Part shown: positions 1 through 49,623 of the stretch, piece by piece | How positions within the stretch are numbered: the stretch's first letter is position 1 | How the letters are laid out: each line of letters begins with the position of its first letter | IMG/VR virus record: IMGVR_UViG_3300028585_000031 | Span: 1-49,623 of that record | Direction: 5' to 3' (one strand) | Origin: a virus | Lineage: Duplodnaviria > Caudoviricetes | Length of the DNA stretch: 49,623 nt | Notes under the pieces: model-generated | What the model saw: the letters and a program-made list of their open reading frames with translations, nothing else | What the model was told of the DNA's origin: nothing | Database searches by the model: none | Position numbers and translations under genes: made by a program

Positions 1-39
1 CTGGGCTGCTGCAGGTGCGCTATTTGTATTGTTGTCCAT
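1..39 (-). CDS. 5' end of an ORF running off the left edge (MDNNTNSAPAAAQ...)
   Basis: ATG at 39 preceded by a TAGGAG Shine-Dalgarno, just after the stop of the upstream gene. Confidence 0.55.
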   Translation of the reverse strand, partial: MDNNTNSAPAAAQ

Positions 40-46
40 ATTACTC

Positions 47-259
47 CTAATGTTGGGTATGGGCCTGAATCAGGTCCGGGTTGTCGATCATGGCCTGGAT
101 GAAGGCGCGGGCGTCAGCCGGGCCGCGCAGCTTGGCCAGCAGGTTGAAGCCGGCGACGATCAGTGAGTCGGCGCGGGCGGCCTGTTCGTCGGCGCTCAAC
201 TGCCAGAAGCCTATCCGCCCGAGCATAGCCAGTATCTCGTTGCTGTGCGTGCCGCTCAT
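47..259 (-). CDS. hypothetical protein (70 aa)
   Basis: ATG at 259 overlaps the stop of the upstream gene (ATGA); start moved from the ORF track. Confidence 0.65.
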   Translation of the reverse strand: MSGTHSNEILAMLGRIGFWQLSADEQAARADSLIVAGFNLLAKLRGPADARAFIQAMIDNPDLIQAHTQH

Positions 260-840
260 TCGCCGCGCACCATGACCAGGTAGTCGATGCAGGCGCCGAC
301 CATGGCCTTGCGAATTGCCATGCCGGCCGTATCGAACTGGTCCCACTTCGCGGTCTGGTGCACGGTGCCGACCGGACCATCAACCCATACGTCGACGCCT
401 TCCTCGTAGCGGCGCACGTTGATCGGCAAGCGTTCGAGTAAGTCCCCCATGGCCGAGGCGTCGCGGCGCCAGCGCGGGATCAGGCCGCGGGCCAATCGCG
501 GATCGCCGCCATGCTCGCCGCCAGTCGGGATGCCGAAGAAGAATGCGTTCGCATCCTTCACGCCCGGCATGTCGATCTTCGTGTAACCCAGAAGGCGCGA
601 CAGTTTGATCTCGGTATCAAGGATTTCCTGCAAGTCGTCTTCCGCGGTGCGCACGCAACTGACGTCGAGCATGGCGCGCGCATGCTCTTCGGTGCGTCCT
701 AACGCCTTGGCCCACTCGCGAAAGCTGCCGAAACCGGCGCGTCGCGCCAGCCCGGCCAGCGCGTGCGATTCGTCAATGCCAGTGGCATTGCCCAGGTTAT
801 AGCCCGATTCCTTGTCACGAATTTGATAAGTGTTCATCAT
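256..840 (-). CDS. hypothetical phage protein, C-terminal half NinX/ABA-sandwich-like
   Basis: 194-aa ORF coupled to both neighbours; PRW..D...MGDLLERL...AIRKAMVGACI pattern resembles NinX-type domains (by eye). Confidence 0.6.
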   Translation of the reverse strand: MMNTYQIRDKESGYNLGNATGIDESHALAGLARRAGFGSFREWAKALGRTEEHARAMLDVSCVRTAEDDLQEILDTEIKLSRLLGYTKIDMPGVKDANAFFFGIPTGGEHGGDPRLARGLIPRWRRDASAMGDLLERLPINVRRYEEGVDVWVDGPVGTVHQTAKWDQFDTAGMAIRKAMVGACIDYLVMVRGE

Positions 841-1004
841 GTCCTGCTCTCCTTGTTGTCGTGCACCTCTTCGGGCGCGGGTTGAAATTCTTCAGCCTCA
901 CGGCCGCGCTTAACGGCTTGGCGGATCATGTGCCCGATGATCGACAAATAAACCAGGGCAACGACCACCAGCGCCGTCAACTTTTCATGGGTTATTTCAG
1001 CCAT
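837..1004 (-). CDS. small single-TM membrane protein (55 aa)
   Basis: ATG at 1004 coupled to the upstream stop (TGATG); hydrophobic LTALVVVALVYLSIIG. Confidence 0.65.
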   Translation of the reverse strand: MAEITHEKLTALVVVALVYLSIIGHMIRQAVKRGREAEEFQPAPEEVHDNKESRT

Positions 1005-1279
1005 CACGCATCCTGCAAGGTGACAATGCTGACCCATGCATCAACTATGCGCAGCATGAGCGAAAACACCAGCACCGCGCCGCCGGCGGCCAGAACTTCA
1101 TTCGGCAGATCGGCGAACAAACCGATCAGCATCACCGTACGTACCAGTGCGCCAAACACGTCACGGATGGCTACGCTGGTGTCTTCGCGGTGGATCGTCA
1201 TAGCACTGGCGATGCGGATGAAATGGCCGGCAATGAAGTCCCGGGCGGCAATGGTGATGATGGTCTTGGCGTGGCTCAT
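1004..1279 (-). CDS. small membrane protein (91 aa, about 2 TM)
   Basis: ATG at 1279 with GGAG SD; two hydrophobic stretches. Confidence 0.65.
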   Translation of the reverse strand: MSHAKTIITIAARDFIAGHFIRIASAMTIHREDTSVAIRDVFGALVRTVMLIGLFADLPNEVLAAGGAVLVFSLMLRIVDAWVSIVTLQDA

Positions 1280-1324
1280 GGATTCTCCAGGTGGGTCGGC
1301 GCGGGGTGCGCCTATATGTGAGTT

Positions 1325-1355
1325 ACTATATAGCGTCTTGCCATATATGGCAAGA
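1325..1355 (-). promoter_or_regulatory. sigma70-type promoter with an overlapping 20-bp palindromic operator
   Basis: Minus strand TTGCCA-17 nt-TATAGT; perfect palindrome TCTTGCCATATATGGCAAGA at 1336-1355; AT-rich tract upstream. Confidence 0.75.
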
Positions 1356-1436
1356 TTTAATTTATTGTGTTTGACGAAAAAAAGACGCTGACCGGTTTCC
1401 CGTCCCAGCGCCAAAGGTGCTACCCCAGAACATGCC

Positions 1437-1907
1437 TTATTCGTCAGTGCTGCGGCGCCGTAGCGGCGCGGTACGGGTTGACAAGTTATGCGGGTCGTAG
1501 TCGCGCTCGAGCGTGAATTTAACGTCGTGGCCGGGCGTGGGCCAGCCTGACAGCTTCTCCGGATACCGGGGCGCTGCGCGACGGTGGTGGAACGATGCGC
1601 CGAGCGGATCGTCTTCGCGGCGTGCCGGGGCTGCAATTTCGACTTTCGACACTGTGGCTATTGATTTTTCAATCAAAAGGTCAAAGCCTGCCCTTTTGGC
1701 ATCAGCGATCAACAAGTCGGCGCGAAACTGAATCGAAATATCATCCGGGCCGTTGCGCTCCATCAATGCATTGATCCCGGCGTGAATCACCTGATCCAGC
1801 GATGCTGACGTGGTTTGGTACGTGATATCTCGATCCCCATGCAATTTATAGGCGATCAGGCGTGTGATATCAAAAGTTTCTGGTGTGTCTTTTTCCATCG
1901 TAGTCAT
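1437..1907 (-). CDS. hypothetical protein
   Basis: 156-aa ORF, ATGA overlap with the upstream gene. Confidence 0.6.
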   Translation of the reverse strand: MTTMEKDTPETFDITRLIAYKLHGDRDITYQTTSASLDQVIHAGINALMERNGPDDISIQFRADLLIADAKRAGFDLLIEKSIATVSKVEIAAPARREDDPLGASFHHRRAAPRYPEKLSGWPTPGHDVKFTLERDYDPHNLSTRTAPLRRRSTDE

Positions 1908-2122
1908 CCCTTTCGTGTTGGTGCTGCGTGATAGTGCTGCTCGGCGATGGCGGCGGCCTCGCTTTCGCCCAGTTGGTCAACGTCGATGTGCGTCATCCAG
2001 CAGCGGTGCCGGTGGTCGATCGCCCATTCGATCAGAATGCCAGCCATCAGCAGCACGGCCACCACGCAGGCGACCAGCAGCAGCGCCAGATCGGCGTCCG
2101 TCATGTGCACGAAGTCAAGCAT
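1904..2122 (-). CDS. small membrane protein
   Basis: 72 aa, one long hydrophobic segment, coupled to neighbours. Confidence 0.6.
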   Translation of the reverse strand: MLDFVHMTDADLALLLVACVVAVLLMAGILIEWAIDHRHRCWMTHIDVDQLGESEAAAIAEQHYHAAPTRKG

Positions 2123-2675
2123 GGTCCGCCTCGAGTACCGGCAGCTGCACGCGCTGAGCCAGTGTCGCCAACGCCAGCGTTTCCAGTTCCTTGGCGATGC
2201 GCTCTATTTCGCGCACGGCGGTGGTAACGCGCCCGATCGACGCCTTGAATTCGTCGCAGATTTCGGGAATGCTCCAGCCGTTGCCGCGGTCGCGCACGGC
2301 GATGTAGTGGCGTTTGACCAGCTTATCTACTAGGTGCTGGTTGCTTACCCAGGACGTGAGCGGTATGCGGTAGCTGGGCTGCAGTCGGCCGGCGGCCTGG
2401 CGCCGCGCCTCCCAGTCGCGCGAGTAGGCCGCGATCAGGGCGTCGCGCTCATGGCTCGACAGTCCCAACTCGATTGCCTTGTTCGCCTCGTCGCCGAATC
2501 GGCCTATGTACTCCAGCGTCGGCGCGTCAAGCAGCACGCGCGGCACGTTCACATGGGCCTCGTTCAGCGCCACCGTCACGAGCGATGCGCGCGAAACAAG
2601 CCCTTCTAGGTCGGCCTGGTGCGCCAGCGAGAAAGCAAAGTGCACGGCTTGGCGGTAGTCCTTGAAGATGTCCAT
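2115..2675 (-). CDS. putative late-gene regulator (antiterminator Q-like position, C-terminal HTH)
   Basis: AGGAG SD; C-terminal WSIPEICDEFKASIGRVTTAV HTH-like segment; lies just downstream of the resolvase, as Q genes often do. Confidence 0.45.
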   Translation of the reverse strand: MDIFKDYRQAVHFAFSLAHQADLEGLVSRASLVTVALNEAHVNVPRVLLDAPTLEYIGRFGDEANKAIELGLSSHERDALIAAYSRDWEARRQAAGRLQPSYRIPLTSWVSNQHLVDKLVKRHYIAVRDRGNGWSIPEICDEFKASIGRVTTAVREIERIAKELETLALATLAQRVQLPVLEADHA

Positions 2676-2704
2676 CTTTTCTCCTTATAGTTGTTGAGCC
2701 GATA

Positions 2705-3178
2705 CTACTTCGATCCGTGCCAGTTGGCGACCGTTACCGCAACACCCAGGGCCGGCCACGCGTGCGAAGAGACGCCGAACAGCGGGCCGGGCGCCGACTT
2801 GATGCCGATCTGCGGGCACTTGCCGCCGCCGGTGCGCGGGAATAGGTCGAGCAGCGCCTGGCGGATGTTCGCGTCCTTCGCGCGCGGCGTGCCGCAAAGG
2901 TGCATCTTCACGTCCTTGCGGTAGACCAACTTGACCGCCCCCGGATCATGCCATGATTGGGTGAAGCGTCCCACCCATTCACACGTCTCGAAAACTTCAC
3001 GCCCGACCGCCATGCCATACGATGCAATTCGCTCGATCGCCAGGTGCTGCGCCGCCGTGTTCAGGATCATGGCGATGATGTCGCGGTTCGGCGCCACGCC
3101 GGAATCGGCGACGGCACCACATACGAAATGGCACCACCCCGATTCGACCGGCCCGGGATCAATCGCTAAGATGTCCAT
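2705..3178 (-). CDS. RuvC-like Holliday junction resolvase
   Basis: N-terminal ILAIDPG, central AIE, VKMHLCG...AKD, C-terminal SHAWPALGVA; start set at ATG 3178. Confidence 0.8.
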   Translation of the reverse strand: MDILAIDPGPVESGWCHFVCGAVADSGVAPNRDIIAMILNTAAQHLAIERIASYGMAVGREVFETCEWVGRFTQSWHDPGAVKLVYRKDVKMHLCGTPRAKDANIRQALLDLFPRTGGGKCPQIGIKSAPGPLFGVSSHAWPALGVAVTVANWHGSK

Positions 3179-3317
3179 CCATCCGTCCTTTCTCGGGCAG
3201 CATGTCGCCGTAATGCGGTGGGTTGTGCAGCACCTCGATTTCTTCGGGTCGAGGTGCGCGGCGCAGTACGTCGGCCTGCGGGCGAATGCAGGCTGGCAGC
3301 TCGGGCAGGTCAAACAT
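3159..3317 (-). CDS. possible 52-aa hypothetical protein (MFDLPELPACIRPQ...)
   Basis: Fills the gap between two genes; ATG overlaps the end of the upstream gene; too short for the ORF track. Confidence 0.4.
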   Translation of the reverse strand: MFDLPELPACIRPQADVLRRAPRPEEIEVLHNPPHYGDMLPEKGRMDGHLSD

Positions 3318-3693
3318 CGTGCGCGCCCCCAGCCAAGGTTTGGATCATCATGTCAGCATAATATCGGCGCCACGCGAAAAACGATTTCGCGCGCTGCACC
3401 ATCGCCCATTCGGCGGCGACCTTCTTTGCCGTCCATTCAGTGTTGATGAACGCCAATACTGCAGCCGAGATTTCGCCCTGGTGCTCTTCAGCCTTGACCT
3501 TGTAGTATTCGTGACGTTGATCCACGGTGAGCACGCAAGTCGAAGGCACAACAGGCGCCGGCTCTTCGCTTTGCTGCTTGAACCATTCTGGCATTGCTGG
3601 CGCATGCGCGGCAAAGTATTCCCTGGTGCCGAATACGGCTGGACGTGCGATAGGCGCATATTGCGCTGCGAATTCGTCGTTGACCGAGTTCAC
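3310..3693 (-). CDS. hypothetical phage protein
   Basis: 127 aa; TREYFAAHAP ... AWRRYYADMMI pattern is common in phage accessory ORFs; GTGA overlap. Confidence 0.7.
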   Translation of the reverse strand: MNSVNDEFAAQYAPIARPAVFGTREYFAAHAPAMPEWFKQQSEEPAPVVPSTCVLTVDQRHEYYKVKAEEHQGEISAAVLAFINTEWTAKKVAAEWAMVQRAKSFFAWRRYYADMMIQTLAGGAHDV

Positions 3694-4217
3694 TTTTCGA
3701 TCCTTTCATAGATGGCCAGCAGTTCGTCGTAAGGCAATGCCGACAGCATAGATTTCTTGTAGACCCGGTTATCTTCCGAATCCAGATCGACCGCATCGTA
3801 GTCCTGCATCACATCAAACCCGTTGCCACCGAATTCGGCCGCGCCGATGATCGCATGCACCAGCATGCTATGCGGGATCTCGGCCGGCACCGGCACAAAC
3901 TGCTGCTCGCCAGCCATCGGGATCGCTTCGCCGGTGGCGCGCTTGGTGATGAAGGCGACGAATTCGGGCTTGCTCATCGGGACCGCATTGCCCTCGTGCG
4001 GGAACACTTTCAGCAGTTCCAGGTCGAGCGCCGGCGCGATGGCCTCCGCAATCTGCACCCGGGTCGGGATCACGCCCGGCGGCATGTCGTACAGCGCGCG
4101 CGCCGTTTTGCCGTCCTCGGTTTTCATCCGCACCGCGACCGTGACTTCGATCGGCGCGTGCATGTCCATCGGATCGAGCGGCAAAACTTCAAACTTGGGG
4201 TTCTGGCTGTCGTCCAT
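3690..4217 (-). CDS. hypothetical protein
   Basis: 175-aa ORF with typical GC3-rich codons. Confidence 0.7.
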   Translation of the reverse strand: MDDSQNPKFEVLPLDPMDMHAPIEVTVAVRMKTEDGKTARALYDMPPGVIPTRVQIAEAIAPALDLELLKVFPHEGNAVPMSKPEFVAFITKRATGEAIPMAGEQQFVPVPAEIPHSMLVHAIIGAAEFGGNGFDVMQDYDAVDLDSEDNRVYKKSMLSALPYDELLAIYERIEK

Positions 4218-4410
4218 TTTCTTCTTTCTGTCGTAGTTGTTTTACAAGGATTGCGCGATGGCGCATGTCCGTCGCGCGCAGGTGCAGCACGCAAGCCGGA
4301 CTATCCCAGCTTGCGGGTCTTTCAAAGCCTTCGCACTCAGCGCGCCCGCTGCCGGCCATACTTTCGGCCAGCGGAAAGCGCGAGCAGCTGGCGCAGGTGT
4401 CGGAGCTCAC
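4189..4410 (-). CDS. small Cys-rich hypothetical protein
   Basis: CxxC...C...C pattern; starts 2 nt after the upstream stop and fills the gap. Confidence 0.45.
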   Translation of the reverse strand: MSSDTCASCSRFPLAESMAGSGRAECEGFERPASWDSPACVLHLRATDMRHRAILVKQLRQKEENGRQPEPQV

Positions 4411-4411
4411 G

Positions 4412-5101
4412 TCAGATATCAGTCAGATCGTTGACTTCGCCCGGCTTCGGGAACCAGGTCGGCAGCGTGTCGAAACTATCGCGCAGCTTCATGATGCCGC
4501 CGAAGCATTCCAGGTCGCCCAGGCCCGACAGCACGAAGGTCAGCGGGCTGTCCGCGTCGCGGGTATAGAAGCGGATCGAATTGCCGAAGCTTTTGCCGAT
4601 CGTGAGCGCGTCTGCCAGGTAGCGTGGATTGACGGCACCGACGATGCCTTCCTTGTAGCCGATCAGGCTGGCCACGCGCTCGATGCGCGGGAAATCCGCT
4701 TCGATGATCGAATTGCCTGGCTGGATGAACAGCGCCTGCGCCACCTCGCCCGAGATCATCGCCGTGCCGTTGCTCATCACATCCAGCGTGTGCTTCGCAT
4801 TGCCGGCATGCTTCAGGGCGTCCTTTGGCACGGACACGATCAACTCTTTCTCGATGTAGCCGTTCGGGTCGCGCACAACGATATAGCGGTGCCCGTCGGT
4901 GGCCACCACCATTACGCCGCCGTCTTCCAGCGGGCGCAGGTTGATGCCGGTCAGGTAGAACCGGATGTCCTGCTGCGCGACGAACGGGAACACCAGCTTG
5001 ACAGCGATTGCCGATACGCGCGCAATCATGTGCGAATCTGCCTTCTCGGCTTCCGGCACGCCGGCCAGGGTTGTCTGTTCGTTTTGGGTAGTCGTATTCA
5101 T
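4412..5101 (-). CDS. DNA polymerase III beta-clamp homolog (short, 229 aa)
   Basis: DIRFYLTGI, VVATDGHRY, FPRIERV and VNPRYL motifs match DnaN signature segments; AGGAG SD. Confidence 0.8.
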   Translation of the reverse strand: MNTTTQNEQTTLAGVPEAEKADSHMIARVSAIAVKLVFPFVAQQDIRFYLTGINLRPLEDGGVMVVATDGHRYIVVRDPNGYIEKELIVSVPKDALKHAGNAKHTLDVMSNGTAMISGEVAQALFIQPGNSIIEADFPRIERVASLIGYKEGIVGAVNPRYLADALTIGKSFGNSIRFYTRDADSPLTFVLSGLGDLECFGGIMKLRDSFDTLPTWFPKPGEVNDLTDI

Positions 5102-5138
5102 GGTGCTTTTTCTCCTAGTTGGGGTGGGGTAGTGGGTG

Positions 5139-5327
5139 CTACGGTTTCTTCTGCTTGACCAGGCCGGCCAGCTTCGCCTGTTGCGCGGCCCATTCCTTAT
5201 AGAGGCGCGAACGGCTGATCGACGTTACGCGCAACCCTGTCATCTTTGCGGCCGTGGTGCGTGTGGCGCCACCCTTAATCAGGGCGATCGCTTCCAGCAT
5301 CTGCGCCGAAACTCTTGCGCTCATCAT
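5139..5327 (-). CDS. small HTH DNA-binding protein
   Basis: GATRTTAAKMTGLRVTSISRS HTH pattern. Confidence 0.65.
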   Translation of the reverse strand: MMSARVSAQMLEAIALIKGGATRTTAAKMTGLRVTSISRSRLYKEWAAQQAKLAGLVKQKKP

Positions 5328-5393
5328 GGTCCTTTCGTTTTCATATGCGAGTCGTTATTGTAGTCTTTTAATGCGACCATTGGGCAAAAAAAT

Positions 5394-6050
5394 TCAGCCA
5401 GACGGCGCTTTCGTGTTGCTTGCCAGCCGCACCATTTCGCCCGCCTGCTGCATACCGAGCATGCCGGCGACATTGCCGCGCTTAAATACCTGCTTGGCCT
5501 TTTCCTGGTTTCCGACCAGGATGGCAGGCAGAAGCGGCAAGTTGTGCGCGGAGTTGTGCGCGTTACCGGCGCCAGTCAGCCGTGCCGGATAGTCGGGCAG
5601 CTCGCCACGAATACGGAAGGCGCGGTAGCGAGTCTGAAATTCCTTGCCGGCGAAATGCAGGTCTTTCTCGTCCGGGATGCTTGCCAGTTTGACCCATCCG
5701 CCCATATCGGCGATCACGCGATGGATCAGGGCGTCATCGAAAATCAGGTCGTCATAGACGCCGCGGGTGCGCACTGCGCCTTCCACCTTGGACCACGCCA
5801 CGGCGGCCTGGTCGACCGTGCTTCCCTCGATCATCTTGATGATGTCGGAATTGCGCGGCATCCAGCGCCCGGCCTCGTCTGGCAACTGTGTATGTGCCCA
5901 GCACGCTTTTTCGATGGCCTCGTAGTCGTATTGCTTCAGCCCTTGCCAGTAGATGCCGGCCACGGCCTTGCTGATCTCGGATTTGTAGTAGTCGGAAAGT
6001 GCGGTCAGCAGCGCGGCAAAGCGGCGGCGCTCGTCGATGTTATCGTCCAC
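5394..6050 (-). CDS. DUF6475-type replication protein (putative helicase loader/inhibitor)
   Basis: N-terminal Y/W..L..Y...GRWMP loader-like domain, then AW.KV..AV...G.Y..LIFDD.LIH.VI.DMGGW; follows an initiator-like gene. Confidence 0.7.
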   Translation of the reverse strand: MDDNIDERRRFAALLTALSDYYKSEISKAVAGIYWQGLKQYDYEAIEKACWAHTQLPDEAGRWMPRNSDIIKMIEGSTVDQAAVAWSKVEGAVRTRGVYDDLIFDDALIHRVIADMGGWVKLASIPDEKDLHFAGKEFQTRYRAFRIRGELPDYPARLTGAGNAHNSAHNLPLLPAILVGNQEKAKQVFKRGNVAGMLGMQQAGEMVRLASNTKAPSG

Positions 6051-6366
6051 TTTCGTAGTCCTCCAGCCAGTCCTGCAGGTTGTTGGCGGTTGCCTGGCCG
6101 TGCTTACCCAGGGCCGGGAAGGTGACGCGGTTGACCTTTGCCGGGTCAGCGCGCCGCTCCGTGATCGGGAACAGGCCCAGCCACGAATTCATGGTGGACT
6201 GGTCGAGCACTGCCGCTACATCTTGCCCTTCGGCGCGCAGCTTTTCAAGCGTCCCGATCGCCAGCTTGACTGCGCGGTCGGTTTTCAGAGGTTTCTTGAT
6301 CTTGGTGCGCATTTCGACGAAGCCTTCCCACGCTTCCAGCGGCATCCAGTCCGGCAGCGCGATCAC
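6040..6366 (-). CDS. replication-initiator C-terminal-domain-like protein (108 aa)
   Basis: LPDW.P.EAW..FV.MR..IKKP......K..I..L......G.D...VL.QS..N.W.GLF resembles the C-terminal domain of O-like phage initiators. Confidence 0.65.
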   Translation of the reverse strand: MIALPDWMPLEAWEGFVEMRTKIKKPLKTDRAVKLAIGTLEKLRAEGQDVAAVLDQSTMNSWLGLFPITERRADPAKVNRVTFPALGKHGQATANNLQDWLEDYESGR

Positions 6367-6563
6367 TTTGGCACCTCGTCGCCCAGTGCACGCGCCGTAA
6401 TTTCGCCTTCGGCCTGCTTGATGGCGCCAATGACAGCCTGTGCGTGCTCGGGCCAGAACGAAATGTAGCTGTCATCCATCTGGTGGTTGATTTGCTTGAT
6501 GATGATCTGCCCATCGGCATCGACGAAAACTTCGATCATGGCTTGCTCCCTCACTGCGATCAT
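6363..6563 (-). CDS. hypothetical protein (66 aa)
   Basis: ATG at 6563 overlaps the upstream stop (ATGA); AGGAG SD. Confidence 0.65.
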   Translation of the reverse strand: MIAVREQAMIEVFVDADGQIIIKQINHQMDDSYISFWPEHAQAVIGAIKQAEGEITARALGDEVPK

Positions 6564-7246
6564 AATTGCTCCTTGATTTGGTATTTGGCCCATTCACCCG
6601 CTACCCAGGCAATGCCTTTCGGAGTGAAGCGGGCCGAGTTGTAGGCATGGCCGCTGATTTCAGCCGTGCCGGCGCGCACATCGAACCGGCCGGCGTCGAT
6701 ATGCTCGGCATAGGGCGCCCATTCGCCGCCCAGCTTGTACATCACTTTGCGCTCTTCCAAGAATTTGCGGAAGTCGGGTTCTTTGACGCGCAGCAGTTTG
6801 CAGACCTGCCGGAATCCCTTCGACCCGGTGCTATCCACATAGCGGTCCACGAAGTCCAGGGCTGGCTTCGCCGCTTCCAGTTCAGCGGCAAGACGGATTC
6901 GCTCGCGCTCGGATGTCATGGCGATTTCCAAGATCTCGATTGTCGATAGCTGGCGGTTATAGGCGACGCCAGATTCGAGCTCTTGCCAGCGGTCGACCAG
7001 CCGTGCTGTAAATTCTGGAGACAACTGCGCAACCACTACGTAGGAGTCGCGTTTGCACAAATGGTATTCACCGGCCGGGCGCCCGAGGGCGTCGAGGTAT
7101 TCCCCCAGTGGGGGATCACCGATCAGCCCGCTTTTCACCAGCCGCTCGATACTTTGCTTCACTTTGTCGTGCCGCGATTCGACCAGCTCCGCGATTTCCC
7201 GGCTCGTCATCGTCGGGCCTGCATTGCCTAAGATCATCTGGTTCAT
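6560..7246 (-). CDS. Rha-family / KilAC (ANT) antirepressor
   Basis: MTSREIAELVESRHDKVKQSIERL...VVAQLSPEFTARLVDRWQELE (Rha) plus KPALDFVDRYV...FTPKGIAWVA (ANT); AGGAGG SD. Confidence 0.9.
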   Translation of the reverse strand: MNQMILGNAGPTMTSREIAELVESRHDKVKQSIERLVKSGLIGDPPLGEYLDALGRPAGEYHLCKRDSYVVVAQLSPEFTARLVDRWQELESGVAYNRQLSTIEILEIAMTSERERIRLAAELEAAKPALDFVDRYVDSTGSKGFRQVCKLLRVKEPDFRKFLEERKVMYKLGGEWAPYAEHIDAGRFDVRAGTAEISGHAYNSARFTPKGIAWVAGEWAKYQIKEQL

Positions 7247-7261
7247 CTATCACCCTCCTTG

Positions 7262-7500
7262 GATTTTGATGTTTTCACCCAATCGCCCCCTAACCCCTGA
7301 GTTACTAGGGCAGAGAGGATGAGCGTCACCCCGATAAATCGGACCCCTGTCAGCTAACAGTCGATGCTGTTACGCCCTCGGCCACAGGATTCACGCCAGC
7401 CGGCGGATTTTAGGAATTGCACCTCGCGCTCGCGCGCACCGCTACTCTGTTCTTCCACGCCGTCGAGTTGGACGCTTTCTGTCGTGTGGAGTACGGAGAT
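7262..7500 (-). ncRNA. structured non-coding segment ending in G-tracts (candidate primer RNA/origin)
   Basis: No credible ORF; stems CCGTACTC/GAGTAGCGG, TAACAG/CTGTTA, TCCGAT/ATCGGG; ends TCAGGGGTTAGGGGGCGATTGGGTGAAAAC. Confidence 0.4.
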
Positions 7501-7637
7501 TGGGAGCATGCAGAAAATGAAAAACGCGATGAGTCTGAACACCTCGTGCCGGGGAGGCACGTTGGCAGACTGGGACAGTTGACCCAGCAGGTGTTCAGGC
7601 TGATCGCGTTTCTTACTGTTTGCGTGCTGCCAAGCAC
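7500..7637 (-). ncRNA. C4/CI-type antisense RNA with 5' target hairpin
   Basis: Long stem AAACGCGAT..CTGAACACCT/AGGTGTTCAG..ATCGCGTTT encloses two hairpins separated by unpaired CTGCCAA, which is complementary to TTGGCAG in the 5' hairpin GTGC-TTGGCA-GCAC; lies upstream of an antirepressor. Confidence 0.7.
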
Positions 7638-7643
7638 AAAAGA

Positions 7644-7672
7644 ATTATTGACCGATGACCGAAGAAAAGCAA
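7644..7672 (-). promoter_or_regulatory. sigma70-type promoter for the RNA leader/antirepressor/replication operon
   Basis: TTGCTT-17 nt-AATAAT on the minus strand, directly after a terminator. Confidence 0.7.
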
Positions 7673-7689
7673 CTACTTTTTGCGAGTCG

Positions 7690-7715
7690 TTAAAAAAGCC
7701 CCATGTAAGGGGCTT
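7690..7715 (-). terminator. intrinsic terminator
   Basis: AAGCCCC-TTACAT-GGGGCTT followed by a T run, just after the DUF1364 gene stop. Confidence 0.85.
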
Positions 7716-7722
7716 GCAAGGG

Positions 7723-8187
7723 TCATCGAAGGGTATCGCGCACCTGCCGCCAGCGTTCATAAGCGGCATCCCACAAGGCGAACTTCTCTTCTCGCGTGAA
7801 CTGTGCGCCCTGGTCGAGCTCGGCATGGCAGTGGAAGCAGGCCGGCACCGTGAATTCGTCGTGTGCCTTGATGCCGCGGCCTTTCCCGTGCCGGGACTGG
7901 TTGCTGTGCGCCGGCACCACCGTATCGACCTGGTTGCGGCAGACGCCCGGGATGCGCAGGTAGCATGGCTGCCCGCGGCACAGTTCGGCCTCGCCGGTCT
8001 TCGGGCGCGGGTCGGCGTTGGTGCGGCTCTTGGTGCGCATCGGCTTGCTGGCGCGCGACATGGGCTTCGTCGTCTTCAGCGGCGCTCCCTGCTTGAGCGT
8101 GCTGGAGCCGCGCGCTATCGGCTGCGTGCGGGGTGCGAAGCCCTTGCCGGGCTTCATTGGGCTGCGCTTCACGCTAGAAGCTGCCAT
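7723..8187 (-). CDS. DUF1364/YbcO-like Zn-binding nuclease
   Basis: CYLRIPGVC...VVPAHSN...HGKGRGIKAHD...ACFHCH; basic N-terminal KRSPMKP repeats. Confidence 0.85.
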   Translation of the reverse strand: MAASSVKRSPMKPGKGFAPRTQPIARGSSTLKQGAPLKTTKPMSRASKPMRTKSRTNADPRPKTGEAELCRGQPCYLRIPGVCRNQVDTVVPAHSNQSRHGKGRGIKAHDEFTVPACFHCHAELDQGAQFTREEKFALWDAAYERWRQVRDTLR

Positions 8188-8897
8188 GCTGCTGCCGCCA
8201 CTCGCGGAACTTGTCCATTGCCAGCGGCTCGATGGCGGTCCACCCGATAGGCCACCCCATCTGCCACTCTAGGAATGTCGGATGAGGTGCGCCACCAAGA
8301 ACACTCTCCAAGCCGACTTGCACCTTCTTGCCGTTGTGGTATGCGCTCTTGCCGCGCCAGTCCGTGATGTGCTTCACGCTCCTGCCGCCGTTCGGAACGT
8401 TGGGCGTGGGCAGCAATCCAGATTCGCTCGCGCAAGTGGGGAGCGCCGGTATTGTTCGCAGAAACAACTCCCCATTCCGCATCGAACCCCAGCGCGGCCA
8501 AGTCTCCGAGAACAACTCCGAGTCCGCGAGAAGTGAGAACTGGGCTGTTTTCCACGAACGCGAATCGGGGCTGTACTTCGCCAATGATCCTTGCCATATG
8601 CGACCACAATCCGCTGCGCTCGCCGTCGAGCCCGGCGCCGCGTCCTGCTGCGCTGATGTCCTGGCAGGGAAAGCCGCCAGAAACGACATCAACAATTCCA
8701 CGCCATGGCTTTCCGTCAAAGGTCGTAACGTCTGACCAAATTGGGAAAGGCTCAAGGATTCGATCATTTTGTCTTTGCGCCAAAACGGCTGCGGCGTAGG
8801 CATCACGTTCAACTGCGCAGACGGTTCGCCATCCAAGGAGGTGCCCGCCGAGTATTCCTCCACCAGCGCCTGCGAAAAGAGCCAGCTCATTCATCAT
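8169..8897 (-). CDS. C5-cytosine DNA methyltransferase, large (alpha) subunit
   Basis: Motifs I (LFAGAGG), IV (GFPCQDIS), VI (ENS), VIII (HLRERIW), X (GNGQVP); motif IX absent. Confidence 0.92.
   Translation of the reverse strand: MMNELALFAGAGGGILGGHLLGWRTVCAVERDAYAAAVLAQRQNDRILEPFPIWSDVTTFDGKPWRGIVDVVSGGFPCQDISAAGRGAGLDGERSGLWSHMARIIGEVQPRFAFVENSPVLTSRGLGVVLGDLAALGFDAEWGVVSANNTGAPHLRERIWIAAHAQRSERRQEREAHHGLARQERIPQRQEGASRLGECSWWRTSSDIPRVADGVAYRVDRHRAAGNGQVPRVAAAAWQLLA
8174..8890 (-). CDS. overlapping +1-frame ORF, putative methyltransferase beta subunit
   Basis: Same-strand 238-aa open frame inside the MTase gene; ends with motif IX-like HPTFLEWQMGWPIGWT; true start uncertain. Confidence 0.65.
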   Translation of the reverse strand: MSWLFSQALVEEYSAGTSLDGEPSAQLNVMPTPQPFWRKDKMIESLSLSQFGQTLRPLTESHGVELLMSFLAAFPARTSAQQDAAPGSTASAADCGRIWQGSLAKYSPDSRSWKTAQFSLLADSELFSETWPRWGSMRNGELFLRTIPALPTCASESGLLPTPNVPNGGRSVKHITDWRGKSAYHNGKKVQVGLESVLGGAPHPTFLEWQMGWPIGWTAIEPLAMDKFREWRQQHGSF

Positions 8898-8937
8898 TCC
8901 TTCCTTCTGTGCATTGCGTTGTCATGGGGTTCCTCTG

Positions 8938-9423
8938 TTATTCGGCAAAAGCATCGCGCGCCGGTACGGCGTAGCGGGTATTCGTGTTCAGCGGCGTCAG
9001 GAAGGCGTCGAACTTAGGGCGCAGCCCGTTCCTTTTGGCGTGGCGCTCGCGCCGGCGCGCCAGGAACAGGGCATACACCTCGTCGCGGTCGAGCGGCACA
9101 TCCTCGCCCGCCCCGAGCGCGTAGACAGGTGCCCAGCGCGCGCCGGTGAACTCGTGGCCGCTGATGTGGATTTTTCCGGCGCTGTGCAGTTTCTTGAATG
9201 CCTTGTGCGCCGAGGCCGGATGCACTTCCAGCTTGGCGATCGCCTGCACCATCGTGCACGGCAATACGCCCAGCAGCTGGTCCTTGATGTATGGGCGCGC
9301 AATGTTGAGCCCGGCGCGGCGCGCCTTTTTCATGAACAGGCCGTAGTGGTGAAAGCACATGCCTCGCGCATAGAGGTCGGTTTTTTGGCAGTCTTCTTTC
9401 CTGCATTTCTTTTTTTCATCCAT
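8938..9423 (-). CDS. Zn-finger plus winged-HTH protein
   Basis: C-x4-C...C-x2-H N-terminus, then a wHTH ending GKIHISG...PVYALG. Confidence 0.7.
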   Translation of the reverse strand: MDEKKKCRKEDCQKTDLYARGMCFHHYGLFMKKARRAGLNIARPYIKDQLLGVLPCTMVQAIAKLEVHPASAHKAFKKLHSAGKIHISGHEFTGARWAPVYALGAGEDVPLDRDEVYALFLARRRERHAKRNGLRPKFDAFLTPLNTNTRYAVPARDAFAE

Positions 9424-9424
9424 G

Positions 9425-10021
9425 TCACAGTCCCAGGGCCGCGGCCCATCCGGTTTTCATTACCTTCTTCTCGACGGCCTTCTTCTCGACCAGGTAGGGC
9501 GTGCGCTCGACATCGGGCAGGTTGCCCAGCGAGTAGCGCGCGATAGCCTGCGTGCGGCCCGATGCCCAGCTGCTGACGTAGATGCGCCCAGCTTCGCGCA
9601 ATCGCACCAGTGCGCGGCGCACCAGAGATTCGCTGCGTTTCATCTGGCGCACAAGGTCGCGTGAAGTCATCGGCCTGATTTCCAGCAGCGCCAGCACGCG
9701 CGCGTCGTTCTGGTCGTTGATGTCCTTGCGCGTCGCGTTCTTGCGGCGCATCTCGCGCGTCGATACGAACACGGCGTCGGGCTTGTTGCCGGCCAGGTAG
9801 CGAGGCGTGCGCGTGCCGCCCTGCGGCTGCGGCTTGAAATGGTCGATATACAGGCGCTTTGGCTTCTCGGCGTGCAGCAGGTCGATGTGGCGCTTGACCT
9901 GCCCCAACGACAGCGGCAGCGCGGCCGAAATCTCCAGGCACGTCATCGGCGTCGTCTCGATCAGCGCCAGGATGCGCTCGCGCTGGCGCTTGCTGTGCGT
10001 CTTGTTCGGCTTGTAGGGCAT
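9425..10021 (-). CDS. tandem winged-HTH protein (198 aa)
   Basis: Two repeats RILAL....PMT..E....L..S...V.R.L..L; ATG at 10021 coupled to the cro-like stop; AGGAG SD. Confidence 0.75.
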   Translation of the reverse strand: MPYKPNKTHSKRQRERILALIETTPMTCLEISAALPLSLGQVKRHIDLLHAEKPKRLYIDHFKPQPQGGTRTPRYLAGNKPDAVFVSTREMRRKNATRKDINDQNDARVLALLEIRPMTSRDLVRQMKRSESLVRRALVRLREAGRIYVSSWASGRTQAIARYSLGNLPDVERTPYLVEKKAVEKKVMKTGWAAALGL

Positions 10022-10218
10022 CAGCCGCCCTCCTTGTCGTGGCGCACCTTCTCCAGAAACTTCGTCAGCTTTTTCAGTGCCAGCGTATCGACCCGGCGCG
10101 GCTCGGCATTGGCCCAGCGGCTGATCGTCATTTGCGATACGCCGGCCTGCGCGCTGATCTCCAGTTGCGAGAACTTCAACCTCTGAAGCTCCTTCACAGT
10201 TTTGTGTAGCGATTCCAT
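10021..10218 (-). CDS. Cro-like XRE-family HTH regulator (65 aa)
   Basis: FSQLEISAQAGVSQMTISRW HTH; first gene of the leftward operon; start at ATG 10218. Confidence 0.85.
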   Translation of the reverse strand: MESLHKTVKELQRLKFSQLEISAQAGVSQMTISRWANAEPRRVDTLALKKLTKFLEKVRHDKEGG

Positions 10219-10252
10219 AACATTTCCTATGTGGTTGAGGGCTAACGCTTTC

Positions 10253-10314
10253 ATTATAGTTTGAATCGTTATCGTTTGAAAAGTCTTGCTTTCCTTTTTT
10301 TTGCTTGCTAAGAT
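10253..10314. promoter_or_regulatory. divergent promoter region
   Basis: Plus strand TTGCTT(10286)-17 nt-TAAGAT(10309) with extended TG; minus strand TATAAT at 10253-10258; repeats TTCAAAC x2 and AACGAT x2 on the minus strand. Confidence 0.75.
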
Positions 10315-10348
10315 GCTCCATATCGCATCACAACAACGGGAGAACAAC

Positions 10349-10672
10349 ATGCTGCGCAACCAGGTGGAGAAATACGAGATCGACGAGCTGGTCATTGGCC
10401 TGACGGGTGGCCTCGATCGTGTGCTCGGCAACGATGTGCCGGTGCTGGTGACGTTCGACTACGACGCCGGCAGCGCCGACGGCGAAGACCTGCCCTCGCT
10501 GCACAACGTTGTCGTTCGCTGCGCTGGCGAAACTACGCTAGGCGACGAGGATGCGGAACTGAAGCTGGCCTGTGGCTTCAACCTGAACCCGTACATCACC
10601 GATGCGCAGACCGACAAGATCGAAGAAACCATTCTGGCTCGCATCGCCGAGCGCGAAAAAGAAGAAGCTTGA
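10349..10672 (+). CDS. acidic hypothetical protein (107 aa)
   Basis: GGGAG SD before ATG 10349; first gene of the rightward operon. Confidence 0.75.
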   Translation: MLRNQVEKYEIDELVIGLTGGLDRVLGNDVPVLVTFDYDAGSADGEDLPSLHNVVVRCAGETTLGDEDAELKLACGFNLNPYITDAQTDKIEETILARIAEREKEEA

Positions 10673-10712
10673 TTAACCCGCCGCCCTCGGGCGGCACCTA
10701 CTGGAAGACATC

Positions 10713-11465
10713 ATGCAAGAGCAATCCGCACTCGTTATCGAACCACAGCGCGCCGTCGCTGCCCAGCCAGCCATCACGCCCGGCCACCTGCTTCAGATCG
10801 CCATTGACAAGGGCGCTGACCTGGAGCGCTTGGAGAAGCTGATGGATCTGCAAGTGAAGTACGAGGCGAACGAGGCGCGAAAAGCCTACGTCGCCGACAT
10901 GGCCGCCTTCAAGCTCAACCCGCCCGAGATCATCAAGGACAAGCAGGTCGGCTACAAGGACAAGAACGACAACTTTGTCGGCTACAAGCACGCCACCCTC
11001 GGCGCCGTCACCAGTGCGATCGTCGACGGATTGGCGAAGCACGGCTTTTCCCACCGCTGGGACACGCGGCAGGAAGGCGGGGTCGTCATCGTCACCTGCA
11101 TCATCACGCACCGCATGGGGCACAGCGAAAGCACCACCCTGTCGGCGCAGAAGGATGACTCGGGCAAGAAGAACCAGATCCAGCAGATGGCTTCGGCGAT
11201 GACCTACCTGCAGCGTTACACGTTGCTGGCGGCGACGGGACTGGCGACGCACGAGCAAGACGACGACGGCGCGGCCGCCGAACTCGACACCGCGCTGGCC
11301 GACAAGTGGATCACCAAGGTCAAGGATGCGCAGACCGACGAAGAGGCGGTCAACGTCTGGAACGCTGGCATCGCCGAGATCGAGGCGGCAAAGGACCGGC
11401 ACGCTTATGCTGAATTCAAGCAGGCCGTGGCCGCCCGCCGCGCCGAACTGGCGGGGGCGACCTGA
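10713..11465 (+). CDS. erf: ERF-family ssDNA-annealing recombinase
   Basis: YKHATL..V...I...L.KHG.S, GHSES, Q.MASAMTYLQRYTL.A..GL....DDDG motif. Confidence 0.92.
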   Translation: MQEQSALVIEPQRAVAAQPAITPGHLLQIAIDKGADLERLEKLMDLQVKYEANEARKAYVADMAAFKLNPPEIIKDKQVGYKDKNDNFVGYKHATLGAVTSAIVDGLAKHGFSHRWDTRQEGGVVIVTCIITHRMGHSESTTLSAQKDDSGKKNQIQQMASAMTYLQRYTLLAATGLATHEQDDDGAAAELDTALADKWITKVKDAQTDEEAVNVWNAGIAEIEAAKDRHAYAEFKQAVAARRAELAGAT

Positions 11466-11466
11466 T

Positions 11467-12066
11467 ATGGCTGGGTTTTCATCAAACCCGGTATCTGCCG
11501 GCCAGCGATTCGGCATGCTTGTTGCTGTTGAGGATGCCGGGCGATCCAACGACGGGCACAAGCTCTGGCTATGCCGCTGCGATTGTGGCGGTTCCACAGT
11601 CAAGTCGACAAACAACCTTCGGGCAAAACGTATTGCATCGTGCGGCTGCCATGGGGAAAAGGTGCAGAAGGAGAAGCCGATAACCCACGGGAAGAGGTAC
11701 ACCCCAACTTACTTATCATGGCAGGCAGCTAAGGCCAGGTGCCATAACCCTGATAGCAAAGACTACCCTCGGTACGGCGCGAAAGGTATTGCAATGTGCG
11801 CCGAGTGGCGCGACTCGTTTGAAGCGTTTTATTCGGACATGGGGGATAGACCTCCTGGAACCAGTCTTGATCGCTATCCAGACCAAAGCGGTAATTACGA
11901 GCCGACGAACTGCCGTTGGGCGACGGTCATAGAGCAAGCGCGAAATCGCGCAAACCATATCGAAATCGAGTGGGATGGACAGATCACGGCACTTGTCGAT
12001 GTGGCGGCTCGGTTGGGAATAACCTACGGCGCTGCGTATATGCGCCTGAAACGGGGGAAGCTATGA
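11467..12066 (+). CDS. free-standing HNH-type homing endonuclease
   Basis: G.RFG.L...WLCRCDCG...SCGC, THG...SW..AK.RC, YG.KGI.MC.EW, SLDR...GNYEP.NCRWAT; lower GC than flanks. Confidence 0.88.
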   Translation: MAGFSSNPVSAGQRFGMLVAVEDAGRSNDGHKLWLCRCDCGGSTVKSTNNLRAKRIASCGCHGEKVQKEKPITHGKRYTPTYLSWQAAKARCHNPDSKDYPRYGAKGIAMCAEWRDSFEAFYSDMGDRPPGTSLDRYPDQSGNYEPTNCRWATVIEQARNRANHIEIEWDGQITALVDVAARLGITYGAAYMRLKRGKL

Positions 12067-12761
12067 GGTTTATCGAATGTCAGCAGGGCACGCCAGAGTG
12101 GAGCCAAGCCCGCGCCGGCCTGATAACCGCATCTTGCGTGGCCGACGCCATCAGCCTGTGCTCGCGCAAGTCAGGCAGTCGCAACGTTGGCGACCCGACG
12201 GCCGCCGCTGAACGCTACGCCGCCGATCTGGCGATCGAACGCATCAGTGGGAAGCCACAAGGCGAGCCGGTTAAAACGTGGGTGCTGGAGCGTGGGCACG
12301 AAATGGAGTTTGCAGCCCGCATGATCTATGAGGCGCGCACAAAAGCTTTCGTTACCGAGGCCGGCATTTGCATCGACGATGAGGGCCGATTCGGTTACAG
12401 CTCGGATGGGCTCGTCAATAACGATGGCCTGATCGAGATCAAGGCCCCAGTCGATAGCAGCAAGATTGTCGCCATGTGGCGGACTGGCGACGTGTCTGAA
12501 TACATTCATCAAATGCAGTGCGGTATGTGGCTTACGGGCCGCGCCTGGTGCGACTTCATCATGTACGTGCCGGATCTGGCCGTCGTCGGCAAGGATCTGT
12601 TCGTCAAGCGCATTCCGCGCGACGATGCCTTCATCGACGCCATGGCGATCGACCTGGCGCGCTTTGCCCGGATGGTAGATGAATATGAAACCTTGCTGCG
12701 CCGCGTCGGCGCGTCAGCCGTTGCATTACCCGCGCCCGACTGGCGCGCACAATTCGCATAA
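12063..12761 (+). CDS. YqaJ/lambda-type exonuclease
   Basis: QGTPEW..AR.G.ITAS, RGHEME..AR, SSDGL, IEIK.P, Q.Q..MW.TGR.WCDF. Confidence 0.92.
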   Translation: MRFIECQQGTPEWSQARAGLITASCVADAISLCSRKSGSRNVGDPTAAAERYAADLAIERISGKPQGEPVKTWVLERGHEMEFAARMIYEARTKAFVTEAGICIDDEGRFGYSSDGLVNNDGLIEIKAPVDSSKIVAMWRTGDVSEYIHQMQCGMWLTGRAWCDFIMYVPDLAVVGKDLFVKRIPRDDAFIDAMAIDLARFARMVDEYETLLRRVGASAVALPAPDWRAQFA

Positions 12762-12780
12762 CAACCACAAGGAGAAATGC

Positions 12781-14100
12781 ATGACCCAAGAAGCCACCCC
12801 GTTCGCCCTCGCCCCTGCCGACCCGCAGGCATTGATCGCCCTGCCGCCGGCCGAGCGCGCCGCCGTGGCACTCAATTCCAGCGTGGCCGAACAGCAGCTG
12901 CGCGAACTCGTCACGCGCTCGGCCGAGATCAAGAGCGTGGTCGACGCGAACGGCCGCAAGGAAGTGCACGCCGCCGCCATGGCGCTGAAAAATGCCCGCG
13001 TCGCCGTGGCGAATCACGGCAAGGCGGCGCGCGAGGATGCCACCGCTTTCCAGCGCGCCGTGGTCGCTGAAGTCGAACGCCTGGCCGCGATCACTGCTGT
13101 CGAGGAAGAACGCCTGTTCGGCCTGCGCGATGCCTACGACGAGAAGGTGGCCGCAGAGAAGGCCGAGCGCGAGCGCCTGGCGGCGATCCGCACTGCTGAA
13201 ATCGCAGCTGCCATGCAGTCCATCCGCGAGTTGCCTGTCGTGCTGGCCGGCGCCGATTCGGCGCAATTGGCCGCGAAGCTGGGCGAGCTGGCGAACAAGG
13301 AAATGACCGAAGCCGAATTCGGCGACAAGCTGGAAGCCGCAAAGGCGCTGCTCGACGAAACGGCCGGTGCGCTGGTGCGCCTGCACGAAGCGGCCACGGC
13401 GCGCGAAGCTGCCGAAGCGGAGCGCCTGCGCTTGGCCGAAGAACAGCGCCTCGAAGTCGAACGCCTGCGCCAGGAAGCCGCCGAGCGCGAGCGCGTCGAA
13501 GCACAGCAGCGCGCCATCCGCGAGCAGCAGGAACGCGAGCGCCAGGCCGAAGCCGCCCGCCAGGCACGTGAGCATGCCGAACAGATGGCGGCGATCCAGC
13601 GCCAGCAAGCGCAGATGCAGGCGATCATGGACATGCAAGGCCTGGCCGATGCGCTGACCACCGCCGGCCAGGCTGGCGACCGCGCCGCGCTCGAAGCGGC
13701 AGTGGCGAAGTCGCGCGCATTCGACCCGGGCGAGTTCGGCGCGATGGCGGCCATGGCCAAGATGGCGCGCGATGCGGCCCTGCCGCTGCTGGAAGGCATG
13801 CTGGCGGCCCTGCCAGTGCCAGCGCAGGAAGTCGTGGCCGAACCAGAGCCAGAAGTGCAGGCCGCGCCGGTGCAGGTGCCGGTGCAGGACGAGGCGGAAG
13901 CGCCAGCGCCAGAATCTGCGCCATGGCCGGGCATCGACTGGGACGAGCCGCCGGCCAGCGCCGTGCCCGCCGCGCTGCTGGAAGGCCCGACCGATGCCGA
14001 GATTGTGGAAATCATCGCCAACTACTACGGCATGACGTTTGCCGAAGCAGCCGAGCGTGTGCTGGCGATCAACGTTGCCAACCTGCAGGAACTGGAGTAA
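12781..14100 (+). CDS. long coiled-coil hypothetical protein (439 aa)
   Basis: AAGGAG SD before ATG 12781; A/E/R/Q-rich heptads. Confidence 0.8.
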   Translation: MTQEATPFALAPADPQALIALPPAERAAVALNSSVAEQQLRELVTRSAEIKSVVDANGRKEVHAAAMALKNARVAVANHGKAAREDATAFQRAVVAEVERLAAITAVEEERLFGLRDAYDEKVAAEKAERERLAAIRTAEIAAAMQSIRELPVVLAGADSAQLAAKLGELANKEMTEAEFGDKLEAAKALLDETAGALVRLHEAATAREAAEAERLRLAEEQRLEVERLRQEAAERERVEAQQRAIREQQERERQAEAARQAREHAEQMAAIQRQQAQMQAIMDMQGLADALTTAGQAGDRAALEAAVAKSRAFDPGEFGAMAAMAKMARDAALPLLEGMLAALPVPAQEVVAEPEPEVQAAPVQVPVQDEAEAPAPESAPWPGIDWDEPPASAVPAALLEGPTDAEIVEIIANYYGMTFAEAAERVLAINVANLQELE

Positions 14101-14103
14101 GCG

Positions 14104-14493
14104 ATGACCGCGCACGACACCGAACACGATGCGGAGCGGCGCGCGGGCGAGCGCCGAGTTGACCCAATGGGCGACTCGGCCGCCGAGGAAGCACTGCGCT
14201 TTCTTGGGTCGCAGGCCGAAGCAGCTGGCGTCGCGCGCGCCCAGATGACCTACCTTGAACACTGGCGCAAAAGCGAGCTCGCCCGTCTGAAGCGCCAAGC
14301 GCCTGAAAAGACCGACGCCGCGCGCGAAGCTTGGGCGCGCGACCATGCCGATTACCGCGTGGTGCTGGATGCGCAATACGAAGCCATCCGTGCCTACGAG
14401 GTGCTGTCTTGGAAGAAGACGCAAGCCGAAGCAACCATCGCGGCATGGCAAACCCGCAACGCAAACAACCGCGCCGCCGACCGGATGCGATAG
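14104..14493 (+). CDS. conserved helical phage protein (possibly UvsY-like)
   Basis: T.AAREAWA..H.DY...L.....A......L.W....A...I.AWQT..AN.R pattern; located in the recombination operon. Confidence 0.6.
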   Translation: MTAHDTEHDAERRAGERRVDPMGDSAAEEALRFLGSQAEAAGVARAQMTYLEHWRKSELARLKRQAPEKTDAAREAWARDHADYRVVLDAQYEAIRAYEVLSWKKTQAEATIAAWQTRNANNRAADRMR

Positions 14494-14540
14494 CCCGCGC
14501 GGCACCGCGCCGCGCACCCTTTAACGAAACAGGAACCTGA

Positions 14541-14900
14541 ATGGACATGGACATCAAACCGATCTCGCACTTCGCAGCGCCGCCCGCGCTGCCGCCCTTC
14601 ACGGCCATGCTGGTCGAACACGAACCCGGCATGCCGCCCGACCAACTCGACCGCCTCGACGCCGTGGCCGCGCAGTTCATCGCCGCCCAGCACGCATCGC
14701 CTGGCGACGCAAAGCATGGTTCGCGCGCGCTGGCCGCCTTCAACAAGCTGTCAACCGGTGAGCGCGTCTACGTGGCGCTGGCGGCCAACGATCCCGACCT
14801 TCTGCGCTTCCTGCACCTGACCATTGCCGAAGCAATCGACCGCCTGGACTGGGTCGATGCCAGCGCCATGGTGGCGCGTTGGCGGAATCGGCGAGGATGA
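14541..14900 (+). CDS. hypothetical protein
   Basis: 119-aa ORF with typical codon usage; LSTGERVYVALAAN motif. Confidence 0.7.
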   Translation: MDMDIKPISHFAAPPALPPFTAMLVEHEPGMPPDQLDRLDAVAAQFIAAQHASPGDAKHGSRALAAFNKLSTGERVYVALAANDPDLLRFLHLTIAEAIDRLDWVDASAMVARWRNRRG

Positions 14901-14901
14901 A

Positions 14902-15150
14902 ATGCGGATCATCACCCTGATCCCACTGAACAAGCGGGCCAAGCAGATCATCAAGCAGCACGGCGAGCGCTGGGAGGTAGTCAGGCGGCAGGAGCGGGTT
15001 TTGTTCGACGATGCGGCCGGCCCGTGGCTGTTGGTCCAGCCGCTGACCGAAGAGCGCGCGCCGGCCAATGATGTTCGCTCGGCCCGGATCGAAACGGCGT
15101 CACGGTGGGTTCACGAATTCAACGGCGATGACTTCAAGGTCGCGCCGTAA
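14902..15150 (+). CDS. hypothetical protein (82 aa)
   Basis: ATG 2 nt after the upstream stop; RAKQIIKQHG..W...SRWVH...D.DF. Confidence 0.7.
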   Translation: MRIITLIPLNKRAKQIIKQHGERWEVVRRQERVLFDDAAGPWLLVQPLTEERAPANDVRSARIETASRWVHEFNGDDFKVAP

Positions 15151-15201
15151 TAACGGGAAGCCGCGCACCGATTAGCGCGGCACAAAAAATAAACGGAGAA
15201 A

Positions 15202-15696
15202 ATGATGGGGCAATCCACCAATGCAATTATGGCTTTTGGCTTCGACCTTGGCGAAGAATTGCCGGACAGCTTTGAAGCGAACGCCGAAGATGACGGCGAA
15301 GATGACGGCGAAGATGACGGCGAAGATGACGGCGAAGATGACGGCGAAGATGACGGCGAAGATGACGGCGGTTTCGAGTCGGACGATTTTCTGCTGCGCG
15401 ATTACGACGCGGGCATACCGGAATGGCAGCCGGGCCTCTCGCCGGACTACTGGAAGGACAAACGCGATGCCTTGGCGAAGATCCCGGTCGATCTGATCCA
15501 GCATTGCTCTGGCGACTATCCGATGTATTTCCTGGCAGTCCGCGGCACCCAACGCACGGCGACTCGCGGCAATCCGACACAGGCATCTCAGTATCTGATC
15601 GGCCAGGATGAAATCGACGCCCTACGCGCTTTCTGCGACAAGCATGGCATCGAATGGCAAGAGCCGAAATGGTACATTTTCAGCATGTGGAACTAG
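15202..15696 (+). CDS. acidic hypothetical protein with (EDDG)7 repeat
   Basis: GGAG SD; 164-aa ORF. Confidence 0.85.
   Translation: MMGQSTNAIMAFGFDLGEELPDSFEANAEDDGEDDGEDDGEDDGEDDGEDDGEDDGGFESDDFLLRDYDAGIPEWQPGLSPDYWKDKRDALAKIPVDLIQHCSGDYPMYFLAVRGTQRTATRGNPTQASQYLIGQDEIDALRAFCDKHGIEWQEPKWYIFSMWN
15286..15369 (+). repeat. perfect tandem repeat (GAAGATGACGGC)x7
   Basis: Seven identical in-frame 12-nt units. Confidence 0.97.
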
Positions 15697-15726
15697 CAGG
15701 GAAGCCGCGCCACCTACGTCGCGGCC

Positions 15727-15792
15727 ACAGGTAGGCACTCGGCTGACTAACCATCAGTATTTCGGGGGATCTAAAACGAGTGCCTACCTGTG
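15727..15792. repeat. perfect 16-bp inverted repeat (stem-loop)
   Basis: CACAGGTAGGCACTCG ... CGAGTGCCTACCTGTG. Confidence 0.9.
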
Positions 15793-15799
15793 AAAGTTG

Positions 15800-15827
15800 T
15801 TGCGCTTTGCGCGCTATATGGCATAAT
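15800..15827 (+). promoter_or_regulatory. sigma70-type promoter (extended -10) upstream of the non-coding unit
   Basis: TTGCGC-16 nt-CATAAT with a TG-n extension. Confidence 0.65.
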
Positions 15828-15833
15828 TTCTGG

Positions 15834-16356
15834 AGAGGTTCCCGGTTCAGGATTGCATGCTTGCGGTCGCCGGGCTGATTAACCCCTGCATGGTGTGCGA
15901 GATTATCGGCTGACGATCTTGCGCCGCATGGCTCCCGAAAAGAGCCACCACACCGGAGCGTTTGACGGTTCGGCAGTCACGAGGGCAGCGCTGTGCACAG
16001 CGTCCTACGGGCGGCAACGACGAAACTCGAAAGAGTACGCTCCGGTGTGGTGAATGCGAGCCGCGTAACTTCGGGAAAAGCGGGCGCTGCGCAGGCTGAT
16101 GCGCTACGTGGGTAATTGCTAGGTATCGCAGTACTGCACCGTCTTGACGCTAGAGCACGTAGTGGAATCTCGATAAGCTGCGAATGCGCGGGAAAATCGT
16201 GTTAAGCGCCGTGAAATATCAAGGACAGCAATATGCCGGAGATCAGCACCGGCCACCACAATAAGTTCCTGCTCTGCGCAAGCATCAGGCTAGCAGCCTG
16301 AAAATGTACAGGCATTGAAAGCCCCGGCATCAAGCGATGCGCGGGGCTTTCTCTTT
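15834..16356 (+). ncRNA. large structured non-coding RNA unit of unknown family
   Basis: No credible ORF; bounded by a promoter and terminator; continuous hairpins, a 16-bp perfect stem and GNRA loops. Confidence 0.7.
16046..16260 (+). ncRNA. tRNA-like scaffold with complementary (kissing) loops and a large insert
   Basis: TGTGGTG/CACCACA closing stem; GCGC-AGGCTGAT-GCGC and GCCGG-AGATCAGCA-CCGGC arms; loops GCTGAT and ATCAGC are complementary. Confidence 0.7.
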
Positions 16357-16357
16357 T
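16317..16357. terminator. intrinsic terminator between convergent units (probably bidirectional)
   Basis: GAAAGCCCCG-GCATC-AAGC-GATGC-G-CGGGGCTTTC followed by TCTTTT. Confidence 0.85.
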
Positions 16358-19300
16358 ACTCGTCCTGCTCGGCGAACCGCCCGAGGTCGCGCACATCCTG
16401 GTGCTTCTTGGGCAGGTAGATGCCGCCCTCGGCCTCGTTGATGCGTTGCTGGCGCCGGCGCAGGCTCTGCATCAGCTGGGCCGGCTTGATGCGGCGCGAT
16501 TCATTCTTCTCGTTGAATTTCTCAATGTGCTCGCGGATTTCCTTTTCGCCCTCGGCGTCGCCGGCGCGGCGCGCATTGCCCCACTGCTCGATCAGCGCCT
16601 GGCGACGGTCGTTCAGGCGCCGCTCGGCCTGGTAGACCGCGCCCTTGCCCTCCATCGCCTCGCGCGAGCGCGACGGGCTGAAGCCGATCATCTGGCCGAT
16701 TTCTTCCATCGCGGTGGTGTCGTCGAGGATCGGGATGCCGCTCTTGTCCTGGACGCCGTCGCGCGCGAAGCGCAAGGCCTTGACCGGGTTGCGAAGCGAG
16801 ACCGGCAGCATGTCTTCCAGGCCACGCAGATACTGGCCTTCGGCGATCTTGCCCAGGCCTTTTGTCGCCGATACGCCGATGCCGGCCACCGGGCCCAGCG
16901 CCGCCGTCATCCAGCTTTCCGCCGCGCGCGCGCCTTCCAGCCCTTCCTGGATGTCCGGCAGGATCAGCTTATCCAGCCCGACGCGGCCCGAGATATCGAA
17001 CGGCGTGAGGCGCGAGAAGCCGCGCATCATCACCTCGGCCGGCTTCTGGCCGATCAGGTCCGCGATCAGGTTGCGCAGCGCGATCTTGGCGTCCCATGGC
17101 TCATCGTCGTCGCCACCGATCAGCGAGGCGGCAGCCAGCAGGGTGCTGACCAGCGGCAGGCCTAGCACGCCGGCCGCCATCGCATGCGACAACAGCAGGC
17201 CCGAGATCGTGCGCAGCGCCACCTTGTCGCCCTTGGCCGCCTTTACGGCATTGCGCGACAGGGTATAGATCATGTTCTGGGCGTACTGCTTGAACAGGAA
17301 CACGACACGCGCCACGTTGCCCTGCATGAAGCGAGGGCGATTCGATGCGGCATAGTCGAAGTGCGATGCATAGACCTCTTCGACCGCCGACTTGTAGCCG
17401 GCGGCGTGGTCCATGCCGGCGCCACGTGCCAGTCGGTAGGCCGCAAGCAGGGAAGCCTGCCGGTTGAACTTCTCGCCGTGGTGGAACAGGAACGATGCCC
17501 ACTTCATCACCGGGCGCAGCTTGCCTTGCGCCTTGGTATCGTTGCCGGCGGCAATGCCGGCCAGGTCGTGCGCCATCGATACGTCGATCACGCCAGCCGC
17601 CACCGCTTCCTTGTAGGCGGCCAGTTCGTCGCCGGTCAGCACCTTGCTGATGTCGTTGCCGTTGCCGGCCGCCTGCCGGCTCGCTTCGAGCAGCGCTGCC
17701 GAGGCCTTGCCGAAGCCGTACTTCGCCGACAGCATCGGCAGCGTTACCAGCGGCGTCTGCGACAGGTTGACGGCGGCCGACGCTGGCGACAGGCCGAGAT
17801 AGAACAGGAAGCCCACCGAGGTCAACGTGTTCGACAGCTCGTTGCCTTGCGGGTTCATGTAGGCGTCGTGGCGCTTGTTCATTTCGTCGACCACCTGCTG
17901 GGCGCGCACCGAATCGTAGCCGGCGTCGGTCGCCTTCGTGTCCACGTGGTCCTGCATTTCGTCGAGGAAGTCGGCCAGGCGGTCGCCGTAGCGCAGCTTC
18001 GCCAGGTAGCGCGCGCCGTGGAACATGTTCTGCGCGAATGCGCGCCGTGCATCCTGGCTGAAGCCAGGCGTGCCCTTGCGGTGGATGCCGTGCTTGGTCC
18101 ACGACAGGTCCGGCATGCTGGCCAGGTACAGCTGGTTGATGTCGTCCTGCAGCTCGGCGCTGCCCTCGTATTGGTCGAGCACCCCGAACAGTTCCTGCAT
18201 GAAGCCGCGCGAGACCGCATCGCGGCCGGCGTTGAATTCCTTCTTCTTCGTGATCTTGCTGACCACATGGCCGTCGGCAGCCGGGAATTGTTTAACGAGT
18301 TCCTTGCGCAGCGCCTCGGCCTCGTTCATGGTCTCGGCGAAGTTTACCGACTGGCGCTCGCCGGCGGCGTTGTTCACGGTCACCACGTAGTTGCCGAAGC
18401 GCGCCAGCGGGAAATAGACGCCCTTGACCTTCTCGTAGAACGTCGCGTCCATCTTCTCGAGCAGCGCGGCTCGGCGCGGCGATTCCGGCATGGCGCGCGC
18501 GATGCGGTCGCGGATTTCGGTGCGCACCTGGTTCCAGTGCTTCATGTAGGCGTCGCGCGCCTCCTTGTACAGCGATTGCCCTTCCGGATCCAGCGCATCG
18601 AAGCGGCGGCGCAGCGCCGACCACTCGGCCTTGTTGTCGCCGGCCACATGGTCCTTGCCCGGGTCGATCTGGGCCAAGGTCGAATCGTGCATAAGTTCAG
18701 CCAGCTTGTCGCCGTCCTTGAACTTGCCCCAGCGGTCGGCGATGTCGTCGGCCTCGGCGCCCGATTCGTTCTTGTCGGCGTCCATCTGCTGCACCAGGTC
18801 GCTGTAGCGCGTGAGCAGGGATTGCTTACCGGCGGGTGCGAAGTCGCTTGCGTACAGGTCGACCAGCTGACGCCGGCCCAGGAACTGCAGTCCGATGTTC
18901 CTGAAATCCTTCAGGCGGTTGCCGATCTTCTTCGGGATGTCGGCCAGCGTGGCTTCCTGGATGCCATTGCGCAGCGATCCTTCAAGCCGGTCCGGCATCG
19001 ATGCCCGGATGTCGGCGTTGTTGCGGTCGAAGTTTCCGTTATTGCCAGTAGCGCTCTTGACCTGCTCCGGGCGAAAGGCCACGGCCTCGGTGATGCTGCC
19101 ATCGGCGTCGCGGATGATGATGCCGTCGGCGCGGCTCTTCGAATAGGCCAGCTTCGCCCAGGCGATTGCGCCGCTCAATCCGCCATCCTTGATCTGGGTT
19201 TCCCAGCGGGCGCGGTCCATCAGGTCGTTGATGTCCAGCGGATTTTTGATACTCAGGTAGACCGGATAGATGACGGGATCGGAGCCGCCGCGGCGATTGC

Positions 19301-21866
19301 CGGCCTGTTCGGCGTAGTGATTCGCCATTTTCTGGCTCTGCGTGAAGTAGGCGCCTGGACCGTAGAACTGGCCGGGCCCGTCCACCTTGAATTCGCTGAT
19401 TTCTCCGCTTCCGCTGCCGTGGTACAGGACCACGGGCTGCCCCTGCTCGTTCGTCACCTTGCTCGAGCCGAACCATTCACGGAACGCTTTGGTATTCCAG
19501 ACTGCATTGCCGCGAGCGTCTGCGCCCTGCTCGGCTTGACCCGGCAATGGTCCGCGGGCTTGGTTCTCGGCCATCAAGTCCGGCGCCAGTTCCATGACGC
19601 GCGCCAGCACGTTGTCGCTTGATGGTGCCAGGCCCAGCGCCATGCGCACCAGCCCGACCAGCTTCTGCCACAGCGAGCGCTTCGGGGCGCCCGGTGCCGG
19701 CGTGTCGGCCAACTGCTGGCGGAAGCGCTGGTTCGTCATGGCCTCGGCGACGAATTCTTCCGGATCGGTGATGCCGTACATGCCCTTGAAGCTGTCCATG
19801 CCCTTGACGTGGCCGTGCAGTTCTCGTATGCCGCGCGCTGCCAGCCCGCCGCGCTCTAGCGCGCGCAGACTTGCCGCATGGACTAATTCATGAAGGATGG
19901 ACTGCTCGGCGCCGGCCACCTGGTGCAGGTAGGCGGTGTCGCTCGATCGGCGATAGGACGCATTCGCCGTCTCGGCGCTGCCGCTGGCGTAGGCACCCTG
20001 GCCGCGCTCGAATAGCAGGCCGGTCTTCAGCTGCTGCTGGCGCAGGGCCGTCGCCAGCGCGCGGTGGTCCTTACTGGCCGATCCCGATTCGATCATCGCC
20101 AGCAGAGCGTCGGTGTTGATACCGTCGCGGATGGCGTTGGCGATCTGCGTGTCCATTGGGCTGGTAGCCGCCTCGCCGGCGGCGCGCACATCGGCTTCGC
20201 CCGGTTCGACAATGGGGCGTCCACGCGCATCGACCGGCCCATCTGCATACTGCTGCCAGAACGCTACCTGCCCATCAAAGTCCGGCGCCACCAGTTCGCC
20301 TGCGCTGTTGCGGATCGGGCGGCGCACGCCGTCGACCTCGATCGTGCGCTGGTCCGATATGCTGGCGCGCAGGTCGTCCTTGCCGGTGACGTTAAGGCCC
20401 AGGCGCTCGGCATCCTCGTCGATCTTGCGGTTGGCGTCGCGCTCCATCTGCTGGTATTCCTTCCAGCGCGATTCTGCCTTGATGAGTTCAAGGCGTAGGT
20501 GCGAATTGCCCAGTGGGTTATCCTTGATTTGCTGTCGCAATTCCTTCACGCGCTTATGCGCTGCTGTCTTGTACTCCTTGGCCATCGCCAGCATGCCTTG
20601 ACCTGTGCTTTCGATATCCTTGCGCGCGATCTTCTTGTCTCGCGCTTCTAATGCTGGTGCTTTTGGTTTGGCTTCAGCAGCGGGCGCGGCACGCGCAGCG
20701 ATAAAGTCGGGATAGTTGTCCTTACGCTTCCCTTTTTCGTAGGCGCGCTCCACCGCATATTTTATGTTGGTGACGGAGGCGTCCATTTTCACCCCATATG
20801 CGCCACGCTTGCCGGAAAGCGAAATGGTCGTGTCGTTGACGGCTTCAACGGTAACGCCAGTATTGACCTTGAAGTCGTTGAATATCAGCGTTCCGATCTT
20901 GTCGCCCACCTTCAAGACCATTTCTTTTTCGACTCGGCGCACCTCGGCATTTCCGCGCTGCTCGTCTACTGCCTTGCCTGCGTGGTAGATGTCATAACCT
21001 ACGTCGCCGCCCTCAGTTCCGAGTTCCTTTCGTGCGCGCAGTTCCGCGCTAATGTTCAGATCTTTCTCAACAAACGCTTGCACCTCGTCGGTGTAAAACA
21101 GCCCTGCATCCTTAGCGCGCGCCGCCGAATCCATGACCATCTGTTGGCGCGGCGTCGGCTTGAAGTCTTCGCGCGCGCTGCCGGCCCAGTCCTTGTAAAT
21201 ATCGTCCGGCAGGGTGTAGCCTTCTTGCTCTTCCTGCATTGGTGCTGGCGCTTCTTTTAACGGTGCCGCCTTCGGTTCGGCTGGTTGCGTCGCCTGCTCT
21301 TGCTTGAACTTCTCGGCCAGCTTGATGAACTTTGGCGCTTCCCACTTCACCATCTGCTCGAGCTCGTTGCGCAATTCCTTCTCACCGAAACGCGGGCCGT
21401 TCTTGGCGATGATCGCCTCGCCCACCTCATCGAACAGGGCGCGCGCGCGGGCCTTGTCGGCGCGCTTCTGCTGGGCGGCGGTCTTGGTCGCGGCCTTCGC
21501 TTCCTTCGCCTGCTCGGCTTTGTAGCGGTCCAGATCGCGGTCGATATTTTTGGTGCGGTTCGGGATGTTCAGTTCGCCGTGGTCGAGCGGCTTCGGCTGC
21601 GCCACGGCTGCTGGTGCGGGCTGCGCTTGCGGCGCTGGTGCCGGGCGCGGCCTGCCGCCTGCCGCCTCGTACTGCTGGCGTACCGTGGCGATGATGCTCG
21701 CCTCTTCCATTTCAGCCAGCTGAATCTGGTCTTCGACGGCGCGCTGCATTGCCGCCGCCGGCGCCATACCGCCGGCCTGATAATCGGCGGCGATGCTGCG
21801 CAGGGCGTCGACGGGCACCGAATCGCGCAGGTTCAGGCTGGTCAGGCAGGAATCGAATTTAGACAT
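16356..21866 (-). CDS. large polyvalent (ejection) protein with zincin metallopeptidase, ART-PolyVal ADP-ribosyltransferase and PLxRFG domains
   Basis: ILHELVH...EEFVAE; FREWFG.SKV...YHGS...GAYFT...PVYLSIKNP...EAVAF.P.QVKSATGNNG; YFPLARFG; 1836 aa from ATG 21866. Confidence 0.88.
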   Translation of the reverse strand: MSKFDSCLTSLNLRDSVPVDALRSIAADYQAGGMAPAAAMQRAVEDQIQLAEMEEASIIATVRQQYEAAGGRPRPAPAPQAQPAPAAVAQPKPLDHGELNIPNRTKNIDRDLDRYKAEQAKEAKAATKTAAQQKRADKARARALFDEVGEAIIAKNGPRFGEKELRNELEQMVKWEAPKFIKLAEKFKQEQATQPAEPKAAPLKEAPAPMQEEQEGYTLPDDIYKDWAGSAREDFKPTPRQQMVMDSAARAKDAGLFYTDEVQAFVEKDLNISAELRARKELGTEGGDVGYDIYHAGKAVDEQRGNAEVRRVEKEMVLKVGDKIGTLIFNDFKVNTGVTVEAVNDTTISLSGKRGAYGVKMDASVTNIKYAVERAYEKGKRKDNYPDFIAARAAPAAEAKPKAPALEARDKKIARKDIESTGQGMLAMAKEYKTAAHKRVKELRQQIKDNPLGNSHLRLELIKAESRWKEYQQMERDANRKIDEDAERLGLNVTGKDDLRASISDQRTIEVDGVRRPIRNSAGELVAPDFDGQVAFWQQYADGPVDARGRPIVEPGEADVRAAGEAATSPMDTQIANAIRDGINTDALLAMIESGSASKDHRALATALRQQQLKTGLLFERGQGAYASGSAETANASYRRSSDTAYLHQVAGAEQSILHELVHAASLRALERGGLAARGIRELHGHVKGMDSFKGMYGITDPEEFVAEAMTNQRFRQQLADTPAPGAPKRSLWQKLVGLVRMALGLAPSSDNVLARVMELAPDLMAENQARGPLPGQAEQGADARGNAVWNTKAFREWFGSSKVTNEQGQPVVLYHGSGSGEISEFKVDGPGQFYGPGAYFTQSQKMANHYAEQAGNRRGGSDPVIYPVYLSIKNPLDINDLMDRARWETQIKDGGLSGAIAWAKLAYSKSRADGIIIRDADGSITEAVAFRPEQVKSATGNNGNFDRNNADIRASMPDRLEGSLRNGIQEATLADIPKKIGNRLKDFRNIGLQFLGRRQLVDLYASDFAPAGKQSLLTRYSDLVQQMDADKNESGAEADDIADRWGKFKDGDKLAELMHDSTLAQIDPGKDHVAGDNKAEWSALRRRFDALDPEGQSLYKEARDAYMKHWNQVRTEIRDRIARAMPESPRRAALLEKMDATFYEKVKGVYFPLARFGNYVVTVNNAAGERQSVNFAETMNEAEALRKELVKQFPAADGHVVSKITKKKEFNAGRDAVSRGFMQELFGVLDQYEGSAELQDDINQLYLASMPDLSWTKHGIHRKGTPGFSQDARRAFAQNMFHGARYLAKLRYGDRLADFLDEMQDHVDTKATDAGYDSVRAQQVVDEMNKRHDAYMNPQGNELSNTLTSVGFLFYLGLSPASAAVNLSQTPLVTLPMLSAKYGFGKASAALLEASRQAAGNGNDISKVLTGDELAAYKEAVAAGVIDVSMAHDLAGIAAGNDTKAQGKLRPVMKWASFLFHHGEKFNRQASLLAAYRLARGAGMDHAAGYKSAVEEVYASHFDYAASNRPRFMQGNVARVVFLFKQYAQNMIYTLSRNAVKAAKGDKVALRTISGLLLSHAMAAGVLGLPLVSTLLAAASLIGGDDDEPWDAKIALRNLIADLIGQKPAEVMMRGFSRLTPFDISGRVGLDKLILPDIQEGLEGARAAESWMTAALGPVAGIGVSATKGLGKIAEGQYLRGLEDMLPVSLRNPVKALRFARDGVQDKSGIPILDDTTAMEEIGQMIGFSPSRSREAMEGKGAVYQAERRLNDRRQALIEQWGNARRAGDAEGEKEIREHIEKFNEKNESRRIKPAQLMQSLRRRQQRINEAEGGIYLPKKHQDVRDLGRFAEQDE

Positions 21867-22269
21867 GCAGGGCAAGCTCCATCAGGAAGGTGAGCACGAT
21901 TTCTTCGTCGTCGAATTCAGCCGCGGCGGCTGCATCTTCTTGCTCGTAGGAATGACGCCTATCATACCCGTCGCGCTCCGGTTTAGGCGGTGATTTCTTG
22001 CCGCCGCCATAGACCGGGCTCGGCAAGATGAGGGTGACCGGCACCAGTCGCGGCGCTAAGAAGAATCGGTCATCGACCAGCGGCGGGGCGAAGTAGGCGA
22101 TCTCGCCGCTGGCCATGACCGGCGCCGCCGTCAGGCTCGGTACGTGTTCCGGTGCAAGATAGGGTAGACCACCGATGGTGGTTGGCGCCAGGTATAGCGC
22201 ATCCGGGCTGGCGCTGCTCGGCGTGGCCAGTGGCGCCGCCCATGGCGTCAGGAACGGGGCGGCTGCCAC
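21859..22269 (-). CDS. Pro-rich putative virion protein
   Basis: Repeated [YF][LF]AP motifs; C-terminal DDEEIVLTFL; coupled to neighbours. Confidence 0.65.
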   Translation of the reverse strand: MAAAPFLTPWAAPLATPSSASPDALYLAPTTIGGLPYLAPEHVPSLTAAPVMASGEIAYFAPPLVDDRFFLAPRLVPVTLILPSPVYGGGKKSPPKPERDGYDRRHSYEQEDAAAAAEFDDEEIVLTFLMELALHV

Positions 22270-22899
22270 TTACAACACCGCCACGCGGCCGAGGAAGTGG
22301 CGACCATCCGGCGCCAGCACCGACAGTAGGCCGACGCCGCCGGCCGCGATCAAGTTGCCGTCGACGGTGAACGACAGGCGCCCGCTGGCATCGGTCGTGC
22401 CGCTTGCCGACTGATAGATTGCCGTACCGGTGGCATGAGGCCCGATGGCGACGTGGAACGACACCATCAGGTCGGTCAGGTTGGCGGCCGGCCCATAGGC
22501 CTCGCCCATGACCAGGCTGACCAGGCGCGTGATTGGTTGAGGGCTGCCGCCATCCTTGGCGCGCACCGTGAACGATGCACTGCCGTACTTGGTCGGGTCT
22601 TGCAGGCTTGTGGCGGTGACGATGCCGGTCTGTGCGCCGTCCAGTGCGACCGGCGCCGCCAGCAGGCCGGCCGCATTGATAGTGCCGATGGTGCTGCTCC
22701 AGGTGACCGCCTGCGCCGGGCCATTGGTGCCGGTAACGAGCGCCGAGAACTGGAGTGCAGCCGCGCCATCGATGATTGACCCTTGCGGGGTGACGGTAAC
22801 GGCTGTGATGATCGGCGAAGGTGTTGCCCCGCCATCCGGAGTCGAGCTCGAGAAGATGGCGGCATCGCCGGCGCGCTGGGGGGCAAAGAACGCGTCCAT
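22270..22899 (-). CDS. Ig-like (Big_2-type) domain virion accessory protein (209 aa)
   Basis: VTVTP...LQFSA.V......VTWSS..GTI..AGL...VTATS.QDPTK.GSA..TV; ATG 22899 coupled to the upstream stop (TAATG). Confidence 0.8.
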   Translation of the reverse strand: MDAFFAPQRAGDAAIFSSSTPDGGATPSPIITAVTVTPQGSIIDGAAALQFSALVTGTNGPAQAVTWSSTIGTINAAGLLAAPVALDGAQTGIVTATSLQDPTKYGSASFTVRAKDGGSPQPITRLVSLVMGEAYGPAANLTDLMVSFHVAIGPHATGTAIYQSASGTTDASGRLSFTVDGNLIAAGGVGLLSVLAPDGRHFLGRVAVL

Positions 22900-25382
22900 T
22901 ATTGCACCGCCACCGGGCCGGAAAATGCCTTGTGCTGCATCAGCGGGGAGCCGTTGCTGTTGGTGACCACCAGCCACCCAATTTCGCCCACCCACAGATT
23001 CGACCCCGGCAGTGGCACCAGCAGATCGCCAGTGCTGTCGGTGCCCTCGCTCGTGCCCTTCTCAACTGGTGCCGTGAACAGGTGCGGCGTGGCTTGGTCG
23101 AACCATGCCCAATTCAGGCCGCCGATATTCGGGATCGGCTGGCCATCGCTCCCGACAAGCCGGATCCGCGCCACAGGTGCCCGAGGGATCACCGGATTAC
23201 TTGGTGCGGAGCTTGCGCTGTAGCCAATTTCATTAAGTGCCTGTACCGTAAAGGTGACTTCGGCATCGCGCGGTACGGTGATTCGCACAGGGCTACCGTT
23301 GCCATCGGCAACCTGACCAGTGGAAGATGTGACGCGGAATGCCATGACTGGCCATCCGCCATCGAAATCAGAAGGCGTGAAGGAAACCAGTGCATACCCA
23401 TTGCGCGCCGCGGCAGTTACCTCGAACGGGGCGCCAGGGACACTGCCAGGGGTAACGGGTGCCGATGGTGCCGATACCGGCGACAAGCCGATAGCGTTGC
23501 GCGCTTGAACAGTGAATGTCGCCACCACGCCATCCGGGGAGTCGACCAGAATTGGGCTGCTGCTGCCAACTACTACATCGCCTGTGGACGCCGTAACGCG
23601 GTAATCAAGAACAGGGGATCCGCCATCAGAAACTGGCGCTACAAAACTCACCACAGCACCGCCGCTTGATGCATTGGCCGTGACGTTGCGCGGCGCGGTC
23701 GGTGCCGTTGGCGCTGGCGTCACGGTGTTGGATGCAGCCGATTCAGGACCGGTGCCGGCAGAGTTGATTGCTGCGACCGTCACTGTTGCAGCTACCCCGT
23801 TAGGGATGGACAAGCGGATCGGGCTGGCCTCTGCAGTTGCCGATTGGCCGCTTGATGCCGTTGCCCGATAGTTGGAGATTTCACCACCACCCGTATTGGT
23901 AGGGGCTGTGAAAGAAACATCGACGAATCCATTCCCGGCAGTTGCTGAGACACCGGTAGGGGCACCAGGCAGGGTTACTGTCGGAGCATCGCCAGGACCG
24001 GATCCTCCGCCCGATACACCGAGGATGGTAAATGGCTGCCCGGAAACCAATACCTTGCCGGATGCGCTGGTCGAGCTGACCACGACCGTATAGTCGCCGG
24101 ACTCCAGCTGCGTGAGAGTAACATTGATAGTTGCTTCAACAGCATTGTATCCGACATCAACAGTTTCGCTTTTCGAAATTGCGCCATTGCCAGCCGCCAC
24201 TAGATCAACCGAAATGGAATTGGACCTGGTGAAAGCGACACCGATCGTGATGTTCTGGCCATCTGGCGCACCTTGGCTGGCAATGCGCACCGTGGCTGCT
24301 GGCGGAGCTGCCGTCAAGGAAACGCTGTCGGTGATGCTGGTATTATTGCTGTACCTAACTTCAAGAAGTCCTGTGCCGGCTGTCACCGCCGGCATGTTGG
24401 CCATGAAACTACCGCCAGACGGATTCGAAACAACCGTGACCCATGATCCGCCACTAAATCGTGCCTGGATACTTGTCGGAACGGTTCCCGAATACGTACC
24501 CGAGAATTGAAATCCCTCGCTGTTGACCGTCGATCCAGCTGGTGGGCTGGTGATCTTAATGCCAGGTACAACTGCCGCAGAATTTTCATACCCGGCGTAT
24601 GGATCGTTATAATGCTGCGTGACTTCGGGTCCGGAAAGAGCGCGTGACCATATAGCCTGGTCAACCAGAATGAGATCGGTCAGCGTGGCCGATGTGATGC
24701 CGTGCTGCGTACCATTTGTCGAGCCAGTCCACGCTGTGTTGTACACCACCAATTCCGGGTACGTGATTGACGACATCAGTACGCCATTCAGGTAGGCCGA
24801 AAGGGTATCTCCATCACGCACCAGATGCAGGTCGACGATGGTATTCATCGGGGCCCGGAAACTAGTCGTTGTATAGCCGGTCGAGCTGGGCACGTAGGGG
24901 CCACTGCCACCGCCTGCGCGCCAGTAAAAATAAACATAGCCCGATGGGTGCTCGAACATGCTCAGATTTACTTTTACACCGCCAGCGTCGGCATAAGCCG
25001 CAACGGTGCGAACGCCAGCAGCTGCCAATGTAACTACAGAAGGCGTCCTGTAGCGGTGGTAAATAGTGAAGGAGGCTTTGCCATCGGCACTGCCAAACCC
25101 CATAGGCCCGATCGACATCCCGCGATACGCCAAGGCCGCACTTTTCCCATTGCTGGTGTCGCGCCCGAGAATTCCTGGCGCGGCCGTCACAACTGGGAAT
25201 GTGGCGCCAGAATCTTTCGTCAGCGTACGCGTTCCGATGTGCGGGGCACCGTCGCCCCCGGCGTAGGAATTGGCCGGGTTTCCTGCGAAATCATAAGCTG
25301 CCACCAGCCCCGTATTCAGGGCATAGGCAATATTTGATTTAAGGGTGAGCGGATAAGTCCGTTCGGTACGTGCGACTGCCAT
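22899..25382 (-). CDS. LamG/ConA + Ig + three fibronectin type III domains protein (827 aa)
   Basis: LHLVRDG....YLNG...AIWSRALS..EV (LamG); three PGAPT.V.A.AG......V.F..P...GG.....Y..T.S.G FN3 repeats. Confidence 0.85.
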   Translation of the reverse strand: MAVARTERTYPLTLKSNIAYALNTGLVAAYDFAGNPANSYAGGDGAPHIGTRTLTKDSGATFPVVTAAPGILGRDTSNGKSAALAYRGMSIGPMGFGSADGKASFTIYHRYRTPSVVTLAAAGVRTVAAYADAGGVKVNLSMFEHPSGYVYFYWRAGGGSGPYVPSSTGYTTTSFRAPMNTIVDLHLVRDGDTLSAYLNGVLMSSITYPELVVYNTAWTGSTNGTQHGITSATLTDLILVDQAIWSRALSGPEVTQHYNDPYAGYENSAAVVPGIKITSPPAGSTVNSEGFQFSGTYSGTVPTSIQARFSGGSWVTVVSNPSGGSFMANMPAVTAGTGLLEVRYSNNTSITDSVSLTAAPPAATVRIASQGAPDGQNITIGVAFTRSNSISVDLVAAGNGAISKSETVDVGYNAVEATINVTLTQLESGDYTVVVSSTSASGKVLVSGQPFTILGVSGGGSGPGDAPTVTLPGAPTGVSATAGNGFVDVSFTAPTNTGGGEISNYRATASSGQSATAEASPIRLSIPNGVAATVTVAAINSAGTGPESAASNTVTPAPTAPTAPRNVTANASSGGAVVSFVAPVSDGGSPVLDYRVTASTGDVVVGSSSPILVDSPDGVVATFTVQARNAIGLSPVSAPSAPVTPGSVPGAPFEVTAAARNGYALVSFTPSDFDGGWPVMAFRVTSSTGQVADGNGSPVRITVPRDAEVTFTVQALNEIGYSASSAPSNPVIPRAPVARIRLVGSDGQPIPNIGGLNWAWFDQATPHLFTAPVEKGTSEGTDSTGDLLVPLPGSNLWVGEIGWLVVTNSNGSPLMQHKAFSGPVAVQ

Positions 25383-28216
25383 TACAGGGCCTCCCAATCA
25401 GCAGGGTTCGGTGGTGAAATTAATGCGTATGGGATAGGAACGCCCCACTCTCGGCTCTTCAAACTTCCGACAGGCACGCCGTCAGCGATATTCTTTTTCA
25501 CTTTGTCATCCCACTGCTTGTGGAAATCAGCCACGATGCTCGCGGCCTGCTGGACTTCGGTCCATGCATATTGGCATTCCACATCAGGGAAATAATTCAA
25601 ACGGATCGACGGCCACTGCGCGCGCAATTGTTCGGACGAATCTGGGGCGTTGAAGGTTCCGTCGGCGTTGTGAATCCAGTCTTCATTCCCCTGCAGCGGA
25701 TATTTGGTATCCCGCCATTCGCCCCAATTAGCTGCCAGGCGCGGGTTCACCGCCGTGGTATGGTCGAGTGGGATATATGGGCCGCCACCGAATACGCGCT
25801 GCGCATCAGGTAGGGCGGAGGACATATAAGACCCGCGTGTCTGAGTAAACCACTGAATGGACCCCGCATCAAGAATCCTGATGATGGTCAGCAGCGCCTT
25901 TTGCGGGACCTCCCCCATATTCCACAAGCGTTTAAAAAACCCCGTTTGACGCATGAAGGCCAGGGTGCCGGCCATATAAAACGTCAGGCCGAAGGAGTCA
26001 GCAACCCACTTGCCGCTGGTACTGGAAAAGTGGATTGGGACGCCGAACCTCTTAAGTGCTTGGGTTTCCGTATCTTGCCGGTTTTCTATCCACATGGGGA
26101 TATACCCCTGCTGATAGACGTTTTCAAGCTCCTTCAAAACGCGCGCTTCGATGCTGGTTCGTGTAATTCCCAGGTTCGGATGGTCAGATGCAAGCTTCCA
26201 CATGCGCGCAGCCTGCAGGAGGCGCCACGCGTGCTGCCGGAATCCCAAGTATTTGCTGGCTGATGTGTTAAGGGATACTTCGGTCAGTGCGCACATCGTG
26301 CTGAGCATGTAACGATGCTTTGCCGAATAGGCATGCGCCGGGCTGTTGTAGTGCAGTGCGATGTCTGCCGGCGAGGTGTAGTCGTGCAGCCAATCAACTG
26401 CATACCCGCCCCATGGCATGCGGTAATTCGCATCGGTAAAAGCGCCGCCGTGTGGCCGCGAATTGCGGTTTGTCGGGCTCGCACCGACGGCGAACATGGG
26501 TACTGCAAAATCCACGCCTCCCGCCGTATAGCTGCGGTTCGAACCGTAGTATGCACGCCCGACACTCCACTTGCCCTGCACTGCTTCGTCGGCGGGGATG
26601 GTCTTGAAGTCACGGATATCGCCATCGATCCAGTGGCAGGAGTGGTTGAAATAGTTCAGCTTCCAGTGTTCGTGCAGCTCTTGGATCGATGCGTTCGATC
26701 TCAGGTGAACAAAGTCAGGAGCGCCGAGCGCGATCATCGTCGGTCCCGCCATACACCCACGGTCTGGACGAACTCCGCCCGGGCCGGTGATATGGTTGTG
26801 CCCGCCAAAATTTCCTGGCTCATAGCAAAGACCGATAAGCCGCGCAACACCATACGAAAGCGAGCCGAATTGCGATGCCGGCAATCCATGTACCGAGGCC
26901 CATTCTGGCGTTGATGCCTTGCTGTCGGTGCTGTTATTGGGGTTGATGTCAAACAGGTACGGGTCGAAGGATGGGTCTGCGCGAACAGCATCAACATTCA
27001 GCGCATTTGCATACTTGCCGTGGGCGAACCAGTGCTCGAGCGCATGAACGCCGATGCTGACCGAAAAGATCGAATACGCCGCGTAGGAGCCTGCATAGGC
27101 GGCCTTTTCCTTGTGCATCGAAGGCCGCAGATTGCGCGTGTCGAAACCTGGGAACCATTTCTTCGACTTGACGCTCATCTTCGGCGTGTTCGATTGCCAG
27201 AACAGCATTTGCGCGCAGTTCATGTGAAGGCGCATTGGCTTACTGATGGTCGGGAAATCCGACAAGTCATCCGAGTTGATCGGGAGATTATCCCGCGGCA
27301 TATCCCACGTATGGAGAAGCACGCCGTCGGCCCTGTACAATTTTGCTTTGAACGGTGGCGCGTAAGTATTCGAGATTCCATAGCTGACAGCAGCGTCGAA
27401 AGTACGCGTACCCGTACGGTATCCGCTTTCTCGCGGGTAGTTCGGCCAGCTGCCATCAGCGCCCCCCGTTGGCTTCTGGCCTACCAGCACCTGGTGCAAG
27501 GAGCGTCCGGAGGAAGAATTGGCGCTTGCATTCATCGAAAAGAGGATTGCGCCAAACTCGATATCGCCGAACACCACTTTTTCAGTGGAATTCGTCACAC
27601 GGACATCGCCCATGCCTGCCGCCACTTCTGCATCCGTGAACACCCAGTTTTCCAGGCGGTTGTTGAAGTGGATGCGGCCCGCTTCGCGAATATTGGATGG
27701 ATCGCGCCAGTCTTCGATAACAACATACGAAGGCGCTTCCGAACTCAAGGCTGGCGGTGCATATCCAGTACCCGAAGGCAGAAATGGCGGTGGCTTGATC
27801 CGCAGATTCGGCGTTACCGCGATGCTGTTCGTGGTCGTCGGATTCGACGGCACCACGAAGTCGGCGTTCGACCCGACTAGGCCCAGCGTACCTTCGATCC
27901 AGTTGCTGTTGCCCTCGATGCGCAGCACCGCCACGCCAGCGGCCAGGTCGGCAGCCAGCGCAGTGGTGACACCGGATGTGAAGCCATACTTCGTAACGAC
28001 GCCACCCTCAACGACAACCGTGCCGGTCAGAGCCGCGTCACGGAACTTTGTCCCATTGGCATAGGCGTTGGCTTGCGCCGTTCCTACAGGTGCGATCTTG
28101 CATATCACGCGCCGCGTATTGCCAAGCCCGTTTTTAAATGCATTCGACCAGGCGGTATTGCTGGTAGTGGCGGCGCTCAATACGGCCGCGAATTCTGGAT
28201 TAACGCGCAGGGTCAT
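25382..28216 (-). CDS. large hypothetical virion-associated protein (944 aa)
   Basis: Long ORF from ATG 28216; beta-rich N-terminus, aromatic/His-rich body; lower GC3 than core genes. Confidence 0.8.
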   Translation of the reverse strand: MTLRVNPEFAAVLSAATTSNTAWSNAFKNGLGNTRRVICKIAPVGTAQANAYANGTKFRDAALTGTVVVEGGVVTKYGFTSGVTTALAADLAAGVAVLRIEGNSNWIEGTLGLVGSNADFVVPSNPTTTNSIAVTPNLRIKPPPFLPSGTGYAPPALSSEAPSYVVIEDWRDPSNIREAGRIHFNNRLENWVFTDAEVAAGMGDVRVTNSTEKVVFGDIEFGAILFSMNASANSSSGRSLHQVLVGQKPTGGADGSWPNYPRESGYRTGTRTFDAAVSYGISNTYAPPFKAKLYRADGVLLHTWDMPRDNLPINSDDLSDFPTISKPMRLHMNCAQMLFWQSNTPKMSVKSKKWFPGFDTRNLRPSMHKEKAAYAGSYAAYSIFSVSIGVHALEHWFAHGKYANALNVDAVRADPSFDPYLFDINPNNSTDSKASTPEWASVHGLPASQFGSLSYGVARLIGLCYEPGNFGGHNHITGPGGVRPDRGCMAGPTMIALGAPDFVHLRSNASIQELHEHWKLNYFNHSCHWIDGDIRDFKTIPADEAVQGKWSVGRAYYGSNRSYTAGGVDFAVPMFAVGASPTNRNSRPHGGAFTDANYRMPWGGYAVDWLHDYTSPADIALHYNSPAHAYSAKHRYMLSTMCALTEVSLNTSASKYLGFRQHAWRLLQAARMWKLASDHPNLGITRTSIEARVLKELENVYQQGYIPMWIENRQDTETQALKRFGVPIHFSSTSGKWVADSFGLTFYMAGTLAFMRQTGFFKRLWNMGEVPQKALLTIIRILDAGSIQWFTQTRGSYMSSALPDAQRVFGGGPYIPLDHTTAVNPRLAANWGEWRDTKYPLQGNEDWIHNADGTFNAPDSSEQLRAQWPSIRLNYFPDVECQYAWTEVQQAASIVADFHKQWDDKVKKNIADGVPVGSLKSREWGVPIPYALISPPNPADWEAL

Positions 28217-28793
28217 GTTCTGAAATCTCGCTGGTGGTCGTGATGCGTTCGATCCGGCCCTTTCGGTCCCGAATAATAGTGGCGCGCAGTTTGCGATCGC
28301 CTTTCGTGATGTGCATGGTGTCCATGCGCCCCTTGCTGTCACGGGTAATTTCGGCTTGCATTGGCACTTCGCCGCCTACCTTGATGCTTTTTAATGGTTC
28401 TGGTGAGGAATGTGCATCTTGATCTGCTTCCAGGGGTGGCGCACGCATCGGCAGGGATGCGATCAGGCGCTGCGTGGCCGACGGCTCTAGTTGCGGTACT
28501 GGGGCGGCTGGCGATGGCTCCGGGGGTGGTGCTGGCGGAGCGGGTGCTGGCGCCGGTGCTGGTGGCGCCTGGCGCGCCTGCTGCGTGATGGCTGCCGTAA
28601 GCTGGCGCATCTGCTCGCCTTGCGCGCGCACGATGTCGGCTTGTGCGCGCAGCAGGGCGCGGGCTTCGGTATCAATGGCGGGCTGTGGCGTCGGCGCAGA
28701 TGCGGCTGGCGGCGCCACCTCTGGCACTTCTTGCGCCGAAGGCGCGCGGTTGGCCAGCTTGTCTAGATCGGCCTGGCTCTTGACGCGGATCAT
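28200..28793 (-). CDS. Pro/Ala-rich hypothetical protein with two RDxxGR hairpin motifs
   Basis: ATG 28793 overlaps the upstream stop; ITRDSKGRM and IIRDRKGRI. Confidence 0.7.
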   Translation of the reverse strand: MIRVKSQADLDKLANRAPSAQEVPEVAPPAASAPTPQPAIDTEARALLRAQADIVRAQGEQMRQLTAAITQQARQAPPAPAPAPAPPAPPPEPSPAAPVPQLEPSATQRLIASLPMRAPPLEADQDAHSSPEPLKSIKVGGEVPMQAEITRDSKGRMDTMHITKGDRKLRATIIRDRKGRIERITTTSEISEHDPAR

Positions 28794-31603
28794 GCGCCAC
28801 CTTTCATGCACTTGAGCAGCGCCTGCAGGTTTTCCTTGTCCTCGCGCACCGAGCGCAGCGCCTGGTCGGCCGGAACCTCAACGGTTTCTGTCTTTCCGGT
28901 TTCCTCGACGAAGACTTCGTGCTGAACTTTCACGCGCTTGTAGAAGGCCAGGGGGATGTCGGCGCCGTCGTCGCGGTCGGCATCGGCGGTGCGGGATTCT
29001 TCAGCTTGGCGCGCGCCTTGCGCTCGCGGCGCAGGCGCTGTTTCTTCTGGAACTTGCGGGCGTTCGGGCACATTGGCGTTTTCCTTTTCAGCTTGCGGTG
29101 CGTATGGCTTCTTCGTGTCTCCGCTTTTTAGCCACGCCTTGAATCCCTCTGAGCTTGTTTCGCTGATGTTCTTGCCGCCCTTCCAGCCCGCTTCGTAATT
29201 CGCGGCATAGCCGGCGCTGGCTTCTTCCAGGCTGTCGAAGCCGAGAAGGATTTTATGCTCATCAAATCGTCCCGTTGCCGGGTCGATCTGATCGACGACG
29301 AAGACGCGATCACTGTCAGGATTGGGGCCAATGAACGCATCAACATGGTCGCCGTCCGCACCTTCCGTGCGGCGGATGTAGCCATAATGGTGGGCAAGCT
29401 GGTTCTCCCATGCAGTGCCGTCCGGTGCCACGCCCTTGCGCGTGCTACCGGCCGGGTTCTCGATGCTGATATCCAGGCCGTGTACCTTGACGCGGCCTAC
29501 CTTGTAGTTGCCGGCTTCCTTCTGCGCCTGGCTCGGTTCTGGAAGATCGTTCGTCGGGCTGGTGGCTGCCTCGTTCGCAGCCTGCTCGATCAGTGCAGCG
29601 TCGGCGTCGGCGCTGCCAGTTGCGCGAACAGCACCAGCGTCACTAACTCCATCGACCGTTCCGACATCGGCTCGGCCTTCTCCAGGCTGTTGCGCATCAG
29701 CGCGATCTCCGACGATTTGACCCTGCCCAGCCAGATCAGCAATTTGATCGCTTGATCCTCGGGCAGCGCTATCGTCCTGCGCCAGAACTGCGTCGTTTGC
29801 ATTCGTCACCTCGGCTTTCGGTTGAAGGATGAAGCCGCCATCAACGGGCAGCAGGTCGTGTGTTTCGGCGTAGCCGCCCTCGGCCATACGGCGCTTGGCT
29901 GCGAACTCGGATTTGAATGGACTGCCCGACGGCGCCGTGATGACGTCGTTCAGGACTGGAATGCCATCAGCCGGTGCCAGTTGATCGGTCAGCGTCGGGA
30001 TCGGGCCGGCGGCTGCTGGCGCGATGCGCGCGCCGTTCGGCACCGACTTGCCCATGTCTCGCTCGCGCTGCGCCAGAAGTTCGCCGGCAGTCTCTTGGTC
30101 ACGCGCCTCTTGGCCGGTGCGCACCTGATCGCCGTAGGTTTCGCGCGCGGCGCCTCCTTCGCTGTCGACGCGGATCGCGCCGCCCGGCGCTTCCCGGTCC
30201 GGGCCCGGCAGCATGCCCTCTTCGCCCTTCTGCAGGGCGCCATATTTTGCCTGTGTGTCGAGCGTCAACCACTTCGAAGGGATGACCGTGTAGTCGGTGC
30301 CCTTGGGGTGCGGCACGATCATCAAGTTCATGCCCTTGGCGCCTGGCGCTGCGATCAACGACTGGGCGTATGCTAGTGGCACGCCTTCGTGGCGCGCCCC
30401 CCATGCGGCCAGGTTTTGTGCCTCAGCTTCCTCGTTCGGGACGAACTTCTGTTCGGGTTCCGGCTCGGGCTGGATGCGCTTCCCGGTTTCCGGGTCGCGG
30501 CCCATGATCTCGCGCTCGCGGCGGGTGCGCTCTTCGCCTTCAGGGAATTGCGTCAGGTAGGCTTGCAGATCCTGCTTGTGCCCGACGGAGCCGTCAGGGA
30601 ACGAGATCAGCGGTTGCGGGTCGTACTCGAGCTGCAACACCTGCTGTTCGATCGAGGTGTTCGCCGCGCGCGTGAGCGGGCCTGATTCTGGAACCTTCTG
30701 ACTGCGGATGATCGAAGCCGATCCGCCCATGCCGCCGCCCAGCACGCCGACCCCCACGGAATCGACGTAATCGCGGATGGCGTCAGCGGTATTCAATTCC
30801 TGGCCGGCGCCATAGCGCTCGATGCCGGTCTGGATGCCCTCGGTTACGCCTTCGCGCGTGGCAGCCAATGGAATCTCACGCAGACCAGCTTTGACGATAC
30901 CTTCGCCGCCGCGGCGCGCGCCGGTCATCACGCGACCCAGCATCAGTGCATCCATTGCGGTATCGACGCCGGCAGCGGCCACGGCCGAGCCGACCACGCG
31001 CGCCTTGTCCTGGCCGTCGAGTTCACGCCCTTCGGCTTTGGCCACGTGCAGCGCTTCAGGGTAGATCGATCCAGCTTCCTGGCTTAGGTTCGACCCGAAC
31101 AGCGCCGTGGCTGCGCCGGCCTTGGCCCCACGCGACGCCACCTTCTGCGCTACCTGGCGCGCGGCCAGCGATTCGGCGCCACGCGCAACCACGCCGGCAA
31201 TGCCGCGCTTGGCCAGTTGCGAGCCGATGAAGCCGCCCAGACCGCCGGTGGCCACGGCCTGCAGCGCCTGGCCGGCCACGTAGCCGGAATTATTCGCCAG
31301 CCAGTCGCCAGCCGACGCATCCCCGTCGAGTACATTCGACAGCGAATCGGCATCCTTGGTGATAACCTGGATTTTGTCGCTGTTGTTCTGGTAGACGCCG
31401 AGGCCGTATTCCTTCAGGCCTTCTATCCCAGCCACGTCGCCGGCCAGCGCCAGCGTTCCGCCAAGCGTTTGCGGCACCTGCAACATGGCCTTTTCAAAGC
31501 CACGTGAAAAATTACCCTGTTCTTGCACGGGCTCTTCCTGCTGCGCGGTTTCCAGCGTACGGAATCGGATGCCTTGCTTGGCCAGGTCGGAGAAATTCGG
31601 CAT
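28790..31603 (-). CDS. polyvalent ejection protein with inorganic pyrophosphatase (InPase) domain
   Basis: GNYK.G.V...GL.ISIENP.GS.R.G...HYGYI..T.GADGDHVD.F.G...FDEHK...GF; Gly/Ala-rich amphipathic N-terminal third. Confidence 0.85.
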   Translation of the reverse strand: MPNFSDLAKQGIRFRTLETAQQEEPVQEQGNFSRGFEKAMLQVPQTLGGTLALAGDVAGIEGLKEYGLGVYQNNSDKIQVITKDADSLSNVLDGDASAGDWLANNSGYVAGQALQAVATGGLGGFIGSQLAKRGIAGVVARGAESLAARQVAQKVASRGAKAGAATALFGSNLSQEAGSIYPEALHVAKAEGRELDGQDKARVVGSAVAAAGVDTAMDALMLGRVMTGARRGGEGIVKAGLREIPLAATREGVTEGIQTGIERYGAGQELNTADAIRDYVDSVGVGVLGGGMGGSASIIRSQKVPESGPLTRAANTSIEQQVLQLEYDPQPLISFPDGSVGHKQDLQAYLTQFPEGEERTRREREIMGRDPETGKRIQPEPEPEQKFVPNEEAEAQNLAAWGARHEGVPLAYAQSLIAAPGAKGMNLMIVPHPKGTDYTVIPSKWLTLDTQAKYGALQKGEEGMLPGPDREAPGGAIRVDSEGGAARETYGDQVRTGQEARDQETAGELLAQRERDMGKSVPNGARIAPAAAGPIPTLTDQLAPADGIPVLNDVITAPSGSPFKSEFAAKRRMAEGGYAETHDLLPVDGGFILQPKAEVTNANDAVLAQDDSAARGSSDQIADLAGQGQIVGDRADAQQPGEGRADVGTVDGVSDAGAVRATGSADADAALIEQAANEAATSPTNDLPEPSQAQKEAGNYKVGRVKVHGLDISIENPAGSTRKGVAPDGTAWENQLAHHYGYIRRTEGADGDHVDAFIGPNPDSDRVFVVDQIDPATGRFDEHKILLGFDSLEEASAGYAANYEAGWKGGKNISETSSEGFKAWLKSGDTKKPYAPQAEKENANVPERPQVPEETAPAPRAQGARQAEESRTADADRDDGADIPLAFYKRVKVQHEVFVEETGKTETVEVPADQALRSVREDKENLQALLKCMKGGA

Positions 31604-31633
31604 ATAGTTTATCGCTGGAAATGTACCCAAGCG

Positions 31634-31662
31634 ATGCTAGTTCCTGTGTTGAATTTTGGCAA
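31634..31662 (-). promoter_or_regulatory. internal sigma70-type promoter
   Basis: TTGCCA-17 nt-TAGCAT in the AT-rich gap before the InPase gene. Confidence 0.6.
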
Positions 31663-31670
31663 CCGGTTTA

Positions 31671-33191
31671 TTACTTCGGCGCCCGCTCGTAGGCAGAAAT
31701 GATGCGCTTTTCGTTCGATTGATCGCGGCGGCGCGCCGCGTCACCAAAGCGCGCATTCCATTCGGTATAGGCTGGGTTCACCACATAATCGTTTCCCACC
31801 CATATTTTTTGCTTGGGTGCTGAAGGAATAGCGCCAACGCTGCGCACAGTTTGCTGGAATGGGTTGGTCACGGTGCTGGTGGGCGGCTTGTATCCCATCG
31901 CGCCCAGGGCTGCATCGTCCAGCCCGATCTCCCTGGCCAGCGCCCACTTCGCGGCGTACTGAGGCGAATCGGGCTTCAGGCCGCTGAATTCCTCGCGCAC
32001 AGCTGCTTCGACCTGGGCGTTTTCTTTGACAGCACCAAACGAACTTTCGAGCTGCGCGCGGTAGCTGGCGATCTGCTGCGGCGTGGCGCTCGGGTTGTTT
32101 TCCTGGAACGTCTTGATGCTGTCGGCGACAATCTTGCCAGTCAGCTCGTCGGCGCTCTTGCCGCTGGTCTTGCCCTTGCCGATGCCGGCAAACGCTTTCT
32201 TTTCCTCGGTGCTGAGTTTGACGCCAGTGGCGGTTTCGATCTCGGCGATCTGACCGGCCAGGGTCTGCTTCTTGAACTGCTGGCGTTCCAGCGTCAATCG
32301 TTGTTGCTTGATGCCCAGCTGTGCCGCCTGCTGCGCGCGCGTGGCCTGGTTGTTGGCCGCTGCTTCGGCTTCGGCCACCCGATTGTGGCGCCCGGTCTCG
32401 GCGATCTGCTGGCCGGTCTGGTAGGTCTGGGTATCCTGCTGCTGGGCGGCCATGCGGGTCTTCATGTCGGTCAGCAGCAGGGAGGCGCCGCGCACGCTGT
32501 CCACGACTGGTTTCCCGTCCTTGCCTACCACCCGCGAATCGACGATTTCGCGTCCGGCCGCGTCCTTGGTAATGAAGTGCTCGATCATCGTGTTCGGGCT
32601 GACGTTCCAGCGCCCGCCCTTGGCGTTGAACACGTCGGCAGCCTGCTGGCCCACAGTTCCGGACAGCTTGCCGCCGGCCTTCTTGATGTCGTCGACGGAT
32701 GGCGCCGCAGCCTGGATCGCGCCCAGGATCTGGTCGGTGCCTTCGTCGAGCGCCGTCTGCGCGAACTTCTCGTATTCGCGTGCTTTATCGAGCTGGCCGG
32801 CGCTGCGCAGCACTGCTGCGGCACGCTTGTCCTTGGCCGATTGCGAGTTCACCCCGACCAGCGCCTGCTCGGCGCCGGTGCGATCGGCGAATACCTGGCC
32901 GTTGGCCTTGTAGCCTACGGCCGGTTGATGCGTCGGATCGCCGCCGCTCATGCTGCTGATGTCGTAGCTTGGCACATCTTCGACGGCCTGATCGGCTTGC
33001 GATGCGGCCAAGTCAGCTTCCAGCTTATCGGCCTTGTCCATCTTGGCTTGGCGGCGCTCATAATCCGCATCATCGCGGTCGGCGAGCCGCTTATCTCGTT
33101 CGTTGCGTTGGAATTGCGCCCGCCCTTGGGCATAGCCGGACATGCCAACACCGATACCTGCGATCAGGGATGCAAGGGATTTCAGGCTCAT
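31671..33191 (-). CDS. putative internal virion/ejection protein
   Basis: 506 aa; Gly-rich hydrophobic N-terminus, then Q/A-rich helices; position between ejection genes. Confidence 0.7.
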   Translation of the reverse strand: MSLKSLASLIAGIGVGMSGYAQGRAQFQRNERDKRLADRDDADYERRQAKMDKADKLEADLAASQADQAVEDVPSYDISSMSGGDPTHQPAVGYKANGQVFADRTGAEQALVGVNSQSAKDKRAAAVLRSAGQLDKAREYEKFAQTALDEGTDQILGAIQAAAPSVDDIKKAGGKLSGTVGQQAADVFNAKGGRWNVSPNTMIEHFITKDAAGREIVDSRVVGKDGKPVVDSVRGASLLLTDMKTRMAAQQQDTQTYQTGQQIAETGRHNRVAEAEAAANNQATRAQQAAQLGIKQQRLTLERQQFKKQTLAGQIAEIETATGVKLSTEEKKAFAGIGKGKTSGKSADELTGKIVADSIKTFQENNPSATPQQIASYRAQLESSFGAVKENAQVEAAVREEFSGLKPDSPQYAAKWALAREIGLDDAALGAMGYKPPTSTVTNPFQQTVRSVGAIPSAPKQKIWVGNDYVVNPAYTEWNARFGDAARRRDQSNEKRIISAYERAPK

Positions 33192-34291
33192 TTTTTTGTG
33201 TCCTTGTTCGGTTTTTTGATCTGGTCCACTTTCTTGTCGAGCGCACGCACAGCGGACATCACGATGCCCACTTCGCTGATGAGGTCGACCATCTTGCCTC
33301 CCGGCGCCACCTTGTCGCCGAAGTTCTTATGCACGTCCTGCGCCATCGGCCCGATATGCTTTTGCCCGCCGTCGGCGGCCGGCGAATCACTCTTGTAGCG
33401 CCAGCTTTCCACCGGCGTTTTGCGGATTCCTTCCAGCGCGGCATCGTCGCTCACCGGTGCGCGGTCTTCCTTCATGTTCTTGTCGGATAAGGTCAAGCCC
33501 ATGGCGCCGAGGCCACTACCGAGAGAACCTGCAGCGCCGAGAATTTCACCCAGGCCCCCGCTGTTTTGCGCTTTTATTTGGTATTGCTGGTTCAGGATAG
33601 ACGCCGCCGAATTGTTGCCGTTCATGGAGCCGCTGAAGCCCTGGCCCATGGTGCCGGCGGTAGCGTTAGCTGCGCCGATGGCCGAGCCAACTGCGCCAGC
33701 CGCCTGACCGCCCGCCGCCGAGGCGACACCGAACGTCTGTGCGGCTGTGCCTGGCATGCCGCGCGCGGCCGATGCGGCGTCCTTGCGCAGCATGATGCCC
33801 ATCTGCTCACGCTGGTTGCGCGCCTGATTCATAGCTGAAGCCTGAGCCAGCGCGCCGGTAGTAGCCGATTCCTCGCCAACGGCCAGCGCGCGGCCATCGG
33901 CAGGGTTGACGCCCATGCGTGCCAGGTTGCGTTGCTGTGCGTCACGCGCTTGCGCCAGTGAAGCCTGGACATCATTGGCAGCGTCGCCGGCAGCCTTGTC
34001 CATGTTGGACTGGCTGTCATACTGCATGGCCTCGTTGTTGACGCGATCCTCTATAGGCACGCCGGTCGTCTGGTAGCGGTCCCACAGCGCGCGTGCCTGC
34101 TCGTCGTTGAATTGCGATGTGGCGATCTGCTGATTCGCCAGCTTGGTCGTCAAGGCATCGAGCGCGGCCTGGCGCGGCGCCTGTTTGGCGTCGTTCTCGC
34201 GGTAGTACTGGATCATTTCACGCGACAGCGCAACGTTATCCTTGGCTGCCTGACCGATGGCCGGGTCCGGTTTGGGCGACGATGAGCACAC
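33188..34291 (-). CDS. ejection (DNA pilot-like) protein with C-terminal peptidase S74 autocleaving chaperone domain
   Basis: AGGAGG SD and GTG start, MCSS N-terminus; SDKNMKED...WRYK...HIGPMAQDV...AVRALDKKV. Confidence 0.85.
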   Translation of the reverse strand: MCSSSPKPDPAIGQAAKDNVALSREMIQYYRENDAKQAPRQAALDALTTKLANQQIATSQFNDEQARALWDRYQTTGVPIEDRVNNEAMQYDSQSNMDKAAGDAANDVQASLAQARDAQQRNLARMGVNPADGRALAVGEESATTGALAQASAMNQARNQREQMGIMLRKDAASAARGMPGTAAQTFGVASAAGGQAAGAVGSAIGAANATAGTMGQGFSGSMNGNNSAASILNQQYQIKAQNSGGLGEILGAAGSLGSGLGAMGLTLSDKNMKEDRAPVSDDAALEGIRKTPVESWRYKSDSPAADGGQKHIGPMAQDVHKNFGDKVAPGGKMVDLISEVGIVMSAVRALDKKVDQIKKPNKDTKK

Positions 34292-34293
34292 AG

Positions 34294-34905
34294 TTACCTC
34301 CTGAGAATCTTGGTGAATTGGTTTGCCACGTGCCGGTAACCCATGTAGGGGAACAGCCTGGCCATTTTGTTGCTGGTCTTCGTGTTGGCGCTGACCTCGA
34401 CCACTTCATCCAACTGGGCCAGCGCCCGCTCGACGTAGCGCACAAATTCGATCGCATTGCGTCCGCGGCGCGCGGCTGGCGCCAGGTAGAACGTGTCCTC
34501 TTCGGCCATCAGGTGGCCTGTGTGCAGACTGCGGTTGACGTACATGCGCAGATTGCCAACCAATGCACCGGCAGCGTCTCGGGCTGTGAACTGCAGCAGG
34601 CACCCCATCCTCTCGCGCTCTGCCATGTAGCCGTAGTCTGGCGCCATCGCCATGCCTTCCAGGTGGAGCTCGGTCTCGGCGAAGTGCGCCGCGTGCAGTG
34701 GCTCGAGCTCGGCGATGATGTCGCGGAACGATTCGGCGGCAAAGATCAACCCAGCGTAGTTGCACGACGCGAACCGGGCCGGGTCAATGCACCGGTCCTC
34801 ACGGTCTACGGCGGCGCAGATGATGGCGGCCGCCATCTCGGGCGTCAGCACCGAGCCCATGTGCGCACCCAGCGCGTCGCGCAGCCCCTCCAGTGTCATC
34901 CGCAT
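34294..34905 (-). CDS. GNAT-fold acyltransferase-like protein (203 aa)
   Basis: EDTFYLAPAARRGRNA...LFPYMGY; start at ATG 34905; TATAAT at 34931-34936 upstream. Confidence 0.8.
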   Translation of the reverse strand: MRMTLEGLRDALGAHMGSVLTPEMAAAIICAAVDREDRCIDPARFASCNYAGLIFAAESFRDIIAELEPLHAAHFAETELHLEGMAMAPDYGYMAERERMGCLLQFTARDAAGALVGNLRMYVNRSLHTGHLMAEEDTFYLAPAARRGRNAIEFVRYVERALAQLDEVVEVSANTKTSNKMARLFPYMGYRHVANQFTKILRR

Positions 34906-34962
34906 CCCATCCCCTTTTCCGTTGTGCAAGATTATAGGCGGGAATGCAGTGCTTGAATGCAC

Positions 34963-35409
34963 TCAGGAAACGACAGCAGGCGAATAATTCACGCCGGTGA
35001 GGGTCGATGCCAAGGTGGCCGGGTCGTAGCGCCAGGCATCAGCGATGCCGAGCGAAGCGGCCACGGCTTCCGAGCAGAACCATTTGTCGTGGCTGTCCGG
35101 AATGCAGGCGATGATGAATTGCAAATTCCCGATCACGTCGTATTTTTTGCCGACGTGCTGCTCGAACCATGCGCGCGCACGCGACTCTAGTTCGGCCGGC
35201 AGGTCGATGAAGTCCCAGCGCGCGGCATCGAAGGCGATCATCTTGAAGCGCACGCCGCCGTCTTCTAGCGAGGAAGATGCAGCCACGCCGTCGGAGAACA
35301 CCAGTTCGCAATGCGAGTAGGGCGAGCGCGTCCACCAGCGCACCAAGCGGTTGTAGATGCCCTTGATGCCGGGCCGGGTTCCCTTGTACAGCGCGATGCG
35401 AAAAGCCAT
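34963..35409 (-). CDS. permuted papain-like NlpC/P60 enzyme (YiiX/YaeF, C92 type)
   Basis: YSHCEL (His) precedes GKKYD and KWFCSE (Cys). Confidence 0.85.
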   Translation of the reverse strand: MAFRIALYKGTRPGIKGIYNRLVRWWTRSPYSHCELVFSDGVAASSSLEDGGVRFKMIAFDAARWDFIDLPAELESRARAWFEQHVGKKYDVIGNLQFIIACIPDSHDKWFCSEAVAASLGIADAWRYDPATLASTLTGVNYSPAVVS

Positions 35410-35424
35410 GTGTTTCTCCTGCAG

Positions 35425-36030
35425 TTAAAGGCCGAGCACGCCGCGCAGCCAGGTTATGAATTCGTTCCACGACGCCACGGTCGCGTCGAGTTCTTCGTGC
35501 GTAGCGGCCTCGCGCATGCTGCTCTGGTGCGCGAACCGAACATTGCGCATCTGCAGCGCAGCCCAGCGGAAGGCGTCGGCGCGCTCGATGATCTGCTGCG
35601 CCGCCCATGCCTCGGACTGCACTTGCCCGGTCGGGTTGTTGAGCGCGTGGCCGGTGATGTAGTCGGACGCGATAATCGGCTTCGGATCGGCTGCCAGGAA
35701 AGCAATTGCCGCTTCTTCAGCGCTGGTGTATTCGGCGGTACGGTTGCCGATTGCGGTTTCGTAGACCGCATCGACGTCGAGATAGGTTTGCGCGACACAA
35801 GAGGCGACACGCTCGGCCAGTGGAAGCGTTTCGCGCCATTCTGGTGCGCCATCATTCCAGTGCAAAACACAGGTTGGCCGCGGCTGAGCCGACCACAGAA
35901 TGGGTTCTTCCAGCAGGTGATACGTCAGGCCATCGTTTGGGAAATTCGGCCCATCATGCGGCACGGTGAAACGGCGCTGCATCCGAACTGCGCCATTAGA
36001 ATCAACACCGGCAAAATAATCGTAGGCCAT
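35425..36030 (-). CDS. putative tail-fibre-associated/assembly protein
   Basis: TGATG coupling to the fibre gene; EY..AE.A...F...A.QII..A...R.A....R..R helical pattern typical of genes following fibres. Confidence 0.6.
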   Translation of the reverse strand: MAYDYFAGVDSNGAVRMQRRFTVPHDGPNFPNDGLTYHLLEEPILWSAQPRPTCVLHWNDGAPEWRETLPLAERVASCVAQTYLDVDAVYETAIGNRTAEYTSAEEAAIAFLAADPKPIIASDYITGHALNNPTGQVQSEAWAAQQIIERADAFRWAALQMRNVRFAHQSSMREAATHEELDATVASWNEFITWLRGVLGL

Positions 36031-38027
36031 CAAATAGTCCCGAATTGGAATACAAACACGTCAGAGTAGTTCAATGTTCTACCGTCAATCCCAGTGATAA
36101 CCGCACTTACCTGAAAACTAATTGTTGTATTAGATGCAGGGCCAACAGCAATACCAAAACTTTTATCAGGATTTGGATCAATATAACTTGGGGTCGATGG
36201 AGGTCCGCCAATTAACCTTGAATAAGTCCAAACGACTTTAAAAGGCCCATTACTTCCAGTGATTGATAAATCTACCGAGTTTCCTAGTATTTGGTTATTT
36301 GGCCCGGCGACATAACCACCTCCTACCACAGTAAAAGAGAAAGTGTCGTAGACCGGCTGTGAAATGCGCGTACCATTCAGCGTCACGCCATTGAATTCGA
36401 AGGTGTCAGTCGATGGCCGAATGCGCAGGTATTTCCCGCTGGCCGAGCGCATGCTGAGGTACGGGTTACCTGCCGCATCCGTGCCCAGGCGCAGGCCATT
36501 GCCTACGTCGTAATCAGGCTGGCCGGACCACAGTGCCCCACCAGTGCCAAGCTCTACCGAACCGAAGAACCCTGACAGCGCAGCAAGATACGGAATGAAA
36601 ACCCGGTTTTTCGCGTTGGCCGTGGTAACGATGTCATCCGACCATGCCGTGTCTTTGGCGCCAAGCTCGACCTTGACGTTTGCAATAATGATGGTGCCAG
36701 AGGATGCTGGACCGGCGGCGAGGCGAAGTCGGGCAAGTGGAGCATCTGCGTTATTCGGCGCAGTCTCCGTGAATTTGTAATGTCTCATCGTGGCATCGAT
36801 TGTCGGCCCGATGCCATTGCTGTCAAACCCGGGGCCAGCATAGACATCGGCATTGAGTTGCCGCGTACCGTTGATGCAGTACGCATCAAAGCTGACGGTA
36901 TAGACCGCGCCCGCCGGAATTCCCATCGGCGGACTGTCAACGCCGATGTATGGGTCAGCCCCGGGCGATAGTGCAAAATACTGTCCATCCCCAAATCGTG
37001 GATCGCCATTTCGATTGCGCGATGCCGGACCTGTTGTAAAAGGCCAGCCCATGCAGTTCGGCACCAGGTTCGGATTTGATGCTGTCTGCTGGGCTAGGGT
37101 CTTCGATGCGTCCAGCACCACAGTGCCGTCTTCCATAATGACCTTCAGCGCCTGCGCGATCAGGTTCGTGACCTTGACCTGGTTGCCGACGATGGAGAAC
37201 GGCGCGACGGCACCAGCATCGGTCAGGAACTGGATGGCCTGTGCCAGGAAGATCAGCGAACTAGTGCCGGGCCCGGCCACCGGCGAATTGGCAGAAAGCG
37301 AGATACCGGCGATCACTGGCGGCTGGCCGTTGACCGGATTGGTCTGAACCTTCAGTGAGTATTGCGCGCTCAGCCCTTCGACCAGATCGGCCACCGCTTC
37401 CAGTCTCTGCTCGATCTCGGCGCTGCCGCCGCCGTCGATCTCTGCCGCCACCTGCTCGATGCGAAGCGCCACAGCGCGCAGGCCGTCGGCATAGGCTGAA
37501 TCGAATTCGCGCACGCCAGCGGCGGTGCCTTCAAGCGAGGCGGTCAATTCCGTCAAGCGCGAGGCCATTGAAAGGCTGTCGGTTTGGATGCGTCGCTCGA
37601 CGCTCTGGATGTCAGCTTGCCGATCGCGCGCGAGGTCAGTTAGCGCAAGGCTCAATTGCGTCCGAATCTCGTCCGGGAACCCTTCCAAGGTTTGAAGCGC
37701 GCCGACCTTAGCGGTCAACTCGCGGTAGGCCTTTGACTTGCGAATCAGGGTGTCGACTTGTGCGGCAGCGGACTGGTCGCCCGCCGCTTGGAAACCCCCT
37801 GTTTCATATCCTGCTGGCCCATCAACAAAGGAGGCGATGCCGGCCGTGTTCAGATCGCGGAAGGTGACAGCGCGGTCCCAGCTCGAGCCACGCTGGCCCA
37901 GCAGCACTTCGACGATCTCCTTCAGGCGCGCGAGGAATTCGACAGACAATTCCGGCGCCGGCAGGGCTGGGGTGCGCCCGCGCGCCGGCGGCAGATTCTC
38001 GTTCGGTAGGGTGGTCAAGTCGCCCAT
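36030..38027 (-). CDS. tail fibre/host-specificity protein (665 aa)
   Basis: LKEIVEVLLGQRGSSWDRAVT.RDL N-terminus, coiled coil, AQYSLKVQ..G...IAGI (DUF1983/J-like), NL.PN...VKVELG...T.W carbohydrate-binding-like module; start ATG 38027 (TAATG). Confidence 0.8.
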   Translation of the reverse strand: MGDLTTLPNENLPPARGRTPALPAPELSVEFLARLKEIVEVLLGQRGSSWDRAVTFRDLNTAGIASFVDGPAGYETGGFQAAGDQSAAAQVDTLIRKSKAYRELTAKVGALQTLEGFPDEIRTQLSLALTDLARDRQADIQSVERRIQTDSLSMASRLTELTASLEGTAAGVREFDSAYADGLRAVALRIEQVAAEIDGGGSAEIEQRLEAVADLVEGLSAQYSLKVQTNPVNGQPPVIAGISLSANSPVAGPGTSSLIFLAQAIQFLTDAGAVAPFSIVGNQVKVTNLIAQALKVIMEDGTVVLDASKTLAQQTASNPNLVPNCMGWPFTTGPASRNRNGDPRFGDGQYFALSPGADPYIGVDSPPMGIPAGAVYTVSFDAYCINGTRQLNADVYAGPGFDSNGIGPTIDATMRHYKFTETAPNNADAPLARLRLAAGPASSGTIIIANVKVELGAKDTAWSDDIVTTANAKNRVFIPYLAALSGFFGSVELGTGGALWSGQPDYDVGNGLRLGTDAAGNPYLSMRSASGKYLRIRPSTDTFEFNGVTLNGTRISQPVYDTFSFTVVGGGYVAGPNNQILGNSVDLSITGSNGPFKVVWTYSRLIGGPPSTPSYIDPNPDKSFGIAVGPASNTTISFQVSAVITGIDGRTLNYSDVFVFQFGTI

Positions 38028-39673
38028 TACAGCACCGCCTTCAGTTCTTCGGTGGAGGTGGCCAGCGCCACGCCGTTGACGATGACGGCCGCTTCGATCT
38101 CGATTTGCCAGGTGGTAAAGCGACCTGGCGGCAGGCGCACAGGCTTTCCGCTCGAGACCTGCGCGGTATGGCGCAACACGCCATCGGCGAACACGCGCAC
38201 CGTCACCGCCTTGGCGGCGCCGGCATCGGCAAACGACGAATCGACGTGCAGCCACAGCATGGCTTGCGGCTGGTTCAGGCGAAACACCTTGCTGCGCCAC
38301 AGGCTGGTGCGGCGCGCGCCGTCGGCGGGCAGCATGTCGCGCACCTGGATGCCGTCGAGCACGTAGATGCCGCTGTCGTCGGCGAACACGCCGTCGGCAG
38401 CCTGCGCCAGTTCGGAGATCGTGCGGCTGGTGTAGTCGAACACCAGGCAGCCGCGCACGCCATCGGTGCGCTTGTAGAAGGCGAAGTAGCGGCCATCGAA
38501 GCCGGCGCCCACCATCGTGGCCGGGTTGTAGGCGGCCCATGCCGCGCGGTCGATGATCCCGCTCGTCACGACCACTACCTGGCCGTTCTCGTATAGCGCC
38601 AAGCCGTCCGGGCTGGCGTAGAAAACAGCGTTCGAGATCGTCACCATGGAGCGCGCCGACACGCACGGCACCAGGTTCGGCAGCTTCTGCTCGGTCAGGC
38701 TGGCCGAGTCCGAGCCGGATACCAGGTAGGGGAATTTCGACGTACCGACGAAGGCGCTTTGCCCCATCGACACCACGCCCATGATCTTGTGCGGCAGCGG
38801 TTTGTCGTACTTGGCCGGCCATGCATAGGGCGCGTAGGGCTCGCAGGCGTGCAGGGTATTGCCGATGTAGCCCAGCATGATCCCGTTCGACATGCCTACC
38901 AGCCCCTTGAGATCGGCCAGAGGCTCAATCCAGCCGAAGGTGGCGCACACGTCGTTCAGTTCCTTGTCGAGTTTCTTGTCCTCGATGACGGTTTGCGCGA
39001 CTGGGTATTCGCCTTGCAGGCGGTAGGCGCCGGTCGTGGCGCCGGTGGCCGAGCGGTACAGTCGGCGCTTGGTGATGAATCGCCCGGCCGGCGCCGAGCT
39101 GCCGGTGACTGTTGCATAATCGTTCTGGTCGAGCGTCACCAGCGCCGACACAGGAGACGGCCGCGATTCCTCGCCGCGGTCGGTGACGAAGGTTTCGATG
39201 TAGGCGCGCGTTACCTCGTTCAGGTCGATGCCATCTGGGATTGCCGACGAAGCAATGGAAGCAAAAGCGCTGCGCGCGCTGTTGATGAGGCTGACCTGGA
39301 AGGTCTGATAATCGCTTTCCATGCGCTGCACCTCGGCCTCGATGCTGGTGCGCAGTGCGACTAGGCGATCGCGCATCTTGACGCCGTTGGCCGCCGCGTC
39401 GGGCGAATAGTTGGTGCCTGGATCGCGGTAGATGCCTAGGTCCACCTTCAGCGCCTGCGCGATTTCTTTTGCGCGTGCGGTGGCGGTGGCCAGCGACATG
39501 GCGCGGCCCGATGCGGTGCCGCTTGGCAGGATGTAGCTGAACTGCTCGGCCAGCCACGTCACCATGTCGTTTTCGTTCAGGGCCGGCTCGCCGGACGAAC
39601 TGGTGCCGATGAACTGGCGAACGAACCCTTCGACGACAGGGACGGTGGAAGTGGGGGTAATCTGCTGGGCCAT
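38027..39673 (-). CDS. tail nozzle/stabilisation protein, C-terminal part
   Basis: Y.ETFVT..GEES.PSP.S, GL..M.NGI..G..GN.L..CEPY.PYAWP..Y, YASPDGL, WRSK.F. Confidence 0.8.
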   Translation of the reverse strand: MAQQITPTSTVPVVEGFVRQFIGTSSSGEPALNENDMVTWLAEQFSYILPSGTASGRAMSLATATARAKEIAQALKVDLGIYRDPGTNYSPDAAANGVKMRDRLVALRTSIEAEVQRMESDYQTFQVSLINSARSAFASIASSAIPDGIDLNEVTRAYIETFVTDRGEESRPSPVSALVTLDQNDYATVTGSSAPAGRFITKRRLYRSATGATTGAYRLQGEYPVAQTVIEDKKLDKELNDVCATFGWIEPLADLKGLVGMSNGIMLGYIGNTLHACEPYAPYAWPAKYDKPLPHKIMGVVSMGQSAFVGTSKFPYLVSGSDSASLTEQKLPNLVPCVSARSMVTISNAVFYASPDGLALYENGQVVVVTSGIIDRAAWAAYNPATMVGAGFDGRYFAFYKRTDGVRGCLVFDYTSRTISELAQAADGVFADDSGIYVLDGIQVRDMLPADGARRTSLWRSKVFRLNQPQAMLWLHVDSSFADAGAAKAVTVRVFADGVLRHTAQVSSGKPVRLPPGRFTTWQIEIEAAVIVNGVALATSTEELKAVL

Positions 39674-39680
39674 GCCTGCC

Positions 39681-40757
39681 TTATGAAACGTAGTTGCGGC
39701 CGCCAGGATTCGGCGAGACGGAGACCGGCAGACCGGCGTTCGTGTTGCTGAAGTCGTAAAGGGCGCTGAAGATTGATGTCACCGCGCGGTTCACCGCCGC
39801 CGTCACCTGTGCTTGAACTGTCACTGGGTTGGTATAGGACGCATCGGCGGCATCGCTGCCATTGTTCGCCAGTGCGACGAATTCCTTCATCATTGCGTCG
39901 ATCTTAGCCGCCGTGGCGTCGCGCGCAGCGTCGCGGGCGCGCAGCCCGGCGTCGAGCGTGGAGCGCGTCGCGGTGATCTGCGTTTCGGTCATCAGCTGTT
40001 TAGTCGGGTCGTCCGTACGCTTGATCGCTGCCAGGTTCGCGTTCAGGGTGTCGTCGAACGCCGCCGTGGCGCCGCGCGCCGCGATCTGCACAATGCCGAC
40101 CACCGCGCCGTTGAACGTGTCCAGCCGAAATTTCAAGCGGTCATCCATTATCAGGCGGTGGTAGGGGTTGGTCGGCACGAAGTTCCCATTCACCAGCGCG
40201 CCCGCCGCGTGGAACTCGAAGACCCTGCCGCCCACCACCGGCCAGAAATTCGGCGTCGGCAATGATCCGATCGTTGCGTCGGAAACGCCAATATAGGGCC
40301 GCAACAGGCTGGCCTGGATGACGCGCACATATTCCGCCTGCTTTTGCTGGCGCGCCATTTCCGCTTCCTGCGGTCCGTACTGGGCCACGCGGTTGACGAC
40401 GATGGCCGGCGCTGCGGCTGGCTGCGGCACGCCCAGCTGGCGCACCTCGCCGTTGATGTCGATCACCTTCGGCACGCCGTCGCCGGTGTAATAGGTGCGC
40501 TCGGTGGCCTCGTTCGGAATCGTACCGCGCACGTAGTTGACCTCGGCCGCATTCGTGATGAAGGCACCGTTCGTGTCGAACCGGTACAAGGTCTTGCCGG
40601 CGGTCTTGGTGGCCGTCAGCGCAGCGGCCGAGAACGGGCGGAAGTCGGCGAAGCGCAGGTTCATGTCGCGCACCAGCGTGGCCTGACTCTCGGGAATCGT
40701 CGTTGGGTTGGCTGATGGCGCCATGCCTCCGAAATTGCGCAAAACAAGCGAGGCCAT
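39681..40757 (-). CDS. tail nozzle/stabilisation protein, N-terminal part plus unique extension
   Basis: M..L.L.NFGGMAP...P..IP..QA....D, R.YYTGDG.PK, LGVP.P..AP. Confidence 0.75.
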   Translation of the reverse strand: MASLVLRNFGGMAPSANPTTIPESQATLVRDMNLRFADFRPFSAAALTATKTAGKTLYRFDTNGAFITNAAEVNYVRGTIPNEATERTYYTGDGVPKVIDINGEVRQLGVPQPAAAPAIVVNRVAQYGPQEAEMARQQKQAEYVRVIQASLLRPYIGVSDATIGSLPTPNFWPVVGGRVFEFHAAGALVNGNFVPTNPYHRLIMDDRLKFRLDTFNGAVVGIVQIAARGATAAFDDTLNANLAAIKRTDDPTKQLMTETQITATRSTLDAGLRARDAARDATAAKIDAMMKEFVALANNGSDAADASYTNPVTVQAQVTAAVNRAVTSIFSALYDFSNTNAGLPVSVSPNPGGRNYVS

Positions 40758-41404
40758 TAGGCAGCCCCTTGCGCTTTGGCTTCGCTTTCGTCCTTGGTGC
40801 CCAGCAGGGCCAGGAACTCGGCCCGGTGCGCGATGGCGTCGGCATTGTTCTGCAGCTCGCCTTCCTTCAGGTAGGCGCGATAGAGCACGTAATGCACTAG
40901 TGCCGTCTTGTAGATATCGTCGAGGATGATGGGCGTGGATTCGGCGCCCAAGTCGGGCGGGATCGCGCAGAAGGTGACGTCAACCTGGCCGCGCCCGGTC
41001 AACGGCTGCGGCGGCGACACATAGAAGGCTTTAGGCTCGCGCAGGTCGAACGCATACTCGAGCACCACTGGGTTTGATACATCGCTGTGCCAGTTCGGAT
41101 TTTCGCGGTCCAGCGTCTCGATCGCCATGGCGCGCGGCGCGCGGCCCGGCGTTTGACCATCCTGCCCCATGTTGCGCACCAGGCGGATGAAGGCGGCGCC
41201 GGCTGCCGGCAGAAGCTGGCGCGTGCCGGCGACTAGCACCAGGGTCTGGTTCAACACGTAGGCGTCAGGCTTGACGATGCAGGCGTCGCGCTGGCCATCG
41301 TTCACGTATGCGAAGAGTTCGGCGCGCGGCCAGGTGACCGCCGCAGGGTCCTGCAGCGTTGAGACGGCTTCGTCAATGATCTGTGCGGCGGTGATGGTGC
41401 CCAT
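40757..41404 (-). CDS. head-tail adaptor (DUF6682-like)
   Basis: LQD.....W...EL..Y.NDGQ......KPDA, L..GT.Q.LP, FYV.PP, AL..Y.LYRAY.KE. Confidence 0.8.
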   Translation of the reverse strand: MGTITAAQIIDEAVSTLQDPAAVTWPRAELFAYVNDGQRDACIVKPDAYVLNQTLVLVAGTRQLLPAAGAAFIRLVRNMGQDGQTPGRAPRAMAIETLDRENPNWHSDVSNPVVLEYAFDLREPKAFYVSPPQPLTGRGQVDVTFCAIPPDLGAESTPIILDDIYKTALVHYVLYRAYLKEGELQNNADAIAHRAEFLALLGTKDESEAKAQGAA

Positions 41405-41557
41405 GCGCTTCCTCGTGGGGTTGTTCGGGTTGCCCGGGCAGCTTGGCTGGACTAGGGCCGGCCGCCCGGGTCATCGACGTTTTAATGGCTGGGGCACTAA
41501 TCGCTTATCCCCTGGCTTTCGCCGGCGCTGCACAATGCGCCACCGCCCCATGATCTT

Positions 41558-42154
41558 TCAGCAGAAATGCGCGCGCACGCGCAGCGGTGCGTTCCCGTAT
41601 TTAGTCGCCAGGTCGGTGAGGACCTGATCGATATCCATTTGGAAGGCGGTGCGCATATCGATGGCGCCGGCCATATCCGAATAGGGCTTGTTCGATTCGC
41701 GCATCAACTCGGCCTTTGCGCCTTTGGCGATGATGCGCGCGTACTTCGCAAACAGCACGTCGTCGATGCCGGTCGCTGTATTCGCCGGCGCCAGTGCGAC
41801 ATCGATCACGATCTCTTGGCCGTCGGCCGGCTCGGGGTAGATGATGAAGCTGCGCAGGCCTTGCGGCACAATGCCGCGCGCGCCCGGGTGGCGCTGGTCG
41901 GCCAGTAGGATCGGGTAGCATTCGCCGTCCAGTTTGACCTCCATGACGCGCACCAGCTCGGCGTCGAGCGGGATCGGGTAGGCGTATTCAGCCTGGCCCT
42001 TGATGGTGACGACTGGGTCGAGCTTCTGGCGCCATGCGCGCGTGCGCTCGCAGAACACCTGCGCGGCAATACGCGATGCCTCGGCGATTGCCGTCAGGCT
42101 GGCGCCGGTGATGCCCTTCAGGTAGGCGTCGTGAATCTCGATCCAGGTCTTCAT
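41558..42154 (-). CDS. head-tail adaptor/connector protein
   Basis: AA..FCERT.AW, IYP.P, L.P, Y...IA.GA.A.LM....PYSD pattern. Confidence 0.75.
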   Translation of the reverse strand: MKTWIEIHDAYLKGITGASLTAIAEASRIAAQVFCERTRAWRQKLDPVVTIKGQAEYAYPIPLDAELVRVMEVKLDGECYPILLADQRHPGARGIVPQGLRSFIIYPEPADGQEIVIDVALAPANTATGIDDVLFAKYARIIAKGAKAELMRESNKPYSDMAGAIDMRTAFQMDIDQVLTDLATKYGNAPLRVRAHFC

Positions 42155-42169
42155 CGTGGTGGCCTTGGC

Positions 42170-42640
42170 TTAGTCGGCGGCGCGGGTGGCTTCGACGATC
42201 TTGCCGATCAGTGTGGCGTCTGACCACTTGTGGTGCGCCTTGATGTCGAAGTTGTCCTTCGCAAAGGCGACCAGGGACTCGCGGTCCATAGCGGTCAGGT
42301 CAATTTTTTCGCCGGCGTCGTTGGTGATGATGACGGGTTCCGTCGGCGCTTTGTCGACGGGCGCCGCGGCGCGGTCAGCGGCCATGGTCTGCGTGACTTC
42401 GGCCTTCGGCTTGGCTGGCAGCTCGACGTGCGGGTCGACCAGCTGGAAGCCTTCCTTGATGGCGAGGAAGCGGTGAATTGCGGCAGCGTCGTCGAACGGC
42501 AAGGCGCAGGTATGGATCGATTCAGGGTCGGCAGCGTTTTCGGGCGCGAAGTGGTAGGTCTTGCCGTACAGCGGGATCTTGCTGCCGCCGGCGCGGCGAA
42601 TCAGACTCTGGATCAGGACGGATGCGGTTGGGGTGCTCAT
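42170..42640 (-). CDS. conserved post-capsid hypothetical protein
   Basis: I.S.I.R.GG..I.L....YHF.P N-terminus; short C-terminal helical (HeH/Rho-N-like) module. Confidence 0.7.
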   Translation of the reverse strand: MSTPTASVLIQSLIRRAGGSKIPLYGKTYHFAPENAADPESIHTCALPFDDAAAIHRFLAIKEGFQLVDPHVELPAKPKAEVTQTMAADRAAAPVDKAPTEPVIITNDAGEKIDLTAMDRESLVAFAKDNFDIKAHHKWSDATLIGKIVEATRAAD

Positions 42641-42660
42641 GCTGGTCTCCGTGGTGTTAA

Positions 42661-42687
42661 TGCCGGCAGCTTATCGGCTGCCGGCGG
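42661..42687 (-). terminator. GC-rich hairpin after the capsid/decoration genes (attenuator or stabiliser)
   Basis: GCCGGCAGC/GCTGCCGGC stem; weak U-tract. Confidence 0.5.
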
Positions 42688-42714
42688 GTTACGGCGCGTT
42701 CTGCGCCAGGGTGC

Positions 42715-43170
42715 TTAGCCTGCCGCGAAGACGACGACCGCCACCTTCTTGCCGACGCCGGCGAAGGTGGCCGGGCCCGCCACAACCTTGATGCCCAGCT
42801 GGCGCGATTCCGCCGACACGCTCGACAGGTACGGGCTGGCGCTGGTGGCGCGCGAGTGGCCGCCGGTTTGCGCCGCTGTCGACGCTGCGATCCAGGTGCT
42901 GGTTGCAGCTGCGTCGATGTCGGTTCCGGCCGCGTTCAGGATGCCGACGGTCAGCGTGATGGTCGGCGTGCCGTTGGTGTCGAGGTCATCGGTGATGAGC
43001 AGCGCGTCGACCGGCTTAACGCCAGCTTCCAGGGTGCCCATCTGGATGATGTCGCCAGCGGCCAGCGCGGCGCCAGTGACGTACTCGTACAGCAGACCGG
43101 CCACCAGTGCCGAGTTCAGCGACTGAACTGGAGCTTGACCCAGTGCCGCCTTCGATTTGTAAATTGCCAT
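42715..43170 (-). CDS. capsid decoration/cement protein
   Basis: L.AGD.I.M..L..G....D..L..DDLD.NG.PTITL.VG; AAGGAG SD; immediately after the capsid gene. Confidence 0.75.
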   Translation of the reverse strand: MAIYKSKAALGQAPVQSLNSALVAGLLYEYVTGAALAAGDIIQMGTLEAGVKPVDALLITDDLDTNGTPTITLTVGILNAAGTDIDAAATSTWIAASTAAQTGGHSRATSASPYLSSVSAESRQLGIKVVAGPATFAGVGKKVAVVVFAAG

Positions 43171-43231
43171 GTGAATCTCCTTGAGTTCAGGGAAGCGGAA
43201 CGGGCGAGCCAGGCGGCCCGCCCATCAGCGA

Positions 43232-44350
43232 TCAGGTCGGATCGGCGACAGCGGTGTCCAGGGCGATGACGCCCGAGTCGCGCGAGACGCCATCGATCAC
43301 GAAGGCGGTCTTCTTGATGCCGAAGATGGCCGAGGTGGTGATGACGACCTGGTTGCCGCGGTCTTCCATTTCTTCGTGCCAGTCGAAGCGCAGGCCAGTG
43401 CCGGCGGAACCGAATGCCACGACAGCAGCCTGGCGGCCCAGGAACAGCGCGCGAGCCGATTGCACGTTTGCACCAGCGCCGTAGTCGTTCGACAGGATCA
43501 CCGCCTTGTGCTTGTGCAGGATCACGTCGTTGTACTTGCCGGCGTTGCCCTTGAAGATCGGGTTGTTGCGGCCCTCGGCGGCGGCAGCTGCCTTCTGGAT
43601 GTCTATCCACTGGCCGGTCGCGGTGTTGGTGCGCAGATCGTATTCCTGGTACGGGTGCATCACCACGACGAAGTGCTCTTCGCCTTCGATCATGCAGGCC
43701 TTGATGGCCGGCACGCCGCCAGTGCCGCCGCCCATGGTCTGGGCACGGGTCTGGGCACGGTCGATCAGCTTCAGGTCGAACTTGTCGGCAGCGGTCAGCG
43801 TGGCCTTCGAAGTCGCGGCGCCGCCATGCATCAGGTGCATGTTGTCCGGCGCGACCAGGGCGTTGCCTGCGAAGCCGGCGTAGTCGGTCGAGAAGGTGTA
43901 ATCGCTGTTGGTGCCGCGGCGACCCGACAGGTACATGAAGAAGAGCTCGTCGAACAGGCGCGCCCACCATTCGGTCTGACGCTCGCGTGCGATGCGGCGC
44001 ATGTCGTGCAGGGTGCGCTTGCGGCTCATCTTGCCGCCGGTGTTGACGCCACCACGCATCTGGTCGATGGTGATCTTGTCGGTGTAGTACTTCAGGTCTT
44101 CTTCTTTGCCGCGCAGCAGGTTGTCGCCTTCGACCGGCTGCATCTTCAGCGCCATCACCAGGTCATAGCTGATGGTATCGCCGGCATCGTTCTGCAGTTC
44201 GAGCAGGGTCTGGATGGGGGTTTGCGCGTTCGCGCCCACGCCCATCATCTTCTTGTTGAAGTAGGACTCGCGGCCCACGTCGACGGCCAGGAATGCGCCG
44301 AATTTTTTCACAGCAAGGGGCGAGTTAACACCCACGATAGTTTGCGCCAT
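43232..44350 (-). CDS. major capsid protein (N4-gp56/DUF4043 type, 372 aa)
   Basis: AGD.ISYDL...L...PVEGD..L.G.EE.L..YTD.I.IDQ.R, MHPYQ..DLR, NPIF.G..G.YN.V.LH.H, RALF.G.QA; start ATG 44350. Confidence 0.93.
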   Translation of the reverse strand: MAQTIVGVNSPLAVKKFGAFLAVDVGRESYFNKKMMGVGANAQTPIQTLLELQNDAGDTISYDLVMALKMQPVEGDNLLRGKEEDLKYYTDKITIDQMRGGVNTGGKMSRKRTLHDMRRIARERQTEWWARLFDELFFMYLSGRRGTNSDYTFSTDYAGFAGNALVAPDNMHLMHGGAATSKATLTAADKFDLKLIDRAQTRAQTMGGGTGGVPAIKACMIEGEEHFVVVMHPYQEYDLRTNTATGQWIDIQKAAAAAEGRNNPIFKGNAGKYNDVILHKHKAVILSNDYGAGANVQSARALFLGRQAAVVAFGSAGTGLRFDWHEEMEDRGNQVVITTSAIFGIKKTAFVIDGVSRDSGVIALDTAVADPT

Positions 44351-44380
44351 GGCAATCTCTCTCTCAAAAGTTAAATGAAA

Positions 44381-44396
44381 GAGCACTGCTGCGCTC
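44381..44396 (-). promoter_or_regulatory. hairpin in the capsid mRNA leader (candidate translational operator)
   Basis: GAGCGC-AGCA-GTGCTC on the minus strand, preceded by GGGC-GAAA-GCCC. Confidence 0.45.
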
Positions 44397-44433
44397 AAAC
44401 TACGGTGGGCTTTCGCCCGGTGCTGCTCTCGCC

Positions 44434-44631
44434 TCAAGCGGCCTTTGCTGGCTCGGAGCGGGGATGCTTACGCCGCTCCGGTCCGGTGTACTCGACCTTT
44501 GCGCCAGCGTGTTCGATTCGAAGCCGGGCAAGCTGCCCCGACTTCTGCTCGAGCGTCACGGTCGTCCCGTCGATCGTCAGCGTGCCGCCGACTTTCAAAT
44601 CCATGAACAACCGCTGTGTTTTTCCTGCCAT
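44434..44631 (-). CDS. CsrA/RsmA-fold-like small protein
   Basis: LFMDLKVGGTLTIDG-TTVTLEQKSGQLARLRI aligns by eye with CsrA [34 protein letters not shown]. Confidence 0.6.
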   Translation of the reverse strand: MAGKTQRLFMDLKVGGTLTIDGTTVTLEQKSGQLARLRIEHAGAKVEYTGPERRKHPRSEPAKAA

Positions 44632-45617
44632 CACTCTGCCTCGAATCGTGCACGTTGCGCTGCCGACATACCAGCAATTGCTTTCTCGAATTCGGCGCCG
44701 CTCATCCTGGAAAGGTGATCGAATTCGCCTTCATCGCCACTTGCAGCCGGTGCTGCAGCCGGAAGTCCGCTAAGTGTAGGCGGAATATTGTTCAGATTGG
44801 GGGTTCTGGCGGTCTTTTGGGCAACTTTTTTTTCATCGGCAACAGTTTTCGGCTGTTTTTGCGATGCTGGCGCCGGTTGCGCGGCAATTCCGTACTCGAC
44901 CATCACCTTTTTGTGGGCTTCGGCCATGAACCACTCGCCGGACTTGTCGGCGTTCTTCAGGTTGCCGGCCAGGTGCTTGACCCAGGCGTCGAGCGACTCG
45001 GCCTTCTCGGTGTCGGTGAAGTAGTTGATGCCGCTGTCCTGCGCCGCCTTGACCTGGAAGTTGTGCACTTCGGTGCCCCATTGGGCTTCGCTGGCTTTCT
45101 GGTCGCGCAGCGTGTCGCGGTCGCGCAGGTATTGGGCCTGCTTCGCGGCATAGTCTTCGGGCGACAGGTCGCCGTCCATCAGCGACTTCAGGCTGGTGGC
45201 GTTGGCGGTGTCGAGGTCCTTGAGCTTGGCATCGTACTTTTCGGCCAGGTATGACAGGTCCAGCGCCGGAACGTCGACAGCAGCCGGTGCGGCCGGTGCT
45301 GGCGTGTCGGCTTCGGCAGCAGGTGGCACTTCCGGCGCGGCAGCAGCCGCATCGGGGTCGTCCTCGTCCTGCCCCTGATCGTCGCCCGCTTCGTCATCGT
45401 CATCCTCTTCGGACTCCTCGGACTTCGCTGGGTCGGCGTCGGCGTCGCCCTTCTCTACTGGCGCGCCAGGCAGTTCGACGGCCTTGCCGGCGTCGAGGAT
45501 GGACTGGATCACGGCGTCATGGTCGGCGTCGTCACCCATCATGCCGCGCAGTTCCTCGGCCGAGTTCAGGGCATACGCATCGCGCAGTTCTTGGGTTGCT
45601 TCTTGGGACAATGCCAT
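44631..45617 (-). CDS. capsid scaffolding protein
   Basis: Very acidic N-terminus, IPPTL..LPAA motif, C-terminal F.HL..MSG.EFE.A.A.MS helix pair; between portal and capsid. Confidence 0.85.
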   Translation of the reverse strand: MALSQEATQELRDAYALNSAEELRGMMGDDADHDAVIQSILDAGKAVELPGAPVEKGDADADPAKSEESEEDDDDEAGDDQGQDEDDPDAAAAAPEVPPAAEADTPAPAAPAAVDVPALDLSYLAEKYDAKLKDLDTANATSLKSLMDGDLSPEDYAAKQAQYLRDRDTLRDQKASEAQWGTEVHNFQVKAAQDSGINYFTDTEKAESLDAWVKHLAGNLKNADKSGEWFMAEAHKKVMVEYGIAAQPAPASQKQPKTVADEKKVAQKTARTPNLNNIPPTLSGLPAAAPAASGDEGEFDHLSRMSGAEFEKAIAGMSAAQRARFEAE

Positions 45618-45639
45618 GGGGTTCTCCTGGTTATGGCGG

Positions 45640-48015
45640 TCAGCGGATGCCGTCGGCGCCGGTCATGGTTTCGATGCCGCTCATGGCGCCATCGGCTTGC
45701 TGCAGTTCGGGTAGTGCTTCGGGGGCAGCATCGGCTGGCATATCCATGCCGGCCGGCGCGCCGCCGATGAACACGCCATCCTTCGGCTGCGGGGTCATTT
45801 CCGGCAGTTCACCGGTCTGTTGCGGGATATTCGGGTCTTGCCCGCCCTTATCCTGGTAGCCGGCGCCGGCCAGGATCGCGTCAGCCGTCGGCGTGACGCC
45901 CGGGATGGTAGATACGATCTGCGCAGCCTGCAGCGCCTGGTAGGCGGCGCGCACGCCCTTCTCGACCGCATCGGCCACGGCGCGCTCGGTGTCGGCAGCG
46001 GTCAGTTGTGCCTTCGCCAGCAGCGCCTGCGCTTCGTTCTGTGCCTTGGACACGTCGGCGCGCAGCTTGTCGATGCTCAGCTGCTCCAGCTCGGCGGCCT
46101 TCTGCTGCTGCACCGCCATGGCTTGCTGCTCTTCCGGCGTCGGCTTGCGGCTCGGGTCGGCCTGGCCGTTGAGCTTGCGGATGCGCGCCACCATTTCGTC
46201 CTTGTTCGGTACGTCGGCGAAGTCGATCACCATGTCCAGCATCGCCAGGCCCACTTCCGGCGGCAGCTTGCCCACCAGGTCCATCATCGATTCGAACATG
46301 GCTTGGCGCATCGATGCGCGGAAGTCCTGCTCGGCCACGATGAAGTCGGCCTTGCTGCGCGTGATGTCGTTGACGTATCGGCCTTCGGCCTCGTCGTATT
46401 GGTTGACCTTCAGCCACTCGATCGGCTTGTTCTCGCCGATGATGCGCACTACTTTCGGCGCCGTGTAGAACTGCTCGAGCAGCGACAGCTGGATCTCGGT
46501 TTCGATCTGCACCGCCAGGCGCAGGTTGTCGAAGATGGCGGCGGTGACGATCGTGCCCTGGTCCTGCAGCTTGCCGATGGCCTTGCCGGACATCGATCCC
46601 TCGCTGTTGCCCAGGTTCTGGTCGGTCACGCCGCCCACGTCGCGGATCATCTGGCCATCGAACTGCATCAGCTTCAAGTGCTGCTCAGCCAGCTGTTTGT
46701 CCTGTGAGATTTCCAGCTTCTTGCCGGGGTTGACCGTGATGATCGAGTCGGGCCGAGCCACCTCGGCGCGCAGCTCGTCGATGTCATCAACGGCACCCTT
46801 GTCCATCACAACGCGCACCGTGGAAAGGATGTACAGCGCCTTCGATGCGCGCTTGTTGTAATCCATCTGCGCGTCGCGGATGTCGCGCACCACGCCGTAT
46901 GGCATGCCATCGCGCGCGCGGCGGTAGCACCACAGCGGCGTGTAGGGGAAGCGGTTGTGCTTGTACGGGCTCTCGCCGTCGAATAGCAGCACGCTTTCAG
47001 TCATGATCGCGCATCGCACTTCCTGGCGCACGTGCGAAGCCACCGACAGGAAGCCGTTGCGGTAGGCCTCGGCCATTTCCGGATTCTGCGGGTCCCACTT
47101 CTCGCCGCTCAGGTGAGCCGCTTCCGGGTCGTCCGAGCGGCAAACCTTGCACGGCACCGGCATGCGATACCAGCATTCGATCAGCTTGACGCGCTCGCGG
47201 CCGCCGTTGTCGAAGCCGCCGCCCATGCCGCGGCGCAGCGTGCGCGCGTAATCTCCGGTGCTTTCGCTGTTGACGCGCTGGCCCATGTACCATACGTCGT
47301 CCTCGTCGTTGCCGACCTGGTTGTCGTCGAGCGCGGCCGCGCGCAGCGTGTTCTCGCGCGACGGGATCATGGCGATGGCCTGGTCGAGGTCAACCCAGGT
47401 CCAGCGGAAAACGTAGCGCCCATCCGACAGGTCGAGCTCCTTGCCGTTGCTGTCGTGGTAAATCTGCTTCCAGTCGACGAAGCGCGTGCGCAGCAGCTCT
47501 TCCGACGGGTCGGTGCTGATCCCGTCTTCCATCCAGCCCAGGCCGGCCACCACTTGCGACTTGAACGCCTGCGAGCGCGAGAACGGCGTGCGGTTCACGT
47601 CCGACAGGTACTTCAGCAGCTTCGATTTCACTTCGGCACCGGCTTCGTCAGCTTCTTCACGGGGCAGCACCTTGCCGTCGAAACGGGTGCGGCGCTCGGT
47701 GCCCAGAAGCCAGTTCACGGTCGGCTTGATCTGGTTGAAAACGAGCGGCGCTTGGCCGCGCTCGATAAGCGCCTGTACGTCTTCATCGGACCATTGCAAG
47801 CCGTCGTAGAAGTCCTCGTCGATCGCCATTTCGGCGCGGTTGTAGGACTGCTTGTCGCGCTCCTGCAGGAACCAGTTCATCAGCCGGCCATGCAGCTTCT
47901 GCTCCTTGGCGGTGTCGGCTTCGCTGCGCCGGCGTTTGGCCTTGTTCTTCGGTGCCGTGCCGCCCATGCGGTGCGGGTCGTTGGATACCGTATCGCTTCG
48001 CACGTTCTCGAACAT
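45640..48015 (-). CDS. portal protein (P22-like)
   Basis: DEDFYDG.QW, L..RGQ.PL.FN.IKP.V.WLLG.E, PY.H..FPY.P.W, YGVVR...DAQ...NKR.SK, SGKAI. Confidence 0.93.
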   Translation of the reverse strand: MFENVRSDTVSNDPHRMGGTAPKNKAKRRRSEADTAKEQKLHGRLMNWFLQERDKQSYNRAEMAIDEDFYDGLQWSDEDVQALIERGQAPLVFNQIKPTVNWLLGTERRTRFDGKVLPREEADEAGAEVKSKLLKYLSDVNRTPFSRSQAFKSQVVAGLGWMEDGISTDPSEELLRTRFVDWKQIYHDSNGKELDLSDGRYVFRWTWVDLDQAIAMIPSRENTLRAAALDDNQVGNDEDDVWYMGQRVNSESTGDYARTLRRGMGGGFDNGGRERVKLIECWYRMPVPCKVCRSDDPEAAHLSGEKWDPQNPEMAEAYRNGFLSVASHVRQEVRCAIMTESVLLFDGESPYKHNRFPYTPLWCYRRARDGMPYGVVRDIRDAQMDYNKRASKALYILSTVRVVMDKGAVDDIDELRAEVARPDSIITVNPGKKLEISQDKQLAEQHLKLMQFDGQMIRDVGGVTDQNLGNSEGSMSGKAIGKLQDQGTIVTAAIFDNLRLAVQIETEIQLSLLEQFYTAPKVVRIIGENKPIEWLKVNQYDEAEGRYVNDITRSKADFIVAEQDFRASMRQAMFESMMDLVGKLPPEVGLAMLDMVIDFADVPNKDEMVARIRKLNGQADPSRKPTPEEQQAMAVQQQKAAELEQLSIDKLRADVSKAQNEAQALLAKAQLTAADTERAVADAVEKGVRAAYQALQAAQIVSTIPGVTPTADAILAGAGYQDKGGQDPNIPQQTGELPEMTPQPKDGVFIGGAPAGMDMPADAAPEALPELQQADGAMSGIETMTGADGIR

Positions 48016-48254
48016 TACAGCAGCTCCTTCAGTTCTTCGATGTAGCCGGCCAGGCTCTCGCGGCCGAGATCGACGAGGCGCTGGGCTTCGGCCAGGTCGC
48101 CGTCAGCAATGGCGCGCCCGACAATTTCCAGGCTGTCATCGGCGTCGGTGATCGCCTGATGCCAGGCCAACAGCTTGGTGCTGCCGTTCTGGGTGCGCTG
48201 GCGCGTGGCGAACGCGAAGCGGATATGGTCGAGCAGCACCAAGATGCGGGTCAT
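48015..48254 (-). CDS. hypothetical protein
   Basis: 79 aa, coupled to both neighbours (ATGA and TAATG). Confidence 0.6.
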   Translation of the reverse strand: MTRILVLLDHIRFAFATRQRTQNGSTKLLAWHQAITDADDSLEIVGRAIADGDLAEAQRLVDLGRESLAGYIEELKELL

Positions 48255-48712
48255 ACCTGGACCTCGAAGACAGTCTTACCGTCGATCTTCATCGACAGCT
48301 CGTCGTGGCCGGTGGTCGGACGGTTGGCGATCTCGATGGCCTTCGGCTCGGGCGGCATCTTGAGCAGGATGTCCAGGCCCTCGACGATGATGTCGATCAA
48401 GCGGTACAAGGTGGCCTTGTCGTTCTCGGCGCGCAGCGTCTTGGCCGCATCGAAGCACAGCTTCGACAGCAGCAGCTTGGTCGGGCCGCCGTTCGACAGC
48501 GCGTACTGGTGGGCGTCCTTCATTTCGATCATGTAGGCCGGCGTGTTCGCACCCAGCACGCGCTTGTACAGCAGCATGACAGGCTCGCCGTCGACCCACT
48601 TGTATTCGTGCACGATATCGCCGGTGACCTTCTGGTCGAACACGTCGCCGCCCAGCATGACCATCGACTTGCCGCTTGCGTGCAGCAGAGTTGTCTTCAG
48701 AATATCGCTCAC
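48251..48712 (-). CDS. hypothetical protein between terL and portal
   Basis: 153 aa, GAGG SD before GTG; GL..LL.MPPEP motif. Confidence 0.75.
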   Translation of the reverse strand: MSDILKTTLLHASGKSMVMLGGDVFDQKVTGDIVHEYKWVDGEPVMLLYKRVLGANTPAYMIEMKDAHQYALSNGGPTKLLLSKLCFDAAKTLRAENDKATLYRLIDIIVEGLDILLKMPPEPKAIEIANRPTTGHDELSMKIDGKTVFEVQV

Positions 48713-48724
48713 CAGTACGCCTCG

Positions 48725-49354
48725 CTAATATTTGCCATCGTTTTTCTCTCTTCGCCGCTGGACGGCAAATATATTGCTGCATTGCTTACTGCATGTTTTC
48801 GTGGGTCCATACGCATGGCAGCTAAACTTAGCGCCGCAGCAGATGCAGCTGCGCTCTTCCTGCTTCACCGGTTTTGACCTTGACCTGCAATTGTCAGAAC
48901 AGAACTTTGTCTTGTTCGGGTACGGTGTCTCAAATTTAGCTTTGCAGAATGCGCACGTCTTTCCGTAGAGTACTCTATTTTCCCATGCTTTGTGCCCATT
49001 GGAAACATGATGTTGATGGCCTGCTTCGGTTTTATGCCATGCTTTCGCCAAATGGTTGACTGATGCAAGCTGCGCCAAATTTTCAGCACTCCCTACCCAT
49101 CCACTTGCACGCGAATGCATGGAGAGGTGTTCAGCCGAGGGAATGCATTCAAGATTCTGGATGTCGTTATTAAACGTGTCTTCATCTTTGTGATGCACAT
49201 GGTGATCTGGCGGTATTGGGCCATGAACTGACTCCCAGATCGCACGATGAAGTGTCGTAGGAACACCCTTCCTTCCATAGTTATAAAGAGTGTAATAATT
49301 CCCAGAAAGTCCATATTTATTACCGTTGAAGGTGATGATTTTTTCGCGCGACAT
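48725..49354 (-). CDS. HNH homing endonuclease with C-terminal Zn-ribbons
   Basis: LHR.IWE...GPIP..HHVHHKD.D..NN.I.NL; CxxC/FCS..C repeats; AT-rich; GGAG SD before ATG 49354. Confidence 0.92.
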   Translation of the reverse strand: MSREKIITFNGNKYGLSGNYYTLYNYGRKGVPTTLHRAIWESVHGPIPPDHHVHHKDEDTFNNDIQNLECIPSAEHLSMHSRASGWVGSAENLAQLASVNHLAKAWHKTEAGHQHHVSNGHKAWENRVLYGKTCAFCKAKFETPYPNKTKFCSDNCRSRSKPVKQEERSCICCGAKFSCHAYGPTKTCSKQCSNIFAVQRRREKNDGKY

Positions 49355-49409
49355 AAGGCTCTCCAGATTGGGGTTTGTGCCCATTATATCGCAAAGTGTC
49401 TGCCATAGA

Positions 49410-49623
49410 TTAAGCGACTCTCCAGCTTCCTCGCTTCGGTTTTCTATTGGTACTTGCTACGGTCGTAATGGATGGTCTGTAACCTTGACCGTAGCATCTC
49501 CACGAATCGGCCCCATTAGAAGCCCAGTTGTGCAGCGGCACATTGGTGAACTGGCCCAGCTGCGCGTTCCACTTGCGCTGGTAGGAATCGAGCGCTGCGA
49601 TGCCCTTGGCGCAGCGGTCCTTG
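49410..49623 (-). CDS. terL: terminase large subunit, C-terminal 70 aa (truncated by the window)
   Basis: My translation: KDRCAKGIAALDSYQRKWNAQLGQFTNVPLHNWASNGADSWRCY...GSWRVA*, matching the TerL nuclease end (P.H.W.S..AD.F/WR). Confidence 0.88.
   Translation of the reverse strand, partial: KDRCAKGIAALDSYQRKWNAQLGQFTNVPLHNWASNGADSWRCYGQGYRPSITTVASTNRKPKRGSWRVA

Follow-up and report, generated by a model that had tools for sequence, protein, structure and literature searches.

This locus raises the question of what a tightly packed phage genome carries in its longest gene-free gap, and what such an RNA could do for the phage. The gap lies in a 49.6-kb virus record (IMGVR_UViG_3300028585_000031; completeness estimate 79%), the whole of which, 49,623 nt, is referred to here as the window. 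The window contains podovirus-type head genes, a DarB-like gene of 1839 codons and an anti-repressor. In our own gene set, positions 15697–16355 (659 nt) form the longest gap among the plausible genes and the runner-up internal gap is 163 nt, which agrees with an earlier note on this DNA that had described the longest ORF-free stretch of a packed genome. The gap is flanked by plus-strand early genes on one side and by the convergent end of the 1839-aa giant gene on the other. Among 14 relatives compared for the giant gene, none shows the cassette at this position, two of these loci stopping short of the site, and in the relative L128 (80% identity) an early gene reaches right up to the end of the giant gene. 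By sequence comparison, the cassette is accessory in the phage genome.

Fold and Transcription of the Region

The region had been read as a unit running from a promoter to a terminator. Two plus-strand signals look plausible by eye: a candidate sigma-70 promoter (TTGCGC, 16 nt, TG-extended CATAAT) at 15800–15827, and an intrinsic terminator-like hairpin at 16318–16357 (stem 16318–16350, then a U tail; z = −5.6), which points toward the convergent giant gene. A consensus scan for promoters and terminators called neither. All stems named in the earlier note were found in the sequence, including the pairing of TCAGGCT (16285–16291) with AGCCTGA (16295–16301). Folding of the whole region against shuffled sequences gave z = −3.09, and the signal comes from a 16-bp stem (z = −4.4), the terminator hairpin and the 5′ hairpins (z = −2.1 and −2.6), while the conserved tRNA-like core folds at z = +0.5. 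That the region is almost fully paired is by itself no evidence.

The 5′ hairpins (15832–15946, plus strand) comprise a CCCGG domain, in which CCCGG (15841–15845) pairs with CCGGG (15870–15874), a GTGCGAGAT hairpin and a GGCTC hairpin, with further pairs at 15895–15903/15916–15924 and 15930–15934/15942–15946. They are lineage-specific; searches of phages and plasmids with the first 210 nt (15825–16040) returned chance-level matches only. A second copy of the scaffold described below was considered in 15891–15952, where its model R2 gives no match.

The 16-bp perfect stem, called the leader stalk here (15946–15961 with 16037–16052, plus strand), encloses 75 nt. Within its 3′ strand, the segment 16046–16052 doubles as the 5′ side of the scaffold's conserved acceptor stem, which makes leader stalk and acceptor stem mutually exclusive. 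A stalk of at least 15 bp was observed at this position in 23 of 81 members of the scaffold family, compared with 3 of 81 shuffled sequences, which makes a precursor or processing feature likely on comparative grounds. A hammerhead ribozyme in the leader was rejected: its 3′ half is present, but the core has two mismatches and an extra base, stem II has no closing pairs, and Rfam gives no hammerhead match there. Within the enclosed leader sequence, a 14-nt palindrome at 15989–16002 might fold as a hairpin or serve in dimerisation.

Parts of the stretch were found in thirteen leaf-litter RNA runs, six of which were examined; the other seven contain small shares of it. In five of the six, a contig of depth 2.9–16.3 extends from 15964–15971 to 16271–16314. 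Pieces further upstream have depths of 2–5, and two DNA runs continue across 15968. As contigs show neither strand, ends nor level, this cover is a weak hint of an abundant RNA of ~300 nt that would begin directly past the stalk's 5′ arm, and the contig edge near 15968 could equally reflect library loss of hairpin-forming fragments. No RNA contig lies over 16315–17738 in the six runs, which is to be read as lack of cover only. Low-depth contigs also cover 15366–15888, within and past the upstream same-strand gene, so the region cannot be called stand-alone, as had been proposed.

The Rfam scan of the region gave no family at gathering score and only terminator-like chance matches at E values up to 10, in line with the earlier statement that no known family could be assigned. 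The match to RydB is an 18-nt hairpin of 13.7 bits, compared with the 50 bits required, and ARAGORN found neither tRNA nor tmRNA.

A Cassette of Independent Modules

The region is a cassette of independent, reusable RNA modules. Three parts recur: the tRNA-shaped scaffold, a UUCG hairpin inserted in it and a 3′ module that begins with a hairpin called P1. P1 was found in 2 of 99 scaffold loci. A search of 100 other P1 loci gave no scaffold, in a count that leaves out three loci where the two had been seen together before. One viral locus, L226, has scaffold, UUCG hairpin and P1 together, with the scaffold ahead of P1 as in the window. The module order of the window, searched as a pattern, had no match in viral, metagenome or genome collections. 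Two readings had been offered for the whole region. That of a polycistronic precursor of several phage small RNAs is supported by the finding that the three parts recur independently, in varied combinations, in unrelated phages. That of one large RNA machine gains no support, as no phage record covers 80% of the region, no homolog was found for the 5′ 210 nt and the relatives of the flanking gene show no cassette at the site.

The tRNA-shaped scaffold (16046–16260, plus strand) is composed of an acceptor stem (16046–16052 with 16254–16260), a D-like hairpin (16089–16104), a variable arm (16105–16234) that is swappable between relatives and a T-like hairpin (16235–16253). The family model R2 gives a single match in the window (48.7 bits, E = 6e-10). 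BLAST with the region returned 152 phage records and, among the 40 matches listed, almost only the T-like hairpin was aligned. An exact 24-mer of the scaffold occurs in ~360 viral stretches, from which 121 homologs were fetched. Common to them are the acceptor stem, an AAU linker, the D-like hairpin, an arm of free length and the T-like hairpin. The arm has a median of 74 nt (96 parsed of 119) and a family range of 6 to ~175 nt; in the window it has 130 nt. An alignment of 43 sequences pairs in 97.6% of cells and has 59 double-sided changes, against 18.5 when shuffled. As the search pattern fixed the T stem and the parser six acceptor pairs, a fair covariation test is limited to the D stem and the outer pairs of the acceptor stem.

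In the window, the D loop GCTGA is complementary to the T loop TCAGC. This 5-nt complementarity, in the canonical form of the scaffold, holds for 92 of 110 parsed sequences. Among 17 T-loop variants fetched, matching D-loop changes were observed in L210, L212 and L202, and perhaps in L216, several others retain pairing through G–U, and L203, L206 and L217 break it. These comparisons suggest that a D–T loop–loop helix is likely to exist.

The likeness to tRNA lies in the 12–13 bp of acceptor and T-like stem, in the frequent position inside tRNA clusters and in a CCA encoded nearby in 36 of 113 cases. Unlike a tRNA, the scaffold has no anticodon arm, a T loop of 9 nt instead of the canonical one and the 5-bp loop–loop complementarity, and assignment to RF00005 was rejected, with no match by Rfam or ARAGORN. 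T4 rnaC and rnaD were compared as well: R2 gives no match in the T4 locus, and the T loop of rnaC is canonical. A T-arm pattern in 401 bacterial genomes had four matches, two of them real scaffolds. No toxin gene was found among 116 frames flanking the scaffold or the UUCG hairpin. One locus, L012, has two scaffolds ~500 nt apart with different D stems.

The UUCG hairpin (16057–16088, plus strand) is a mobile module inserted in the linker between acceptor strand and D arm. Its core, 16064–16080, equals nt 1687–1703 of E. coli 23S rRNA, a segment that we take to be helix 62, at 16 of 17 positions. The 23S-like pattern has seven occurrences in one E. coli chromosome, and the copy located is 23S rRNA. 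The hairpin was found in 30 viral stretches. In L219 and L226 it is part of the variable arm, in L227 it replaces the D arm, and a pattern search for the insertion site of the window had no match elsewhere. It also overlaps opposite-strand TnpB-like frames in L220 and L240, for which reason it may be a generic motif, and rRNA mimicry is only a lead from sequence likeness. A small motif recurs in the phage loci L224, L229, L231, L237, L243, L244 and L247, where another hairpin, its loop of the GUGAAAG type, comes after the UUCG hairpin.

The 3′ Module and Its Bacterial Counterpart

The 3′ module (16265–16313, plus strand) is a toxin-free copy of P1 (16268–16289), linker and P2 (16296–16313), and a candidate antitoxin mimic. 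It corresponds to the 5′ two-thirds of an RNA of ~100 nt, with three stems (P1–P3), single and non-repeated, encoded behind a PemK/MazF-family gene. The model R1, built solely from 60 toxin-anchored RNAs, matches the window at 16265–16356 with 34.8 bits (E = 6e-9), the next match having 14.2 bits. P1, linker and P2 are aligned in register and P3 is not aligned; 24 nt are identical to one toxin-linked RNA (L415). No profile match to a PemK-like toxin gene was obtained in the window, a record estimated at 79% completeness. An RNA-partner copy (P1–linker–P2, without P3) is thus found together with the absence of the cognate toxin.

A scan of 185,579 cellular genomes gave 80 loci with the P1 hairpin. 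Of 81 bacterial hairpin sites, 51 (63%) have a PemK/MazF-family gene on the same strand that ends 23–86 nt upstream. The linkage was also observed from the side of the toxin. Eighty loci were fetched per collection and, after duplicates and short-flank loci were dropped, P1 and/or linker and P3 were present downstream in 67 of the 68 loci from metagenomes and in 52 of the 60 from viruses. As controls, the same patterns, which had been written after the sequences were inspected, matched 3 of 119 windows upstream of the gene and 1 of 128 on the opposite strand. The RNA has a terminator in 59 of 66 cases and the full promoter pattern in 41 of 66, and the frames behind it are 33 on the same and 33 on the opposite strand. 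Its own promoter and terminator and this lack of strand bias indicate, at the level of sequence, that it is a stand-alone unit. In the alignment, whose rows were picked by the P1 pattern, 98.2% of cells are paired and 121 show double changes, against 34 when shuffled.

The gene belongs to Pfam PF02452. The predicted structure of its product (pLDDT 85.6) has a MazF fold: it aligns with MazF at Z = 14.2 (rmsd 2.3, 112 aligned), with CptN at Z = 10.0 (rmsd 2.8, 112 aligned) and with ToxN at Z = 6.5. No match of the family sequence was obtained in PADLOC or PDB. An upstream ORF is absent in 37 of 114 toxin loci. The 75 upstream ORFs scanned (77 less two duplicates) comprise 54 singletons, 14 HTH/cI-like frames and one RHH match, with no MazE family among them. 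On the sequences compared, the toxin gene is without a conserved protein antitoxin upstream, and some of the 14 HTH frames are small enough for antitoxins. Records with the gene include 17 from plasmids and 11 from Vibrio phages, and the gene is often located behind cI-like repressors. A search of 300 further genomes from the order of the seed did not find it.

A second subtype of the toxin-linked RNA was observed at ten type-b loci (L360, L370, L384, L390, L400, L417, L429, L433, L436 and L437), where linker and P3 are kept and P1 is different. No orphan copy of this P1 was found among the loci examined.

In viruses, the hairpin is toxin-free at 98 of 102 sites of one variant, for which ~540 stretches are estimated. 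The other variant is toxin-free at all 52 sites, of which 30 score at least 28 bits and the rest may be chance. The GT start, which lies outside the search pattern, is kept at 99 of 103 orphan sites. The strict linker was found in 15 of 98 orphan copies and P3 in only 3 of 98. No convincing match to the 3′ module was found in cultured phages. Three viral loci (L147, L533 and L601) have the full-length three-stem RNA with no toxin gene detected alongside. At L515, L528, L556, L558, L563, L574, L575, L593, L597 and others, an orphan P1 is followed by a shared long second stem; these copies form a distinct phage subfamily, often ahead of tRNAs. At L508, L535, L550, L579 and L610, P1 lies in a 5′ leader, a few nucleotides ahead of genes that appear to belong to a single protein family, and might be used in cis there.

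A Possible Decoy Antitoxin

We propose that the bacterial locus is a toxin–antitoxin pair with an RNA antitoxin and that the phage 3′ module is a decoy antitoxin against this predicted defence system. This reading, drawn from sequence comparison and from analogy with known systems, is given a probability of about 0.45. The PemK/MazF-fold protein would be a toxic RNase that is inhibited by binding the RNA encoded downstream. Upon host shut-off the RNA would decay and the toxin would be freed. The phage transcript would be cut near the leader stalk and behind the scaffold, which would put P1 at a 5′ end, as in the bacterial counterpart. If P1, linker and P2 suffice for toxin binding, the decoy could keep the defence system off during infection. 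The scaffold would most likely be a stable, host-processed carrier, or possibly a decoy for tRNA-recognising proteins.

Several findings count against the decoy reading. Nearly all phage copies are without P3, which toxin-linked RNAs retain even where P1 differs, and most are without the strict linker; since these toxin-linked RNAs keep P3 and linker with a different P1, the toxin may not bind P1. The TCAGGCT/AGCCTGA rod competes with the covariation-supported P1/P2 fold and is preferred in the window copy (−18.3 versus −15.2 kcal/mol, 3.1 more stable). The pairing probability of P1 exceeds 0.5 in 8 of 30 orphans, and among toxin-linked copies in 40 of 84. Of the six RNA runs examined, two have contigs that span P1 (two of the five covering the scaffold), and the toxin is rare. 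The earlier note had named an antitoxin or anti-defence decoy among its suggestions; comparative support was obtained for the 3′ module only, the fold of which had been drawn differently there.

The main rival, which fits almost as well, takes P1 as a generic 5′-end module, either a stabiliser against 5′-end-dependent decay or a common host-protein site. It would protect the fragment released behind the scaffold and have no anti-toxin role. Such a module is possible, if on balance unlikely. It would explain that 66 of 103 orphan copies lie 4–8 nt behind a −10-like hexamer (control 4) and five directly behind a tRNA end, that 31 of 98 are near a tRNA T-loop motif, that most keep P1 alone and that the ten type-b toxin-linked loci have another P1. 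The CUC/U loop of P1 presumably resembles the C-loop motif. A general element would nevertheless not be expected to be so rare in cells and, where found, to be toxin-linked in 63% of cases; moreover, about half of the orphans keep the linker (49 of 103, control 10) and the window copy keeps linker and P2 in register.

It is improbable that the 3′ module is the decayed remnant of a lost toxin–antitoxin locus, with only the scaffold at work. The loss of P3, the preferred rival fold and the thin RNA cover of the module would suit a remnant, but hundreds of unrelated phages share the toxin-free hairpin, nearly all orphan sites keep the GT start and L226 repeats the order of scaffold and P1.

Still less probable is a cis-acting antiterminator of the HK022 put or Tn916 canT type, in which P1–P2 would modify RNA polymerase just after the promoter. 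Both put and canT are protein-free RNA antiterminators, as described in the account at PMC11658703. The orphan copies are promoter-proximal and head longer transcripts, only 15 of 102 having a terminator in the next 150 nt. The antiterminator fits poorly since the toxin-linked RNA ends in its own terminator, with downstream strands evenly split; in the window a terminator and a convergent gene come after the module, and RF02913 is unmatched in 10 toxin loci at E 0.5. Least probable of all is a single ornate RNA of ~520 nt like GOLLD or ROOL, which by the account in PMC5737381 occur near tRNAs in prophages; the scaffold would then be its integral tRNA-like arm. The overall z score speaks in favour of such an RNA, as do the single promoter and single terminator seen by eye, but it has neither Rfam match nor full-length homolog, the modules assort independently, leader and acceptor stems exclude each other and the RNA contigs favour shorter species.

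Relation to Known Systems

The decoy antitoxin has its closest precedent in phage phiTE, whose pseudo-ToxI acts against ToxIN and, as far as the published account goes, is a tandem repeat that needed expansion to work (PMC3475682). Common to both is a phage non-coding RNA that looks like the partner RNA of a toxin with MazF fold and comes without the gene for that toxin. On that account, the difference is that here a single hairpin unit, of putative function, occurs in hundreds of phage contigs and in RNA/tRNA operons.

In type III systems (ToxIN, CptIN and TenpIN), the RNA is described as an upstream array of pseudoknotted repeats in one operon with the toxin (PMC5086642). The bacterial locus shares with them, as so described, the MazF/Kid-like fold, the lack of a conserved protein antitoxin and the adjacent structured small RNA. 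It differs in having one three-stem RNA, downstream and with its own promoter, and a protein that scores higher against MazF (Z 14) than against ToxN (Z 6.5). A classical type III system was thus rejected, the fold being of the right kind and the upstream repeat array being absent. Assignment to type II MazEF/PemIK was rejected for want of a conserved small antitoxin gene upstream, the 37 of 114 loci without any ORF included, with the 14 HTH/cI-like frames and the RHH match as a caveat.

In logic, the bacterial locus is nearer to AbiF, a HEPN RNase toxin that, in the available descriptions, is neutralised by the non-repetitive cis-encoded RNA AbiFr/RCd22 (PMC12737573; bioRxiv 10.1101/2025.04.15.648962); it differs in that AbiF is a HEPN protein. 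The Rfam abiF motif had no match in the loci scanned.

The Rfam pemK motif RF02913 is likewise a structured RNA beside a pemK gene. It sits upstream of the gene, mainly in Firmicutes. Identity with it was rejected, with no covariance-model match in the region or in 10 toxin loci at E 0.5.

Racrs and viral sgRNAs are reported as the lone RNA part of a host defence system expressed by phages (bioRxiv 10.64898/2026.06.01.729453). The co-option of the RNA part alone would be shared, whereas their targets, in that report, are CRISPR-Cas proteins.

The literature searched, mostly from outside subscription journals and with PMC5737381 taken without its supplement of 224 motifs, describes neither the toxin–RNA pair nor its phage copies nor the scaffold. 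The pair and its phage copies are apparently undescribed, and a prior description may exist.

In its widest form, the proposal would be an undescribed toxin–antitoxin class, with a MazF-type RNase and a single downstream three-stem RNA, of which hundreds of phages carry a mimic of 30–50 nt; the cassette would be an anti-defence island in which antitoxin mimic, tRNA-shaped scaffold and 23S-like hairpin each decoy a different host nuclease. We consider this form doubtful. If the proposal is true, an RNA-antitoxin family would bridge type II MazF toxins and type III systems, among partnerless genes annotated "type II PemK/MazF toxin", and RNA antitoxin mimicry would be a common phage strategy beyond a single laboratory case. 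Many phages carry unannotated RNA operons beside tRNAs, and a decoy antitoxin would be the first function open to test for one of their modules.

Other Observations at the Locus

In L138, ~190 nt beside the 3′ end of the giant gene form a different promoter–hairpins–terminator unit, matched by neither R1 nor R2. As it occupies the same site as the cassette, a slot for small RNA cassettes is suggested at the 3′ end of the giant gene. Ahead of the cassette, 15699–15795 (plus strand) has a short GC hairpin, with a similar copy near 15155–15185, and then a second 16-bp perfect stem (15726–15741/15777–15792) around a 35-nt loop. In L128, a related element precedes an early gene, and a role in processing or regulating the early operon is possible. 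Within the gene that precedes the cassette, a tandem 12-nt repeat at ~15285–15370 encodes an acidic stretch. A CsrA-like regulator gene (PHROG 8397) lies on the minus strand at 44434–44634, flanked by the scaffold-side gene and the gene for the major head protein.
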